The notes: generated by a model from the sequence alone, not told the origin. A stretch of DNA of 64,000 nt from an uncultured Phycisphaerales bacterium (GCA_963718665.1 OY970359.1:1760001-1824000), one strand, 5' to 3'. Shown: positions 1 to 64,000, counted from the first letter of the stretch. Made by a program: numbers and translations.

Positions 1-335
1 GCGGGGCGCTGACGACCTTTTCCATCGCCAACGACGTGGCCAAGTATTTCGCAATCATACCGGCGGCGTTTGCCCTGACCTACCCGTCGCTTAATACGCT
101 GAACGTGATGGCACTTGCAACGCCAAATAGTGCTATTTTGTCTGCCGTGATTTTTAACGCGATTATTATCGTCTTCCTGATTCCGCTTGCGCTGAAGGGG
201 GTGAAATATTGCCCGATGCCCGCGACGCAGCTGCTGAGAAAGAACCTGCTTATTTACGGTGTCGGCGGAATAATTATCCCGTTTATCGGAATTAAATTGA
301 TTGATATGATGCTGGTAGTTTTGCACTTAGTGTGA
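1..335 (+). CDS. kdpB: K+-transporting ATPase subunit B, C-terminal part (runs off the window start)
   Basis: [21 protein letters not shown] and [20 protein letters not shown] motifs; directly upstream of kdpC. Confidence 0.96.
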
Positions 336-357
336 TTATAATGATGAAGGTGAGAAT

Positions 358-936
358 ATGATTCGTATCCTGCGACAATCGGTTGCCTGTATAGTGGTAT
401 TCACTGTGATTACGGGCATCATTTACCCGTTGATTGTAACCGGCTTTGCTCAATTAGTATTCCCGAGTCAGGCCAACGGCAGCTTGCTTGTCAATAACGG
501 TAAAACCGTCGGGTCTTCACTTGTCGGGCAATCATTCAGCAGCTCGAAGTATTTCTGGGCGAGACCCTCCGCGACATCGCCGATGCCTTATAACGCCGCC
601 AATTCTTCCGGCTCGAATCTGGGGCCGCTTAATCCGGCTTTGACCGAAAACGTCAAGGCCAGGATTATGCAATTGAAAGCCGCGGATGCTGCGAGTAAGC
701 CAATAGTGCCCGTTGACCTTGTTACCGCCTCCGCCAGCGGTCTCGACCCCGACATAAGCCCCGCCTCGGCGGAATATCAGGTTTCCCGCGTCGCGAAGGC
801 GAGAGACCTTGATGAAACCAAAGTCAGGGAGCTTGTAGTTAAATTAACCAAAAGCAGACAGCTTGGCATTCTTGGCGAGCCGCGGGTCAACGTGCTGGAG
901 CTTAACATTGCCCTGGATAACCTTAAGAACAAATAG
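358..936 (+). CDS. kdpC: K+-transporting ATPase subunit C
   Basis: [37 protein letters not shown] and [11 protein letters not shown] motifs. Confidence 0.97.
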
Positions 937-975
937 GCAAATAACGATTTGACTTAATTAAATTTTGGAGGCGTT

Positions 976-1776
976 ATGGTACTTAAAACAAAGCTTTCAA
1001 TTGGCCTGGGGTTCCTGTTCGCTATCATTTTTGCCCTCGCATTTTTCTGCTCTTATTATGTTGACAAACTGTCCGAAGAAGCCGACAACGTTCTCAAAAA
1101 CAATTATGATTCCATTGTCTATTCAAAAAATATGCTCTCCGCACTCGACGACACCAGAACTTCCATAAGCAGCACTATATTCAATCCCGGCGACAACAAA
1201 AAATTATCCGATTATTATTTCCATCTTTTCGAAACCGGCAGAACCGATTTTGAAAAGAACCTCAAAGCCGAAAATAACAACATAACGGAGATTCACGAAA
1301 AAGAGTACGTTGACACGCTCAATCGCGATTATGCTGTTTATATGAACCTATGCGATAAGATTAAAAACGGTTTAGGCACTACCTCAATGTATTTTAACGA
1401 AGTCCTGCCTTGTTATGAAAAACTCAAACAATCCATCCTCAGCATCGATGACCTTAACATGGAGGCCGTTGTCCGAAAAAATCTGATAACAAAACAGCAG
1501 TCCGCTGATGTGAAAACCTATATGTCCGTAACGGCTGCATTGTGCATCATTTTGGCCTTTGGCTATTTCTGGTATTTCCCCTTTTATGTCTCTAACGCGG
1601 TCTCCTACTTATCAAAGAGAATAACCGAACTACTGAAAAAAGCCGGCATCGCTTCCGACATAAAAACAAACGACGAGGCCTATATCATTTTGCAGTCCAT
1701 CAAACTCCTCGAAAAGAAACTCGGCCTCGACAACCCCGAAAAAGATTCACTGCAAAATGAGGAGTTAAAGAAATAG
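976..1776 (+). CDS. Membrane sensor with TM, four-helix-bundle-like periplasmic domain and TM; no kinase domain
   Basis: [35 protein letters not shown] resembles the N-terminus of kdp-linked sensor kinases; only a short tail follows TM2. Confidence 0.65.
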
Positions 1777-1865
1777 CACGTTTTGTTGCATGGTATAACT
1801 CCAGGCGGTATCATAAGTCCCTGGGCAATGTTACGCTGACGACGTACAAAATAGGCAGATAACGA

Positions 1866-3845
1866 ATAGATAACCAGCGACCAAATCCTGATGAATTGCT
1901 CGAACAAATCCGCGAAGAGGAAAAGGCGAAGGCTGGCGGCAAGCTGAAGATATTTTTCGGCTATGCGGCTGGTGTCGGCAAGACCTATTCGATGCTGGAG
2001 GCAGCAAGAGAGCAGGCCAGCGCAGGTGTGGATATTGTTATCGGGTATGTTCAGCCGCACGCGCGACCTGAGACCGAGGCGATTATGCTGGGGATGGAAA
2101 TTCTCCCGCTCAAAGAGTTGGAATACAAAGGCATAAAGTTAAAGGAGTTTGACCTCGATGCGGCGCTGGCTCGCAAGCCGGCGATAATAATTGTCGATGA
2201 GTTTGCCCATACCAACGCCCCCGGCCTGCGACATACAAAGCGATGGCAGGACGTGGAAGAATTATTAGACGCCGGCATCAGCGTCTATACCACGCTGAAC
2301 GTTCAGCATTTAGAGAGTTTGAACGATATTGTGGCGAAGATTTCCGGTATCGCGGTCCGTGAGACGGTTCCTGATACTGTTTTTGACAATGCCGACGAGG
2401 TTGAGCTGGTGGACCTGCCTCCGGAAGATTTGCTGCAGCGTTTCGAAGAGGGCAAGATATATTTCCCTGCTGATGCCGAGCGGGCCATGCTGAAGTTCTT
2501 CAAGCTGCCCAACCTGACTGCCCTGCGCGAGCTGGCTATGCGAAGAACCGCCGACCATTTGAGCGCACAGGCACAGACATCGGGAAACACCCGGGTGGGG
2601 GCGACCAGGGAGCGATTGCTTGTTTGTATAGGTCCCAGTCCGACGTCGGCGAGATTAATTCGGGCTGCCAGGCGGATGGCAATGGCGCTGCGTGCGCCTT
2701 GGATAGCGGCCTATGTGGACACGGGTCGTTTTATGAACGATGCCGCCCGCCAGAAGCTCGCCCGCAACCTTAATTTGGCTGAGCAATTAGGCGCAGAAAC
2801 CGTTACGCTCGGCGGGGAAGATATGGCCGAAGAGATTGTAAAGTATGCTCAGTCCAAGAGCGTGACGAAAATCATCATAGGCAAGACCGGCGAATCGCGA
2901 TGGCGCGAATTAATGGGCAGTTCCATCATAAGTAAAGTACTACGTCATAGCGGCGACATAGATGTATATGTGATTAGAGGCCAAAAAGACCCCGCTGACG
3001 AAAACAAGACCCGGTATCCTGTCAGCCGGCGCAAAATTAATTACCTGTCTTACGTCAAGACAATCGTGGTTACTGTAATCAGCATCGTTCTTGCCGAGCT
3101 GATAAGCAGGGCGGGGCTTAGCGAAACAAACCAGGCAATGGTGTTTATTCTGGGCGTAGTGTTTGTGACCGCAAGATACGGACTCGGTCCCGGTATTCTG
3201 GCTTCAGTTGCCGGCGTGCTGGCGTTCGATTTCTTCCTTGTGCCGCCCTATTATAGTTTCAATGTTACCGACACCGAGTATTTTATTACATTTGCCGTTA
3301 TGCTGACCATTGCGATTCTGATTAGCACGCTGGCGTTTCGGGTTCGCCTTCAGGTGGAGACGCTGCGTCAGAGGCAATGGCGCACCGAGGCACTGTATCG
3401 TTTAAGCAGGAAACTGGCCGCCACCGCGGGGACACATCAGCTCGTGGCTGTCGCCCAGGAGTTATTATCGGAGAGTTTAACCAGCGAGGTTGCGATATTT
3501 CTGCCCGATGAAGCAGGCCGGCTAAAAGCGGCGGTCAGCCGACCCAGCAGTTTCGCCGGTATGGAAAAAGAAATTGCCGTTGCCCAGTGGGTATATGAGC
3601 ATAACCAGATAGCGGGCGCCGGAACCGATACGCTGCCGGATGCTAATGCCATATACGTGCCGATGACCTGTCCGCGAGGGACTGTCGGTGTTTTGGGTCT
3701 GAAGTCCGGCGAGCCGGGCAAATTTAATGCGCCGGACCAGCGGCAAATCCTGGAGATGGCGGCCGACCAGCTTGCTTTATCAATCGAGCGAGACCGCCTG
3801 GCCGAACAGATTCAGGATGTGCTCCGGCGAAAAGGAACGCTGTAA
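1866..3845 (+). CDS. kdpD: KdpD sensor (KdpD, USP, 4TM and GAF domains) lacking HisKA/HATPase; likely start is ATA at 1866
   Basis: RPNPDELL, GKLKIFFGYAAGVGKTY, DEFAHTN, KRWQDVEELL and TLNVQHLESLND motifs; ORF stops just after the GAF domain. Confidence 0.9.
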   Translation: MDNQRPNPDELLEQIREEEKAKAGGKLKIFFGYAAGVGKTYSMLEAAREQASAGVDIVIGYVQPHARPETEAIMLGMEILPLKELEYKGIKLKEFDLDAALARKPAIIIVDEFAHTNAPGLRHTKRWQDVEELLDAGISVYTTLNVQHLESLNDIVAKISGIAVRETVPDTVFDNADEVELVDLPPEDLLQRFEEGKIYFPADAERAMLKFFKLPNLTALRELAMRRTADHLSAQAQTSGNTRVGATRERLLVCIGPSPTSARLIRAARRMAMALRAPWIAAYVDTGRFMNDAARQKLARNLNLAEQLGAETVTLGGEDMAEEIVKYAQSKSVTKIIIGKTGESRWRELMGSSIISKVLRHSGDIDVYVIRGQKDPADENKTRYPVSRRKINYLSYVKTIVVTVISIVLAELISRAGLSETNQAMVFILGVVFVTARYGLGPGILASVAGVLAFDFFLVPPYYSFNVTDTEYFITFAVMLTIAILISTLAFRVRLQVETLRQRQWRTEALYRLSRKLAATAGTHQLVAVAQELLSESLTSEVAIFLPDEAGRLKAAVSRPSSFAGMEKEIAVAQWVYEHNQIAGAGTDTLPDANAIYVPMTCPRGTVGVLGLKSGEPGKFNAPDQRQILEMAADQLALSIERDRLAEQIQDVLRRKGTL

Positions 3846-3847
3846 TT

Positions 3848-4411
3848 TCATTGTATGGTTTGCTGGGTTTCGGGCGGCTTGGTTGATTCGGACGGTTTAG
3901 GTGATTCGGGGGGATTGGATTTTACCGTCATTGTGCGGGAAGGATCCTTTGTCGGGCCGAAGAAAACAAAGGAAATCAACACCAAAGTCGCGCCGGATAT
4001 AAACAGGATGTGTCTGCGAGGCCACTGACAGGAAAGGCAAAGCCAGGGCGGGACACCCTGTATGATTGTAATTTGGTTTGGCTCTTCAGCTAAGGCGCGC
4101 CTCGCGGCCGCGAGTTTGCCGACTGTCGCGCGTGGATACGCGGTATTTGGCTCATTGGCCTCAATGCCGAGCGTAGCGGGTGCCAGACGAGCAAGCTCTT
4201 TGAGGTTGCCTTCAATCTGGGCGAGCAGGGTATCGTAATCGGTGTTAAGAGATTCGAGTTTTTTGAGGTGGCTTTCGGCCTGGGCGAGCAGGCCTTTGTA
4301 GTAATAATATTCGAGCAAATCATCGCACAGCGTCGTTGCTGATAATACAGCCGCACCGACGCTGAAGAACACGACAAACGCAACGGTTCGAATGACTCGC
4401 TCGTTTTGCAT
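3848..4411 (-). CDS. Membrane protein, FtsB/DivIC-like N-terminal half with an extra C-terminal TM
   Basis: N-terminal TM, heptad coiled coil, LARLAPATLGI..E motif; directly downstream of eno. Confidence 0.5.
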   Translation of the reverse strand: MQNERVIRTVAFVVFFSVGAAVLSATTLCDDLLEYYYYKGLLAQAESHLKKLESLNTDYDTLLAQIEGNLKELARLAPATLGIEANEPNTAYPRATVGKLAAARRALAEEPNQITIIQGVPPWLCLSCQWPRRHILFISGATLVLISFVFFGPTKDPSRTMTVKSNPPESPKPSESTKPPETQQTIQ

Positions 4412-4420
4412 TATCCCGCC

Positions 4421-4474
4421 AAAAAAATCGGCAGGTGCAATTATCCGTTACTTATTTGGTTCTCGCACCTGCCG
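4421..4474 (-). terminator. Stem-loop plus T tract downstream of eno
   Basis: CGGCAGGTGC / GCACCTGCCG inverted repeat followed by T7 on the minus strand; the loop is long. Confidence 0.45.
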
Positions 4475-4493
4475 TTAATTTCCTGTTTTCCCA

Positions 4494-5810
<1,317 letters not shown>

Positions 5811-5988
5811 TCACGTTTGACCGTTCGCAAAGAGCACAAAATTACCCATTTTAAGCCGTCTCGTCAATAGCAATCCGCATTCTAAAGGCCGGCTAAAAAT
5901 GGTTGCATTGAGATTCTACCCCCGTTAGTATTATGCCCCAATATATGCCTTGGCAGTTGAACCAGACGGTTTAATGAGAGAGGAACTT

Positions 5989-7442
5989 ATGAGCAACGAA
6001 ATCCAGAAACTCCCATTAAGGGAAAAAGTCGGCTACGGGTTCGGAGATTTGGCGTCTGTGTTGTTCTGGCAGTGTATTGTCGGAAATCTGATGCTTTTCT
6101 ATACCGATGTTTTCAAAATCGCTGCTGACCCGAAGAAAGCGGCAGCAGTTGCCGGCTTGATGATTGGTTTAGCAACAATTTTTGATGGTATTATTGACCC
6201 TGTTATTGGGATGATTGCTGACAGGACCGAAACCCGATGGGGAAAATTCAGACCTTATTTAATCTGGATGTCCGTACCGTTGATGGTTTCAGCATTACTG
6301 ACTTTTATGGTACCGGGTCTCAGCCCGATGGGAAAACTTATTTATGCTTATGTTACTCTTTTTCTTTTCAGGGCATGTTATGCTGCAATTAACATCCCGT
6401 ATTCTTCATTGCTTGGAGTTCTTAGCCCCGATTCCAAGGAAAGAACAAGCGCATCATCGTTTAAGTTTGCGTTTGCTTATACGGCAGGATTTATAGTTAC
6501 CTTGACATCATTAATTTTAGCCAAGCACCTCGGAAATGGAAAAGATTCAACGGACCCGAAGGGCTGGACTTATACGATTTTGATATATGGCTGTGTTGCG
6601 GTTGTTTTCTTTACTTTGACGTTCTTGCTGACTAAAGAAAGAGTGAAACCTCAAAAAAGCCAGAAAACGTCTGTAGGAAAAGATTTGCTGGATTTGGTCA
6701 CTAATGTTCCCTGGATAATACTTTTATTTGCAACCCTTTCCATGATTTTGTTCGTTTCCACGAGAATGGGAGTAACCAATTACTATTTCAAATATTACAT
6801 CACAGAAAACGGCACAGTTTCCGTCCCATTAAACTTATTGTTCTGGAAATTTAACCTTGGATTTGAGGAAATAGTTTCCGCGTTTGGTGCCATAGGACAG
6901 TTATGTGCAATCCTGGGCACACTCATGGTTCCTGTTTTAGTTCATTTAATGGGCAAGAAAAACGCCTTTTTTACCATATTTGGCATTGCGATTATCTCTA
7001 CCGCCGCGTTTTACTTCTTAAAACCGGATAATATGTTTTTGATTTTTGCATTGCAGATTATCGGATCTTTAACCGGAGGTCCGTTATCACCTGTTATCTG
7101 GGCGATGTATGCCGATACCGCGGATTACTCAGAATGGAAAAGAGGAAGAAGGGCGACCGGTCTGGTATTTTCAGCTTCAGCAATGTCACAAAAGGTTGGC
7201 TGGTGCTTGGCGCGACTTTGACAGGGATATTGCTTTCTTCCTACAGTTTTGTACCCAACCAAATACAATCGCCGGAGGCAAATAAGGGGATAGTTATGCT
7301 TATGAGCACTATACCCGCAGTTTTCGGTATTCTTTCTGTTGTCTTAATATTCTTTTACATCCTCGATGATAAAATGATGAAGAAAATAAAAACAGACCTT
7401 GAGGAAAGACGCAAGGCCAGCGGCCAGGCCGCGACTGTTTAA
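5989..7442 (+). pseudogene. GPH-family (MelB-like) MFS sugar transporter, frameshifted near 7203
   Basis: DRTETRWGKFRPY and ADTADYSEWK.GRRATG motifs; one missing base at GGC TGG (G)TG would join it to the C-terminal ORF 7134-7442. Confidence 0.85.
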
Positions 7443-7480
7443 CGGTTTTTTAAAATTCAACTGTGAAAAAGGGTGAAAAA

Positions 7481-8473
7481 ATGAAAAAGAAAACAATCAT
7501 TGGCGAACCACTGCCGAACATGCCGTGGGAAGACAAACCAAAGGGCTGTATCGACGTTGTCTGGAGATACAGCGGCAATCCAATACTTGACTGGAACCCG
7601 ATACCCAAAGCGGCGAGAATTTTCAACAGCGCCGTTTTGCCTTATAAAGACGAATTCGTCGGGGTCTTCAGGGCAGACCAGAGAAACGGACGTGCGACGC
7701 TGTTTTTCGGAAAAAGCAAAGACGGTCTTAAATGGAAAATCGGACCCGACCCCATTGACTGGGTTAACGAAAAAGGAAAGCCCAATCCCATCAGCTACGG
7801 TTATGACCCGAGATTCTTAAAGCTCGACGATGCCTACTATATTGTATGGTGCGACGATATGCACGGGGCGTCAATCGGCTTGGGCAGGACCACTGATTTC
7901 AAGACATTTATCCGTATGCCTAATCCGCTTATGCCCTTTAACAGAAACGGTGTTCTTTTCCCGAGAAAGGTTAACGGTAAGTATATCTTGTTGAGCAGGC
8001 CCAGCGACAGCGCTCACACGCCTTTCGGCGATATCTATATGAGCGAAAGCCCGGACCTGATTTACTGGGGCAATCACAGACACGTAATGAGCAGGGGCGG
8101 AAGCGGCTGGTGGCAGGGCACAAAAATCGGCGCAGGCCCGACCCCGATTGAAACGACCGAAGGGTGGCTGCTGCTCTATCACGGCGTATCGTTTACCTGC
8201 AACGGCTTCGTTTACAGCTTCGGCGCGGTAATACTGGATATCGATAAGCCATGGAAGGTGCTGTACAGGACACGCGATTACCTGCTCACGCCGGAGAAGT
8301 TGTATGAGGTAACTGGCTTTGTGCCGAACGTAACATTCCCATGTGCCAACATTTACGACGCCGAAACGGGCAGAATCGCCATTTATTACGGCGCTGCCGA
8401 TACCTGCACAGCCCTGGCGTTCACGCAGGTCGATGAGTTAATCGATTATATTAAGAATAACTCGGAAGTTTAA
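7481..8473 (+). CDS. GH130 beta-mannoside phosphorylase (mannooligosaccharide phosphorylase-like)
   Basis: RIFNSAV, YGYDPR, NRNGVLFP, KIGAGPTP and YYGAAD motifs. Confidence 0.93.
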   Translation: MKKKTIIGEPLPNMPWEDKPKGCIDVVWRYSGNPILDWNPIPKAARIFNSAVLPYKDEFVGVFRADQRNGRATLFFGKSKDGLKWKIGPDPIDWVNEKGKPNPISYGYDPRFLKLDDAYYIVWCDDMHGASIGLGRTTDFKTFIRMPNPLMPFNRNGVLFPRKVNGKYILLSRPSDSAHTPFGDIYMSESPDLIYWGNHRHVMSRGGSGWWQGTKIGAGPTPIETTEGWLLLYHGVSFTCNGFVYSFGAVILDIDKPWKVLYRTRDYLLTPEKLYEVTGFVPNVTFPCANIYDAETGRIAIYYGAADTCTALAFTQVDELIDYIKNNSEV

Positions 8474-8517
8474 TCGCTTCAGAATAAGCCGAAACTTAAT
8501 TTTAAGAAGGAGCTGAA

Positions 8518-9975
8518 ATGGCACAGGAAATGACGGCAAACACCGGCAAGTTAGTGCGCGACCGCCTGCCGATTCTTACAAAGGTATGCTATGGTCTCGG
8601 AACCGCTCTGGATATGTGGGGCATCTGGCTTTATTTCAGCGTTGCCTTTGCAGTGTTTAATATTTATCTGGGCGTTTCTCCTGTTCTTGTAGGTTTTGCA
8701 TTATTTTTTATTCGCTTTTATGACGCGTTTACCGACCCGTTTATGGGCTGGATATCAGACAACCTCCGGACAAAATACGGTCGCAGACGTCCATTCATTC
8801 TGATTTTCGGTGTTTTGTGCGGACTGGGGCTGCCCATAATGTTTCTTGTTTCGCCTACATGGTCGGACAAGACATTTCTTGGATTATCGGCTGTCTTCTG
8901 GTATATGATTGTTTCAAATATGATTTACATCCCCATCTTCAGTGCCTACACCGTTCCATTTAACAGTTTAGCTAATGAATTAAGTCCTGACTACGAGGAA
9001 CGCACCTCGATAATGACCTATAGAAGCGTGCTTCAGAAGATATTCGAAGTAGGCAACTTTTATGCGCTGCGGTTTACAAATCTGGCGTGGTTTCTTATCC
9101 CGGGGACAGGCAAACAGAATATCCTTATGGGATTGCGCGTATATTCCTGTATCCTCGGTGTTGTGATGGCAATCTTTGCCATAATAATCTTCTTCAGAGT
9201 TAAAGAACGTTATTATGAAAATATCGTGGTGAAAAAACAGCAGGAGCATGTCTCTCTTAAAAGCGCTCTTTATGAAACGCTTACCTGCAGGCCATTTTTG
9301 TTTATGCTGCTGGTTGGTGCTTGTTTTAACTTAGGCACGAGTATGTTAGGTACACTGGGTTACTACGCGACGGTCTATTATGTCTGCGGCGGTAATCAGG
9401 CGATTGGCAATGACTGGAATTTCTGGATGGGTATGGCGTTTATGTTCGGAGGACTAATTGGCGCCCCGATTCTTAACAGGGTAGCATATTTTGTTGGTAA
9501 ACGTAATGCTCTGATTGTCAACGCCTTTATCGGCATAATTGCTTACGCAAGCTCATGGTATCTTTACAACCCTCATATTCAGTGGATGCAAACAATCGCC
9601 TCCGGTCTTATGGGGCTTACCGCGTCGGGCCTTTGGATGCTGTATGGTTCAATCTGCGCCGATGTCATCGATTACGATGAGCTTAATACCGGCAAACGGC
9701 GTGAGGGCTCTTTTACTTCCTGCGGAACATATATCATCAAACTGGGTAATTCGTTAGGAATATTATTTTCAGGAGTAGTCCTTTCCTGGATAGGTTATGA
9801 TTCTAAATTGGCTGCACAGACGCCCCATACAATTTTTTGGATTCGCATAATGCTTATGGCCTTGCCGCTTGTCGGGATGGCTCTGGTGATAGCATTTATT
9901 TTACAGGTGCCGCTTACAAAGAAGATTTGCGAGGAAATCAGGGTTAAACTCGAAGCACGAAGGGGGCAGGTATAA
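8518..9975 (+). CDS. GPH-family MFS sugar transporter
   Basis: SDNLRTKYGRRRPF and ADVIDYDELNTGKRREG motifs; about 12 hydrophobic segments. Confidence 0.92.
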   Translation: MAQEMTANTGKLVRDRLPILTKVCYGLGTALDMWGIWLYFSVAFAVFNIYLGVSPVLVGFALFFIRFYDAFTDPFMGWISDNLRTKYGRRRPFILIFGVLCGLGLPIMFLVSPTWSDKTFLGLSAVFWYMIVSNMIYIPIFSAYTVPFNSLANELSPDYEERTSIMTYRSVLQKIFEVGNFYALRFTNLAWFLIPGTGKQNILMGLRVYSCILGVVMAIFAIIIFFRVKERYYENIVVKKQQEHVSLKSALYETLTCRPFLFMLLVGACFNLGTSMLGTLGYYATVYYVCGGNQAIGNDWNFWMGMAFMFGGLIGAPILNRVAYFVGKRNALIVNAFIGIIAYASSWYLYNPHIQWMQTIASGLMGLTASGLWMLYGSICADVIDYDELNTGKRREGSFTSCGTYIIKLGNSLGILFSGVVLSWIGYDSKLAAQTPHTIFWIRIMLMALPLVGMALVIAFILQVPLTKKICEEIRVKLEARRGQV

Positions 9976-10003
9976 CGGCTTTTGCGGATTTTACACAAAC
10001 AAA

Positions 10004-10045
10004 AAAGGCCGCGGTTTATTTCGAATCGCGGCCTTTGTTTTTTTT
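10004..10045 (+). terminator. Rho-independent terminator
   Basis: AAAGGCCGCG / CGCGGCCTTT stem followed by a T tract. Confidence 0.85.
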
Positions 10046-10117
10046 ATCGATATCGGTATAATTTGCGGGACGTTAAACTGTGATTAACCTGTTAGTATCT
10101 TGATGGAGAGGCGCAAA

Positions 10118-12484
10118 ATGAGATTCGGATATTTTGACGACAAGGCCAAGGAATACGTAATCGAAAGACCTGATACTCCGCGGTCGTGGGCAAATTATCT
10201 CGGCTCGACGGAATACGGCGCAATCATAACCAATAACGCGGGCGGTTACAGTTTTTATGCGTCGGCGGCACAGGGACGGCTGACGCGGCTGCGTTTCGAT
10301 GATGTCCCGATTGACCAGCCGGGGAGATACATCTATGTCCGCGACAAGCAATCGGGCGACTACTGGTCAAACGCGTGGCAGCCCGTGGGTAAACCCTTAG
10401 ACCAGTATAAAACGACCTGCAGACACGGAACAGCTTACACGATTATCAATTCGCAGTATTCTAAGATTGAGACCGAGACCACATATTTCGTTCCGCTCGG
10501 CAAGGATTTCGAATGCTGGCTTTTGAAGGTTACGAATAAAGACGCCGTAAAAAGAAACCTGAGCTTATTCACCTTCGTCGAATATCCGTATACCTGGCAG
10601 TGTTTCCACGACTTTTTAAACCAGCAATACTCGCATGGCATAGTGAAAATGGATTTCATTGACGGCATTATCGATTACGGCAGCTCCGTCCTCATAAGCG
10701 GCCAGGATAACCGGTCTTTTATGGCGTTTCTTGGCGGCGACATAGTCGGCTTCGATACCGACCGTGACGTGTTCATCAGCCCGTATCGCGGCTACGCGAA
10801 TCCTATGGTTGTCGAAAAAGGCAAATGCACCGGCTCAAAGTGCGTCAGCGACGACGGCTGCGGCTCAATCCAGATAGATATCGACCTCGAGCCGGGCCAG
10901 ACAAAGGAGCTTGTTGTCCTGATGGGCATGGGCAAGGCGACGGTAGAAGGCAAAAGAGTTGTCAAACAGTTCGGCGATATCGCCAAGGTCAAAGCCGAGT
11001 TCGAAAAGCTCCGCCAATACTGGCACAGCCGTATCGAGGGATTGAGCGTCTGCTCGCCGGATTCGCAGTTCAACAGTATGATGAATATGTGGAGCCCGTT
11101 TAACTGCCTGATTACTTATGCCTGGTCTCGTATGGCCAGCTTAATCTACAGCGGCGAACGCGACGGGCTTGGCTACCGCGATACCGTCCAGGATTTTATG
11201 GGCGTAATGCAGCTCATCCCGGCCGAGGCGAAAAAACGTCTTGAGCTTATGATTACCGGTCAGGGCTCCACGGGCGGCGCGATGTCAATCGTTATGGCCT
11301 TTACGCACAAGCCAGGCAAAGGAAAACTGCCCAAGGAAGACGAATACCGCTCCGATGACTGCCTGTGGCTTTTCAATGCGATTCCAACATATGTCAAAGA
11401 GACGGGCGATATCGATTTTTATAACAAGGTCCTGCCATATGCCGACAAGGGCAAGGCGACCGTGCTTGGTCATCTCCGCAGGGCGATTGAATTCAATCTC
11501 AAACGCACGGGCAAAAACGGATTACCCAGCGGCCTTTTCGCCGACTGGAACGATTGTCTGCGACTTGGCACAAAGGGGACATCGGTATTTGTCGCCCTGC
11601 AGGTGCGTTACGGCCTGACGACCTATATCGAGATTTGCGAAATGTTTGGGAAGCAAGCCGAAATCAAATGGGCGAAAAAGCAACTCGAAATAATCGACGG
11701 GAAGCTCGATAAATTCGGCTGGGACGGCAAATGGTACGTCCGTGCCTACAAGGAATCAGGCGAGAAAATCGGCTCGCACGAAAACAAATATGGTTCAATA
11801 TATCTCAATACGCAGTCCTGGGGTGTCATCAGCGGCCACGCCGACCAACAACGCAGAGAACAGGTTATGGACCAGGTCAACAAACAGTTGGCCACCGATT
11901 ACGGCCTTATGCTTTGCGCTCCGCCTTATGACAATATGCCCGTCGCGGAAATCCGCTCGATTGTGTTCAACAAGGGCGTCAAGGAAAACTGCAGCATTTT
12001 CAACCACACGCAGGGCTGGGCGGTTATGGCCGAAACTATGCTCGGCCACGGCGACAGGGCGTTTAAGTATTTCCGAAGTTATATGCCCGCGTCGTTCAAC
12101 GACAAGGCCGAGATACGCGGCAGTGAGCCATACGTTTATTCGCAATATACCCACAGCATTTACAGCCCGCGCTACGGCGCATCGCGTGTCCCCTGGCTGA
12201 CAGGCGCAGCGTCCTGGGCATATTATGCGGCGACGCAGTATATCCTCGGCATCCGTCCCGATTACAAAGGGCTCATCATTGACCCCTGCATTCCTGCCGA
12301 CTGGAAAGAATTTGCCGCTGTTCGCCGATTCCGCAACAAGACGCTGAATATCAAGGTAATAAATCCGAATGGCGTGGAAAAAGGCGTTAAGAAAATTACC
12401 CTCAACGGCCAGATAATCGAAGGCAGCCTGATTCCTGCTTCCAAAATGAAAAAAGAAAACGAAGTTGTTGTAGAGATGGGGTAG
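10118..12484 (+). CDS. GH94 glycoside phosphorylase (cellobiose/chitobiose phosphorylase family)
   Basis: WANYLG, GYRDTVQD, RSDD.LW, ADWNDCL, KEN.SIF.H and WLTGAASW motifs. Confidence 0.93.
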   Translation: MRFGYFDDKAKEYVIERPDTPRSWANYLGSTEYGAIITNNAGGYSFYASAAQGRLTRLRFDDVPIDQPGRYIYVRDKQSGDYWSNAWQPVGKPLDQYKTTCRHGTAYTIINSQYSKIETETTYFVPLGKDFECWLLKVTNKDAVKRNLSLFTFVEYPYTWQCFHDFLNQQYSHGIVKMDFIDGIIDYGSSVLISGQDNRSFMAFLGGDIVGFDTDRDVFISPYRGYANPMVVEKGKCTGSKCVSDDGCGSIQIDIDLEPGQTKELVVLMGMGKATVEGKRVVKQFGDIAKVKAEFEKLRQYWHSRIEGLSVCSPDSQFNSMMNMWSPFNCLITYAWSRMASLIYSGERDGLGYRDTVQDFMGVMQLIPAEAKKRLELMITGQGSTGGAMSIVMAFTHKPGKGKLPKEDEYRSDDCLWLFNAIPTYVKETGDIDFYNKVLPYADKGKATVLGHLRRAIEFNLKRTGKNGLPSGLFADWNDCLRLGTKGTSVFVALQVRYGLTTYIEICEMFGKQAEIKWAKKQLEIIDGKLDKFGWDGKWYVRAYKESGEKIGSHENKYGSIYLNTQSWGVISGHADQQRREQVMDQVNKQLATDYGLMLCAPPYDNMPVAEIRSIVFNKGVKENCSIFNHTQGWAVMAETMLGHGDRAFKYFRSYMPASFNDKAEIRGSEPYVYSQYTHSIYSPRYGASRVPWLTGAASWAYYAATQYILGIRPDYKGLIIDPCIPADWKEFAAVRRFRNKTLNIKVINPNGVEKGVKKITLNGQIIEGSLIPASKMKKENEVVVEMG

Positions 12485-12489
12485 AAAAA

Positions 12490-13494
12490 ATGAAAGTCCT
12501 ATTCATCGGTGGAACCGGGATAATAAGCACGGCGGTAACTCAATTGGCGGTCGAAAGGGGAATCGACCTTTATCTACTCAACCGCGGGCAAAGTAAAAAA
12601 CTGATTCCCAGCGATGTCAAGGTCATCAAGGGCGACATCAGGGACAGGATTTCCGCGAGTAAACTTCTAAAAATGCACGATTTCGACGTTGTTGTCAACT
12701 GGGTGGCGTATGTGCCGACGCATGTCGAGGCCGACATCGAATTTTTCAGGGGCAAAGTGGGCCAATACATATTCATCAGCTCTGCATCGGCCTATCAAAA
12801 GCCGCCGACGAGCTGGCTCATCACTGAATCGACGCCGCTTTCCAATCCCTACTGGCAGTACTCGCGCGACAAAATCGCCTGTGAAGACCGGCTGATGGCT
12901 GAATACCGCAACAATGGTTTTCCTGTTACAATCGTCCGGCCGTCGCTGACATACGGCGTTACGATGATACCCGCGGCGATTAACAGTTGGCAAAAGCCCT
13001 GGACGATTGTTGACCGGATGCGCAAAGGCAAAAAAATTATCATTCACGGCGACGGCCTGACTGTCTGGACGATGACGCACAACACGGATTTTGCCAAAGG
13101 TTTCCTTGGGCTTATGGGCAACGTTCAATCAATCGGACACGCCGTTCACATCACATCTGACGAGGCGCTTACCTGGAATCAGATATACCAGGCGATAGCC
13201 GATGCCGCGGGCGTAAAGCATAAGCCGGTTTATATCTCTTCCGATTTTATTACCAAAATTGACCCCGAGCACACAGGCACGCTTTTGGGTGACAAATCCT
13301 GCTGTGCCGTCTTCGACAACACCAAAATAAAACGTCTCGTTCCTGATTTTGTCGCTACTGTTCCTTTTGCCCAGGGCGTCCGGCGTTCGGTTGAGTGGTT
13401 CGAGGCCGACGAGGAACGATGCGTGGTGGATGGTGATTACAACAAGTTTATGGACCGCACGATTGCCGCTTACGAAAAAGCGCTGCCCAAGTAG
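12490..13494 (+). CDS. NAD-dependent epimerase/dehydratase (extended SDR)
   Basis: GGTGIIS Rossmann motif, ISSASAY and YSRDK. Confidence 0.88.
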   Translation: MKVLFIGGTGIISTAVTQLAVERGIDLYLLNRGQSKKLIPSDVKVIKGDIRDRISASKLLKMHDFDVVVNWVAYVPTHVEADIEFFRGKVGQYIFISSASAYQKPPTSWLITESTPLSNPYWQYSRDKIACEDRLMAEYRNNGFPVTIVRPSLTYGVTMIPAAINSWQKPWTIVDRMRKGKKIIIHGDGLTVWTMTHNTDFAKGFLGLMGNVQSIGHAVHITSDEALTWNQIYQAIADAAGVKHKPVYISSDFITKIDPEHTGTLLGDKSCCAVFDNTKIKRLVPDFVATVPFAQGVRRSVEWFEADEERCVVDGDYNKFMDRTIAAYEKALPK

Positions 13495-13509
13495 CCATTT
13501 TTGTGTGAA

Positions 13510-14844
13510 TCAAATCCCATCGCGATTGAGGAGCGGACTTTTGTCGCGGACGAGGTTGGCTCGCTCGGGAAACAATTTGGTTATCTCGTTGGCGTCAGAG
13601 ACATTTAGCGTATAGGTGGTTTCCTGCCCGAGCGTTATCTTCTCCGGTTTTTTTGAGCTGTCGTAATAAATTTGTTGCCAATAGTTGCGTCCGTCGAGCC
13701 ATTCCAACCTGATGGCGTTGCTGTCCGTCCGGTCTTTGGTTGGCGGCGATTTTTCGATATAAACCGGCATCACGGCCCCATCCGGCCTGATTATATCTAT
13801 AATGACGGCCTGCTCGTTGATATCCAGCGCCTTTGTCAGAATCGGGTCAAGAACGATATCGGGTACGGCCGTTTCGCCGAGTTCGTATTCGCCCGTTTCT
13901 TTTTCTGTCCGCTTGTCAAACGGCGAGCCGGCCCGTAACCTGTGAACCGTCAGGATGCCGGAGTCAGCCGTCATTTCGATTCCTTTTCTGCCTGTTCTCG
14001 AGCTGGTTTCGGCTCGCCAGGTAAACTGTCGAAGGTTGGCATCGCCGCGAAAATAGCTGACTTGCTCATCGGATACGGTCCCCCGCAGGTAGTAATAATC
14101 CGCGGCGTTGATAGTGGTGTTGGCGTCCGTCCTGGCTAACGCCATAGCATCCATCGTAAAGCCGATTATCTTGTTGTGGGGGTCGGCTATAGTGAAAAAA
14201 GAAACTGATGAATCATTATCACGGGCGGTATCCAGCCCTTCATTCCTGATATCGCTGATTAGCCGGGTGCCTGCCCGCAGTAATCCGTTGTCGCTGAACC
14301 GGATGCTTTTGAAGATTTTTTCAAAAATATCTTTCGCCGTGTTCTGCTCAGATTCGCTCTGCAATACTTCTATTTCCAGCTGCCGCCCGTCGGCAAGCTC
14401 GCAGACGCCCAGGATTGTCTCAATCCCGGAATCGGTATTTATAGTCGCCCAGTTTGCTGTAAGGTTGCCTTCCGTTGATTGGCCCGTCGTGACAAGTTTT
14501 GTTCCAGAGTATTCATGGTCAAGTCGCTCCTTTGGTGTTTCCTCGCCTGCCGCCAGAAGGTAACGGCACTGGGCGTACGCTCTGTCATTAAGTCCGCTGA
14601 CTGCAAAAATGCTGCTGATATTAAAGGAGCTGTCTTCGAAAGACCATTTCTCTTTGCATTGCCAGCCGTTGCCCGAAGGCATCGAAACCGACAATCCCGA
14701 CCGGTTCAAATCAATAGGGGCCGACATTCTAATGCCGGTTTTGGATTGCATAACCAGCCGGGCCGTTAACAATGAAATGACCAGCAGGGCCGGCAGCGCA
14801 ATTGTCTTTGCTATGTATTTTCCCGTTTTATTTTCATCGACCAT
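13510..14844 (-). CDS. Hypothetical membrane-anchored exported protein
   Basis: 444-aa ORF with a single N-terminal TM; follows psd-pssA on the same strand. Confidence 0.7.
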   Translation of the reverse strand: MVDENKTGKYIAKTIALPALLVISLLTARLVMQSKTGIRMSAPIDLNRSGLSVSMPSGNGWQCKEKWSFEDSSFNISSIFAVSGLNDRAYAQCRYLLAAGEETPKERLDHEYSGTKLVTTGQSTEGNLTANWATINTDSGIETILGVCELADGRQLEIEVLQSESEQNTAKDIFEKIFKSIRFSDNGLLRAGTRLISDIRNEGLDTARDNDSSVSFFTIADPHNKIIGFTMDAMALARTDANTTINAADYYYLRGTVSDEQVSYFRGDANLRQFTWRAETSSRTGRKGIEMTADSGILTVHRLRAGSPFDKRTEKETGEYELGETAVPDIVLDPILTKALDINEQAVIIDIIRPDGAVMPVYIEKSPPTKDRTDSNAIRLEWLDGRNYWQQIYYDSSKKPEKITLGQETTYTLNVSDANEITKLFPERANLVRDKSPLLNRDGI

Positions 14845-14908
14845 AAGATTGCCGTTGATTTTTCAATTATGATTTGAAAAAGGAAAAAACGCACCAGCCG
14901 GCATTTTC

Positions 14909-15901
14909 CTAATCAAGCGCAGAAACAGCCGATTCGTCGAGGACATGCCGGCCCCTGTGGAAAAACCTGCAATAAAACCATTTCAGAAAACCGCTTGCCG
15001 CGAAGCCGCAGAAAATAACAACCAGCGCAACTTGGCGACTCCAAATTATCAGCGCGAAAAAGAGCAATGCCCTGATTAGATGCGCAAATGGTTTTTTGCC
15101 CTTTATATACTGGTTGAGCACGTGTGCGTACCGGATTCGGCTGACCATAAGAACTGCCGCGCAAAGGGCGATTATGGGTAACGAATAAATCACCAAATCA
15201 TCGAGCATAAAGCTCACAAATCCCGCGGCCCAGTCGCGTCCCGGGTGCGACAGAAAATCCGGCACCGTTTCCTGGTTGAATATCACTAAACTGACGATGA
15301 TGCCCGCCGCCGCGGGGCTGGGTAACCCGACAAAGCTCATGTGCGACGACTCGTCTTCTTCGTTTTCGACATTGAACCGGGCCAGCCGAATCGCCGCGCA
15401 GCTTAGGTATGTTGCCGCCGCCAGCCAGATAAATCGTTCGAGGAAACTGATAACGATGGGGTTAATCTCCGTCAGCCCTGACAATTTGTGCTCGATAATT
15501 TTTATCATCAAAAACGCAGGCGCTACGCCGAAGCTGACTATATCGCACAAGCTGTCTAATTGTCCGCCGAAACTCGACGTGCTCTTGCTCATCCTCGCGA
15601 GGCGTCCGTCGAGCATATCCGCCACCATCGCCAGCAGAATCATATAGCCCGCCATCGCGAAATACGGCACGACGAGCCGATGATACGACCACTGTCCCGT
15701 CTCCGAAGTAACCGCCTGACTGGCAAAAGTAATCGCCGCGAAACCGCACGCGCCGTTGATAATCGTAACTAATGAGGGCAAAATCGTGATGTATTTGAGC
15801 CGCTGCCTCCGCATCCTTCGCAGGAAACTTTCCCTCGACGCATCAGTCCTGAATCGCGTCGGCTTTTGAATGATTGGCTTGTTTGGCCCTGATTCGCTCA
15901 T
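14909..15901 (-). CDS. pssA: CDP-diacylglycerol--serine O-phosphatidyltransferase
   Basis: DMLDGRLAR..FGGQLDSLCD CDP-alcohol phosphotransferase motif; RLARFN; overlaps the psd stop. Confidence 0.92.
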   Translation of the reverse strand: MSESGPNKPIIQKPTRFRTDASRESFLRRMRRQRLKYITILPSLVTIINGACGFAAITFASQAVTSETGQWSYHRLVVPYFAMAGYMILLAMVADMLDGRLARMSKSTSSFGGQLDSLCDIVSFGVAPAFLMIKIIEHKLSGLTEINPIVISFLERFIWLAAATYLSCAAIRLARFNVENEEDESSHMSFVGLPSPAAAGIIVSLVIFNQETVPDFLSHPGRDWAAGFVSFMLDDLVIYSLPIIALCAAVLMVSRIRYAHVLNQYIKGKKPFAHLIRALLFFALIIWSRQVALVVIFCGFAASGFLKWFYCRFFHRGRHVLDESAVSALD

Positions 15902-16578
15902 AATCTTATAATCGGCGTTAGCCCCGCCTTTACTTTGTCTCCAATTTTGACAAGGCACTTAGCCCCGTCGCGAGCCGGCAAATACAGCTCAGTCCGCGAA
16001 CCAAATTTTATCATACCGAACCTCTCGCCGCTAACTAATTCCACGCCTTGTTTTGCCCTGCAGACGATTCGCCGGGCTATCGCTCCGCTAATCTGGCGGA
16101 CAATCAGTTTATCGTTGGGCGATTCAATCCTCGTAAGCCAAAGGTCATTCGATTCGTTCACTTTGCCCGCTTCGGGGTTTCTCGCGTCGAGGAACTGGCC
16201 CTCGCGATAGGTGATTTTCTCGATTTTCGCCCGGCAGGGGCTGCGATTGATATGCACGTTGAAAATGCTCAGGAATATGCCGACCCGCAGGGTCTTGCCG
16301 CCGATGAAGTCGGGTTCGTCAACGGTCTCGATATCGGCTATCGTTCCGTCCGCGGGCGCTAATAATATATCTTTATCCTGCGGCACTTCTCTTTCCGGGT
16401 CGCGGAAAAACGACAGCATCCATATAAAGACGATGCCCAGCGCAATCTCGACGAATTGAATCATCCACTCAGGCGTCGTAGGACTTGCCCCGATATACAG
16501 CACAATCATAAACACAAGCAGCATCGCCGGATAAAACACCACCTGCGGCCAGCCATATTTCGTCAACGGTATCTTCAT
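15898..16578 (-). CDS. psd: Phosphatidylserine decarboxylase proenzyme
   Basis: FFRDPER, APADG, NVHINRSP and FGSR self-cleavage motif. Confidence 0.95.
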   Translation of the reverse strand: MKIPLTKYGWPQVVFYPAMLLVFMIVLYIGASPTTPEWMIQFVEIALGIVFIWMLSFFRDPEREVPQDKDILLAPADGTIADIETVDEPDFIGGKTLRVGIFLSIFNVHINRSPCRAKIEKITYREGQFLDARNPEAGKVNESNDLWLTRIESPNDKLIVRQISGAIARRIVCRAKQGVELVSGERFGMIKFGSRTELYLPARDGAKCLVKIGDKVKAGLTPIIRL

Positions 16579-16845
16579 CGCCGATATTCTATCAGAATAC
16601 CCCATTTTTGCCAGTGTATTGGCAAAATCACCAACCCCCGGTGGAGAAATCACGCCTACGGCGGACAGGTCTTGCCTTTAAGTTTTTGAAAACCGGAAGG
16701 TTTTGAATGATAATTGGAAAAAGAGAGAACAGGAATTACGAAAGGATGATGAAAAATAATGAGGAAGACTTGGTTTTGCAATGCTCATTCCGAAACCAGG
16801 AAATTTATTTAGAGAAAATCACAGATAATAAATAAGTGGAGCAAA

Positions 16846-17724
16846 ATGAGTGAAGAAACGAAAAGTCAATCCCCAGCACCAGTTCTGCGGGAAACTTCTA
16901 AATGCAAATACTGTAAACAAGAAATTCTGCCGAAATCTTCAAAGTGTCATCACTGCGGGGAGTATCAGAATTGGTGGAGACTGTTTGTGTTTCTACCTCT
17001 CATTATGCTGATAATCGCCACGGTTCAGGTTTTAGAGGCCCATAAAAAATATGTTGATGCTTCAGACGCCTTGCGCATCGTAAATTCTTTGAGCGAAGAC
17101 GTAAATAAGGCGTCCGTCGAAGCTAAAAGGATGGTTACAGAAATTAAAAATATCTTAGACGGAACCGAGAAGAAAGTAGCTGAGTTAGACCGGTCTATTC
17201 AAGACGGCAATAGGGCTGTGATGGAATTGCGGTTGCTAACTCGATTTGATACGGTAGTCATCAATGCCCAAACCGATGACAGGGATGCTTATGACCAACT
17301 TTTTGTTTGGGGTGAAGATGCTTCTTTTCCTTATCATGAAATCGCTATACAAACAGTCAATAAAATGATGTTCGAAAGTGGTCTGTTCTTTCCTCCTAAT
17401 TTTACTAGAATTGATGTTGATATTCCGTGGTCAGAAGGAATTGACCCAAACAAACGCACTCTGTCCCAATTATTGGATTTTTATAACATATCTACAGCGA
17501 GAATTCGTTTAGGTGTAGTTCAATTTGTATGGTTGCAACGCTTAGACATTTCTAGAAAAGAACGCCTTCAGTTCCTTATAGATGTTCTTAAATATGAGAA
17601 AAGTCTTCTTGTCTGCAAATTTGCTGGTTATTATTTTCTAAAAGACACAGGCGATGGTATCTCTCCGTTAGGTATGAAAAAGCATCTCGAATGGTGGGAA
17701 AAGAACAAAGAAACGGTTAAATGA
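16846..17724 (+). CDS. Hypothetical protein with zinc ribbon, TM and coiled coil; AT-rich accessory gene
   Basis: CKYC..CHHC, hydrophobic segment, RBS-like GGAG upstream. Confidence 0.7.
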   Translation: MSEETKSQSPAPVLRETSKCKYCKQEILPKSSKCHHCGEYQNWWRLFVFLPLIMLIIATVQVLEAHKKYVDASDALRIVNSLSEDVNKASVEAKRMVTEIKNILDGTEKKVAELDRSIQDGNRAVMELRLLTRFDTVVINAQTDDRDAYDQLFVWGEDASFPYHEIAIQTVNKMMFESGLFFPPNFTRIDVDIPWSEGIDPNKRTLSQLLDFYNISTARIRLGVVQFVWLQRLDISRKERLQFLIDVLKYEKSLLVCKFAGYYFLKDTGDGISPLGMKKHLEWWEKNKETVK

Positions 17725-18145
17725 CCCTTGCGATTGCCTTTAAGGGAAGAAATGGGACAGCTACCTATTTTTATTATCCACTGCCGTTAAATCGCAAATC
17801 ATCCTCGCCACAGGCGAGCAAATTCAGCGTATAGCGGACAGGTTAAACTAACGACTAACAACGATATACTAACGACTAATTTCTACCTGCGCTTTTTTCT
17901 CACAATCGCCGCGGGATGTGAGAATTGCAGCGATAATTGCCTTTTTTGCTGAAAAACCTGCGTTTTTTTGTGGCTTAGTTGCGCTAGTATGCCGAAATAT
18001 AACTTATAACTAACAGAACAATCAGCAAGTAACGGTTTATATTGAAAATGAGCGGAGTTTGTGGTATAATAAATAATCTGGGGTGGCTGTTTGAGTTGCA
18101 TCCCGATGTTATTAACTTTTTACTCGGCGGTTGACCGAGGAGGAA

Positions 18146-19891
18146 ATGGTGATTTGGTTTCCTACAAAAGCTCGATTATCAGCACTGATAACGGGGTTTT
18201 TGAGCTTATTGCTGTTGGGCAATATCGCTGTCGCTGAACAGCAGTCGATCGGGAATTTTCAGCCGCAGGCACTCAATTACGCCGGGATATATCAGCTTAA
18301 ACAAACCGACCCTAATCTCACCGGCGCCGGCGTAAAAGTTGCCTTGGTCAGCCGAAGCATTAACTACGTCGATGGCGAGCCGCAAAATGATTACCGCCCC
18401 GCAACTGACCTCAACTGTTTCAAGGATACGCAATATATTTTCCACGACCAGCAGCTTCAGCCGGCGGGTATCTCGGCGCATTCGACCGCCGTATGCTCGA
18501 TTCTTTTCGGCCGGGACCCCAACGGCTTCAATGAGCAAATCGGCAATTTCAATTACGAGGGTGCAGTTCCCGAGGCGCAGGCCGATGTGTATGAGTTCTG
18601 GAGTTTTCTCGTGAACAATGTATTTTCCTGCTCCGCTCCAGATGCCGATATTATCACCGCCGACATAGGTTACCAGTTCGAGGACTGGTGGACCCGCGGC
18701 ATCGAGGCGATGGTGCAAAAATACGGATTGACCGTTGTCGTCGGCATAGGCAACGGCTCAAATTCGTCCGACCCTGTTCTTTTCCCCGGTGCGGGCAGCA
18801 ATGTAATTGGTGTTGGCGTTGTGAAGTCCGTTGAATCCAATGATGTCAACGTCGGGCTTTCGCGTTTCGCGCTTGTATATCCCGAGTATTCCAGCAGGGG
18901 GCCGACTTCCGATGCCCGCTGCAAACCTGATATCGTCGCTCCCGGCAACTGCCTTGCTGCCGTGGCGGGCGAGCCGAATCTTTACGAACCGACGGGCGAC
19001 TGGTCGAGTTTTGCAACGCCGGTTGTCGCAGGCGCCGCGGCGCTGCTTATTCAACAGGCCTACGCCGACCCGAATCTTCAACAGGCCGTTTCGCACGATG
19101 GCGGCAACTGCGTCATAAAATCAGTCCTGCTCAATTCCGCGACCAAGCTTCCTTATTGGCACAAAGGTCTGCTGACCAAAGATGACGACCACGATGTCCC
19201 TCTCGATTATCTGCAGGGAGCGGGAATGGTCAACGCCGTCGCAGCGAGTAATCAGTTGCTGGCAGGTCAGCATTTGCCCGGCGACTGCCCGACGGCCGGC
19301 TGGGACCTCAATAAACTCAACCTCGACCAGACGCCCGAAAACACCTACAAATTTCGGATTACAGAGCCGGTAGACAAAATGATTACCGCTACTGTAACCT
19401 GGAACAGGCAGTTTTCTCTTGTATATCCTTTTGAGCACGATACCCAAAAAGACGCCGACCTTCGGCTTGAGGTTTGGGCTGTTGATTCGAACGACCCCAA
19501 TAACGATTACCTTCTCGATTACTCCGACAGCCGAACCGACAACGTCGAGCACGTTTATACGCCGGCCGACGGCAATTTCACCGATTACGAAATCGTCGTT
19601 TTGTTCAGCAGCGAGCACGATGTGAATCAGCCGCAGGTTTCGCCGCCGTATGCGGTCGCCTGGAACGTCGGGCCGGTGCCCGTCAGAGACGATGCACTCT
19701 GGTTTGACCTCAACGGCGACGGTGTGGTTGATGACCTCGATGTCAGTGTGCTGCTCGATAACCTGATTGCGAGTATGCAAAATCCGGAAGGTCGCTATTT
19801 ATTCGGCGATATAAATTCCGACGGCGTTATCGACGTCAGCGACCTCGATATACTAATGCGTTACATCGATTCGGCGGCTGACCGTCGATAG
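18146..19891 (+). CDS. Secreted S8 subtilase-like protein with C-terminal dockerin-like EF-hand pair
   Basis: SSRGP, KPDIVAPG, SFATPVVAG, GAGMVNA motifs; DLNGDGVVDDLD and GDINSDGVIDVSD. Confidence 0.85.
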   Translation: MVIWFPTKARLSALITGFLSLLLLGNIAVAEQQSIGNFQPQALNYAGIYQLKQTDPNLTGAGVKVALVSRSINYVDGEPQNDYRPATDLNCFKDTQYIFHDQQLQPAGISAHSTAVCSILFGRDPNGFNEQIGNFNYEGAVPEAQADVYEFWSFLVNNVFSCSAPDADIITADIGYQFEDWWTRGIEAMVQKYGLTVVVGIGNGSNSSDPVLFPGAGSNVIGVGVVKSVESNDVNVGLSRFALVYPEYSSRGPTSDARCKPDIVAPGNCLAAVAGEPNLYEPTGDWSSFATPVVAGAAALLIQQAYADPNLQQAVSHDGGNCVIKSVLLNSATKLPYWHKGLLTKDDDHDVPLDYLQGAGMVNAVAASNQLLAGQHLPGDCPTAGWDLNKLNLDQTPENTYKFRITEPVDKMITATVTWNRQFSLVYPFEHDTQKDADLRLEVWAVDSNDPNNDYLLDYSDSRTDNVEHVYTPADGNFTDYEIVVLFSSEHDVNQPQVSPPYAVAWNVGPVPVRDDALWFDLNGDGVVDDLDVSVLLDNLIASMQNPEGRYLFGDINSDGVIDVSDLDILMRYIDSAADRR

Positions 19892-19921
19892 CGTAGCTGC
19901 ACACCGGAGGAGAAAAATGAG

Positions 19922-21111
19922 ATGGGAAAAACGTTCATTAAGTTCTGTTTCATAGCGGCATTTATCGTATCTCTGTATACAGGCAACTGCAATGCCATCG
20001 AATTCAAGGGAATGAGCTACACCGGCTGGAGTTGGGAGGACTACAATTCAATCAATTCCAACACGTCACTGGCCAATGCACAAAATGTCGGCTGCAATTG
20101 GGTTGCCATATGTGTCTGGTGGTTCCAGAACGACATCAATTCTACTGTTATCGCCCCCATTAAAAGTTCGTATTCTGCCGATCCATGCGCTGTCCAGATT
20201 GCTGTTAACCGATGCCACCAGCTCGGTATGAGAGTTATGCTCAAGCCGATGGTTGACCTTTCGAACGACTCGTCCCACTGGCGAGGACAAATCAACCCAT
20301 CAACCGCCTGGTTTACCGCATATCAGAGCTTCATCGACTACTGGGCGGACTTCGCCACAGCAAACAACTGCGAGATGTTCTGTATCGGCTGCGAACTGGT
20401 TAACACCGACGGCGGCTCCTCCAATGCCAACTCGTGGAGCTCCATCGCGGACAGTGTTCGAACACATTACTCAGGCCCCATTACCTATGCTGCCAACTGG
20501 GGCGATGAAACAAATATCTCCTGGTGGAACGCCGTTGATTACATAGGCATCGATGCCTACTATCCGCTGACAAGCATTGACGATCCCACTAAAGCCCAAC
20601 TTCAAACCGCCTGGACTAACCGAGCAAACTCCATCGGGTCCTGGCGAAGTACCAACTGGCCGGATATGAATGTAATGTTTACTGAAGTCGGCTATTGCAG
20701 CTACGCCGGCACAAACATCACACCCTATGCAAGCCCCGGCTCATCGTCTGTGCTGGACATCAATGAACAAAATGACTGTTTTTGTCCGTCTGCAGGAATT
20801 ATTCATGGTGGAAAGGCGCTTTCTGGTGGAATTGGGATACAAACCCAAGCGCAGGCGGACTAAACGACGATGACTATATGCCGCAAAATAAGCCCGCCTC
20901 GACCGTCACGTTGAAGGAGTATTATATCACGCTTGTCGGCGACCTCGACGATGATAGAACCGTTGATATTAACGACCTCGCGATTTTCTGCGACTATTGG
21001 CTGGAGCAGAACTTTGTCGGCTGGCCCGATTTCAACAATGACAAAAAGGTGGACTTCAAGGATTTTGCGATGCTCGCCGCAAACTGGCGACAGTCCATTC
21101 CGCTTCCTTAG
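19922..21111 (+). pseudogene. GH113 beta-mannanase-like enzyme plus dockerin, frameshifted near 20780
   Basis: LKPMVD, WRG, GCEL, TYAANW, GIDAYYPL and FTEVGY; continues in another frame as WWKGAFWWNW..PQNKPA plus dockerin. Confidence 0.82.
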
Positions 21112-21188
21112 AAATCCTTAAAAATACCTGCAGGGCTATATCGCAAGTTATCTTGCGATTGGGTCGGCTTTAGTGTATTTTTACCTTC

Positions 21189-22310
21189 GTGGAAACGAAG
21201 GTAATCAAACTCGATGTAAATGATATCGATGCGTCGGCAATAAAAGAGGCAGCCAGAATAATAGACGCCGGCGGGCTTGTCGCCTTTCCTACCGAAACCG
21301 TTTACGGCATCGCCTGTCGCGTCAGCAATGATTCATTGGCAAAGCTCGGCAACCTCAAAGGCAGGCCGGCGGACAAATACTATACCCTTCATATCGCCAA
21401 TCCTTCCGATGCCATGCGATATGTCCCCACAATTGGCCTGCGGGTGAAAAGGCTGATAAAAACCGCCTGGCCCGGGCCGCTGACAATGGTGTTTGAACTT
21501 GACGAAAAAGATATCGTTCGGCAAAAAGACAAAATATCGCCGGAAGTATTCAGCAATCTTTATCGCGACGGCTCAATCGGCATTCGCTGTCCCGACAATC
21601 CGGTCGCCTCGATGCTTTTATCGCAGACGACGTATCCTGTTGTCGCGCCAAGTGCAAATATCAGCGGACAACCTCCCGCAGTCGAAGCAGGCGGCATTGC
21701 CCAACAGTTTGAAGGCCAGCTCGATATGATTCTCGATGGCGGACTATGTAAATACGCCAAAAGCAGCACGGTCGCCAGGATAGGCCAAAAAGGCATCGAA
21801 ATACTCAGACAGGGCGTCTACTCTGAATCGCAACTCCTTGAAATGACTCAGGTTACGATTCTGTTTGTCTGCACGGGCAACAGTTGCAGAAGCCCTATGG
21901 CCGAAGGCCTGTTCAAAAAACATCTTGCAGAAAAGTTGGGCTGCCCCATTGACCGGCTCGCAGAAAAGGGATATACAATAACATCTGCGGGCACGTTTGG
22001 TATGGTCGGGTTTCCCGCCAGCGACGAGGCCATCGAGGCCTGTGCAGCAAAAGGGGTCGATATCAGCGCCCACAGAAGCAGGGCATTGACGATACACCTG
22101 ATTGAGCAGAGTGATTTGATATTTGCCATGACGCAGGGACATCGGGAAGCAGTATTGGAAATGTGCCCCGAAGCCGCGAGTAAATGTTCGCTGCTTGACG
22201 ACGGGGCCGATATCCCGGACCCGATAGGTCAGTCACGGGCAGTTTACGACAATTGTGCCGAACGCATCAACAAGGCGATAACAAAAAGAATTGATGAGAT
22301 GATATTATGA
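21189..22310 (+). CDS. tsaC: Threonylcarbamoyl-AMP synthase (Sua5/TsaC) fused to an LMW protein phosphatase (YwlE-like)
   Basis: FPTETVYG, KGRP and SANISG; then CTGNSCRS P-loop and DIPDP. Confidence 0.9.
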   Translation: METKVIKLDVNDIDASAIKEAARIIDAGGLVAFPTETVYGIACRVSNDSLAKLGNLKGRPADKYYTLHIANPSDAMRYVPTIGLRVKRLIKTAWPGPLTMVFELDEKDIVRQKDKISPEVFSNLYRDGSIGIRCPDNPVASMLLSQTTYPVVAPSANISGQPPAVEAGGIAQQFEGQLDMILDGGLCKYAKSSTVARIGQKGIEILRQGVYSESQLLEMTQVTILFVCTGNSCRSPMAEGLFKKHLAEKLGCPIDRLAEKGYTITSAGTFGMVGFPASDEAIEACAAKGVDISAHRSRALTIHLIEQSDLIFAMTQGHREAVLEMCPEAASKCSLLDDGADIPDPIGQSRAVYDNCAERINKAITKRIDEMIL

Positions 22311-22780
22311 AAGTAGCGGTTGGAAGTGATCATCGAGGTTACAAAGCCAAAGAGCTGATTAAGACCATCATAGTCCAGCTTGGCCACGAGTGCATTGACG
22401 TCGGGACAGTTGACGGCAACCCCGTTGATTATCCTGACCCGGCGTATCTTGCCGCCAAGGCCGTCGCGGAGAAAAAAGCCGACAGAGCCATTTTGGCTTG
22501 CGGCACCGGTATAGGAATGAGCATCACAGCCAACAAGGTCAAAGGCATTCGTGCCGCCCTCTGTTACGATGAGCTTGGCGCACGCATTTCCCGTCATCAC
22601 AATGACGCCAATGTCCTTTGTGTCTCAGGCGAGCTTTTGGGCGAAGTCCTACTTCGCAAAATGGTCGAGGTCTGGCTCGGCACCGATTTTGCCGGCGGAA
22701 GACATCTCAGGAGGGTCCAGAAAATCGAGGCCATCGAAAAAGAAAAAGACCCAACGTCCGTTAAAAACCATAACGATTAA
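22307..22780 (+). CDS. rpiB: Ribose-5-phosphate isomerase B
   Basis: SDHRG, DYPD, CGTGIG, HNDAN and GGRH motifs. Confidence 0.96.
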   Translation: MKVAVGSDHRGYKAKELIKTIIVQLGHECIDVGTVDGNPVDYPDPAYLAAKAVAEKKADRAILACGTGIGMSITANKVKGIRAALCYDELGARISRHHNDANVLCVSGELLGEVLLRKMVEVWLGTDFAGGRHLRRVQKIEAIEKEKDPTSVKNHND

Positions 22781-22802
22781 ACCAATTCCAGGAACAGAAA
22801 AT

Positions 22803-22842
22803 GACCCTGTGCAGCTTCGGCGAAACAGGGTCTTCTTTTTTT
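22803..22842 (+). terminator. Rho-independent terminator after rpiB
   Basis: GACCCTGT / ACAGGGTC stem plus T tract. Confidence 0.8.
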
Positions 22843-22852
22843 GCTGTCCTAT

Positions 22853-22881
22853 TTGGATTTCCCCGGAACATTTCCTATATT
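22853..22881 (+). promoter_or_regulatory. Putative sigma70 promoter
   Basis: TTGGAT-N17-TATATT. Confidence 0.45.
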
Positions 22882-22887
22882 CTAAAT

Positions 22888-22998
22888 GGAGCTAATGAGA
22901 AACTAACGCCTTCTCTTCTCCTCTCTTCTTCGAAGGGGACGGGGTTGCTGACCGAGTGATACCCAGTGCAACGGGGGGGACCTCGTCTCCGGATTTTT
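22888..22998 (+). ncRNA. Candidate orphan small RNA
   Basis: Downstream of the putative promoter; CU-rich tract then a GC-rich nested hairpin and T tract; no real ORF. Confidence 0.35.
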
Positions 22999-23027
22999 AA
23001 AATAAAATTTAACAGGCGTTGCTGAAT

Positions 23028-23063
23028 AAAAAGGGCTGCGAGATAACTCGCAGCCCTTTTTTT
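23028..23063. terminator. Bidirectional terminator
   Basis: AAAAAGGGCTGCGAG / CTCGCAGCCCTTTTT perfect inverted repeat. Confidence 0.9.
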
Positions 23064-23090
23064 AGCAATCTATGCAGTGTCTATTTTTGT

Positions 23091-26000
23091 TTAATATAGA
23101 GGGTTATTTCCCACCAGCCAGCCGTCAGCAAATGATATCAGGTCTTCTATATCAACTGTTCCGTCGCGGTCAAAATCGGCGCCGCTGCACCAGTTGTTGT
23201 CTGCATTGCAGTTGGTTTGACCCCACTGGCCGGCAAATCCCGCAAAGTCCACAAATTCCAGTGAGCAGGGTGATAAATATACCCCGTCAATGACCTGCCG
23301 ATTTATTCCCGGTCCCTCCCACGCCACCGATACGTTGTCATTGCCGGTATCTTGTTCTTTGTGCAGAACTTCAAAATAATACTTCTGGCCGGCTACCAGC
23401 GAAATTAGCCCCGACTGCTGCGAAGGGTATGTATCCCATGCCTCCCAGTCCGTTGGATCCAACGTATAAGCAATCGGTCCCAGGTTAGCAGGGTCATCGT
23501 TCGTACTGAGAAGCAGGAAGCCCATATCGTCGCTGGCAATCCAGAACGTGTAGCTGCCGCTGGTTACCGGATTTAGATACCCCAGGAATCGAGAACCGTT
23601 ATTATTACCCCAGTTTAAAGGCCCTTCCAGTTTAGTAACCAATTGTCTGCCGCTCGGGTTGTCAGGGTAATTAGCGTTGTCAAGCAGGTCTTCTATATCA
23701 GATCCCGGTACGTCATTCCACCATTCGCGGAGTATTGACCCGGTGCCGCTGGCGGGATTGATCGGCGTAGCGGAAACCTCACTCGAATTCACGGATTCAA
23801 GACCGGAGGTGTCAACCGCGGTAACGACATAGTAATAAGTTGTTCCGTTAACAACATTAGTGTCAGTGTAATTCGAACTGGTTAATAAAGCGCTGTTCAA
23901 TTCGACATAGCCGCTGCCCGAGGTTGTCGAACGATAAACATTGTAGCCGGCCAAGTCGATTTCAGTATTGGTGTTCCAGTCGAGCGAGACAGTTCCTACG
24001 CTTGACGCTGCTGACAGTCCGGTCGGCGCAGCCGGGGCCACATTTGGGGCCATCTTGACTACGAAGCCGATAAGCGAATGGTTGCCGCTCGTTTGGGTTA
24101 CACTTGGCGTTTCGCTGGCGCCTGTTGCGGGTTTGTGTCCATCCATACCATCGTAACCAGACACGGAAAGGTCAACGTCTTTAGTCCAGCCGCTTGTTAC
24201 AGTGTATGTGCCAATGATGGAGCTGGCGGCATTTTCAATTACCATATCACCGTTGTTCGTGGTAAGTGCAGAAGTCGATACCGTAGCGCTGCTTGTTACC
24301 CCGGCACTGGCAGTGGCCCCTACAGGAGTTGTCTGGTTGACATGCTGAAGGAATACACTGGTGTATGTAATATTGGAGCTGGATGGCGAAGATGTCCATG
24401 TAGGTATAAAAGTGGTGTTTGTTGCGGCATTGATGTTGGCGTCGTTGAGGATAAACGCCGCGACGTATGCCTGGCTGGAGCCGCTTCCTGTGAGCTTATC
24501 GGTGATTTTTGTCATCGCTTGTCCGCCATAGGTAACAGCGGTCAAACTTGATGAGCTGCTGCTGGCTTTTGCGTGTGCGACAAAAACCAATGCGCGGTTG
24601 TAGCCCGACGCGTTGGTGTTAGTTGTGCCGGTTACCCATGAGCTGATTATTCCAACGATTGGGTTGGTTTGTGGCCTGGCTGAAACCTGGCTAGAGTTGG
24701 CGGATTCATTCAAAGAGGTATCCACAGCCGTAACTACATAATAATAGATTGTACCGTTTGTAACATTGCCGTCGGTGAAATTCGGACTGTTCAACAGCGC
24801 CCCGTTTTGCTTGGTGTAGGAACCACTGGAAATTGTCGAACGATACACGTTATAGCCGTTTATGTCTGGTTCAGTATTATTGTTCCAGACAAGCAAAACA
24901 TTTGCGTCACCCGCTGTAGCGGACAGGCCCGAAGGAGCCGCCGGAGGTGTTGAGTCGGCAGGAACAGTCGCTGACACCTCGATTGAATCGGCAGATGAGT
25001 TAAAGTTTGTATCTACCGCCGTTACAACGTAGTAATAAGTCCTTGTGCCCGCGACATTTGTGTCGGTGTAAGCGGAAGTTTTCGAGCGCACAAGATTAAG
25101 CCGGGTGGTTTCGCCGCCCGGTGTTGTCGAACGATAAATATCGTATCCGTACAAATCACCATCGGTGTTGTCATTCCAGTCAAGCGTTACTGTTCCCGTG
25201 CTGGGCGTTGCCTTCAGTCCTGTCGGAGTCGCCGGGGGTATTGTGTTTCCGTCGCTGGGCTGGTTGTTGTTTCTCATCAGGTAAAGCGTATCCTTGACAA
25301 AGCCGCCCATTTCATATTCGCCGATGCGAAGTTTATATATCAAACCGTCGGTAAACATCGTAGGTGTCCAGTCATAGCTTGAAACCCAGGCGCTGTTGCT
25401 GATGTTTCGTGCTTCACGGAAATTCTGGAGCGGCTGGCCATAATTAGTAATAGAGCCGTAACCAAGATAGTCATTTGGGTCGTTGTAGAATCCCCATTCG
25501 CTCATAAAAACGGGGTAGTGGGCAAGACAATTATTAATATTGGTCGTGTACCAGTTACTGCCGGGTGTTCCGTTAAGCCAATGGTAGGGATAGATGTGAG
25601 AAACGATAGCGATGTTGTCTCCCGTAAGGGGATAAGTTGCTGCCGGTCCGATTGTCTGGGACCAGCTCGCGCCTGCCACAAGGATAAGATTATTGGGTGC
25701 GTATGAACGCACGATATTAAACCAGTTTTGCATATCTGTTCTGACGCTTAGCCAGTTGGCGTTATCCGAACCGAAACTGGTATTTATCGGCTCATTGAAA
25801 AGCTCAAAAATAACGTGGCTGTCATTAGCGAACTTTGGCGCCATATACGTCCAGAATTGGTTTGTTGATGCAATATGGCTGTAGGTATTGTCGACATAGT
25901 GCCAGTCAATGATTGCGTAAAGGTTTTTTGTTTTGCAGTAATCAACAACCGACCTGAGAAGAGTATATAAATCAGTATTATTGGGGTCAAAGGGATGCGG

Positions 26001-26312
26001 CCAGCCATAGTTTACCGAATCAGGCGGGGTAATGTTAATCCTGAGAACTCTGGGGTACCAGCCGGGAGAACTTCCGCAGGGGTCGTTTTGATTCGTCAGC
26101 CGGTCAACCATAGCGGTTGCGCCGCCCTCCCAATCCTGAAGAAAACCCAAATCAATCAAATCGATGCCTCTCAGGACGACGATATTGCCACAGGGGTCTT
26201 TTATAACATTGCCGTCCGTGTGCAGCCAGGGAGTTGCGGCATAAAGCGGGGTTGCCAGGCAAAAAAGCGAGAAAACCACGATTGTTTGAGCTAACCTTCT
26301 TTTCATCATCAT
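23091..26312 (-). CDS. Secreted modular GH5 glycoside hydrolase (GH5, 3 Fn3, PA14-like domain, dockerin-like tail)
   Basis: IDWH, FNEP (acid/base) and SEWG (nucleophile); three GYNVYRST..YYYVVTAVD-type repeats; YTFWIASDD; ADFDRDGTVDIED. Confidence 0.9.
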   Translation of the reverse strand: MMMKRRLAQTIVVFSLFCLATPLYAATPWLHTDGNVIKDPCGNIVVLRGIDLIDLGFLQDWEGGATAMVDRLTNQNDPCGSSPGWYPRVLRINITPPDSVNYGWPHPFDPNNTDLYTLLRSVVDYCKTKNLYAIIDWHYVDNTYSHIASTNQFWTYMAPKFANDSHVIFELFNEPINTSFGSDNANWLSVRTDMQNWFNIVRSYAPNNLILVAGASWSQTIGPAATYPLTGDNIAIVSHIYPYHWLNGTPGSNWYTTNINNCLAHYPVFMSEWGFYNDPNDYLGYGSITNYGQPLQNFREARNISNSAWVSSYDWTPTMFTDGLIYKLRIGEYEMGGFVKDTLYLMRNNNQPSDGNTIPPATPTGLKATPSTGTVTLDWNDNTDGDLYGYDIYRSTTPGGETTRLNLVRSKTSAYTDTNVAGTRTYYYVVTAVDTNFNSSADSIEVSATVPADSTPPAAPSGLSATAGDANVLLVWNNNTEPDINGYNVYRSTISSGSYTKQNGALLNSPNFTDGNVTNGTIYYYVVTAVDTSLNESANSSQVSARPQTNPIVGIISSWVTGTTNTNASGYNRALVFVAHAKASSSSSSLTAVTYGGQAMTKITDKLTGSGSSQAYVAAFILNDANINAATNTTFIPTWTSSPSSSNITYTSVFLQHVNQTTPVGATASAGVTSSATVSTSALTTNNGDMVIENAASSIIGTYTVTSGWTKDVDLSVSGYDGMDGHKPATGASETPSVTQTSGNHSLIGFVVKMAPNVAPAAPTGLSAASSVGTVSLDWNTNTEIDLAGYNVYRSTTSGSGYVELNSALLTSSNYTDTNVVNGTTYYYVVTAVDTSGLESVNSSEVSATPINPASGTGSILREWWNDVPGSDIEDLLDNANYPDNPSGRQLVTKLEGPLNWGNNNGSRFLGYLNPVTSGSYTFWIASDDMGFLLLSTNDDPANLGPIAYTLDPTDWEAWDTYPSQQSGLISLVAGQKYYFEVLHKEQDTGNDNVSVAWEGPGINRQVIDGVYLSPCSLEFVDFAGFAGQWGQTNCNADNNWCSGADFDRDGTVDIEDLISFADGWLVGNNPLY

Positions 26313-26952
26313 TCTAACCCCCAAAAAAGACGCAAACCCCATTTACTGGGTATGTGTGGAGACAATAATGGTGGGCCGCAATCGGTCAGTAACTCCGTTT
26401 ACCTGTTCAATATAAGTTTACCATAAAACCTACTACGTTTTCAAGGATTAAGTTATTGCAAAATAAATTTAAAAAAAGTACCGGTAGGCGTAAGTTCCTG
26501 CTGGCATTGAAATTACGGCAAAACCACTGATGGCTGCTCAATTCAAAAGAGCTATTCCTCGGCAAACGTGTAAATGCAAAAACGATAACGGCCCCGCTTA
26601 ATATTCTCTTCTTAAATTACTCCAACCTCCAAAAATCAAACGGCTTCCTGATATGGCTTAAAAAATATGCAAAGCGACTATTCTATCAGGGGATGTGCTG
26701 GTGGTGGTTATAGGAACACTTCGACATTTGATTCTGGCATTCACCTTATGGTTAATAGTTTGTCATAATTTGCCGGCCTAACCGAGTTTAAACTGGGCAA
26801 AAAGGGCAATTTTAGGAAAAAGGCGGTTGGTTTACGCAAGAGGCGGATTTGCGCTATCCAAACCACAATAAATCCGGCTGAATCTGTATTGCTAATTGCC
26901 GGATGATGGATTATCATTACCACTTACTTTATTATTAAGCGGGGAAGCATTT

Positions 26953-27897
26953 GTGCGAAAGCTCAGTATATTGGCGATTTTGATAGCAGCGAGTTTGGCT
27001 TTGCCGACGGGGCGGGTTGCCATTTGCGCAGAAACATTGCGATTGGATGAGCAGGGCCAGTTGCAAAAGGTGACGGACAGTAATGATGAGCAGTATCTGC
27101 TGCGGGTCGCGGAAATAAAAAAGCTTGTTGACGCGGGTAAGCCGGATCAGGTCAAAAAGGCCGCTGAACAGCTTAAGAAGGATTTTCCCGGTGTTGCTGG
27201 CAAGGACTTCGGTTCATTTATGAAAGCCGAGGTGCATTTAGCTGGAGGCAAACTGACCAAGGCGGTGAGGCAATACGATGATTTTCTGGATAAATACCCC
27301 ATCAGTCCCCTGAAAGACGCTGCGCTTAACCGGCAGTTTGAAGTCGCAACGGAGTTTTTGGCGGGCCGCAAGAAGACAATTATTATATTCAGGGTCAGCG
27401 CCTTCGAGGACGGCGTAAAGATAATGGAAAAAATCAGCGACCGGACAGGCACCGCGGATATAGCGAAAAATGCCCTGCTGTCTGTTGCGCACAGTTACGA
27501 AAAACGCAAACAGTATAACGAAGCATACCTCAAGTGGTCGGAAATATCGATGCGATGGCCCACAGGCGAAATAGCCAGGGACGCGCTGCTGGCGATGGCG
27601 AGGACTAAATACGAGGCGTATCGCGGGTCGGTGTATGACGGGTCGAGCTTAATCAGCGCAAAGACCTATTATGAGAATTTTAAACTGCGTTACCCTGAAG
27701 AGGCGCAGGAGCTGAAGGTGAATGAGATTTTAACCCGTATCAGCGAGCAATTGGCAGAGAAGAATCTGTTGATAGCCAAATATTATGAAAGGACCGGCAG
27801 CGCAGGACCGGCCAATATGTATTACCAGTTGGTTGTTGATAGCTGGCCGGATACCAAAGCGGCACAGACGGCGCGGCTTAAATTGAATCAAAAATAA
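26953..27897 (+). CDS. bamD: Outer membrane assembly factor BamD-like TPR protein
   Basis: TPR helices, YP motifs, IAKYYER..A.MYY..V...WPDT C-terminus; next to lptE. Confidence 0.75.
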   Translation: MRKLSILAILIAASLALPTGRVAICAETLRLDEQGQLQKVTDSNDEQYLLRVAEIKKLVDAGKPDQVKKAAEQLKKDFPGVAGKDFGSFMKAEVHLAGGKLTKAVRQYDDFLDKYPISPLKDAALNRQFEVATEFLAGRKKTIIIFRVSAFEDGVKIMEKISDRTGTADIAKNALLSVAHSYEKRKQYNEAYLKWSEISMRWPTGEIARDALLAMARTKYEAYRGSVYDGSSLISAKTYYENFKLRYPEEAQELKVNEILTRISEQLAEKNLLIAKYYERTGSAGPANMYYQLVVDSWPDTKAAQTARLKLNQK

Positions 27898-27902
27898 AGG
27901 AC

Positions 27903-28463
27903 ATGATGACTAAGAGTAGAGGACAGATGGCTGATGACCGAGGACAGATGGCTGATTGTCTGCCTTCTGTCTTCCGTCTTCTGTCTTCCGTCTTCTGTCT
28001 TCTGGCTCTTGCCGGCTGCGCAGGTTACAGCAACACATCGCTGTACCCGAAAGATGTTGCGACTGTTTACGTGGAAATGTTTGATAATCAGAGTTTCAGA
28101 CGCGGCATAGAGTATGAGCTGACCGACGCCCTGGCGAAGCGCATAGAATCGCAGACGCCCTACAAGATAGTTTCGAACCGTGACAAGGCCGACACCGTAA
28201 TAAGCGGGCATATTGCGCAGGTCAAAGAATCGGTTTTGACCACTGAACGCCAGATAGGCAGGGCGATGGAGAAAAATATCGAGCTTCGGGCCGTGGTGAG
28301 CTGGAAGAACTTGCGGACCGGAGAACTGTTGATAGATAATAAAACAGTAAGCGCGTCAGCCAGCTACTCGGAGTGGCAAAGCCAGAGTTTCGCATACGGC
28401 TCGACGCTTGCGGCAAACTCGCTTGCGGTGCGAATCGTGGAACTGATGGAATCTAAATGGTAG
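27903..28463 (+). CDS. lptE: LPS assembly lipoprotein LptE-like
   Basis: Lipobox LAGC followed by GY; VYVEMFDN..FRRGIEYELT. Confidence 0.75.
   Translation: MMTKSRGQMADDRGQMADCLPSVFRLLSSVFCLLALAGCAGYSNTSLYPKDVATVYVEMFDNQSFRRGIEYELTDALAKRIESQTPYKIVSNRDKADTVISGHIAQVKESVLTTERQIGRAMEKNIELRAVVSWKNLRTGELLIDNKTVSASASYSEWQSQSFAYGSTLAANSLAVRIVELMESKW
27916..28005. repeat. Tandem repeats within the lptE 5' end
   Basis: GAGGACAGATGGCTGA twice at 21-bp spacing, then about six (TC)TGTCT/CCGTCTT heptamers. Confidence 0.85.
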
Positions 28464-28505
28464 CCGCCGGGTTTTGTGTCCTGGCGACTTAGCGGCAAAA
28501 TAGAT

Positions 28506-30497
28506 ATGGTCGAAAATCGAAAGAAAAAAAACGGCTCAGGTCGATTCGAGAAAAAAGATTTACCCGGGAAAAATCCGATGGTGCCCCGCAACGGGCCGTT
28601 TAATCTGCTTTTGATTGCGGGCGTGATAATAACGGTAATGCTGCTGGTCCAGCAGTTGACGCCGCGAGTCGATACGCTCAGGTACGACGAGTTTGTTGAG
28701 CATCTTCGCGATGGGCATATCGAAAAGGTTGTTCTCAGCGAAACCGATATCAGCGGCCAGTTCAAGCAGGAGTGGGTTACGAGCAAGGGGAACAAAACCG
28801 CGAAGGAATTCGTTGTTACATACAGGTCGGGCGGCGTTCTCGATGATGACCTGAAAAAGCTGCTGGCTGAGCAGATTGATAAAGGCGGCCTGCAGGTTGA
28901 GCAGAGTAAAGAGCGTGTCTGGCTGTGGAACCTGCTTGGTATGCTGTTTCCGCTTGTCCTTGTGGGCCTGTTTTTATACCTGATGTTTGCTCGTAATCTT
29001 CGCGGCGGGGCTGGCGGTATGCTGATGTCATTCGGCAGGAGCAAACATCGCCTGCACGATAAAGAAAAAGTAAAAATCACCTTCGAGGACGTCGCGGGAA
29101 TAGACGAAGCCAAGGAAGAGGTTGCGGAGATAATTGAGTTTTTGAGAAATCCCAAGAAATTCCAGCGGCTCGGCGGACGCATACCTCGCGGCGTATTGCT
29201 TGTGGGGCCTCCCGGTTGCGGCAAGACGCTTTTGGCAAAAGCCATCGCGGGCGAGGCGGATGTGCCGTTTTACAGCATATCGGGAAGTGATTTCGTTGAG
29301 ATGTTCGTAGGCGTGGGGGCGTCGCGCGTGCGGGATTTGTTCAAGCAGGCCAAAGACAGCTCACCCTGTATTATATTTCTTGATGAAATTGACGCCGTGG
29401 GTCGCAGACGCAGCGCAAGTTTCGCGGGCGGCGGACACGATGAACGCGAACAGACGCTCAACGCAATCCTTGTTGAGATGGACGGGTTCGATACCGATGA
29501 CCAGGTGATTGTGATGGCGGCAACAAACCGCTCAGACATACTGGATAGCGCATTAACCAGGCCGGGCAGATTCGACAGGCAGGTGGTGGTGCCTCTGCCT
29601 GACCTCAAGGGTCGGATGGAGATACTCAGGGTTCACGCCAAGAAGGTCAAGCTCGGCCCTGATGTGAACCTCGAACGAGCAGCTCGCGGGACGCCGATGT
29701 TCAGCGGTGCAGATTTGGCGGCGATTATCAACGAGGCGGCGCTGGCGGCGACTATGGCCAACAAGGATTTCATCGAAAGCGCAGACCTCGAAGAAGCAAG
29801 AGACAAGGTGCGCTGGGGTCGCGCCAAGAAAAGCAGGGTAATCGACCAGAAAGAACGGGAGATTACCGCCTTCCACGAGGCCGGACATACGCTTGTGCAG
29901 TCAATATTGAAAGAGGCGGATCCGCTTCATAAAGTCAGCATTATCCCTCGCGGGCCGATGGGCGGGGCGACATTTGCGCTGCCGGAAAAGGACCGCACAC
30001 TGTTTACGAAAAAATATTGTATGGCGCTGCTGCAGGTTTGCTTCGGAGGCAGAATTGCCGAAGAAATGTTCTGCGAAGACATATCGAGCGGAGCGCAATC
30101 AGATATCCAGCAGGCGACCCGGATTGCCAAACAAATGGTGCTGACTTGGGGGATGAGCGAACGGCTGGGTCCTGTCAGTTACGAGACGGATGCCGGACTT
30201 GCGGAGACATTCTACGGGCTGCCTGCCGAGAAGGAGTATTCTGAAAAGACCGCGGAAACAATAGATATTGAGGTCAAACGGATAACCGATGAGGCATACA
30301 ACAAGGCCAGGGAATTGATTGAACATAACAGGGACAATGTCGAGCGTATCGCCAAAGCCCTTCTCAAGTATGAGACGCTCGATGCGGAAGACGTGAAGAT
30401 TATTATCGCGGGGGGCTCCCTCGATAAGCCGACGGTGGCGGATTTACTTGCGGCAGAGCAGGCGAAAGACAAAAAAACCGCCGAGGAAAAGAAATAA
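28506..30497 (+). CDS. ftsH: ATP-dependent zinc metalloprotease FtsH
   Basis: 2 [24 protein letters not shown] and HEAGH. Confidence 0.98.
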
Positions 30498-30537
30498 AAG
30501 GCGGGCGTTTCAATATTTTTAATCCTTCGATAGGGAT

Positions 30538-32310
30538 ATGAGGATTAGAACAAGTGGAATACTTATAGTATTTGCTTTATTTTCGGCCGGCGCGATTGCC
30601 GCCGAAGTCCCGCAGCGGCAAAAAGTCAATGTTGTAACTTTCTGGGCCGAACAGCAATTCGATACGGTATCGCCGGGCGGCAAAAGCGCAATCTCGATTC
30701 ACTTTGAATTGGAAAAGGACTGGCATTTCTACGCCTCCGCAGATAACGCCCCGGGCGGTATGAATCTCAAACTTGAACCAAATGAGCAGGGTGCGAAAGT
30801 CCTGTCGTTTGGCAAACCTATATTTCCCAAACCCGGCTGGATTTACGATGATGCGCTTGGTAAAAAGATAGACGTAATCGGCGGCGACTTCGCTGTGTAT
30901 CTGCCGTTTACCGTGGCGGCATCGTCAGGCGAGAAGACGGTCGTTGTTAGTATTGGTATTGTCGGAGCGGTCTGCTCGAACACTCGATGCAGCGTTCCTG
31001 ATTTCGGCAGCGTAAAGGTTGAAGTAAAAATCAAGCCAGGGGATGTATCTGCTCAGCCGAAATTCACCCTTCCCGAACCACAGAAATCACCTGCTTTAAC
31101 GGGCCAATGGGCGGACTATTCTATTTGGGCGGCGCTTGTGCTGGCGTTTGTCGCAGGGCTTTCGCTGAACATTATGCCCTGTGTCTGGCCTGTATTGCCG
31201 ATAATCGTGATGCGGCTTGTCGAGCAGGCAAAACAGGGCAAGAGCAAGTCGATTGTAATGGGACTTGCGTTCTGCACGGGCGTTCTGCTTTTCTTCGCGT
31301 GCTTAGCCGGCGCTAATATCATTTTGAAACTCGTTTACAACACCACACTTCAGTGGGGCGACCAGTTCCGCAACCCTGCGTTTGTCGCGGGGATGGCGAT
31401 GCTTATGGTGGTGCTGGCGTTATTTATGTTCGGCCTTTTTACAATTACCGTCCCCTCGTCAATATCAGGCAAAAGCGGCTCAGGCAAAGGATTCGGCGGC
31501 GCGGTAGGGATGGGTTTTCTGGCAGCGATACTCAGCACGCCGTGCAGTTTCGCGATATTGGCGGCGGCGTTCGCCTGGGCACAGGCACAGCCACTGGGGC
31601 TTGCGACGGTGGCGATAATGGTAATCGGAATCGGTATGGCGACGCCCTTCGCGATATTAACCGCAATGCCTGCGTTATTGAGCAGAACGCCGAGACCGGG
31701 CCGTTGGATGGAATTATTCAAGCAGACCATCGGCTTTGTGCTTCTTGTCATTGCGGTCAAACTTATAGCCGCTCTTCCTGTTGACAGGCGTGTTAATGTC
31801 CTGTATTTCGCGGTGGCCCTCGGGTTCTGCGTCTGGATGTGGGGCGGCTGGGTCAGTTTCGCTGCGCCCGCCTTGCGAAGATGGGCTGTCAGGATAATAG
31901 CGGTTGCGCTGGCGGTTGCCGCGGGCGTTATGTTTTTACCCGCACCTAAGCCGTTGCTTATTAACTGGCAAAAATATGATTCGGCTGTGATAAAACAGGC
32001 ACAGGACGCGAATAAACCCGTGCTTATGGATTTTACCGCCGACTGGTGTCTGAGCTGTGCGGTTGTCGATAAAAAAGTTTACGCCCGCAAGGATATCGCG
32101 GATTTGATAAAGCAAAAAAGCATCCTTGCGATTAAGGCCGATACTACCGTCAGCGATTATCCGGCGACGATTGCCCTGAAAGAAATCTACAATGAACCCG
32201 GTGTGCCGGTGAGCATATTACTTGTGCCGGGACAGGATGAGAGACGCTGGCGAGGTCTGTCATTCGGCTATGAGCTAAAATCTGCCCTTGAGCAATTAAA
32301 GAATCAATAA
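30538..32310 (+). CDS. dsbD: DsbD-family thiol:disulfide interchange protein
   Basis: WHFY and C..C N-domain, NIMPCV, STPCS and ADWCLSC thioredoxin motif. Confidence 0.88.
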   Translation: MRIRTSGILIVFALFSAGAIAAEVPQRQKVNVVTFWAEQQFDTVSPGGKSAISIHFELEKDWHFYASADNAPGGMNLKLEPNEQGAKVLSFGKPIFPKPGWIYDDALGKKIDVIGGDFAVYLPFTVAASSGEKTVVVSIGIVGAVCSNTRCSVPDFGSVKVEVKIKPGDVSAQPKFTLPEPQKSPALTGQWADYSIWAALVLAFVAGLSLNIMPCVWPVLPIIVMRLVEQAKQGKSKSIVMGLAFCTGVLLFFACLAGANIILKLVYNTTLQWGDQFRNPAFVAGMAMLMVVLALFMFGLFTITVPSSISGKSGSGKGFGGAVGMGFLAAILSTPCSFAILAAAFAWAQAQPLGLATVAIMVIGIGMATPFAILTAMPALLSRTPRPGRWMELFKQTIGFVLLVIAVKLIAALPVDRRVNVLYFAVALGFCVWMWGGWVSFAAPALRRWAVRIIAVALAVAAGVMFLPAPKPLLINWQKYDSAVIKQAQDANKPVLMDFTADWCLSCAVVDKKVYARKDIADLIKQKSILAIKADTTVSDYPATIALKEIYNEPGVPVSILLVPGQDERRWRGLSFGYELKSALEQLKNQ

Positions 32311-32317
32311 TCCCCCT

Positions 32318-32998
32318 ATGGCAAAAAAAACAGCCACAAGTTTTACGGTTGATAAAAAAGAAGCCGCCCGGCGCGTCGGCAAAATACTGCCCATTCTCCA
32401 AAAGTGTTACCCCGGCGCATCGGTAGCATTACGATTCGGCAATCCGCTCGAATTACTCATAGCCACGATACTCTCGGCCCAGTGCACCGACAAGCGGGTG
32501 AATATGATTACGCCTGCCTTATTCGCAAAATATAAATCCACGCAGGATTGGGCCAAAGCAAAGCTCGAAACAATCGAAAATGATATACGAAGCGCCGGCT
32601 TTTACCATAATAAGGCAATCGGTATCCAGGGTGCCTGCCGGACGATAATCGAGAAGTTTGCCGGCCGTGTGCCGGATACGATGGATGAGCTCGTAACGCT
32701 GCCCGGTGTGGGCAGAAAAACCGCCAATTGTGTTTTGGCAAATGCCTTTGGTCAGCCGGCGATAATGTGCGACACCCATGTCATACGGCTTAGTCGCCGA
32801 CTGCAATTATCGCAAAACAGCGACCCCGTTAAGCTTGAGTTTGATTTGGCCGAAATAATTCCTAAGAAGGACTGGACGATATTCAGTCACACGGTTATTT
32901 TACACGGGCGAAATACCTGCCAGGCAAGAAAGCCGGATTGCCCGAATTGTGCGATATCGAAGTATTGTCCTTCGGCGAACAACCCGGCCCTGTGGTGA
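32318..32998 (+). CDS. nth: Endonuclease III
   Basis: LSAQCTD, LPGVGRKTA HhH, DTHV and C-x6-C-x2-C-x5-C 4Fe-4S motif. Confidence 0.97.
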   Translation: MAKKTATSFTVDKKEAARRVGKILPILQKCYPGASVALRFGNPLELLIATILSAQCTDKRVNMITPALFAKYKSTQDWAKAKLETIENDIRSAGFYHNKAIGIQGACRTIIEKFAGRVPDTMDELVTLPGVGRKTANCVLANAFGQPAIMCDTHVIRLSRRLQLSQNSDPVKLEFDLAEIIPKKDWTIFSHTVILHGRNTCQARKPDCPNCAISKYCPSANNPALW

Positions 32999-33054
32999 AA
33001 CCGGGGCAGCATAACCGATATACGAAAAACGATTTTGAAGGAGATCTTCACGTG

Positions 33055-33744
33055 ATGGCAAATGTAACAAGTCAGCCGGTTGAGGATTTGTGGCGGATAT
33101 TCAGGATACTCTCCGAATTCGTCGAAGGTTTTCAGGAATTGTCAACCGTCGGCCCGGCGGTATCGATTTTCGGCTCCGCGAGGTTGGCCCCGGACCACCG
33201 TTATTACAAGCTTGCCCAGCAAACCGCCTACGAGATAGCGAAGGAAGGTTTTACCGTCATCACCGGCGGTGGCGGCGGAATTATGGAGGCGGCCAACAAA
33301 GGCGCGGCTGCCGCGGGCGGCAAAAGCGTCGGGCTCAATATCGAGATTCCAAAAGAGCAGATACCGAATGAGTATCAGAATATCTCAATGAAGTTCCGAT
33401 ACTTTTTCGTTCGCAAGGTTATGTTTCTCAAATACGCCCACGGCTTTGTTGTTTTTCCGGGCGGCTACGGCACACTGGATGAGTTCAGCGAGGCCCTTGT
33501 GCTGATTCAGACCCTTCGTCAGGCGTCTTTCCCCGTCATACTTATGGGCAGGGATTACTGGAAAGGCCTCATCGACTGGATACGCGACAGGATGCAGCGG
33601 GAAGGATGCATAGAACCAAAGGATTTGAACGTGTTTTCAATGAGCGACGACCCGCAGGAAGTGGCCAAAATCATAGTCAGGTTCAAAGAAAGTGCCGCGC
33701 CAAGCGGTCTGCAACTGCCCGGCGGCATGAACGTGAAAAAGTGA
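33055..33744 (+). CDS. LOG family (TIGR00730) nucleotide phosphoribohydrolase
   Basis: FGSAR, TGGGGGIMEA, RKVMF and PGGYGTLDE. Confidence 0.92.
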   Translation: MANVTSQPVEDLWRIFRILSEFVEGFQELSTVGPAVSIFGSARLAPDHRYYKLAQQTAYEIAKEGFTVITGGGGGIMEAANKGAAAAGGKSVGLNIEIPKEQIPNEYQNISMKFRYFFVRKVMFLKYAHGFVVFPGGYGTLDEFSEALVLIQTLRQASFPVILMGRDYWKGLIDWIRDRMQREGCIEPKDLNVFSMSDDPQEVAKIIVRFKESAAPSGLQLPGGMNVKK

Positions 33745-33752
33745 TAATCGCG

Positions 33753-35606
33753 TCATTGCCCCGCGGCTTGCGGGATTTGTTTTGTCGTTTCAGCAAGGTG
33801 CTTCAGCAGGTAATCTTTTTCCGGGCCGCCAAGATGTTCCCAAGGCAGGATTTCTTCGGTTGAGAATTGTTTTTGTGCGGCGGCATCGAGATTCATACCG
33901 TATTTTTTAAACGCATCATCCCAGATTGCCGGGTTGAATGTCTCGCTCCACAAATCGAATTTTGCGCCGTTGCGCCAGGCGTATTCAATCACATCTGCTA
34001 ATCGCCTGTCGCCTCGCCCGGTGGCTGATTCGAGAATCGACTGGTCTATCTCGTGGAATTTGAACTGGAGATATTTGGCGTTGATTTTTCTTTTCTCGGA
34101 GATGATTGTGTTTTTGGCGTTTTCGAAATACTCACGCGGCTGCTGCGCGAGCCAGCCGAAGGGCGTGTGCGGCTTGGGGACAAGCCAGCTCACCGCGACG
34201 TTGACCGAGGCGGTTTTGCCGTCGAAATTCCTGCGCAGTTTTGCCAGTTTGTCCGCGAGATGAACGATTTGCCTGATGTCGTCCTCGGTCTCGCCGGGCA
34301 GGCCTGTCATAAAGTACAATTTGATTTTCTGCCAGCCCGCCTGATAAGCGGCTGAGACGGCAGCGAAAAGGTCCTCGTCTTTCAACGGCTTATTGATGAT
34401 TTGCCTCAGCCGTTCGGATGCCGCCTCGACCGCGATGGTCAGGCCCGATTTTCGCACCTCGTTTGCAAGCGTTGGAAGGAGTTTCAACTGCTGGTCAACC
34501 CGCAAACTTGGCAGCGACAGCCCCACGTATTTATCCGTAAAATAACTGTGCAGCAGGTCAATCAGCTTTTCGATATCGGGATAATCGGCGGTAGATAAGC
34601 TCAATAAGCTGATTGTATCGAAGCCCGTCGCCTCGTAAGCAGCTTTGGCTATCTCGAAGATTTTGTCGATGCTGCGATAACGTATAGGCCTTCTGCAGAA
34701 GCTCGCCTGGCAAAACCTGCACCGGCCGGGGCAGCCCCGCATAATCTCAATACTGACCCGCTCATGAATCGCCTCGGCGAACGGCACAATTGGTTTTTTA
34801 GGCAGCGGCGCGTTATCGAGGTCGTCAACAATTGCGTTTTTGAATCGCGTGGGCAGGTTTTCTTTGACAGCGGCAAGCGATTTAATTTTTTCGCCATCGT
34901 ACTCGAATTTATAAAGCGACGGAACATATGCCCAGTCGAATTTTTCCGCCGCGGCAAGCAATATATCTTTTTTCGATGCGCCGGCTTTTTTGAGGTCGAT
35001 AATCAATCGGGCCAAATCAGGGACCGCATTTTCCGCCTCGCCGATAACAAACAGGTCAATGAATGGCGCAATCGGCTCGCAGCAGTTGGCCATACCGCCG
35101 CCCGCGATAATAATCGGGTCGGCTTCGCTTCGGTTTTCACTGCGAATGTTCAAGCCCGCCAAATCCAGCATATTCAGCACGTTGGTATAGCACAATTCGT
35201 TGGTCAAACTGAAGCCGATGACGTCGAAATCCTTGATGGCGGCCCTCGATTCGAGCGAGAAAAGCGGGATACCCTTTTCTCGCAGGATTTGCTCGGCGTC
35301 TAACCACGGCGCAAAAACCCGCTCTGCGGCGACGGCCTGCGGTGAGCCTGTCGAATCCGCGGGCATACGGTTGAGGACCTCGTAAACTACCGCCATTCCC
35401 GTATAGCTCATCCCGACCTCGTAAGTATCGGGAAAACATAACGCGATGGCTAAGCCACAATCGGCGAGGTCTTTTTTTATCTGATTGATTTCGCCGCCTA
35501 TGTATCTGCTGGGCCTGCGGACAAAGGGCAGGAATTCGCGGTCGATTCTTTCAGTCAGTATGGTTCGACTATGCTCACCACTGGTTGTCGGTTCTTTTCT
35601 TTTCAC
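33753..35606 (-). CDS. TIGR03960-type B12-binding-domain radical SAM protein
   Basis: PSRYIGGE, FPDTYEVGMS, RGCPGRCRFC (CxxxCxxC) and PKPHTPF. Confidence 0.88.
   Translation of the reverse strand: MKRKEPTTSGEHSRTILTERIDREFLPFVRRPSRYIGGEINQIKKDLADCGLAIALCFPDTYEVGMSYTGMAVVYEVLNRMPADSTGSPQAVAAERVFAPWLDAEQILREKGIPLFSLESRAAIKDFDVIGFSLTNELCYTNVLNMLDLAGLNIRSENRSEADPIIIAGGGMANCCEPIAPFIDLFVIGEAENAVPDLARLIIDLKKAGASKKDILLAAAEKFDWAYVPSLYKFEYDGEKIKSLAAVKENLPTRFKNAIVDDLDNAPLPKKPIVPFAEAIHERVSIEIMRGCPGRCRFCQASFCRRPIRYRSIDKIFEIAKAAYEATGFDTISLLSLSTADYPDIEKLIDLLHSYFTDKYVGLSLPSLRVDQQLKLLPTLANEVRKSGLTIAVEAASERLRQIINKPLKDEDLFAAVSAAYQAGWQKIKLYFMTGLPGETEDDIRQIVHLADKLAKLRRNFDGKTASVNVAVSWLVPKPHTPFGWLAQQPREYFENAKNTIISEKRKINAKYLQFKFHEIDQSILESATGRGDRRLADVIEYAWRNGAKFDLWSETFNPAIWDDAFKKYGMNLDAAAQKQFSTEEILPWEHLGGPEKDYLLKHLAETTKQIPQAAGQ
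35335..35360. repeat. REP-like element inside the radical SAM CDS
   Basis: GCCTGCGGTGAGCCTGTCGAATCCGC, related to the intergenic copy at 36286. Confidence 0.65.
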
Positions 35607-36285
35607 CCGCGTATTATAACGGATGATTAGCGGATAGCGTAGAGCGTTTAGCGGATAGTTCAACCTCAAATCAAAAATCAAAATGCAAAAGGCAAAAATG
35701 CGGTATCCCTAAGGGATGGATTTTAGTTTGAAGCCGAGCAAAGACATAGATTTCGCTGAAGGTGGGTAAAAGTTCAAAATTAGTATAAGGGGAAGCTTAT
35801 CATTCAACCAAAAACGCAAAAAAGTTTGGGAAGAAATGAGCGGATAAACGTTACAGTTAGCCCAGATTAACGAAGATGGGCAAGATGGGAAACGTAGGGT
35901 AGGAAAAATATTTTTTCATTTCAAAAAACGTTCAAAAAGTGACCCAAAAATGCGCGAAATTGACAAAAGTGAGCACGATTTGACAAAAAAAATACAAAAA
36001 GTGACAGATTTTGTGCAATTTTGTACACGTTTTTTCAGTTCGATATATTAGCGGAATTAATTGTTAAAATAGAGAGGTTAGTCGTTAGTGGTTAGTCGAT
36101 AGTCCGCCGGAGGCGGCAAAGATTGCCCAGATTAACCCCATGAGATAGCGAAACGGCATCTCACGGGGTGAACACGGATTTTTAAGGGAAAAAGCTTGTT
36201 TTCGATTTTAGTTTGGGGATATACTGTTACTTTAAGGCCGGAAGAAAAGATTATTGAAGAAAACGCACCTTTGGCCGTCAGCTTT

Positions 36286-36309
36286 GCCTGCCCTGAGCTT
36301 GTCGAAGGG
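36286..36309. repeat. REP-like element
   Basis: GCCTGCCCTGAGCTTGTCGAAGGG. Confidence 0.65.
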
Positions 36310-36392
36310 CTATTTGGAATATGCCTTTGTAGACTGAGGAAATAAATAGGGTATCGTTGTAATTCTAAAGGTTTGTTTTTAAGGTAAGATGA

Positions 36393-36908
36393 ATGGGAGA
36401 AAGAATAATATATGAATATAGATCACCATCGCTAATCCCCACGGATCATTTGCATGATATCGTTCAACTAATTTCAGATGGCGGAGAAGTAGACAACAAA
36501 ACACTTTGGGATAAAATTAATAATGCTATTATTATAGGATACGCTATCGCAAATGATTTAGTTGTGGGGACTGGTGCATTGAAGAAGCCGCATGACTCCA
36601 GTAACGATAATGCTTTTGTAAAAGCAGGTGCAGACGTCAAGTATGAAGACTATCCTTATGAATTGGGATACGTATTTGTGAAAGAGAATCATCGAGGAGC
36701 ATTTGTTGCAAGCCGAATTTGTAATACACTATGCAAGATGTACTCACGCGCGAATATCTATTCGACATTGAGATCAGACAACAGAATCGCACGCTTATTA
36801 ATGGAAAGGTCAGGATTTACCCAATCTGGAACAAGCTTCATGAGTAGAAACGGCAAGGATATGCTTATGTTATATATTAGAAATGCACAAAATGGATTAT
36901 CAAGATGA
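36393..36908 (+). CDS. GNAT-family acetyltransferase
   Basis: VVGTGAL, ELGYVFV..HRG..VA (motif A) and N..A..L.ERSGF (motif B). Confidence 0.8.
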   Translation: MGERIIYEYRSPSLIPTDHLHDIVQLISDGGEVDNKTLWDKINNAIIIGYAIANDLVVGTGALKKPHDSSNDNAFVKAGADVKYEDYPYELGYVFVKENHRGAFVASRICNTLCKMYSRANIYSTLRSDNRIARLLMERSGFTQSGTSFMSRNGKDMLMLYIRNAQNGLSR

Positions 36909-38485
36909 TAGCAGTTAGTACACCGGACAAAAGACAAAACCGAGAGTTGCTCTTACTTGCCAATGCTGCAAGAATGGCAGCCCAGAAGAGAATGGGATAT
37001 TCGCACTACGCATACTTTCTTGCGTGCATATGTTCGGTTTTATCGCTCTTCATGGGAAGCGTTGTAAGCATAGTGCTCGCAGTTATAGGTACTATATTAG
37101 CAGGGAGCGGTTTGCTGATCAGGTCCCGATGTATGAGGATTCATTATCTATCGCGAGAGGCTCAAAGGCTGGCTCTTCTGGAGGATTCGCTCGGAAGAAT
37201 TGCAGAAGACTACCACATTGTTGAGCTTCGTCGGAAAATGGGCGTGGAGATAGAAAAGAAAGCAAAAACTTACTTACTTGAAAAAAGCTATTACCGTAGC
37301 AAGAAACCTAGAGGTCAATCGAGATTGAAAGAGAACATGCAACAAAGCTCGTTTTGGAGCAAAGCATTACTTGATAAATACTCTTTCTATCTCTATCTGA
37401 TCGTTTTGATTTATGTAGTTGCAATGATAGCTACTCTGGTTATTTATGTAGTCATACACAGTAAAGAGCCTGAATATACGGGAAACATTGCAGTACTTAT
37501 AGTCTCCACATTGGTCCTATTGGGGATTGTGCTGGAAGAATGGAGAGCGGCGAGGAGCGTGAAGCTTGCGGTGGAAATGCTTGAAGGCGTCGATAATCAG
37601 TTGGATACAGTTTATGAGGATGATAGCATAGTCATAATATCCAAATTTGCAGACTATGGAATATCCGTAACTGAGGCTCCCCCTATTCCCTATATCATCT
37701 ATGCCTTCAACAAGGATCATCTAAGAGGGCTATGGGACAAAAGATTGCATGTTAGACTTTTGAGTGTAGAAGAACTGTCCGGAAGCATGGATTTGCCTAC
37801 AATAGACATGGAGGACTGCATGCCTCCAACTTGGATCGATGATGGCGAGTTCAAATTATTGCTTTTAAATACCTGCCTATTCGTACGGAATAGATTTAAG
37901 GGCGTAATGATAACAAGAGTAACCGTAAATGGCTTACCGGGATATAGTGGTGTCGGAGTATACTCTTTGAAGTATTTCGCGGACAACTCAACAGTAATAC
38001 AGTACGTTCTTAGGTTACATGAAGAAGAGGAGCAGGCTCGACGGGAGTACAATACCATCGAAAAAATATCGAGTACGGGATTTGACGTATTCGCATATGT
38101 CCCTGTCGGTGAGCCTTATATAGCACATGGTGCGTTGTTGTATACGCATGCCAACCACCAAACATATGATGTGCTTAAACACTTGCATGTATTTCTGGGT
38201 GATCTCATTAACGACAGCGACCTGCTTGTAGAGGTGAGACTTAGGAAATTATCTCATGGTATTCGAACGCTGATAAAGGCATTGAGTTCTATTGAAAAAC
38301 CTGAATATATTACGACATTGGACTACTATAAAAACAATACACTCAATTTCCCCCCTCGAAATATTCTAGACTTACGAAATACGACTCACAAAATTGCCGA
38401 TGGGATCATTCACATCGACTGCAAGTCAGAACGAGGAGGCATTTCAGTCAATGATGGACCATTGCAATATAGTAAATGGCTTTGA
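36905..38485 (+). CDS. S-4TM-like membrane effector domain plus soluble extension (probable N-terminal part of a kinase fusion)
   Basis: Two pairs of TM helices; YY..RLKENMQQSSFWS..L..Y and PPIPY..Y..KDHL..LW motifs; ATGA overlap with the GNAT gene. Confidence 0.6.
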   Translation: MIAVSTPDKRQNRELLLLANAARMAAQKRMGYSHYAYFLACICSVLSLFMGSVVSIVLAVIGTILAGSGLLIRSRCMRIHYLSREAQRLALLEDSLGRIAEDYHIVELRRKMGVEIEKKAKTYLLEKSYYRSKKPRGQSRLKENMQQSSFWSKALLDKYSFYLYLIVLIYVVAMIATLVIYVVIHSKEPEYTGNIAVLIVSTLVLLGIVLEEWRAARSVKLAVEMLEGVDNQLDTVYEDDSIVIISKFADYGISVTEAPPIPYIIYAFNKDHLRGLWDKRLHVRLLSVEELSGSMDLPTIDMEDCMPPTWIDDGEFKLLLLNTCLFVRNRFKGVMITRVTVNGLPGYSGVGVYSLKYFADNSTVIQYVLRLHEEEEQARREYNTIEKISSTGFDVFAYVPVGEPYIAHGALLYTHANHQTYDVLKHLHVFLGDLINDSDLLVEVRLRKLSHGIRTLIKALSSIEKPEYITTLDYYKNNTLNFPPRNILDLRNTTHKIADGIIHIDCKSERGGISVNDGPLQYSKWL

Positions 38486-39191
38486 ATATCAAGTTAATGC
38501 TTATGAAATCAACTATAACAGAAATGGTCAACTTCATAGAATCCTGTTGTCAAAGCGAGAAGATTATAGAACGCTGTTAACACGAGGTAGCATTAATGTT
38601 TTGTACAGGGGCACGAGCCCTTACATTGACTTCGCTATCTATTGTCGCGATTCATTGAGAATAGAAGTTACGTGCTCTGAACCTAAGACATTGGTTGAAT
38701 CGTTCTGTGAAAATCATAGCAAGGAGCCACTCTGTACATGGTATTGCCATAACGATTTACACTGCAAAAACATATTGGTATCAGATAGCAACGTAAAGTT
38801 TGTTGATATTGGCGATGCTGGTCCAAACATTGCATGTAGAGATTCCTCAAGACTGGAACTTTCAATAATGTCTATGCTTTGCCTACAGGGTAGCGTGACA
38901 ACAAATGATTGCCTGACTGCATTGAAATACATGGATGGTGAAATAGATCAAGGCAACATCTCCATGCAAGCAGGAAAACTCGGAAAAATTTTGAAGATAG
39001 TGAAGGAAACCATGTTTGATGAGTTCGTTTATAGACCCTCAATTATTGACCAGAGACTTGCCAGCTTTGTTGAGGTATACGAACAGTTGAACTATTCTAT
39101 GTCATCAGCCATGCGTTTACCAGAGGGATTTGGGCCTATTGTTGATTATTACTACACAAAGTTCGATGATTTAACCAAAGCAACCACTTGA
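38394..39191 (+). CDS. Kinase-fold (APH/choline kinase-like) phosphotransferase C-terminal part; +1 frame relative to the upstream ORF
   Basis: HNDLHCKNILV catalytic loop, FVDIGD metal-binding motif and D..RLE. Confidence 0.7.
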   Translation: MPMGSFTSTASQNEEAFQSMMDHCNIVNGFEYQVNAYEINYNRNGQLHRILLSKREDYRTLLTRGSINVLYRGTSPYIDFAIYCRDSLRIEVTCSEPKTLVESFCENHSKEPLCTWYCHNDLHCKNILVSDSNVKFVDIGDAGPNIACRDSSRLELSIMSMLCLQGSVTTNDCLTALKYMDGEIDQGNISMQAGKLGKILKIVKETMFDEFVYRPSIIDQRLASFVEVYEQLNYSMSSAMRLPEGFGPIVDYYYTKFDDLTKATT

Positions 39192-39210
39192 ATTATGAAA
39201 GGAATAAACA

Positions 39211-39843
39211 TTGAGCGTAAAAAAGATAGATGACGTTCGCAGGTTTGTAGAATACATATTTGCAGAATCGACACAACGATCATATTACGAGCACACTTTG
39301 AGAGTCTACCGTTTTGCATATTATATTGGAGAAGAGGAAAACGCAGATATGGAGATATTGTTGCCTGCGGTCTTAATGCATGACATAGGCATGACGATAG
39401 ACACAGGATTTCCCCGGCATGTAGATAAATCTGCATACCTTGCAAAGATGTACTTGAAAAGCAATGGTTATCCGAGCGACAAAACAGACAGAATATTGCA
39501 GGTTATAACATCTCATCACATTCCTCCTTATGAAACCAGAAAGAACAAAGAAGAAGAGGTTATTTTTGACGCTGACACACTAGAAATTGTTGGTGGCTAT
39601 GGCATATTGCGATGGCTAGGAAAGTCTATTTTGTCAGAACAGACCATCGTAGATTCGATCAACCTATTCAGTAATATTGTGAAGTCCGCAAAGGACAAAA
39701 GAGGATCCCTATTTTTCACCGAAACCGCTAAGAAACTTGGCGACAAGTCTGTAGAAGAGTCACTTGAATACTACCGCCGCATCATTGAGTACTTTGGAAC
39801 CTGTAAGTCATATACAGGCATTATATCACCCGTTGAAATATGA
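39211..39843 (+). CDS. HD-domain phosphohydrolase
   Basis: H..RV, LMHDIG, H, SHH and FDADTL; TTG start with AAGGA RBS. Confidence 0.88.
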   Translation: MSVKKIDDVRRFVEYIFAESTQRSYYEHTLRVYRFAYYIGEEENADMEILLPAVLMHDIGMTIDTGFPRHVDKSAYLAKMYLKSNGYPSDKTDRILQVITSHHIPPYETRKNKEEEVIFDADTLEIVGGYGILRWLGKSILSEQTIVDSINLFSNIVKSAKDKRGSLFFTETAKKLGDKSVEESLEYYRRIIEYFGTCKSYTGIISPVEI

Positions 39844-39855
39844 GTCTGTGTTGAT

Positions 39856-40380
39856 ATGAAAAAGCAAATCATAGGACTATCTGGATATCGTTGTTCCGGC
39901 AAATCGGTGCTGCGACAATTGTTAGTTAAGAATGGATACGATGTATTTGACACAAATTCAGTCCCAACGGGTGACAATGATGCAAACCAAGTATCTTTCG
40001 ATGTTATTGAACGCTATGGAAAAGGTTCCTCCCTCATGTATTTCCTTGAGGATTCTCTAAGAAAATACGTGGAGTCCAGCGGGCGTTTTGTATTCATCGA
40101 TAGCTTCAAGACTTACAAGGATTATGAGGTCGTATCAGAGATGTTTCCAGAAAGCAATGTCGCTATATGGTATGTACACGCTTCATACAAGTTACGAGTT
40201 TCAAGATACAAAGTGAGAGACCTTGACGCAGGTGTACGGTCACAGAAGTTATCAGAGCATGATGATTCGCTTGATAAATTTGGAATGCCAGCATTAATCA
40301 AGCATGCGTCTTATGTTGTGAATATGGACGATGACAAAGACAAGATATTACAGAATGTTTTAAGGCAAATCATGAAATGA
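39856..40380 (+). CDS. P-loop nucleoside/nucleotide kinase-like protein
   Basis: IIGLSGYRCSGKS Walker A, FIDS, A....R..R lid motif. Confidence 0.75.
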   Translation: MKKQIIGLSGYRCSGKSVLRQLLVKNGYDVFDTNSVPTGDNDANQVSFDVIERYGKGSSLMYFLEDSLRKYVESSGRFVFIDSFKTYKDYEVVSEMFPESNVAIWYVHASYKLRVSRYKVRDLDAGVRSQKLSEHDDSLDKFGMPALIKHASYVVNMDDDKDKILQNVLRQIMK

Positions 40381-40744
40381 TAATGTCAAAAATATTTCGC
40401 AAATTCTGTGATATACCCTTCATCTGGTCGTAGCCATTAAAATACCAACACCATGGGGATAGTAAGAATTTGCCGTTGAAAAAAGTTTTGGTTTGGGTAG
40501 AATTGGGGGGTAAGCAATTTTCGATTTTCGATTGCCGATTTTGGGATGCGGAGGGGCATTTCCAGAACGATACAAGTGCGTATTGACTCGCGGCATCAAT
40601 TGTTGTATAAATATCCGTTTTACCGCAGAGACCGCGAGGCACGCAGAGATAAATTTTTGGTTTTTCTGTGTTATTGGCCTTCTCAGCGGCAAAAAAGGGG
40701 TTTTTCTCGCAATAATGATAATCTTTTTGAGAGGTTAGGCAATT

Positions 40745-43700
40745 ATGGCAACGGCAAGACGCATGGTAACGATAGACGGGAATACGGCGGCGGCGCATGT
40801 GGCGCACGCGACGAATGAAGTAATAGCGATATATCCGATAACGCCGAGTTCGCCGATGGGCGAGATTTCGGATGATAAAACAGCCCGGAGCGAACGCAAT
40901 ATATGGGGCACGATTCCGTCGGTAACGGAAATGCAGTCGGAAGGCGGAGCGGCAGGGGCGGTTCACGGCGCTCTGACGGCAGGGGCGCTGACGACGACCT
41001 TTACGGCGTCGCAGGGCCTTCTGCTGATGATACCGGATATGTATAAAATCGCGGGCGAATTGCTGCCCACAGTGTTTCATATAACGGCGAGGTCGCTGGC
41101 GGCGCATGCGTTGTCGATATTCGGCGACCAGGCGGACGTGATGGCGTGCAGGCAGACGGGATGGGGGATGCTTTGCAGCGCCTCTGTGCAGGAGGTAATG
41201 GATTTTGCGTTGATAACTCAGGCGGCGACGCTTGAAAGCCGAGTGCCGTTTTTGCATTTCTTCGACGGGTTCCGCACGAGCCATGAGATTCAGAAGGTCG
41301 AAGAGCTGAGCTATGATGATATGCGGGCGATGATTCCGGATGAGCTGGTTGCGGCGGTGAAGGCGAGGGCGTTGTCGCCTGACAGGCCGATGATTGCGGG
41401 AACGGCGCAGAACCCGGATGTGTATTTCCAGGGCAGGGAGGCGGCGAATAATTTTTATACGGCGACGCCGGCGATTGTGCAGAAGGCGATGGATAAGTTC
41501 GCCAAAATTGTCGGACGGCAGTATCATTTGTTCGATTATGTCGGGGCGGCTGATGCCGAGAAGGTCATCATAATTATGGGTTCGGGCGCGGATACGGCGC
41601 ATGAGACGGTTGAGTATCTTAATTCAAAGGGTCAGAAAATTGGCGTATTAAAAGTACGGCTTTTCAGGCCTTTCAGCGTACAGGATTTCATCAATGCATT
41701 ACCAAAGACCGTGAAGAAAATTGCGGTATTGGACAGGACAAAGGAGCCGGGCGCGCTGGGCGAGCCGTTATATATGGATATTCGCACGGCGGTCGGCGAG
41801 GCGATGGGCAGAAAGCAAAGCCCCTTCAAAGATTACCCGGTGATTGTGGGCGGCAGATACGGGCTTGGCTCGAAGGAATTTACGCCCGCGATGGTCAAGG
41901 CGGTGTTCGATAATCTCGACGCGAAAGAGCCGAAGAATGGTTTTACCGTGGGCATTATCGACGACGTTTCGAATACGAGCTTGGATTTCGATGAGTCGTT
42001 TGTGCTGCCGGCGGAGGGGATTTATACGGCGATGTTCTACGGGCTGGGTTCTGACGGCACGGTCGGCGCGAACCACAACTCGATACAGATTATCGGGCAA
42101 AAAACTGACAACAACGCGCAGGGTTATTTCGTTTACGATTCGAAGAAGGCGGGCGCGATTACGATATCGCATCTGCGGTTCGGCAAAAAGACGATTCGCA
42201 GGCCATACCTGATTACCAAGGCGGATTTCGTCGCGTGCCACAACCCAAGCTTCTTAGAAAAATACGATATGCTCTCGACCGCCAAAGACGGGGCGACGTT
42301 TTTGATGACGAGTATGTACCCGGCGGACAAGGTTTGGGACACGCTGCCTCAGGAAGTGCAAAAGCAGATAATCGACAAGAAACTGAAATTCTACGTTATC
42401 GACGCGATATCGCTCGCCAAGGAAATCGGTCTTGGCGCGAGAATCAATACGATTATGCAGGTGGCGTTCTTCAAAATCAGCAACATCATACCGATTGAGA
42501 AAGCGATTGAGGCAATCAAGGCGGCGATACAGAAGAGCTACGGCAAGAAGGGCGAAAGAATCGTCGCGATGAATAACGCAGCGGTTGACGGTGCATTGGC
42601 GAAGGTCTTTGAGGTCAAGGTGCCGGGCAAGGTTACGAGCAAAACGACCAAGCCGCCGGTTGTGTCGAAGGATGCGCCGAAGTTTGTGCAGGAAGTAACC
42701 GCGGAGATTATGGCGCTGCGAGGGGACAAGCTGCCCATCAGCAAACTGCCGAATGACGGCAAATGGCCGAGCGGGACAACGAAATTCGAGAAACGCAATA
42801 TCGCGGTCGATATACCGGCGTGGGAGCCGTCGCTTTGTATTCAGTGCGGGACATGCTCGCTGGTTTGCCCGCACGGGACGATTCGGCTGAAGGCCTACGA
42901 CAAGAAGTATCTCGACAAGGCGCCGAAAGCATTCAAGAGTGCGGAGGCGAAAGGCAAGGAATTAGCGGGCCTGTCAGCGACTGTTCAGGTGGCCGCTGAG
43001 GATTGCACGGGATGCGGGGCGTGCGTGCAGATGTGCCCGGTGCAGGAAAAGGACGCGAATAAACAGCCAACGGGACGCAAGGCGATTAATATGACTTTGC
43101 AGGAGCCGCTGCGTGTGCAGGAAAGGGAAAACTATAAATATTTCCTGTCGATACCGAATACCGATTCGAAACTGTTCAAACGCGAAAGCGTCAAGGGCAG
43201 CCAGTTAATTATGCCTTTGTTTGAATATTCGGGCGCGTGCGCGGGCTGCGGCGAGACGCCTTATGTGAAACTTTTATCGCAGTTGTTCGGCGACAGGGCG
43301 ATGATAGGCAACGCGACGGGCTGCTCGTCGATTTACGGAGGCAACCTTCCGACGACGCCATACACGACGCGTGAAGACGGTCGCGGCCCGATTTGGAGCA
43401 ACAGCTTGTTCGAGGACAACGCCGAGTTCTCACTCGGTATGCGGCTGACGGTTGAAAAATTCAAACAACAGGCGGTCGAGCTGGTCGATGCGGTCGCCAA
43501 GAAGGGCTGTATCGATGCGGTATTTGCAGGCGAAATAATCGCCGCTGTGGCTGCCAATGACCCATCGCAGGACGCGATTGAGACGCAGCGAGGCCGGGTG
43601 GCGAAACTAAAAGAGCTGTGCAAGAAAAGCAATTGTGCCGAATGCAAACGATTGTTGACGCTGGCGGATTATCTTGTTCGCAAATCGGTGTGGGCGGTCG

Positions 43701-44338
43701 GCGGGGACGGCTGGGCTTATGATATCGGTTACGGCGGGCTCGACCACGTGCTGGCGAACGGCGCGGATATAAACATACTGGTTCTCGATACCGAGGTTTA
43801 CTCGAATACGGGCGGTCAGATGTCGAAATCGACCCCAAGGGGGGCGGTTGCGAAATTTGCCGCGGGCGGAAAGCCGGGGCCGAAGAAAGATATGGGCCTG
43901 CTCGCGATGACCTACGGCAATATCTACGTTGCCAAGGTCGCGTTGGGTGCCAACACAAATCAGGCGGTAAAGGCATTCATCGAGGCCGAAGCATATCCGG
44001 GCCCGTCGTTGATAGTCGCTTATGCCCAGTGCATCAATCACGGCATCGATATGACGATGGGTTACGAGGAGCAGAAAAAAGCGGTGGCCTGCGGGCACTG
44101 GCCGCTGTTCAGGTTTGACCCGCGTCTGAAAGCACAGGGCAAAAACCCGCTGCAGCTTGATTCGAAGGCGCCGACAATCAGGTTCGACGAGTATGCTTAT
44201 AACGAGAACCGTTATAAATCGCTGCTGAAATCGAAACCTGAGGCGGCGGAACGGCTGATGAAACTGGCAAATGGCGACGCGGCGCACCGGTATTCGCTTA
44301 TGGAGCAGCTCGCGAAAATACAGTGCGAAAAAATTTAG
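40745..44338 (+). CDS. nifJ: Pyruvate:ferredoxin (flavodoxin) oxidoreductase
   Basis: YPITPSS, QSEGGAAG, two CxxCxxCxxxCP motifs, GACAGCGE and GGDGWAYDIG. Confidence 0.98.
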   Translation: MATARRMVTIDGNTAAAHVAHATNEVIAIYPITPSSPMGEISDDKTARSERNIWGTIPSVTEMQSEGGAAGAVHGALTAGALTTTFTASQGLLLMIPDMYKIAGELLPTVFHITARSLAAHALSIFGDQADVMACRQTGWGMLCSASVQEVMDFALITQAATLESRVPFLHFFDGFRTSHEIQKVEELSYDDMRAMIPDELVAAVKARALSPDRPMIAGTAQNPDVYFQGREAANNFYTATPAIVQKAMDKFAKIVGRQYHLFDYVGAADAEKVIIIMGSGADTAHETVEYLNSKGQKIGVLKVRLFRPFSVQDFINALPKTVKKIAVLDRTKEPGALGEPLYMDIRTAVGEAMGRKQSPFKDYPVIVGGRYGLGSKEFTPAMVKAVFDNLDAKEPKNGFTVGIIDDVSNTSLDFDESFVLPAEGIYTAMFYGLGSDGTVGANHNSIQIIGQKTDNNAQGYFVYDSKKAGAITISHLRFGKKTIRRPYLITKADFVACHNPSFLEKYDMLSTAKDGATFLMTSMYPADKVWDTLPQEVQKQIIDKKLKFYVIDAISLAKEIGLGARINTIMQVAFFKISNIIPIEKAIEAIKAAIQKSYGKKGERIVAMNNAAVDGALAKVFEVKVPGKVTSKTTKPPVVSKDAPKFVQEVTAEIMALRGDKLPISKLPNDGKWPSGTTKFEKRNIAVDIPAWEPSLCIQCGTCSLVCPHGTIRLKAYDKKYLDKAPKAFKSAEAKGKELAGLSATVQVAAEDCTGCGACVQMCPVQEKDANKQPTGRKAINMTLQEPLRVQERENYKYFLSIPNTDSKLFKRESVKGSQLIMPLFEYSGACAGCGETPYVKLLSQLFGDRAMIGNATGCSSIYGGNLPTTPYTTREDGRGPIWSNSLFEDNAEFSLGMRLTVEKFKQQAVELVDAVAKKGCIDAVFAGEIIAAVAANDPSQDAIETQRGRVAKLKELCKKSNCAECKRLLTLADYLVRKSVWAVGGDGWAYDIGYGGLDHVLANGADINILVLDTEVYSNTGGQMSKSTPRGAVAKFAAGGKPGPKKDMGLLAMTYGNIYVAKVALGANTNQAVKAFIEAEAYPGPSLIVAYAQCINHGIDMTMGYEEQKKAVACGHWPLFRFDPRLKAQGKNPLQLDSKAPTIRFDEYAYNENRYKSLLKSKPEAAERLMKLANGDAAHRYSLMEQLAKIQCEKI

Positions 44339-44419
44339 AATTACGAATGAAGAATTTAGAATTGTTCAGCGTGATTCTTGTTTCTAATTTCTTAATTCTA
44401 AATTCAACCGGGGTTTGGT

Positions 44420-45205
44420 ATGAACAACGTTAAAGCAATCGTATTACGGGCGGCGGGGATTAACTGCGACCTTGAGACGCAGAACGCCTTCGAATTGGCC
44501 GGCGCAACAGCGGACCGCGTTCACATAAACAGAATCATCGAGGACAAATCATTGCTCGATGGCTACCAGATACTCGTTGTCCCCGGCGGGTTCAGCTATG
44601 GCGACGACGTCGCGGCGGGCAAAATCTTAGCCAACCAGATAAAACATCACCTCTACGAGCAGGTGCGGAAATTCATAGACGCGGGCAAATTAGTCCTCGG
44701 TATCTGCAACGGCTTCCAGGTCCTCGTAAAAGCCGGCATTTTACCCGGCGACGGACAGGCACAACAATCTATCACCATTACCTATAACGACAGCAACAAA
44801 TACGAAGACAGGTGGGTATATCTTGCTCCTGTAACCGACAGGTGCGTATTTATCGAAAAGGGCAGGCAAATTTACCTTCCCGTTGCCCACGGCGAAGGCA
44901 AGATTGTTACCAAGGACCAGCAAACTCTCGAAAAGCTCAAAGTGGATGGTTTCATCGCTTTCAAATACGTCGATGAAAATGGCAGCGAGGGCGGATACCC
45001 CGTCAATCCAAACGGCTCTTTTGAATCAATTGCCGGGCTAACCGATTCTACCGGGCGAGTCCTCGGCCTTATGCCTCACCCTGAAAGACACGTTAGATTC
45101 ACTCAGCATCCGCGATGGACGAGAGATAAGAAACGAGAAACGAAGGATGGGGACGGCATAACCATTTTCAATAATGCCGTCAAATACGCTCAGGCAAATC
45201 TCTAA
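44420..45205 (+). CDS. purQ: FGAM synthase glutaminase subunit
   Basis: GGFSYGD, GICNGFQ, AHGEG, NPNGS and MPHPER. Confidence 0.96.
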   Translation: MNNVKAIVLRAAGINCDLETQNAFELAGATADRVHINRIIEDKSLLDGYQILVVPGGFSYGDDVAAGKILANQIKHHLYEQVRKFIDAGKLVLGICNGFQVLVKAGILPGDGQAQQSITITYNDSNKYEDRWVYLAPVTDRCVFIEKGRQIYLPVAHGEGKIVTKDQQTLEKLKVDGFIAFKYVDENGSEGGYPVNPNGSFESIAGLTDSTGRVLGLMPHPERHVRFTQHPRWTRDKKRETKDGDGITIFNNAVKYAQANL

Positions 45206-45211
45206 CGCTAA

Positions 45212-45575
45212 TCAAACCCTTTTTCTTAAAATCACCGCACCGAGGCCGAGCAGCAAAAGCGTGGCCGGTTCGGGAACGTATTCTATAACATAACCTACTG
45301 GTGCATGTGGCGGTCCATAATTAGGAATATCATTCCAAGTTGAAGCCATTGAGTTTGGTGTATGGTTATAGAAAGATAGGAAGTTCTCTATCTCAAAAGC
45401 ATTACTTTGGTTTAAATTCCGCATAGCAAGTATATGTAAAAGGTTCTCCTGTTACCCATTGCCAATTACTAGCAGGTTCAGGACTACCAGTTGGTTGAAA
45501 ACCGCCAAGCCAAGGGCCTACGCTTTCCCTCCTAAACCTGATGTCCCAAAAGTTGGGTATTGCTGCTTGCCACAA
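45212..45575 (-). pseudogene. Remnant of a C-type-lectin-like PEP-CTERM protein (5' truncated, frameshifted)
   Basis: VPEPATLLLLGLG..RKR tail and WND; upstream in another frame GPWLGGFQP..WQWVTGEPFTYT followed by a stop. Confidence 0.7.
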
Positions 45576-45577
45576 TA

Positions 45578-46915
45578 TTATTTTTTGCCCAGAGAACTTA
45601 CATATTTCACCTTCGAACCAATCGCAACCGCCCTGCCGGCAGCCGGACTCTGCCTGGTAACCTTACCTGCATCCACAGTATTGCTGTACTTGGTAGTTAC
45701 GGCGCCAACAACAAGATTGGCGTCAACAATCGCCGTATTTGCATCGCTTGCTGTCATACCCACAACATTCGGCACAATCGGCTTCTTGCCCAGAGATATT
45801 ACGTATTTCACCTTCGAACCAATCGCAACCGCCTTGCCGGCAGCCGGACTCTGCCTGATAACCTTACCTGCATCCACAGTATTGCTGTATTTGGTAGTTA
45901 CGGTGCCAACAACAAGATTGGCATCAACAATCGCCGTATTTGCATCGCTTGCTGTCATACCCACGACATTGGGTACTGTCGGCTTGCCCAAAGAAGACAC
46001 TTTGTAGATTACCGTCGAGCCAATGTTAACCGCTGTACTGCCAGCCGGAATCTGACTGCTAACCAAACCTGCTGCCACAGTTTTGCTGTATTCATTGCCG
46101 CCATTTACGGGCTTCAGACCGACAGATGTGATAGCGGCATTCGCATCAGCCGCTGTCATACCCACAACATTCGGCACAATCGGCCTGCCCAAAGACTCTA
46201 CGTAGCTTACTGCCGAACCAGTCGCAACCACTGTACTGGCAGCAGGATTTTGACTGATAACATTTCCAGCCGCCACAGTATTGCTATATGCTGTGGTTAC
46301 GGTGCCAACCACAAGATTGGCGTCAACAATCGCCATGTTTGCTGCCGCCGCTGTCATACCCACAATATTCGGCACAGTTATCGTCGGCGACGGCGCTGGC
46401 CCCGTCTGGTTAACAGTCACGGTGCTATCAAGGTACATATTTACGCCATCGGTCTCATAGAGCCGCAATGTCTGAGTACCAGCCGCAGTAGCAGTATAAA
46501 CGATGTCGTCAAATATTTGCGTGCCAGCAGCTATCGAGGGCAATACAAACAGGGTTATGCCCCCGACGGTGCCGTCAAGACCTGGAACAAGCGGGAGATC
46601 CATTTGAGAAGCAGGAAATCCTTCGGAAACCATCAGACCGGTTTCCGAAGCAACACCAGGAGAAACTATGCCACTGGTATAGTTAATCGTGCCAAGCGAG
46701 GTCTGACCAACTAATGCCCAGTAGAAGTTATCACCATCACTAGGCCAAGGACCACCCGATATAATGGTAGAACCTACTTCGATACCCAGTGAAAGCGTAC
46801 CGGTACTAGTAATTGTGGTTGCCGAGGTCGCAGCATCACTGACAGTAATCTGCAATGCTGCATTGGCCATCGAGGCCGTCGACAGAACCATCAAAACTAC
46901 TATGAGCCTTTTCAT
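45578..46915 (-). CDS. Secreted protein with four PASTA domains
   Basis: Signal peptide; four VPN(V/I)VGMT..Q.PA.. repeats. Confidence 0.9.
   Translation of the reverse strand: MKRLIVVLMVLSTASMANAALQITVSDAATSATTITSTGTLSLGIEVGSTIISGGPWPSDGDNFYWALVGQTSLGTINYTSGIVSPGVASETGLMVSEGFPASQMDLPLVPGLDGTVGGITLFVLPSIAAGTQIFDDIVYTATAAGTQTLRLYETDGVNMYLDSTVTVNQTGPAPSPTITVPNIVGMTAAAANMAIVDANLVVGTVTTAYSNTVAAGNVISQNPAASTVVATGSAVSYVESLGRPIVPNVVGMTAADANAAITSVGLKPVNGGNEYSKTVAAGLVSSQIPAGSTAVNIGSTVIYKVSSLGKPTVPNVVGMTASDANTAIVDANLVVGTVTTKYSNTVDAGKVIRQSPAAGKAVAIGSKVKYVISLGKKPIVPNVVGMTASDANTAIVDANLVVGAVTTKYSNTVDAGKVTRQSPAAGRAVAIGSKVKYVSSLGKK
45584..45990. repeat. Near-identical tandem duplication of about 200 bp (last two PASTA units)
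   Basis: ATTTCACCTTCGAACCAATCGCAACCGCC.. repeated at 201-bp spacing. Confidence 0.9.
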
Positions 46916-47225
46916 TTTTTCTCCTTTCAGAAGTGGGTTTATTATTTTGGAGCGCCCTGCTCGCACCTATTCTGCTTTGTGGAATTGTTTAAAATACCTC
47001 TTCTGCTATGCCTCATTCTCATTTCCTTCTTTGCCTTTTGCCCCCAGCCAAAGGTGATTTTCATTATACCCTTTACAGCCGGACATTCAAGGAAAACACA
47101 GGCAAAGCGTTGCCTTTTAGGCCATTTTCCGCTAATATGGCACTATATTCAGGTTAAAATCGGGACGACCGGTTTGCAATCGGTTAAGCGGTTTGAGTGG
47201 TAAAAGATTTTGGTTCTGTAAGCGG

Positions 47226-49022
47226 TTAATCGGAGCTGTCGAGGATGCTCATAAAGGCATCCTGGGGGATTTGGACGGCGCCGATATTCTTCATGCGCTT
47301 CTTGCCTTCCCTTTGTCTCTTGAGCACCTTCATTTTTCTGGTAACGTCGCCGCCGTAGAGTTTGGCGGTAACGTCTTTTCTGAACGGCTTGATTGATTCT
47401 CTGGCAATGATTTTTCCGCCTATGGCGACCTGAAGCGGAATCTCGAACTGGTGACGCGGTATGGCCTTGCGCAGGCGAACAAGCATTTTACGTCCCCTGT
47501 TTTCCGCGACGCTTCGATGCACAATCAGCGAAAGGGCATCGACGGGGATTTTGTTGACTAAGATATTGATTTTAACTAGGTCGCCGACCTCAAAACCGAT
47601 GAATTCATAATCCATCGTCGCATAGCCGTGGGAAATGCCCTTGAGTAAATCGTAGAAATCGTAAACGATTTCGGCTAACGGCGCCTTGTATTGCATCATC
47701 ACGCGGTTCTGGCTGAGGTAATCCGTTTTAATCAGTTTGCATCGCCTGCTTTCGGACAATTGCATAATTCCGCCGATTGTGTCGGTGGTGGTGATGATTT
47801 CCAGGCGAACATAGGGCTCGCGCAATTCCTCTATCTGGGTTACGTCGGGCAGGTCTGCGGGCGAATCGATTTTCAGCGTCCGGCCATCGGTTGTGAGGAC
47901 TTCATAGCTGACGGTCGGGGCGGTCTGAACGACGTCGATATCGTTTTCGCGTTCTAAGCGTTCCTGGACGATTTCCATATGCAGCAGGCCCAGGAATCCG
48001 CATCGGAAGCCGAAGCCAAGCGCGGGGGAATTTTGCGGTATGAATGAAAAGCTCGCGTCGTTGAGCGCAAGCTTGTCGAAGGCCAAACGCAGGTTTGGAT
48101 AATCTGTATTGTTGCCGGGGTAAAAATCCGAGAAGACCATTTGCATCGGGGGTACATAGCCGGGCAGGGGTTTTTCGGTCGGGCTTGCGTCGTCGGTAAT
48201 CGTGTCGCCTATGGTGATATCGGACAACTGGCGGACGTTGGCGATGACGTAGCCCACCTCGCCGGCGCTTAGCCGCTCAACTGGGGACATCTTAGGCGTG
48301 AACTTTCCAAGCTCCGTGATGAGGTGCGTTCTGCCTGTACCCATAAACCTGATTTTCTGTTTGACGTTAAGCTCACCGGCAAAGACCCTGACATAGCAAA
48401 TAACGCCGCGATAATCGTCACATTCGCTGTCGAAGACAAGTGCGGCTGTCGGCTTATCACTATTATCCGGCGGAGGAGGAAGCAATGTTACTACTGCGTC
48501 GAGCAGCTCGTGGACGCCCATGCCGGTTTTTGCGCTGATGTGGAAACAATCCTGTTTTCTGATTCCCAGGATGTGCTCAATTTCTTCCGCGGTTATATCG
48601 GGCTGCGCCGAGGGCAGGTCAACTTTGTTTATTACGCCGATAATCTCCGCGCCGGCCTCGGTCGCTAAATACGCGTTGGCGACCGTCTGTGCCTGAACGC
48701 CCTGCGTTGCGTCAACAACCAAAAGAGCGCCTTCGCAGGCGGTAAGGGCACGCGAGACCTCGTAATGAAAATCGACGTGGCCCGGTGTGTCGATGAGATT
48801 GAGCATATAGGTTTTTCCGCCGTGCTCGTAATTCATCGTTACCGCGGAGGCCTTGATAGTAATGCCTCGCTCGCGCTCGATATCCATATCGTCAAGAAGC
48901 TGGTCCTTCTTCTCGCGGTCGCTCACCGCGCCGGTGATTTCCATTATGCGGTCGGCCAGCGTGCTTTTGCCGTGGTCGATATGCGCAATTATTGAAAAAT
49001 TTCGTATTAGCTCCGTACTCAT
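47226..49022 (-). CDS. lepA: Elongation factor 4
   Basis: AHIDHGKST, DTPGH, GFRCGFLGLLH and KLYGGD. Confidence 0.99.
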   Translation of the reverse strand: MSTELIRNFSIIAHIDHGKSTLADRIMEITGAVSDREKKDQLLDDMDIERERGITIKASAVTMNYEHGGKTYMLNLIDTPGHVDFHYEVSRALTACEGALLVVDATQGVQAQTVANAYLATEAGAEIIGVINKVDLPSAQPDITAEEIEHILGIRKQDCFHISAKTGMGVHELLDAVVTLLPPPPDNSDKPTAALVFDSECDDYRGVICYVRVFAGELNVKQKIRFMGTGRTHLITELGKFTPKMSPVERLSAGEVGYVIANVRQLSDITIGDTITDDASPTEKPLPGYVPPMQMVFSDFYPGNNTDYPNLRLAFDKLALNDASFSFIPQNSPALGFGFRCGFLGLLHMEIVQERLERENDIDVVQTAPTVSYEVLTTDGRTLKIDSPADLPDVTQIEELREPYVRLEIITTTDTIGGIMQLSESRRCKLIKTDYLSQNRVMMQYKAPLAEIVYDFYDLLKGISHGYATMDYEFIGFEVGDLVKINILVNKIPVDALSLIVHRSVAENRGRKMLVRLRKAIPRHQFEIPLQVAIGGKIIARESIKPFRKDVTAKLYGGDVTRKMKVLKRQREGKKRMKNIGAVQIPQDAFMSILDSSD

Positions 49023-49067
49023 AAGTTGACCAAGTATAGCATAGGCGGGCAGAAAAAGACACCCCTA

Positions 49068-50216
49068 TCAGGTAGTTGAAAAATCGCACAGGACCGAATC
49101 GGCGATTGGCAATGCCTTTCGTGTCAGGCATAATCGTTTGCTTGTCGTTCGAATCAGGCCAAGTTTTTTATATCTGCCGATTGGCTCTGCGAAGAGTTCC
49201 ATTGCATCGAAGCCGGTTTGTTTTTTGAATTCATCGAGGATTATTCCGCATCGTCTGCGAAGGTTCAGTACGGCGGTTTCACAGGCAACCTGTATATTAT
49301 CAGGAGTTTCACTTTCCGCGGTTACATTTTTTCCCTTCTCAATCGCCTCGATATATTTTTTTATGTCGGCGATGTTTAATGTGCGGCTGCCCTGCCAGTA
49401 TGACCCGGCTGCGGGGCCTATGCCGAGGTAGGGATTGTTCGCCCAGTAATTTAGATTGTGTCTGCACTCGAAACCCGGCTTTGCGAAGTTCGAGATTTCA
49501 TACTGCTTGAAGCCGGCCTTTTCAAGCTCGTCGATGGTCATCTCATACATCTGCCTGTCGGTTTCCTCATCCACCGGCGCAACTTCGCCCGTTTCAACCG
49601 CTTTTTGCAGAGGCGTTTTTTCTTCGTATGTAAGGGCGTAAGCGGAGATATGCCGGACGCCTAAATCAATCGCCGAGTGTAAACTGTGTTTCCACGATTT
49701 CAATGTCGAGTGGGGGATGGCGAAAATCAAATCAATCCCGATATTATCGAAGCCCACCCCTTTTGCCGACCGCACCGCCCGGCCTATATCGGCGACCGAA
49801 TGTTTTCTGCCGAGAAAGGTTAGCTCTTCGGAAGCGAAGGATTGTGCCCCGATTGAAATGCGAGTAACACCCGCGGCGTGTAATTGGCTCAATATGTCTT
49901 TGTTGACTTGGCCGGGGTTGACCTCGATTGTGAATTCTTCGGGTTTTGGGCATCGGCTTGTAATTTCGCCAATTAACCTGAACAATTGTTTTGCCGGCAG
50001 GCAACTTGGGCTTCCCCCGCCTATATAAATCGTTTGAAAAAACGGCTCCTGACCCCTTTTTTCGGTAAATTCGGCGATTAGTGCGGAAATGAGGCGTTGA
50101 GGGGCGTGGTTTTTTATGGGTTCGGAGTAGAAACCGCAATACCGGCATTTGGTCTGGCAAAACGGGATATGGACATATAGGCCGGCAGGTCTGAAATCAT
50201 GTTTTTTACTGTTCAT
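49068..50216 (-). CDS. hemW: Radical SAM heme chaperone
   Basis: YVHIPFC..KC.YC.F, YEISNF and HNLNYW. Confidence 0.93.
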   Translation of the reverse strand: MNSKKHDFRPAGLYVHIPFCQTKCRYCGFYSEPIKNHAPQRLISALIAEFTEKRGQEPFFQTIYIGGGSPSCLPAKQLFRLIGEITSRCPKPEEFTIEVNPGQVNKDILSQLHAAGVTRISIGAQSFASEELTFLGRKHSVADIGRAVRSAKGVGFDNIGIDLIFAIPHSTLKSWKHSLHSAIDLGVRHISAYALTYEEKTPLQKAVETGEVAPVDEETDRQMYEMTIDELEKAGFKQYEISNFAKPGFECRHNLNYWANNPYLGIGPAAGSYWQGSRTLNIADIKKYIEAIEKGKNVTAESETPDNIQVACETAVLNLRRRCGIILDEFKKQTGFDAMELFAEPIGRYKKLGLIRTTSKRLCLTRKALPIADSVLCDFSTT

Positions 50217-50354
50217 CTCCTGATTTTAGCATAAAAGCCGGGCTATAGGCAGATTTAACCTCAAAATTCGAATATTTACGGTCCTAACGCGGCAGCCAAC
50301 TCTGAAAAATATGTAAAATTCTGCCTCAGTGGGGCTTTTGTGGGAGGTTTTTTG

Positions 50355-50383
50355 TTGACCAATTATCAAAAACAGTTTATCAT
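50355..50383 (+). promoter_or_regulatory. Sigma70-type promoter
   Basis: TTGACC-N17-TATCAT. Confidence 0.65.
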
Positions 50384-50387
50384 CTGC

Positions 50388-50600
50388 GTGTGTTTGCCGA
50401 TGCTACTGTGTAGAGCAGCATCGCTCCCCTGTGGCCTGTCACGGCGGTCGTGGCGGACAGAGGGAAGATGATAAAGCAGCACGAGCGAGAACCTGAAAGA
50501 GGTTCGCCCTGTATAATATATATAGGCAACCAATGATGATTTTAACAGGGTGGCAAAGAGGCAGTTAAGCTACATTCAGCCCCGATTAATATCAGGGTAA
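50388..50600 (+). ncRNA. Structured RNA upstream of rny (6S RNA position, or a cis-regulatory leader)
   Basis: Several hairpins enclosed by TTTGCC/GGCAAA, directly after the promoter; ssrS-rny-ymdB synteny is known in other phyla. Confidence 0.45.
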
Positions 50601-50930
50601 AGCAGAAATAGCGTGGAGAATTAGCAGAAATTTGACGTTTCGCCCAAGCGTATATTGAAATTCAGAATGCGAAAATCAGTAAGACATATCAAAAATCACA
50701 ATAACCGCGCCGCGAAAAGTGAATTGTGGCGCGAGTGCGGGTGTAATATTTTGCGAAGTGGCTTTGATATTTGATTTTTAGCGTTTTTTCGCTGAAGCGA
50801 AAGTGTATTCTCCATAGTCGCATTTCTCGGACGCTGACCGATTGGTCGGGTCGATAGCTGGCCTGCCTTTTGTCCCTCGATTCAGATTTTATTAACTGAT
50901 TTTCTAACATTGTACAGGAAGGCAAAAGAT

Positions 50931-52511
50931 ATGGATACGATTCTGATGCAAATGGATGTCTCCGCTATCTTCGCCGTAATTGCCGGTATTTTGGTGGGTG
51001 TTTCGGTAACCTGGATTGCGGTCTGGTTCATCAACAAGGCCAAGACCATGACCTTCCACGAAGACATTGAGCGGCAGTTGGACGGCGCAAAGAAGGAAGC
51101 AGAGAATATAATCAGGTCCGCACAGATTGAGGCGGCGGCTGAAACAATCAAGAAAAAAGAACAGTTCACCGTCGAAGCCAACCAGGTTCGCGCGGAGCTG
51201 CGCGAAACGGAACTTCGACTCACCAAGCGAGAAGATGTCCTGGATAAACAGGTTGAGCAAATTCACCAGAAGGAAAAGGCCATTGAGGAGCAGAACAAGG
51301 AAGTCGAACGCCGGATTAGTACTATCGACCTGAAAGACAAGCAGCTCACGGCGGTTGTTGCTCAGCAGAAAAACCAGCTTTTGAAAATGACGAATATGAG
51401 CGTCGAGGATGCGAGGGAAATGCTTCTCAAACGGCTGGAGGATGAGTGCGAGCTTGAGATGTCCGCCCTGATTCAGCGCAAGGTCGAAGAGGCCGCTGAA
51501 ATCGCGGGCGAAAAAAGCAGGGAGATTATCACCACGGCGATTCAGAGATATGTCGCTGAGCAAACCTGTGAGGCGACGGTTTCGACGGTTGAGATTCCCA
51601 ACGACGATATGAAGGGCCGAATCATAGGAAGAGAAGGACGCAACATAAGGGCGTTCGAAAAGGCAACGGGCGTGGATGTTATTGTGGATGATACGCCGGG
51701 GACGATTATTGTAAGCGGCTTTGACCCGGTCAGGCGCGAGGTCGCCCGCCTTTCGATGGAACGACTGATTCAGGACGGGCGAATTCACCCGTCGCGTATA
51801 GAGGAGCTTGTTGCGGTGGTGAAAAAGGAAATCAACGCCAAGGTCCTGCAGTTAGGCAAAGACGCGGCGGTTGAGACAAACATTCGCGGCCTGAGTAACC
51901 GCGTTCTTAGCACCATCGGCGCTTTGAATTACCGGACAAGCTATGGCCAAAGCGTGCTTCGTCACAGCGTCGAAGTCGCGTTTTTGGCGCAGGTTATGGC
52001 CGATGAGCTTGGCCTGGACGGCTCGATTGCCCGCAGGGCGGGGCTTCTCCACGATATAGGCAAGGCGCTCGACCACGATATTGAAGGCAGTCACCCTGTT
52101 ATCGGGGCGAATTTCCTGCGGAGATTCAATGAGCCGCAGACGATACTAAATGCCGTAGAGGGCCATCACGGTGACATTCCGCCGGATAACCCATATACTC
52201 CTTTGGTTTCCGCCGCAGATGCCATCAGCGCTTCGCGGCCAGGCGCCAGAAGAGAAACACTTGAAAGGTACATCAAACGGCTTGAGAAACTCGAAGAAAT
52301 TGCCAACAGCTTCCCCGGCGTCGAGAACTCATACGCGATTCAGGCAGGCCGGGAGATTCGTGTAATTGTTAACGCGGAAAAAGTTCCGGATGAGTCGGCG
52401 GCAAAAGTTGCCCGCGACATCGCCAAAAAGGTCGAGGCCGAAATGACCTATCCGGGCGAAATACAGGTAACGCTGCTACGAGAGCTTCGCTGCATCGAAT
52501 ACGCAAGATAA
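50931..52511 (+). CDS. rny: Ribonuclease Y
   Basis: N-terminal TM and coiled coil, [15 protein letters not shown] domain, LLHDIGK and SRPGAR. Confidence 0.98.
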
Positions 52512-52532
52512 CAGCGTATAGCGTATAGATTT

Positions 52533-53384
52533 ATGAAACTGAACATATTATGTATCGGTGACATAGTGGGCAGGCCCGGCAGGCGTATTCTGGCGGACAA
52601 GCTCAAGCAGCTTGTTACCGAGCGTGAGATTGACTGCGTGATAGCCAACGCTGAGAACGCCGCGGGCGGCTCAGGCCTTACGCCGCAGATATATGACAAG
52701 CTTTTACGCTATGGCGTGAACTTAATCACGCTGGGTGACCACACCTATCGCAAAAAAGAGATAGTTACGACTCTTGAGACGCAGGAAAATATCGCCAAAC
52801 CCGTCAACTGGTCGGAGCAGGCGGCGGGCAGGAGCGTGGCGATATACAAGACGGGCAAAGGCCCGGTAGTCGCCGCGATTCCTCTTATCGGCCGGCTGTT
52901 TATGAAACCCGCCGATTGTCCCTATAACGCCATCGATAAATTGCTGCCCAAAGTGCAGCAGCAGGCGGAGATTATATTTATCGATTTTCACGCCGAGGCC
53001 ACAAGCGAAAAAGTGGCGATGGGTTATCATCTGGACGGGCGTGTGAGCTGCGTATTTGGGACTCATACCCACGTTCCGACAGCCGACGAGAAAATAATGC
53101 CCAAGGGGACAGCATATATTACAGATATCGGTATGACCGGCTCACACGATTCGGTGATTGGAAGAGTTACCGAAAGCGTGCTCAAATCGTTCAGGACGCG
53201 GATGCCCGTGCCTTTTGAGGTCGCCACCGGAGATGTGAAAATGAACGGCATATTAGTTACGGTGGATAGTAACACCAAAAAAGCCGAGCATATTGAGCGA
53301 ATCAGAATAAACGCAGATGTTGCCGAGGCGGACCGATACGACAGTGACGATGGCAAGCCCGAATACTACGGCAATTTCGATTAA
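52533..53384 (+). CDS. ymdB: YmdB-family metallophosphoesterase (TIGR00282)
   Basis: GDIVG, NAEN, DFHAEATSEK, GTHTH and TD.GMTG. Confidence 0.94.
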   Translation: MKLNILCIGDIVGRPGRRILADKLKQLVTEREIDCVIANAENAAGGSGLTPQIYDKLLRYGVNLITLGDHTYRKKEIVTTLETQENIAKPVNWSEQAAGRSVAIYKTGKGPVVAAIPLIGRLFMKPADCPYNAIDKLLPKVQQQAEIIFIDFHAEATSEKVAMGYHLDGRVSCVFGTHTHVPTADEKIMPKGTAYITDIGMTGSHDSVIGRVTESVLKSFRTRMPVPFEVATGDVKMNGILVTVDSNTKKAEHIERIRINADVAEADRYDSDDGKPEYYGNFD

Positions 53385-53398
53385 ATGTGGCAAGCGTG

Positions 53399-54328
53399 TC
53401 AGGTTGATGTTGTTGCATCGTCTTTTTTGGCTAAAATCGCCATCGCTGAGCCGGTTACCAGTACCACGCCGAAGATTAATTGTGGGACACTCAATTTCTC
53501 ACTGAAAATAAAGTATGAAATAACCACTACAATAAACGGTTGCGCCAGTTGCACAAGCGAAGGCGTGGTCGAGCCAAGCCGGCGGAGCGATATGTAATAA
53601 AACACGTGGCCAAGAGCTATGCCTGTTACCCCTGAAATAATAACCGCAAACCAGCCATTAAACGTCATCTCAAGGCATTTACTCGGCTGGCCCATAAACA
53701 TTGTCAGTATGAATAACGCAATGACCGTATAAATGCTGACGACCGAAAAGCCGATTCGAGAGTCGATGCCGCGGAATGCCACCTTCACAGCAATTGCGTA
53801 AAATCCCCATATAAGGCCGTAGAGCATAACGATTGCGATGCCTATGATTGTGTATGAGCGGGTAAAGGCGGGATGAAAGAACATAACTCCCATCAGGCCG
53901 ACAAGCGACAGGATGATGCTCAGCCGGAAAAGCCGGTTACTGAGATGCTGTCTTTCGTTGGCGAAAAATATAACGGATAATATTATGACCCACAAAAACG
54001 CCGTCGTGGATAATAACGACGCGAATCCCGGGTCAATGTAGTAAAACGCCGCGGCCCAAAGGTTTTGCGTAACGATATTTGGTATGAAGGGCAGCAGGGC
54101 GCGTTTCCAGACGGCCTTTGGCAGTTGCCCTTTTTTTGCGGCGATAAGCAAAAACGGCAGCCAGAACAGGCACGCAGCACCGTAACGGAGAAGGTTTTGC
54201 GTCCACAAGTCAAGGTAGCCGGTCAGGTATTTGATGAAAAGCGGCGCGCTCGCCCAGCAGACGAGCGTTCCTATGCAGCTCAACGCGGCCAGCGAAGTAA
54301 GAAGACGTGGAGTCGATTTGTGCATCAC
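53399..54328 (-). CDS. DMT/EamA transporter
   Basis: About 10 TM in two EamA-like halves. Confidence 0.85.
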   Translation of the reverse strand: MMHKSTPRLLTSLAALSCIGTLVCWASAPLFIKYLTGYLDLWTQNLLRYGAACLFWLPFLLIAAKKGQLPKAVWKRALLPFIPNIVTQNLWAAAFYYIDPGFASLLSTTAFLWVIILSVIFFANERQHLSNRLFRLSIILSLVGLMGVMFFHPAFTRSYTIIGIAIVMLYGLIWGFYAIAVKVAFRGIDSRIGFSVVSIYTVIALFILTMFMGQPSKCLEMTFNGWFAVIISGVTGIALGHVFYYISLRRLGSTTPSLVQLAQPFIVVVISYFIFSEKLSVPQLIFGVVLVTGSAMAILAKKDDATTST

Positions 54329-54333
54329 GGTAA

Positions 54334-54966
54334 TCAGCTTAAAAAGGGGTTGTCGGCCTTTTCTCGACCGATTGTAGTTTCGGGGCCGTGACCCGGATAA
54401 GCAATCGTGTCCTCCGGCAGCGCGAACAGTTTGTGCTTGATGCCTTTTATTAGTTGTCGCATATTGCCGTTGGGGAAATCGGTCCTGCCTATAGAGCCGG
54501 CAAACAAGGTATCGCCAACGAAGATGATGCCGTCTTTTTCAGAATAAAGACAGATGCCGCCTGGTGTATGGCCGGGCGTGTGAATGACCCGCAACTGGAT
54601 GCCTGCCTTGTCGATTGTATCCCCTTCGTCAATAATTCGGTCAGCTTTGCTGGCGGTTAAGGAAGAGCCGGTCATAATCGACAAATTTGCTGCCGCGTCG
54701 GTCAGCATTTCAGCATCGAGCTTGTGGATATAAATCAAAATCGACGGGTATTTTTTCCGCAGCATTTCAACGCCTGCGATGTGGTCAATGTGCCCGTGTG
54801 TGAAAATCACCGCGGCCGGCGTCAGCTTACCGTGTTCGAGAAATTTAAGCAGCGGCTGCACATCCAGTCCCGTGTCGATAATAAGACAGTCGGTCGCCTC
54901 ATCGCTGCTTCTGGCGATATAGCAGTTGTTCTCGAATTCTCCAAGCACCAGCCGGTCAACTTTCAT
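54334..54966 (-). CDS. MBL-fold metallo-hydrolase (glyoxalase II-like)
   Basis: THGHIDH, TPGHTPG, GDTLF and PGHG. Confidence 0.92.
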   Translation of the reverse strand: MKVDRLVLGEFENNCYIARSSDEATDCLIIDTGLDVQPLLKFLEHGKLTPAAVIFTHGHIDHIAGVEMLRKKYPSILIYIHKLDAEMLTDAAANLSIMTGSSLTASKADRIIDEGDTIDKAGIQLRVIHTPGHTPGGICLYSEKDGIIFVGDTLFAGSIGRTDFPNGNMRQLIKGIKHKLFALPEDTIAYPGHGPETTIGREKADNPFLS

Positions 54967-55039
54967 TCGTCTTATCCTTAAATAACTCGACAGGATAACA
55001 GCCGCAGTTGTGGCAGTCAATCTCGACCTGTGAGTAAGG

Positions 55040-55121
55040 ATGATTGATAATTGATGATTGATTATTCGCCAATGGCAGCTACAATAACCAATTGTCAATT
55101 ATCAATAATCAATTATCAATC
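55040..55121. repeat. Inverted pair of heptamer tandem arrays
   Basis: ATGATTG/ATAATTG run, then the complementary CAATTAT/CAATAAT run. Confidence 0.75.
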
Positions 55122-55139
55122 TTAGTTGAGAGGCGTTAA

Positions 55140-57272
55140 GTGAAAGAGTTTTCCCGCGTATTCAAGTATATATGGCCGCAGTGGCCGCGAATAGTTGTTG
55201 TCGTGATGAGCGCGATAATTGTTTCCGCACTTTTATCGGGGAGTTTTTTGGCTGTTATTCCTCTGCTGAAGGTAGTGATAGGACAGGAAGGATTGCGCGG
55301 CTGGTCGGACAGAAAAGTATGCCAGTTGCGGTATGGCATAGATTTTTACATTCCGGAAAGCGTAGATTTTTCGGGGAGTAAAAGCGGCGATTACGCGAAT
55401 TCGCTTCTTGTTGTTTCGGTCAAGAAGAAGAGTTCGGCGAAGGATGCGGGGCTGATTGGCGGCGACTGGGTTGTCGCGACGGGTGAGGAGCCGAAGCCTG
55501 GGGCGGTAAGTTATACTGATTTGCTCGAAGAAGTCGCAACGGCTGGCAAAGAAGGGATTACACTGCATATCAAGAGGGGCAATGAGGAAAAGCTTTTACG
55601 CCTTGCAGACGCGCGTAATAACGGATTGAAGGGGGGGGTGATTAATCTTGCGCGGCGAGCGCTGGATTTTGTGCCGAGGGGACAGACGGAGGCGAGCAAA
55701 ACAAAGGCAGTTGTTTTTATAATGCTCGTAGTAACTATTCTTACGGTTATTCGATGTGTGGCGAGATATTACCAGCAGTACATCGCGGAAAAAGTGGTTC
55801 AGGTCGGGTTAAATCGTTTGCGAGAAGATGCCTTTGCGCACGTCATAAATATGCCGATTGCTTTTTTTGCCAAAGAAAGGCCAAGCGATTCGGTAAGCCG
55901 GCTTATTCGCGATACAGGCGCTATGGGCAACGGCATCAAGATTCTGTTAGGCAAGGCGTTGCAGGAACCGTTGAACACGCTGTTTCTGGTTGGACTGGCG
56001 GCGGTGCTGGACTGGCAGTTGACGCTGATATTTTTGGGCGGGGCGCCGCCGACGCTGTGGATGATTGTTGTCCTGGGCAAAAAAATGAAGAAGGCCTCGA
56101 AAAAATCCCTGATGGCCTGGTCGCAAATGCTGGCTAAATTGCAGGAAACAATGAACGGGCTTAAGGTTGTCAAGGTTTACAACCAGCAGAAATACGAAGA
56201 GGACGCATTCAGGAGCATCAACGCGAGATTGCTGAAACAGTTATTAAAGATTTCGCGGACCGACGCGGCGACCTCGCCAATACTGGAAGTTCTTGGAATG
56301 TTGGCCATCGCGGTTGCTATAGTGGTCGGGGCAAGCTGGGTCACAAGCAAGAAGATGGATGGCACCGAATTTATGCTGCTTTTGGGGCTTTTGGGTGCTG
56401 CTGCTGCTGCTGCGCGAAGAACGAGCGACGTTTGGAACAAAATTCAGGAGGCCAACGCCGCTGCGGAAAGAGTTTTCGGGATGATGGATGGGCCGCTTGA
56501 ACCCCAGCACGCGAATGCGGCTGAATTATCGACGCTGAAAACAAAGCTGGAATTCAGGGACATTGTTTTCACTTACCCCGGCGCGGAGATGCCCGCGTTG
56601 AACGGTATCAACCTGACTGTAATGGCGGGGCACAGGGTGGCAATCGTGGGACCTAACGGTTCAGGAAAAACAACGCTGGCAAACCTGATACCGAGGTTTT
56701 ACGACCCCGACAGAGGACAGATTCTGATAGACGGTAAAGACATCCGCGAGGTGACTTTGCAAAGTTTGCGGGGCCATATTGCGATGGTTACGCAAAACGT
56801 CGTAACTTTCAATGATACGATTGCGGCCAATATCGGCTACGGCAAACCCGGCGCGAGCAGAGAAGAGATTATTCTGGCCGCCAAACGCGCCTTTGCGCAC
56901 GAATTTATCGAGCCGTTGCCGAATGGTTATGACACAATTATCGGCGAACAGGGTTCAGGCCTGTCCGGTGGGCAGTTGCAGAGGATTGTCATCGCAAGGG
57001 CGATTCTGAGAAACCCGGCGATTCTGATTTTTGACGAGGCGACCAGCCAGGTTGACGCCGACAGCGAAGCGAAGATTCACAGGGCCATCGAAGAAATTAT
57101 GCACGACAGAACCAGCATCGTTATCGCGCACAGGTTCAGCACGATAGTCGCCGCCGACGTAATAGTCGTTATGAATAACGGCCGGATTATCGCGCAGGGC
57201 CAGCACGAAGAGCTGATGCGGACCTGCCGGCTTTATCAAAGCTTGTATGAAACACAGATTGCAAAAGCATAA
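55140..57272 (+). CDS. MsbA-like ABC exporter (TMD plus NBD) with a PDZ-like insertion
   Basis: GPNGSGKT, LSGGQ and DEATS; V.SV.K.S.A.DAGL..GD.V PDZ-like segment between TM1 and TM2. Confidence 0.9.
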   Translation: MKEFSRVFKYIWPQWPRIVVVVMSAIIVSALLSGSFLAVIPLLKVVIGQEGLRGWSDRKVCQLRYGIDFYIPESVDFSGSKSGDYANSLLVVSVKKKSSAKDAGLIGGDWVVATGEEPKPGAVSYTDLLEEVATAGKEGITLHIKRGNEEKLLRLADARNNGLKGGVINLARRALDFVPRGQTEASKTKAVVFIMLVVTILTVIRCVARYYQQYIAEKVVQVGLNRLREDAFAHVINMPIAFFAKERPSDSVSRLIRDTGAMGNGIKILLGKALQEPLNTLFLVGLAAVLDWQLTLIFLGGAPPTLWMIVVLGKKMKKASKKSLMAWSQMLAKLQETMNGLKVVKVYNQQKYEEDAFRSINARLLKQLLKISRTDAATSPILEVLGMLAIAVAIVVGASWVTSKKMDGTEFMLLLGLLGAAAAAARRTSDVWNKIQEANAAAERVFGMMDGPLEPQHANAAELSTLKTKLEFRDIVFTYPGAEMPALNGINLTVMAGHRVAIVGPNGSGKTTLANLIPRFYDPDRGQILIDGKDIREVTLQSLRGHIAMVTQNVVTFNDTIAANIGYGKPGASREEIILAAKRAFAHEFIEPLPNGYDTIIGEQGSGLSGGQLQRIVIARAILRNPAILIFDEATSQVDADSEAKIHRAIEEIMHDRTSIVIAHRFSTIVAADVIVVMNNGRIIAQGQHEELMRTCRLYQSLYETQIAKA

Positions 57273-57338
57273 TTGAGAATTTAGAATTAAGAGTTCAGAA
57301 TCGATTATACGCCGTTTGTTTTTGAAGTGGTGATAATT

Positions 57339-58298
57339 ATGATAGACCTTAAAAGACAAAAAAAGGCGCACGGGCTTTTCAAACGCTACGAAGGTAATCC
57401 CATATTAACGACGCACAACTGGCCTTATGCCGTCAACGCCGTTTTTAACCCCGCCTCTGTAAGAATCAACGATGAAACATTTTTACTGGTTCGATGCGAG
57501 GATATGCGGGGCTTTTCGCACCTCACTGTCGCCCGGAGCCGGGACGGCCTGACCGGCTGGAAGATAGACCCTGCCCCAACGTTCGAAGCGGAACACGATT
57601 CGCGGGAAGAAAAATGGGGGGTCGAAGACCCGCGTATCATCTGGCTTGAGGAACAAAAACAATACGCGATTACATATACCTCTTTCAGCGAGGGTGGCCC
57701 CGTCGTTTCTCTTGCCATTACCAAAAATTTCAAGAGTTTTGCCCGCTTAGGCGTGCTGCTTCCGCCCGAAGACAAGGACGCCTGTCTTTTTCCGCGAAGA
57801 TTCAAAGGCCGGTTCGCGCTGATTCACCGCCCGATTGTCCGCGGCGAGGCGCACATGTGGATTAGTTTCTCGCCAGACCTCAAACACTGGGGCGACCACC
57901 GCGTCTTGATTATGACCCGCTCTGCCTACTGGGATTGCCATCGCGTGGGGCTTGGCTGCCAGCCGATTGAAACCGAACAGGGCTGGCTGATTTTCTACCA
58001 CGGCGTGCGTATGACCGCCGCCGGTGCAGTTTACCGCGTCGGCCTTGCGCTGCTCGACCTGCACGAACCATGGAAGGTACTTCGCAGGAGCGATGAATGG
58101 GTTCTTGGCCCGCAGGAGATGTACGAAAGGGTGGGCGACGTGGGCGACGTCGTGTTCCCCACCGGTGCGGTCGTCGATAAAAAGGCCAAAGAGCTTTACC
58201 TTTATTACGGCGCCGCCGACTGTTCGGTTGCTGTCGCAATCGCAAATCTCGACGATATTATGGATTACGTGATGACCTGCCCCGAAGGCGAAAGTTGA
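57339..58298 (+). CDS. GH130 glycosidase/phosphorylase
   Basis: AVFNPA, GVEDPR, DKDA.LFP, HRP and YYGAAD. Confidence 0.9.
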   Translation: MIDLKRQKKAHGLFKRYEGNPILTTHNWPYAVNAVFNPASVRINDETFLLVRCEDMRGFSHLTVARSRDGLTGWKIDPAPTFEAEHDSREEKWGVEDPRIIWLEEQKQYAITYTSFSEGGPVVSLAITKNFKSFARLGVLLPPEDKDACLFPRRFKGRFALIHRPIVRGEAHMWISFSPDLKHWGDHRVLIMTRSAYWDCHRVGLGCQPIETEQGWLIFYHGVRMTAAGAVYRVGLALLDLHEPWKVLRRSDEWVLGPQEMYERVGDVGDVVFPTGAVVDKKAKELYLYYGAADCSVAVAIANLDDIMDYVMTCPEGES

Positions 58299-58446
58299 TA
58301 AACGGTTTCACTGAATATAGAAAGCCGAATACCCCTTTCACGCAAGAGTTGCCGGATAAACTTGAAAGTGGTAGAATTGTGCGGAAGCGTTGGGCCAAAG
58401 AAAGTTTGGAATAATAATAATTGGATTTTGAATAAAGGGGGCTATT

Positions 58447-59628
58447 GTGAACTGGTTGAGATTGATAACTGTTCAGATTGTTCTGCTTTCGGCGGTGAGC
58501 TGCTTTGCGGCGGAGCCGAATGCGCAAAACGAGCAGGAAAAAAAAGTCGTTTCACATGAAACCGCGCAAAACTGGATACAGGTCGGTATTCTGCAATCCC
58601 AAAAAGGCCTCTATGAGCAGGCGGAAAAATCGTTTCTTGCGGCGAAGGAATATCAGGAGTATCTGACCGCTGAAGAGCAAAAACAGCTCGAAAAGCAAAT
58701 CGCGGAGACAAATCAGGCCATTATAGAAAGACAGCCCGTTCTTGAGCATATCAAAAAAGCACAAGAGCTTCTCAGTCAGGGGCAGCCGGTCAAAGCGAGG
58801 GCGCATTATGAAAAGATTCGCAAAAGCCCTTATCTTACCGAGCAGGAACGCAAACAAATCGAGCAGGAGATTGAGAACGTAGATAGTAATGTTGACAAGC
58901 AGAGGAAGGAAATCACCGAGATTTACAATCGCAGCGTGCAGCTTTACCGTGCCGGCGAGATAGAGAAGGCCAGGGATGGCTTTGTGGAAGTTGCCAAATA
59001 TGGCATGCTTGTTGTTCCTAAAGGCCAGACAGCAGAAGATTATCTGATTCAAATAGACAGCGTACTTACCGAAAAGCTTAAAGGTCAGCCGGACGCAAAC
59101 GCCTCGCTGCCGCCTGTCACATTGCCGCCTGCCGCATTGCCGTCGGCGAAGGAAGAGTCGAACCACAAGAACGCCGGTCAGCCCATACCATCTGAAGCCG
59201 AGGTGACGCTTTTGAAGCCCGGGAATGATAAAACTGCCTTCGAAAAACAGGATGATAAGTCCTCGCGGGCGAATCAGGCACAACAAGAGTCAGCAGAAGT
59301 GGCTGCGACAGCCGAACCGCAGGCAGAGCCGTCTCACGCCGACGAACAAAAAGTTGCGACTGAGAACGAAGCCAAAGCCGTACCAGATAAAGATGCGAGA
59401 GCGAAAATTGTGAAAACTTATACGAAAGTGGTCGTCGATGACGCCGCAAAAAATGTGGAATACTATATCGGCACCGGCGAATTCGATAGGGCCATCGCGA
59501 AAGTTCGCACGGCAACGGATGTTGTTAAGGAGAACCGGCCTTTAATCGGGGATGAGTTGTTTACCCAGTACAGTATCCGTCTCAAGCAGCTTGCCGACAA
59601 TATTATCCACGCCAAAAAGACATCGTGA
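58447..59628 (+). CDS. Exported TPR-like helical protein, paralog of the downstream secretin N-terminus
   Basis: Signal peptide; two segments align by eye with the protein at 60015. Confidence 0.75.
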   Translation: MNWLRLITVQIVLLSAVSCFAAEPNAQNEQEKKVVSHETAQNWIQVGILQSQKGLYEQAEKSFLAAKEYQEYLTAEEQKQLEKQIAETNQAIIERQPVLEHIKKAQELLSQGQPVKARAHYEKIRKSPYLTEQERKQIEQEIENVDSNVDKQRKEITEIYNRSVQLYRAGEIEKARDGFVEVAKYGMLVVPKGQTAEDYLIQIDSVLTEKLKGQPDANASLPPVTLPPAALPSAKEESNHKNAGQPIPSEAEVTLLKPGNDKTAFEKQDDKSSRANQAQQESAEVAATAEPQAEPSHADEQKVATENEAKAVPDKDARAKIVKTYTKVVVDDAAKNVEYYIGTGEFDRAIAKVRTATDVVKENRPLIGDELFTQYSIRLKQLADNIIHAKKTS

Positions 59629-60014
59629 TAGACAAGGGTGAGAAGTCACTGCTTTTGCCGGGTTTTATAGGTTGGCCATCCCTGCGCCAAACAGCCAACA
59701 AAACGACAAAGCCCCTATTTTGACATATTATCTACTTGTAAATTTTTCCCAATTTTGCTATATTTCTTGAATTAACATTATGGTGATAATGCTTGATTTT
59801 GGCATTGAAGTATGCGACAATATAGGACTTTGGACAATTAAATAGCGTTGAAGTCGTGTGGTAAACGCCATAAACGATTTTTTTCTTGCAAAAAGGGGCG
59901 TTTTCGGATAAACTCAGTATCAGAGGTATAACCTTTCCTGAAGCGGCGGGGTATACGGTAATTTTATGAAGCAGATATTCCTGTGAAAACCAGTTTTTTG
60001 GAGGAGGTTCAGCT

Positions 60015-62888
<2,874 letters not shown>

Positions 62889-63022
62889 GGGGTCCATTAA
62901 AAAAACTGTTCACATACGCAGAAAAAGTGTAACGAATTACCAGGAATGTGGACTTCAATAATGGCTGGACCTGGTGGGCAGCCAGAAATTGGTGGCTCGA
63001 AATCGCGAGGAGCTTGGTGAAT

Positions 63023-64000
63023 ATGAATCGTCAGATACTGATTGGCTTAGTGGCCTTATTGGCCGTAAATTCTTTATTGTTGGCTGGGCAGCCCGCTTAT
63101 AAACCCGGCGTCGTTCTCGTGCGTTTCGCAAATGAGCCGAATACGACGGCCAAAAGCGCCATATTAAATTCAGCTCTGGGCAGGGGCTTTTCCGTCAAGC
63201 GGGAATATACGCTCGTAAAGGGCTTGACGCAGGTTTCGCTGCCGGCGGGCGTGTCCGTCGAAAACGCCATGGCTTCTCTAAAAAAATCATCATCCGTTAT
63301 GTATGCCGCACCGGATTATGTATCACACGTTTTCGTCATTCCAAATGATACAAATTTCGGCGCATTGTGGGGGATGTACAACACGGGTCAATCCGGCGGA
63401 ACACCGGGCGCCGACATCAGCGCTACTAAGGCGTGGGATATCGCCACCGGCTCCAGCAGCATTATCGTCGCCGTTACCGACACGGGCGTCGATTATACTC
63501 ACCAGGACCTCGCGGCCAATATGTGGAAAGACCCCAACGGCCATTTCGGGTATGACTTCGTTAACAACGACAGCGACCCAATGGATGATGAGGGTCACGG
63601 CACTCACGTTTCCGGCACTATTGGCGCGGTTGGCAATAACGCCATAGGTGTTACAGGCGTATGCTGGCACGTCAAGATTATGGCGGTAAAAATCTTGGAC
63701 GCCAATGGCAATGGCACTACATCAGATTCTATATCTGGCATTGAGTATGCCGTATCAAATGGCGCCAGGGTAATTAACGCCTCCTGGGGGTACCCTCCGG
63801 GGGTGCCGATTAGTTATTTGCAAACTCTTTATGATGCGATTGCTGCTGCGCAAAGCTCCGGCGTGATTTTTGTAGCCGCAGCGGGCAATAACATCAACAA
63901 TAATAACGATGCATCGCCGGTATATCCTGCAAGTTTTGACCTCGGTAATATCATCTCGGTAATGGCCACGACTAACACCGATACTCAAGCGTACTATTCA
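63023..64000 (+). CDS. Secreted S8 subtilisin-like serine protease (partial, runs off the window end)
   Basis: Read directly from the sequence: signal peptide, propeptide, VAVTDTGVD, GHGTHVSGTIG and AAAGN. Confidence 0.92.
   Translation, partial: MNRQILIGLVALLAVNSLLLAGQPAYKPGVVLVRFANEPNTTAKSAILNSALGRGFSVKREYTLVKGLTQVSLPAGVSVENAMASLKKSSSVMYAAPDYVSHVFVIPNDTNFGALWGMYNTGQSGGTPGADISATKAWDIATGSSSIIVAVTDTGVDYTHQDLAANMWKDPNGHFGYDFVNNDSDPMDDEGHGTHVSGTIGAVGNNAIGVTGVCWHVKIMAVKILDANGNGTTSDSISGIEYAVSNGARVINASWGYPPGVPISYLQTLYDAIAAAQSSGVIFVAAAGNNINNNNDASPVYPASFDLGNIISVMATTNTDTQAYYS

Follow-up and report, generated by a model that had tools for sequence, protein, structure and literature searches.

The window analyzed is a stretch of 64,000 nt and all coordinates are those of the whole stretch. 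Positions 36393–40380 display a four-gene cluster that is read as five open reading frames, all on the plus strand (36393–36908, 36905–38485, 38394–39191, 39211–39843 and 39856–40380), since the central gene is split by a frameshift. An ATGA overlap at 36905–36908 joins the stop codon of the GNAT gene to the start codon of the S-4TM-kinase gene, and the gaps downstream of the kinase frame are 19 nt and then 12 nt. The left flank is a radical-SAM gene (33753–35681, minus strand) and the right flank is PFOR (40745–44338, plus strand). The island has a GC content of ~39% compared with ~52% in the flanks; by position, the GC fraction is 0.38–0.44 over 35500–40749 and 0.50–0.59 in the flanks. The features are:

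35682–36392, no strand: upstream spacer, mostly dispersed repeats, including a ~300-bp element at ~35777–36071
36393–36908, plus strand: first cassette gene, GNAT acetyltransferase, 171 aa (Pfam Acetyltransf_1, 20.7 bits)
36905–38485, plus strand: truncated S-4TM-kinase gene, 526 aa (PADLOC PDLC00724 "Effector 4TM", E = 2.8e-17)
38462–38465, plus strand: +1 frameshift site, four bases (ttgc) where relatives have one codon
38466–39191, plus strand: rest of the kinase domain in the shifted frame, with the HNDLHCKN catalytic loop, the Mg-binding DIGD and the C-lobe (the mechanical open reading frame is 38394–39191, 265 aa)
39211–39843, plus strand: HD phosphohydrolase of the YpgQ/YedJ group, 210 aa (Pfam HD PF01966, E = 2.5e-15)
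39856–40380, plus strand: small P-loop protein of NMP-kinase fold, 174 aa (Walker A GYRCSGKS, conserved lid arginines)
40381–40744, no strand: downstream spacer before PFOR, with short dispersed repeats

With positions 34000–42500 as the query, the spacer portion 35629–36289 has many dispersed matches in this genome and in congeners, and the portion 40459–40699 likewise has dispersed matches in both. The upstream spacer also holds short direct and inverted repeats. Profile scans, including Pfam, show no cyclase, nuclease or methylase domain in the five open reading frames. An initial annotation of this DNA had described co-oriented, tightly packed open reading frames with an ATGA overlap and gaps of 12–19 bp, more AT-rich than the flanks, inserted between two flanking genes, bounded by repeat-rich spacers and lacking cyclase, nuclease and methylase. 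The coordinates, base composition, repeat matches and domain scans agree with this description.

The GNAT sequence scores exactly at the Acetyltransf_1 cut-off. Its orthologues in four related loci (L005–L008) are 29–37% identical to it and score 34–37 bits, and a structure search of the Atlas gives TM scores of 0.85–0.90 to GNAT clusters.

The truncated second gene encodes an S-4TM domain at residues ~25–280 (nt 36977–37744), followed by the kinase N-lobe and part of an inserted beta-rich region, and then an out-of-frame end. Homology to the CBASS 4TM effector profile extends across all of the N-terminal ~280 residues. This PADLOC model also matches all five other fusions scanned (E = 4e-8 to 6e-19), and stand-alone S-4TM relatives match it at E = 1e-27 to 1e-40; no S-4TM-type Pfam family matches the transmembrane domain at E ≤ 0.1. 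Hydrophobic stretches are found at residues 35–74 (room for two helices), 157–187 and 190–215, and the AF2 model of the L006 orthologue displays four long helices in this domain. The soluble-loop residues Y123, Y124, G131, R134, S142, Y245, Y260 and W271 and a PPxP motif are common to 21 fusions and 87 stand-alone proteins. Both stand-alone relatives examined (L027 and L031) are encoded directly downstream of a SMODS cyclase gene. The domain thus displays both marks of the S-4TM family, i.e. four transmembrane helices with a conserved soluble region, and homology to SMODS-associated 4TM effectors. The initial annotation had called an S-4TM domain here, and comparison of the transmembrane domain with this family returned the match. 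The only SMODS-like gene of this genome is ~520 kb distant, has a Cap15 gene next to it and scores 22.7 bits (cut-off 26.5).

Unsplit S-4TM-kinase relatives have chain lengths of 767–781 aa. In the window, the Pfam families Choline_kinase, TCAD9 and APH align only weakly with the C-lobe frame, across the catalytic loop. The HxDxHxxN motif and the Mg-binding Asp are invariant in 21 full-length relatives, which also keep a beta3 K/R and the alphaC Glu; in the window clade Arg replaces the beta3 Lys, which was counted against the main reading given below. TCAD9 is the best Pfam kinase family for the relatives. Against a gathering threshold of 40 bits, the window fragment scores 18.6 and the L005–L008 orthologues 31.5–33.3; two proteins exceed the threshold (P0012, 45.4 and P0034, 52) and most relatives are below it, and the domain is therefore termed TCAD9-like. 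Foldseek matches to the kinase domain of the L006 model (AF2, pLDDT 84.5) are MTR kinase 2pun (E = 1.2e-4), APH(3')-Ia, choline kinases, amicoumacin kinase and FN3K, and a profile search against the PDB finds choline kinase at 5.7e-6. By motif and fold the domain is a predicted kinase of the APH/choline-kinase type, TCAD9-like, in agreement with the APH/TCAD9-like kinase of the initial annotation; its catalytic motif is intact in the relatives. Related kinase domains are elsewhere fused to TIR, nSTAND1, AAA_35 and DEAD-helicase modules. The nearest solved relatives are small-molecule kinases, antibiotic kinases among them, and this counts against a conflict function.

The S-4TM-kinase had been annotated as a single open reading frame. 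This overlooked the +1 frameshift at position 38464, which was located by alignment with two relatives (P0003 and P0004) and from the sequence at the site. The outcome is the 526-aa product, containing S-4TM and the kinase N-lobe, and an overlapping 265-aa frame with the catalytic C-lobe. Short-read contigs of runs X1 and X2, which belong to one study, possibly that of the source sample, show 0 differences from the window across the site. Run X3, from another study, contains a ~93% identical relative with one letter fewer at 38464, and this restores the frame. The frameshift is thus real on short-read contigs. Because the insertion splits the central gene, the cassette in this genome is probably inactive. 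The decay looks recent, since the other three genes are intact. The broken S-4TM-kinase gene means that this lineage is not keeping it, which also counts against the main reading.

The HD protein has as its best PDB match 5dqv (E = 7.9e-12, residues 3–191), and residues H28, H57-D58, D120 and D122 are invariant in five orthologues. PDB 5DQV is B. subtilis YpgQ, described in the excerpted text of PMC8177086 as a Mn-dependent dNTP diphosphatase with metal ligands H29, H58, D59 and D124. The HD protein is of the YpgQ type and is a predicted nucleotide pyrophosphohydrolase.

The invariant positions of the P-loop family are GxRCxGKS, R53, R114, R117, R121 and R128. The AF2 model of the window protein (pLDDT 90.1) has as its top Foldseek match 3lw7, an AMP-bound adenylate-kinase-related protein (E = 3.9e-9, TM 0.71–0.75), followed by adenylate kinases, dephospho-CoA kinases and UMP/CMP kinases at an overall TM of ~0.6–0.75. 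The earlier calls of a GNAT, an HD hydrolase and a P-loop nucleotide kinase therefore stand: the GNAT is at the Pfam cut-off with orthologues above it, the HD protein has both Pfam and PDB matches, and the P-loop protein has the Walker A, the lid arginines and the NMP-kinase fold. No PADLOC model matches any of the three proteins at E ≤ 1e-5.

The same four genes in identical order are present in all four of the other loci examined (L005, L006, L007 and L008), where frames are intact and protein identity with the window is 29–48%. L007 and L008 come from MAGs labelled as different phyla. In addition, the longest contigs of eight fusion clusters and of eight P-loop clusters have identical lengths, and on this basis eight further contigs were judged to carry both genes. 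The P-loop family comprises 27 clusters, a rarity close to that of the fusion family. The fusion is found in none of 40 relatives and in two of 401 genomes of the phylum, one of the two being this genome. The cassette is read as conserved and mobile, and it recurs in unrelated bacteria; co-occurrence of the genes elsewhere had been put forward as a check on the initial annotation, and they do co-occur. The tight packing and constant order in five of five loci suggest a single pathway.

The neighbors of the related loci include defense, integrase and conjugation genes. L006 has GajA (2.7e-24), GajB (1e-20), two integrases and ArdC; L007 has a TIR gene and a gene for a 1410-aa ATPase; and L008 has a TrwB-type coupling protein, ArdC, RadC and a primase. 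In 15 congeners the radical-SAM and PFOR genes lie 1.3–8.1 kb apart, and the interval is a variable hotspot. Its cargo includes GmrSD with a TIR-methyltransferase, SIR2, and a deaminase with an HD protein; one congener (L018) has there a gene set of the nucleotide-depletion type, with deaminase, nucleotidase and HD genes, and in G012 the cargo is an ABC transporter and a two-component system, i.e. clearly non-defense. These neighbors and the hotspot cargo support the defense or conflict setting that had been suggested. Against the main reading, the accessory proteins match no PADLOC model, and a defense role is drawn from context only, five contexts in all. A cassette of this composition was not found in PADLOC-DB 2.0.0 or in the literature searched, in line with the earlier statement that no named system matches it.

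The cassette family is probably an undescribed cyclase-less conflict system, directed against phages or mobile elements and of the abortive-infection type, as judged from its domains and neighbors. The fuller reading, that 36393–40380 is a horizontally acquired copy of this conserved mobile four-gene system which has decayed here, is about evenly balanced between right and wrong. As to mechanism, the S-4TM domain, with the conserved soluble-loop residues of CBASS effectors, would be the killing part, and a putative phosphorylated small molecule, most likely nucleotide- or nucleoside-derived, may control its opening by way of the fused kinase domain. The P-loop kinase would raise the level of this molecule by addition of phosphate, the HD enzyme would lower it by removal of pyrophosphate or phosphate, and the GNAT may modify the ligand or a partner. 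This scheme of an S-4TM pore controlled by a kinase-built small molecule we infer only tentatively, and as a whole it is somewhat unlikely. The initial annotation had put forward a similar scheme, likewise inferred, in which the kinases would make and the HD enzyme would remove a modified-nucleotide signal that gates the effector, while the GNAT would modify the signal or confer self-protection. A more specific version, a cyclase-independent second messenger, is rather doubtful: a linear phosphorylated nucleotide or nucleoside derivative would gate the pore that CBASS gates with cyclic nucleotides, with the protein-kinase-like kinase and the NMP-kinase-fold enzyme making the signal, the YpgQ-type HD enzyme removing it and the GNAT possibly acetylating it.

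GNAT and APH genes together are the classic make-up of resistance loci, which counts against a conflict function. The cassette could be a small-molecule resistance or salvage cassette. An imported antibiotic of the aminoglycoside or nucleoside-analogue type would then be inactivated by the GNAT together with an APH-like kinase anchored in the membrane, and the HD and NMP-kinase-like proteins would process nucleoside-analogue phosphates. The best solved matches of the kinase model (MTR kinase, APH(3')-Ia, amicoumacin kinase and FN3K) and the carriage of the cassette on conjugative or integrative elements favor this explanation, as does the action of YpgQ-like HD enzymes, e.g. PenF, on nucleoside-analogue phosphates (excerpted text of PMC11592144). 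However, the transmembrane domain is homologous end to end to a CBASS 4TM effector and keeps the conserved soluble residues, NCBIfam resistance models score far below threshold (e.g. APH(3')-VIIa, 13.5 vs 530), the neighbors are Gabija and TIR genes rather than resistance genes, and relatives of the kinase domain occur in fusion with TIR, STAND and helicase modules. A resistance function is thus distinctly improbable. That unrelated accessory genes came together by chance, or that they are a decayed remnant, in either case with no shared function, would accord with the frameshifted central gene of this genome, but it is extremely improbable given four other loci that keep genes and order at 29–48% identity with intact frames, and the ~93% identical relative with an intact frame.

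Two further explanations retain an immune role. The S-4TM-kinase may be a self-contained sensor-effector whose kinase domain detects a phage component, or phosphorylates one, and so opens the pore without a second messenger, with the HD, P-loop and GNAT proteins as a separate nucleotide-pool arm, which either cleans up phage-modified dNTPs or makes an antiviral nucleotide analogue. YpgQ hydrolyses dNTPs (PMC8177086), the L018 hotspot has genes of the nucleotide-depletion type, and related kinase domains are N-terminal in many different immune proteins lacking accessory enzymes of this sort. This division is nonetheless unlikely, since five of five loci keep the four genes packed in the same order, and the P-loop family, similarly rare, shares contigs with the fusion family. 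Alternatively, the enzymes may constantly make a ligand that holds the S-4TM pore shut, as in a Panoptes/PanDA-type guard, so that nucleotide depletion or sequestration by phage, or inhibition of the kinases, frees the pore. Panoptes reportedly follows the same guard logic as PanDA. Pfam scans of the window and of L005–L008 show no obvious sensor domain in the cassette, which suits a guard, and PanDA likewise pairs minimal nucleotide-making enzymes with SMODS-associated transmembrane effectors (excerpted text of bioRxiv 10.64898/2026.08.10.743972). The effector type and the enzymes are unlike those of Panoptes/PanDA, and loss of the enzymes should be lethal under a guard, while the broken effector gene seen here fits either model; a guard is accordingly very unlikely.

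If the cassette is an immune system, as preferred above, a CBASS-type membrane effector can work without a cyclase, coupled to kinases, a pyrophosphohydrolase and an acetyltransferase, which would represent new signal chemistry or new sensing logic in bacterial immunity. The TCAD9-like kinase domain, which other conflict proteins carry joined to TIR, STAND and helicase modules, would gain a function as well. If the second-messenger version is true, SMODS-associated effectors have been rewired to kinase-built signal chemistry. The idea is directly testable because the cassette is ~4 kb, self-contained and intact in related loci. For this genome the meaning is more modest: the copy is a passenger, apparently inactivated not long ago, in a hotspot whose cargo varies and is in part defense-related.

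Among the closest known systems is CBASS of type I with a 4TM effector, e.g. EcCdnD12-4TM, to whose effector the N-terminal ~280 residues are homologous. CdnD12-4TM operons restrict phages (excerpted text of bioRxiv 10.1101/2023.05.21.541620). CBASS is defined by its cyclase gene, whereas Pfam finds no CD-NTase (SMODS) or other cyclase family in the five open reading frames of the window or in the L005–L008 cassettes, so that all five cassettes lie outside this definition; here the effector is fused to a kinase, and GNAT, HD and P-loop kinase genes are present instead of a cyclase. Panoptes/PanDA, with a minimal cyclase and an S-2TM-beta effector, is similar in pairing a small nucleotide-enzyme gene with a SMODS-associated membrane effector. 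However, its effector is S-2TM-beta/Cap15-like, a family other than S-4TM, and its signal is cyclase-made from a two-gene locus, whereas the cassette has kinases and four genes.

The TCAD9 or APH-like kinase domain is shared with NTP-dependent ternary conflict systems, although cassette scores are mostly below the Pfam cut-off. A figure legend in PMC10910872 associates TCAD9 with vWA-MoxR-VMAP ternary systems; no vWA, MoxR or VMAP Pfam family is found among the open reading frames scanned around the window and L005–L008, and an S-4TM-TCAD9 fusion is not described in those portions of the literature on ternary conflict systems that were searched. YpgQ (5DQV) and E. coli YedJ are the best solved relatives of the HD protein and share its H...HD...D metal ligands, but they are stand-alone enzymes of ~210 aa with house-cleaning or unknown roles and are not known in immune operons. 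Among curated NCBIfam resistance models, only APH(3')-VIIa (13.5 bits, cut-off 530) and AAC(6') (13.2 bits, cut-off 400) match, and the sub-threshold AAC(6') match falls on the HD protein. APH + AAC resistance pairs contain the same two enzyme superfamilies as the cassette, also on mobile DNA, but in the cassette the kinase forms one protein with a pore-type effector domain and is accompanied by HD and NMP-kinase partners.

The candidate cassette lies between two flanking genes and has the following layout in the window:

33753–35681, minus strand, radical-SAM gene (flank)
36393–36908, plus strand, GNAT open reading frame, 171 aa
36905–38485, same orientation, open reading frame with the S-4TM domain and the first part of the kinase, 526 aa
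38394–39191, same orientation, open reading frame with the remaining part of the kinase, 265 aa
39211–39843, same orientation, HD protein open reading frame, 210 aa
39856–40380, same orientation, P-loop protein open reading frame, 174 aa
40745–44338, plus strand, PFOR (flank)

The first two open reading frames overlap via ATGA, and the last three are separated by 19 nt and 12 nt. GC content is 38%–44% over the 5-kb stretch between the radical-SAM gene and PFOR, and 50%–59% in the flanks. Short dispersed repeats make up most of both spacers of the cassette, and are also present elsewhere in the genome and in congeners. ORF calling, GC content and repeat comparison therefore agree in full with the initial annotation, which described tightly packed co-oriented genes in an AT-rich island bounded by repeat-rich spacers.

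The upstream spacer contains an element of about 300 bp (positions 35777–36071) that looks like a MITE-like dispersed repeat. It has many congener copies with 74%–83% identity, and is found at no fewer than nine places (at least 9) in congener G015. Repeats of 50–100 bp at positions ~35629–35739, 36129–36182, 40466–40514 and 40619–40696 recur as well, some of them elsewhere in the window's own genome. A 22-nt direct repeat, 82% identical, at positions 36199–36220 and 40518–40539 brackets the cassette; it may be part of the dispersed repeats or the mark of a recombination that brought the cassette in. The window has no tRNA genes and thus offers no integration site linked to a tRNA. Rfam gives no match over positions 35400–41000 (E ≤ 1). 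Promoter-like sites (17 vs 15.7 in the shuffled expectation) and terminator-like sites (2 vs 3.7) are not above expectation.

The 526 aa product displays a match to the PADLOC CBASS "4TM effector" model at residues ~25–280, which covers nearly the whole model length (E-value = 2.8e-17). The same model is matched by all five other fusion proteins scanned, and Pfam shows no S-4TM-type match for the transmembrane domain. The window sequence has hydrophobic stretches sufficient for four transmembrane helices, and the AF2 model of the orthologue from L006, one of four other cassette loci, displays four long helices in the S-4TM part (pLDDT 84.5). A search of 1.84 billion representatives with the S-4TM profile gave 713 matches (E ≤ 0.001), and the best 150 of these include about 19 full-length fusions (660–780 aa) and 87 stand-alone proteins (240–310 aa). 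A SMODS cyclase gene is directly upstream in both stand-alone relatives with readable surroundings (loci L027 and L031), so the window domain is an S-4TM as originally meant. Fusions and stand-alone proteins share the conserved soluble residues YY, G, R, S, Y, PPxP, Y and W. Assignment of the domain to S-4TM, which was reportedly defined by Burroughs and colleagues in NAR in 2015, is thus upheld.

The fused kinase domain displays the HxDxHxxN motif, the Mg-binding Asp, the alphaC Glu and the beta3 K/R, which are conserved in 21 full-length members; the beta3 residue is R in the window clade. The best Pfam family is TCAD9, mostly below the cut-off. The structure model of the L006 orthologue matches methylthioribose kinase, APH(3′)-Ia, choline kinase, amicoumacin kinase and FN3K, i.e. 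small-molecule kinases of protein-kinase-like fold, and a PDB profile search likewise matches choline kinase (E-value = 5.7e-6). These results confirm the kinase identity that had been proposed. A complex prediction with the full-length L006 S-4TM-kinase and its GNAT gave a score of 0.00, which speaks neither for nor against an association. TCAD9-like kinases are also found N-terminal in proteins of 714–1815 aa (P0044, P0070, P0087, P0060 and P0074) that carry TIR, nSTAND1, AAA_35 or DEAD-helicase modules. The domain seems to be a module that conflict proteins use repeatedly.

Alignment with relatives shows that the second and third open reading frames are two halves of one gene, which the initial annotation had listed as an S-4TM-kinase, overlooking a frameshift. 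The relatives P0003 (85% identical) and P0004 (full-length, 771 aa) continue through the junction in one frame, and positions 38462–38465 of the window present four bases opposite a single codon of both. Short-read contigs from sequencing runs X1 and X2, which belong to one study and possibly to the source sample, show zero differences from the window across the site. A relative in run X3, from a different study, is about 93% identical, has one letter fewer at position 38464, and has its frame restored; its flanks diverge from those of the window, thus this copy is in another context. Programmed frameshifting is rejected, as there is no slippery run at the site and the extra base is simply absent from close relatives. 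The frameshift thus reflects a genuine mutation in the window's lineage, not an error of assembly. The window's copy of the cassette is broken; the remaining three genes look intact. A GAGGAGG run within positions 38433–38456 is located 11 nt upstream of in-frame ATGs at 38451 and 38454. Judging from the sequence, separate translation of the kinase C-lobe downstream of the frameshift is conceivable, with a long spacing of GAGGAGG to ATG.

The HD, P-loop and GNAT identities are likewise sustained by family, profile and structure comparisons. The nearest solved relative of the HD protein is 5dqv (E-value = 7.9e-12), in agreement with a profile search. This is the YpgQ enzyme of B. subtilis, described in PMC8177086 as a Mn-dependent diphosphatase that acts on dNTPs. 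The H...HD...D ligands of the HD protein are invariant across five orthologues. The P-loop protein model (pLDDT 90) has an NMP-kinase fold, with best structure matches to an AMP-bound adenylate-kinase-related protein, adenylate kinases, dephospho-CoA kinases and UMP/CMP kinases; both the Walker A motif and the arginines of the lid are conserved. By family and structure searches, the first gene encodes a GNAT, and no structure named as a TacT/AtaT-type toxin is among the best 60 of 68 PDB matches (E ≤ 1). An Atlas structure search places the GNAT model at TM 0.90 to the GNAT part of 472 aa proteins in which an SLFN/AlbA_2 domain is present as well. The modelled likeness is a lead to another conflict-type architecture.

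The cassette is conserved. All four other loci (L005–L008) have the GNAT, an intact S-4TM-kinase (767–781 aa), the HD protein (209–214 aa) and the P-loop protein (188–200 aa), tightly packed and in the same order, with 29%–48% identity to the window proteins; L007 and L008 are labelled as different phyla. The neighbourhood search thus found the four genes together elsewhere. Eight fusion clusters and eight P-loop clusters have longest contigs of equal size (7576, 14380, 6852, 67303, 8103, 771036, 9773 and 10764), a fingerprint of co-occurrence and not a direct look at the genes. Pattern scans gave two cassette relatives among 374 matches in metagenomes, and none among 599 and two among 172 in a first and a second scan of genome contigs. 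The fusion family is rare, being present in none of 40 relatives, 23 species of the genus among them, and in two of 401 genomes of the phylum, the window's own counted. Viral contigs gave no relative in three scans (two with fusion alignments, one with a P-loop alignment), and phage records gave no match by tblastn. Plasmid records contain no fusion and a single stand-alone S-4TM, in a Nonomuraea record.

The surroundings of the four other cassettes are as follows:

L006, upstream: GajA (2.7e-24) and GajB (1e-20), both by PADLOC, two integrases and ArdC
L007, upstream: TIR gene, 1410 aa ATPase and pentapeptide-ion-channel protein
L008, around the cassette: TrwB-type coupling protein, ArdC, RadC, ligase and primase
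L005 (a short locus), downstream: NUDIX gene

Both flanking genes of the window are conserved in the genus, and are 1.3–8.1 kb apart in the 15 congeners that have both on one contig. Twelve of these regions (L015–L026) were fetched; Pfam was applied to 30 ORFs from nine and PADLOC to 12 ORFs from five. The low-GC cargo varies with the species:

G002: GmrSD (PADLOC 4.9e-144) and TIR-methyltransferase
G019: SIR2 and two unknown proteins
G015: deaminase, nucleotidase (NT5C) and 555 aa HD protein
G020: deoxyribosyltransferase-MazG fusion, 252 aa (L020 4074–4832)
G016: nucleotidyltransferase and pentapeptide-ion channel
G012: ABC transporter with two-component system

Thus the interval from the radical-SAM gene to PFOR (35682–40744) is a variable hotspot, and its cargo is partly, not wholly, defence-related. 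The parts of the G020 fusion are nucleoside 2-deoxyribosyltransferase-like and MazG pyrophosphohydrolase-like, and it adjoins a 461 aa protein that matches no family. Fusions of pentapeptide repeats with Ion_trans_2 are found at L007 5441–6727, directly upstream of the cassette, and at L022 1559–2428, in the G016 hotspot. They match no PADLOC model and may be a defence-associated channel family.

Beyond domain identities, conservation, mobility, neighbourhoods and the frameshift, the working of the cassette is something that we infer. It is probably a conflict system with S-4TM as the killing part. Within that reading the signal gating proposed in the initial annotation is the best single mechanism, offered as a tentative conjecture: the kinases would produce a phosphorylated nucleotide-type ligand, the HD enzyme would remove it, and the ligand would control the S-4TM pore via the fused kinase domain. 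It is favoured because the soluble residues of S-4TM are kept, the folds of all three soluble enzymes are of nucleotide type and the four genes are strictly linked.

Alternatively, the genes may form a resistance or salvage cassette, may represent two independent arms with no messenger, or may act as a Panoptes/PanDA-like guard. About 520 kb away, at C1 ~2317099–2318660 of the same genome (L028 1450–3011), there is a two-gene CBASS- or Panoptes-like operon, which encodes a 299 aa SMODS-like (CD-NTase-like) nucleotidyltransferase (22.7 bits vs the Pfam cut-off of 26.5) followed by a 229 aa Cap15-type protein (PF18153, E-value = 2.8e-22). A cyclase acting in trans is not needed as an explanation, since the cassettes of other organisms are free of cyclase genes.

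The GNAT, HD and P-loop proteins match no PADLOC-DB 2.0.0 model (E ≤ 1e-5), and no description of the cassette was found in the literature searched, a set to which the S-4TM-defining paper and bioRxiv supplements did not belong. Within that database and that literature, the statement that no named system has such a composition holds. By curated resistance models the cassette is not a curated resistance locus. Unlike CBASS, it was found on testing to have no cyclase and thus is not CBASS; unlike the ternary vWA-MoxR-VMAP system, it has none of those genes and is not that system either. The finding is real and an intact allele merits a bench test, the window copy itself being broken and the mechanism a conjecture. 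Compared with known systems, the cassette places a SMODS-associated effector in an operon that is built on kinases and lacks a cyclase.
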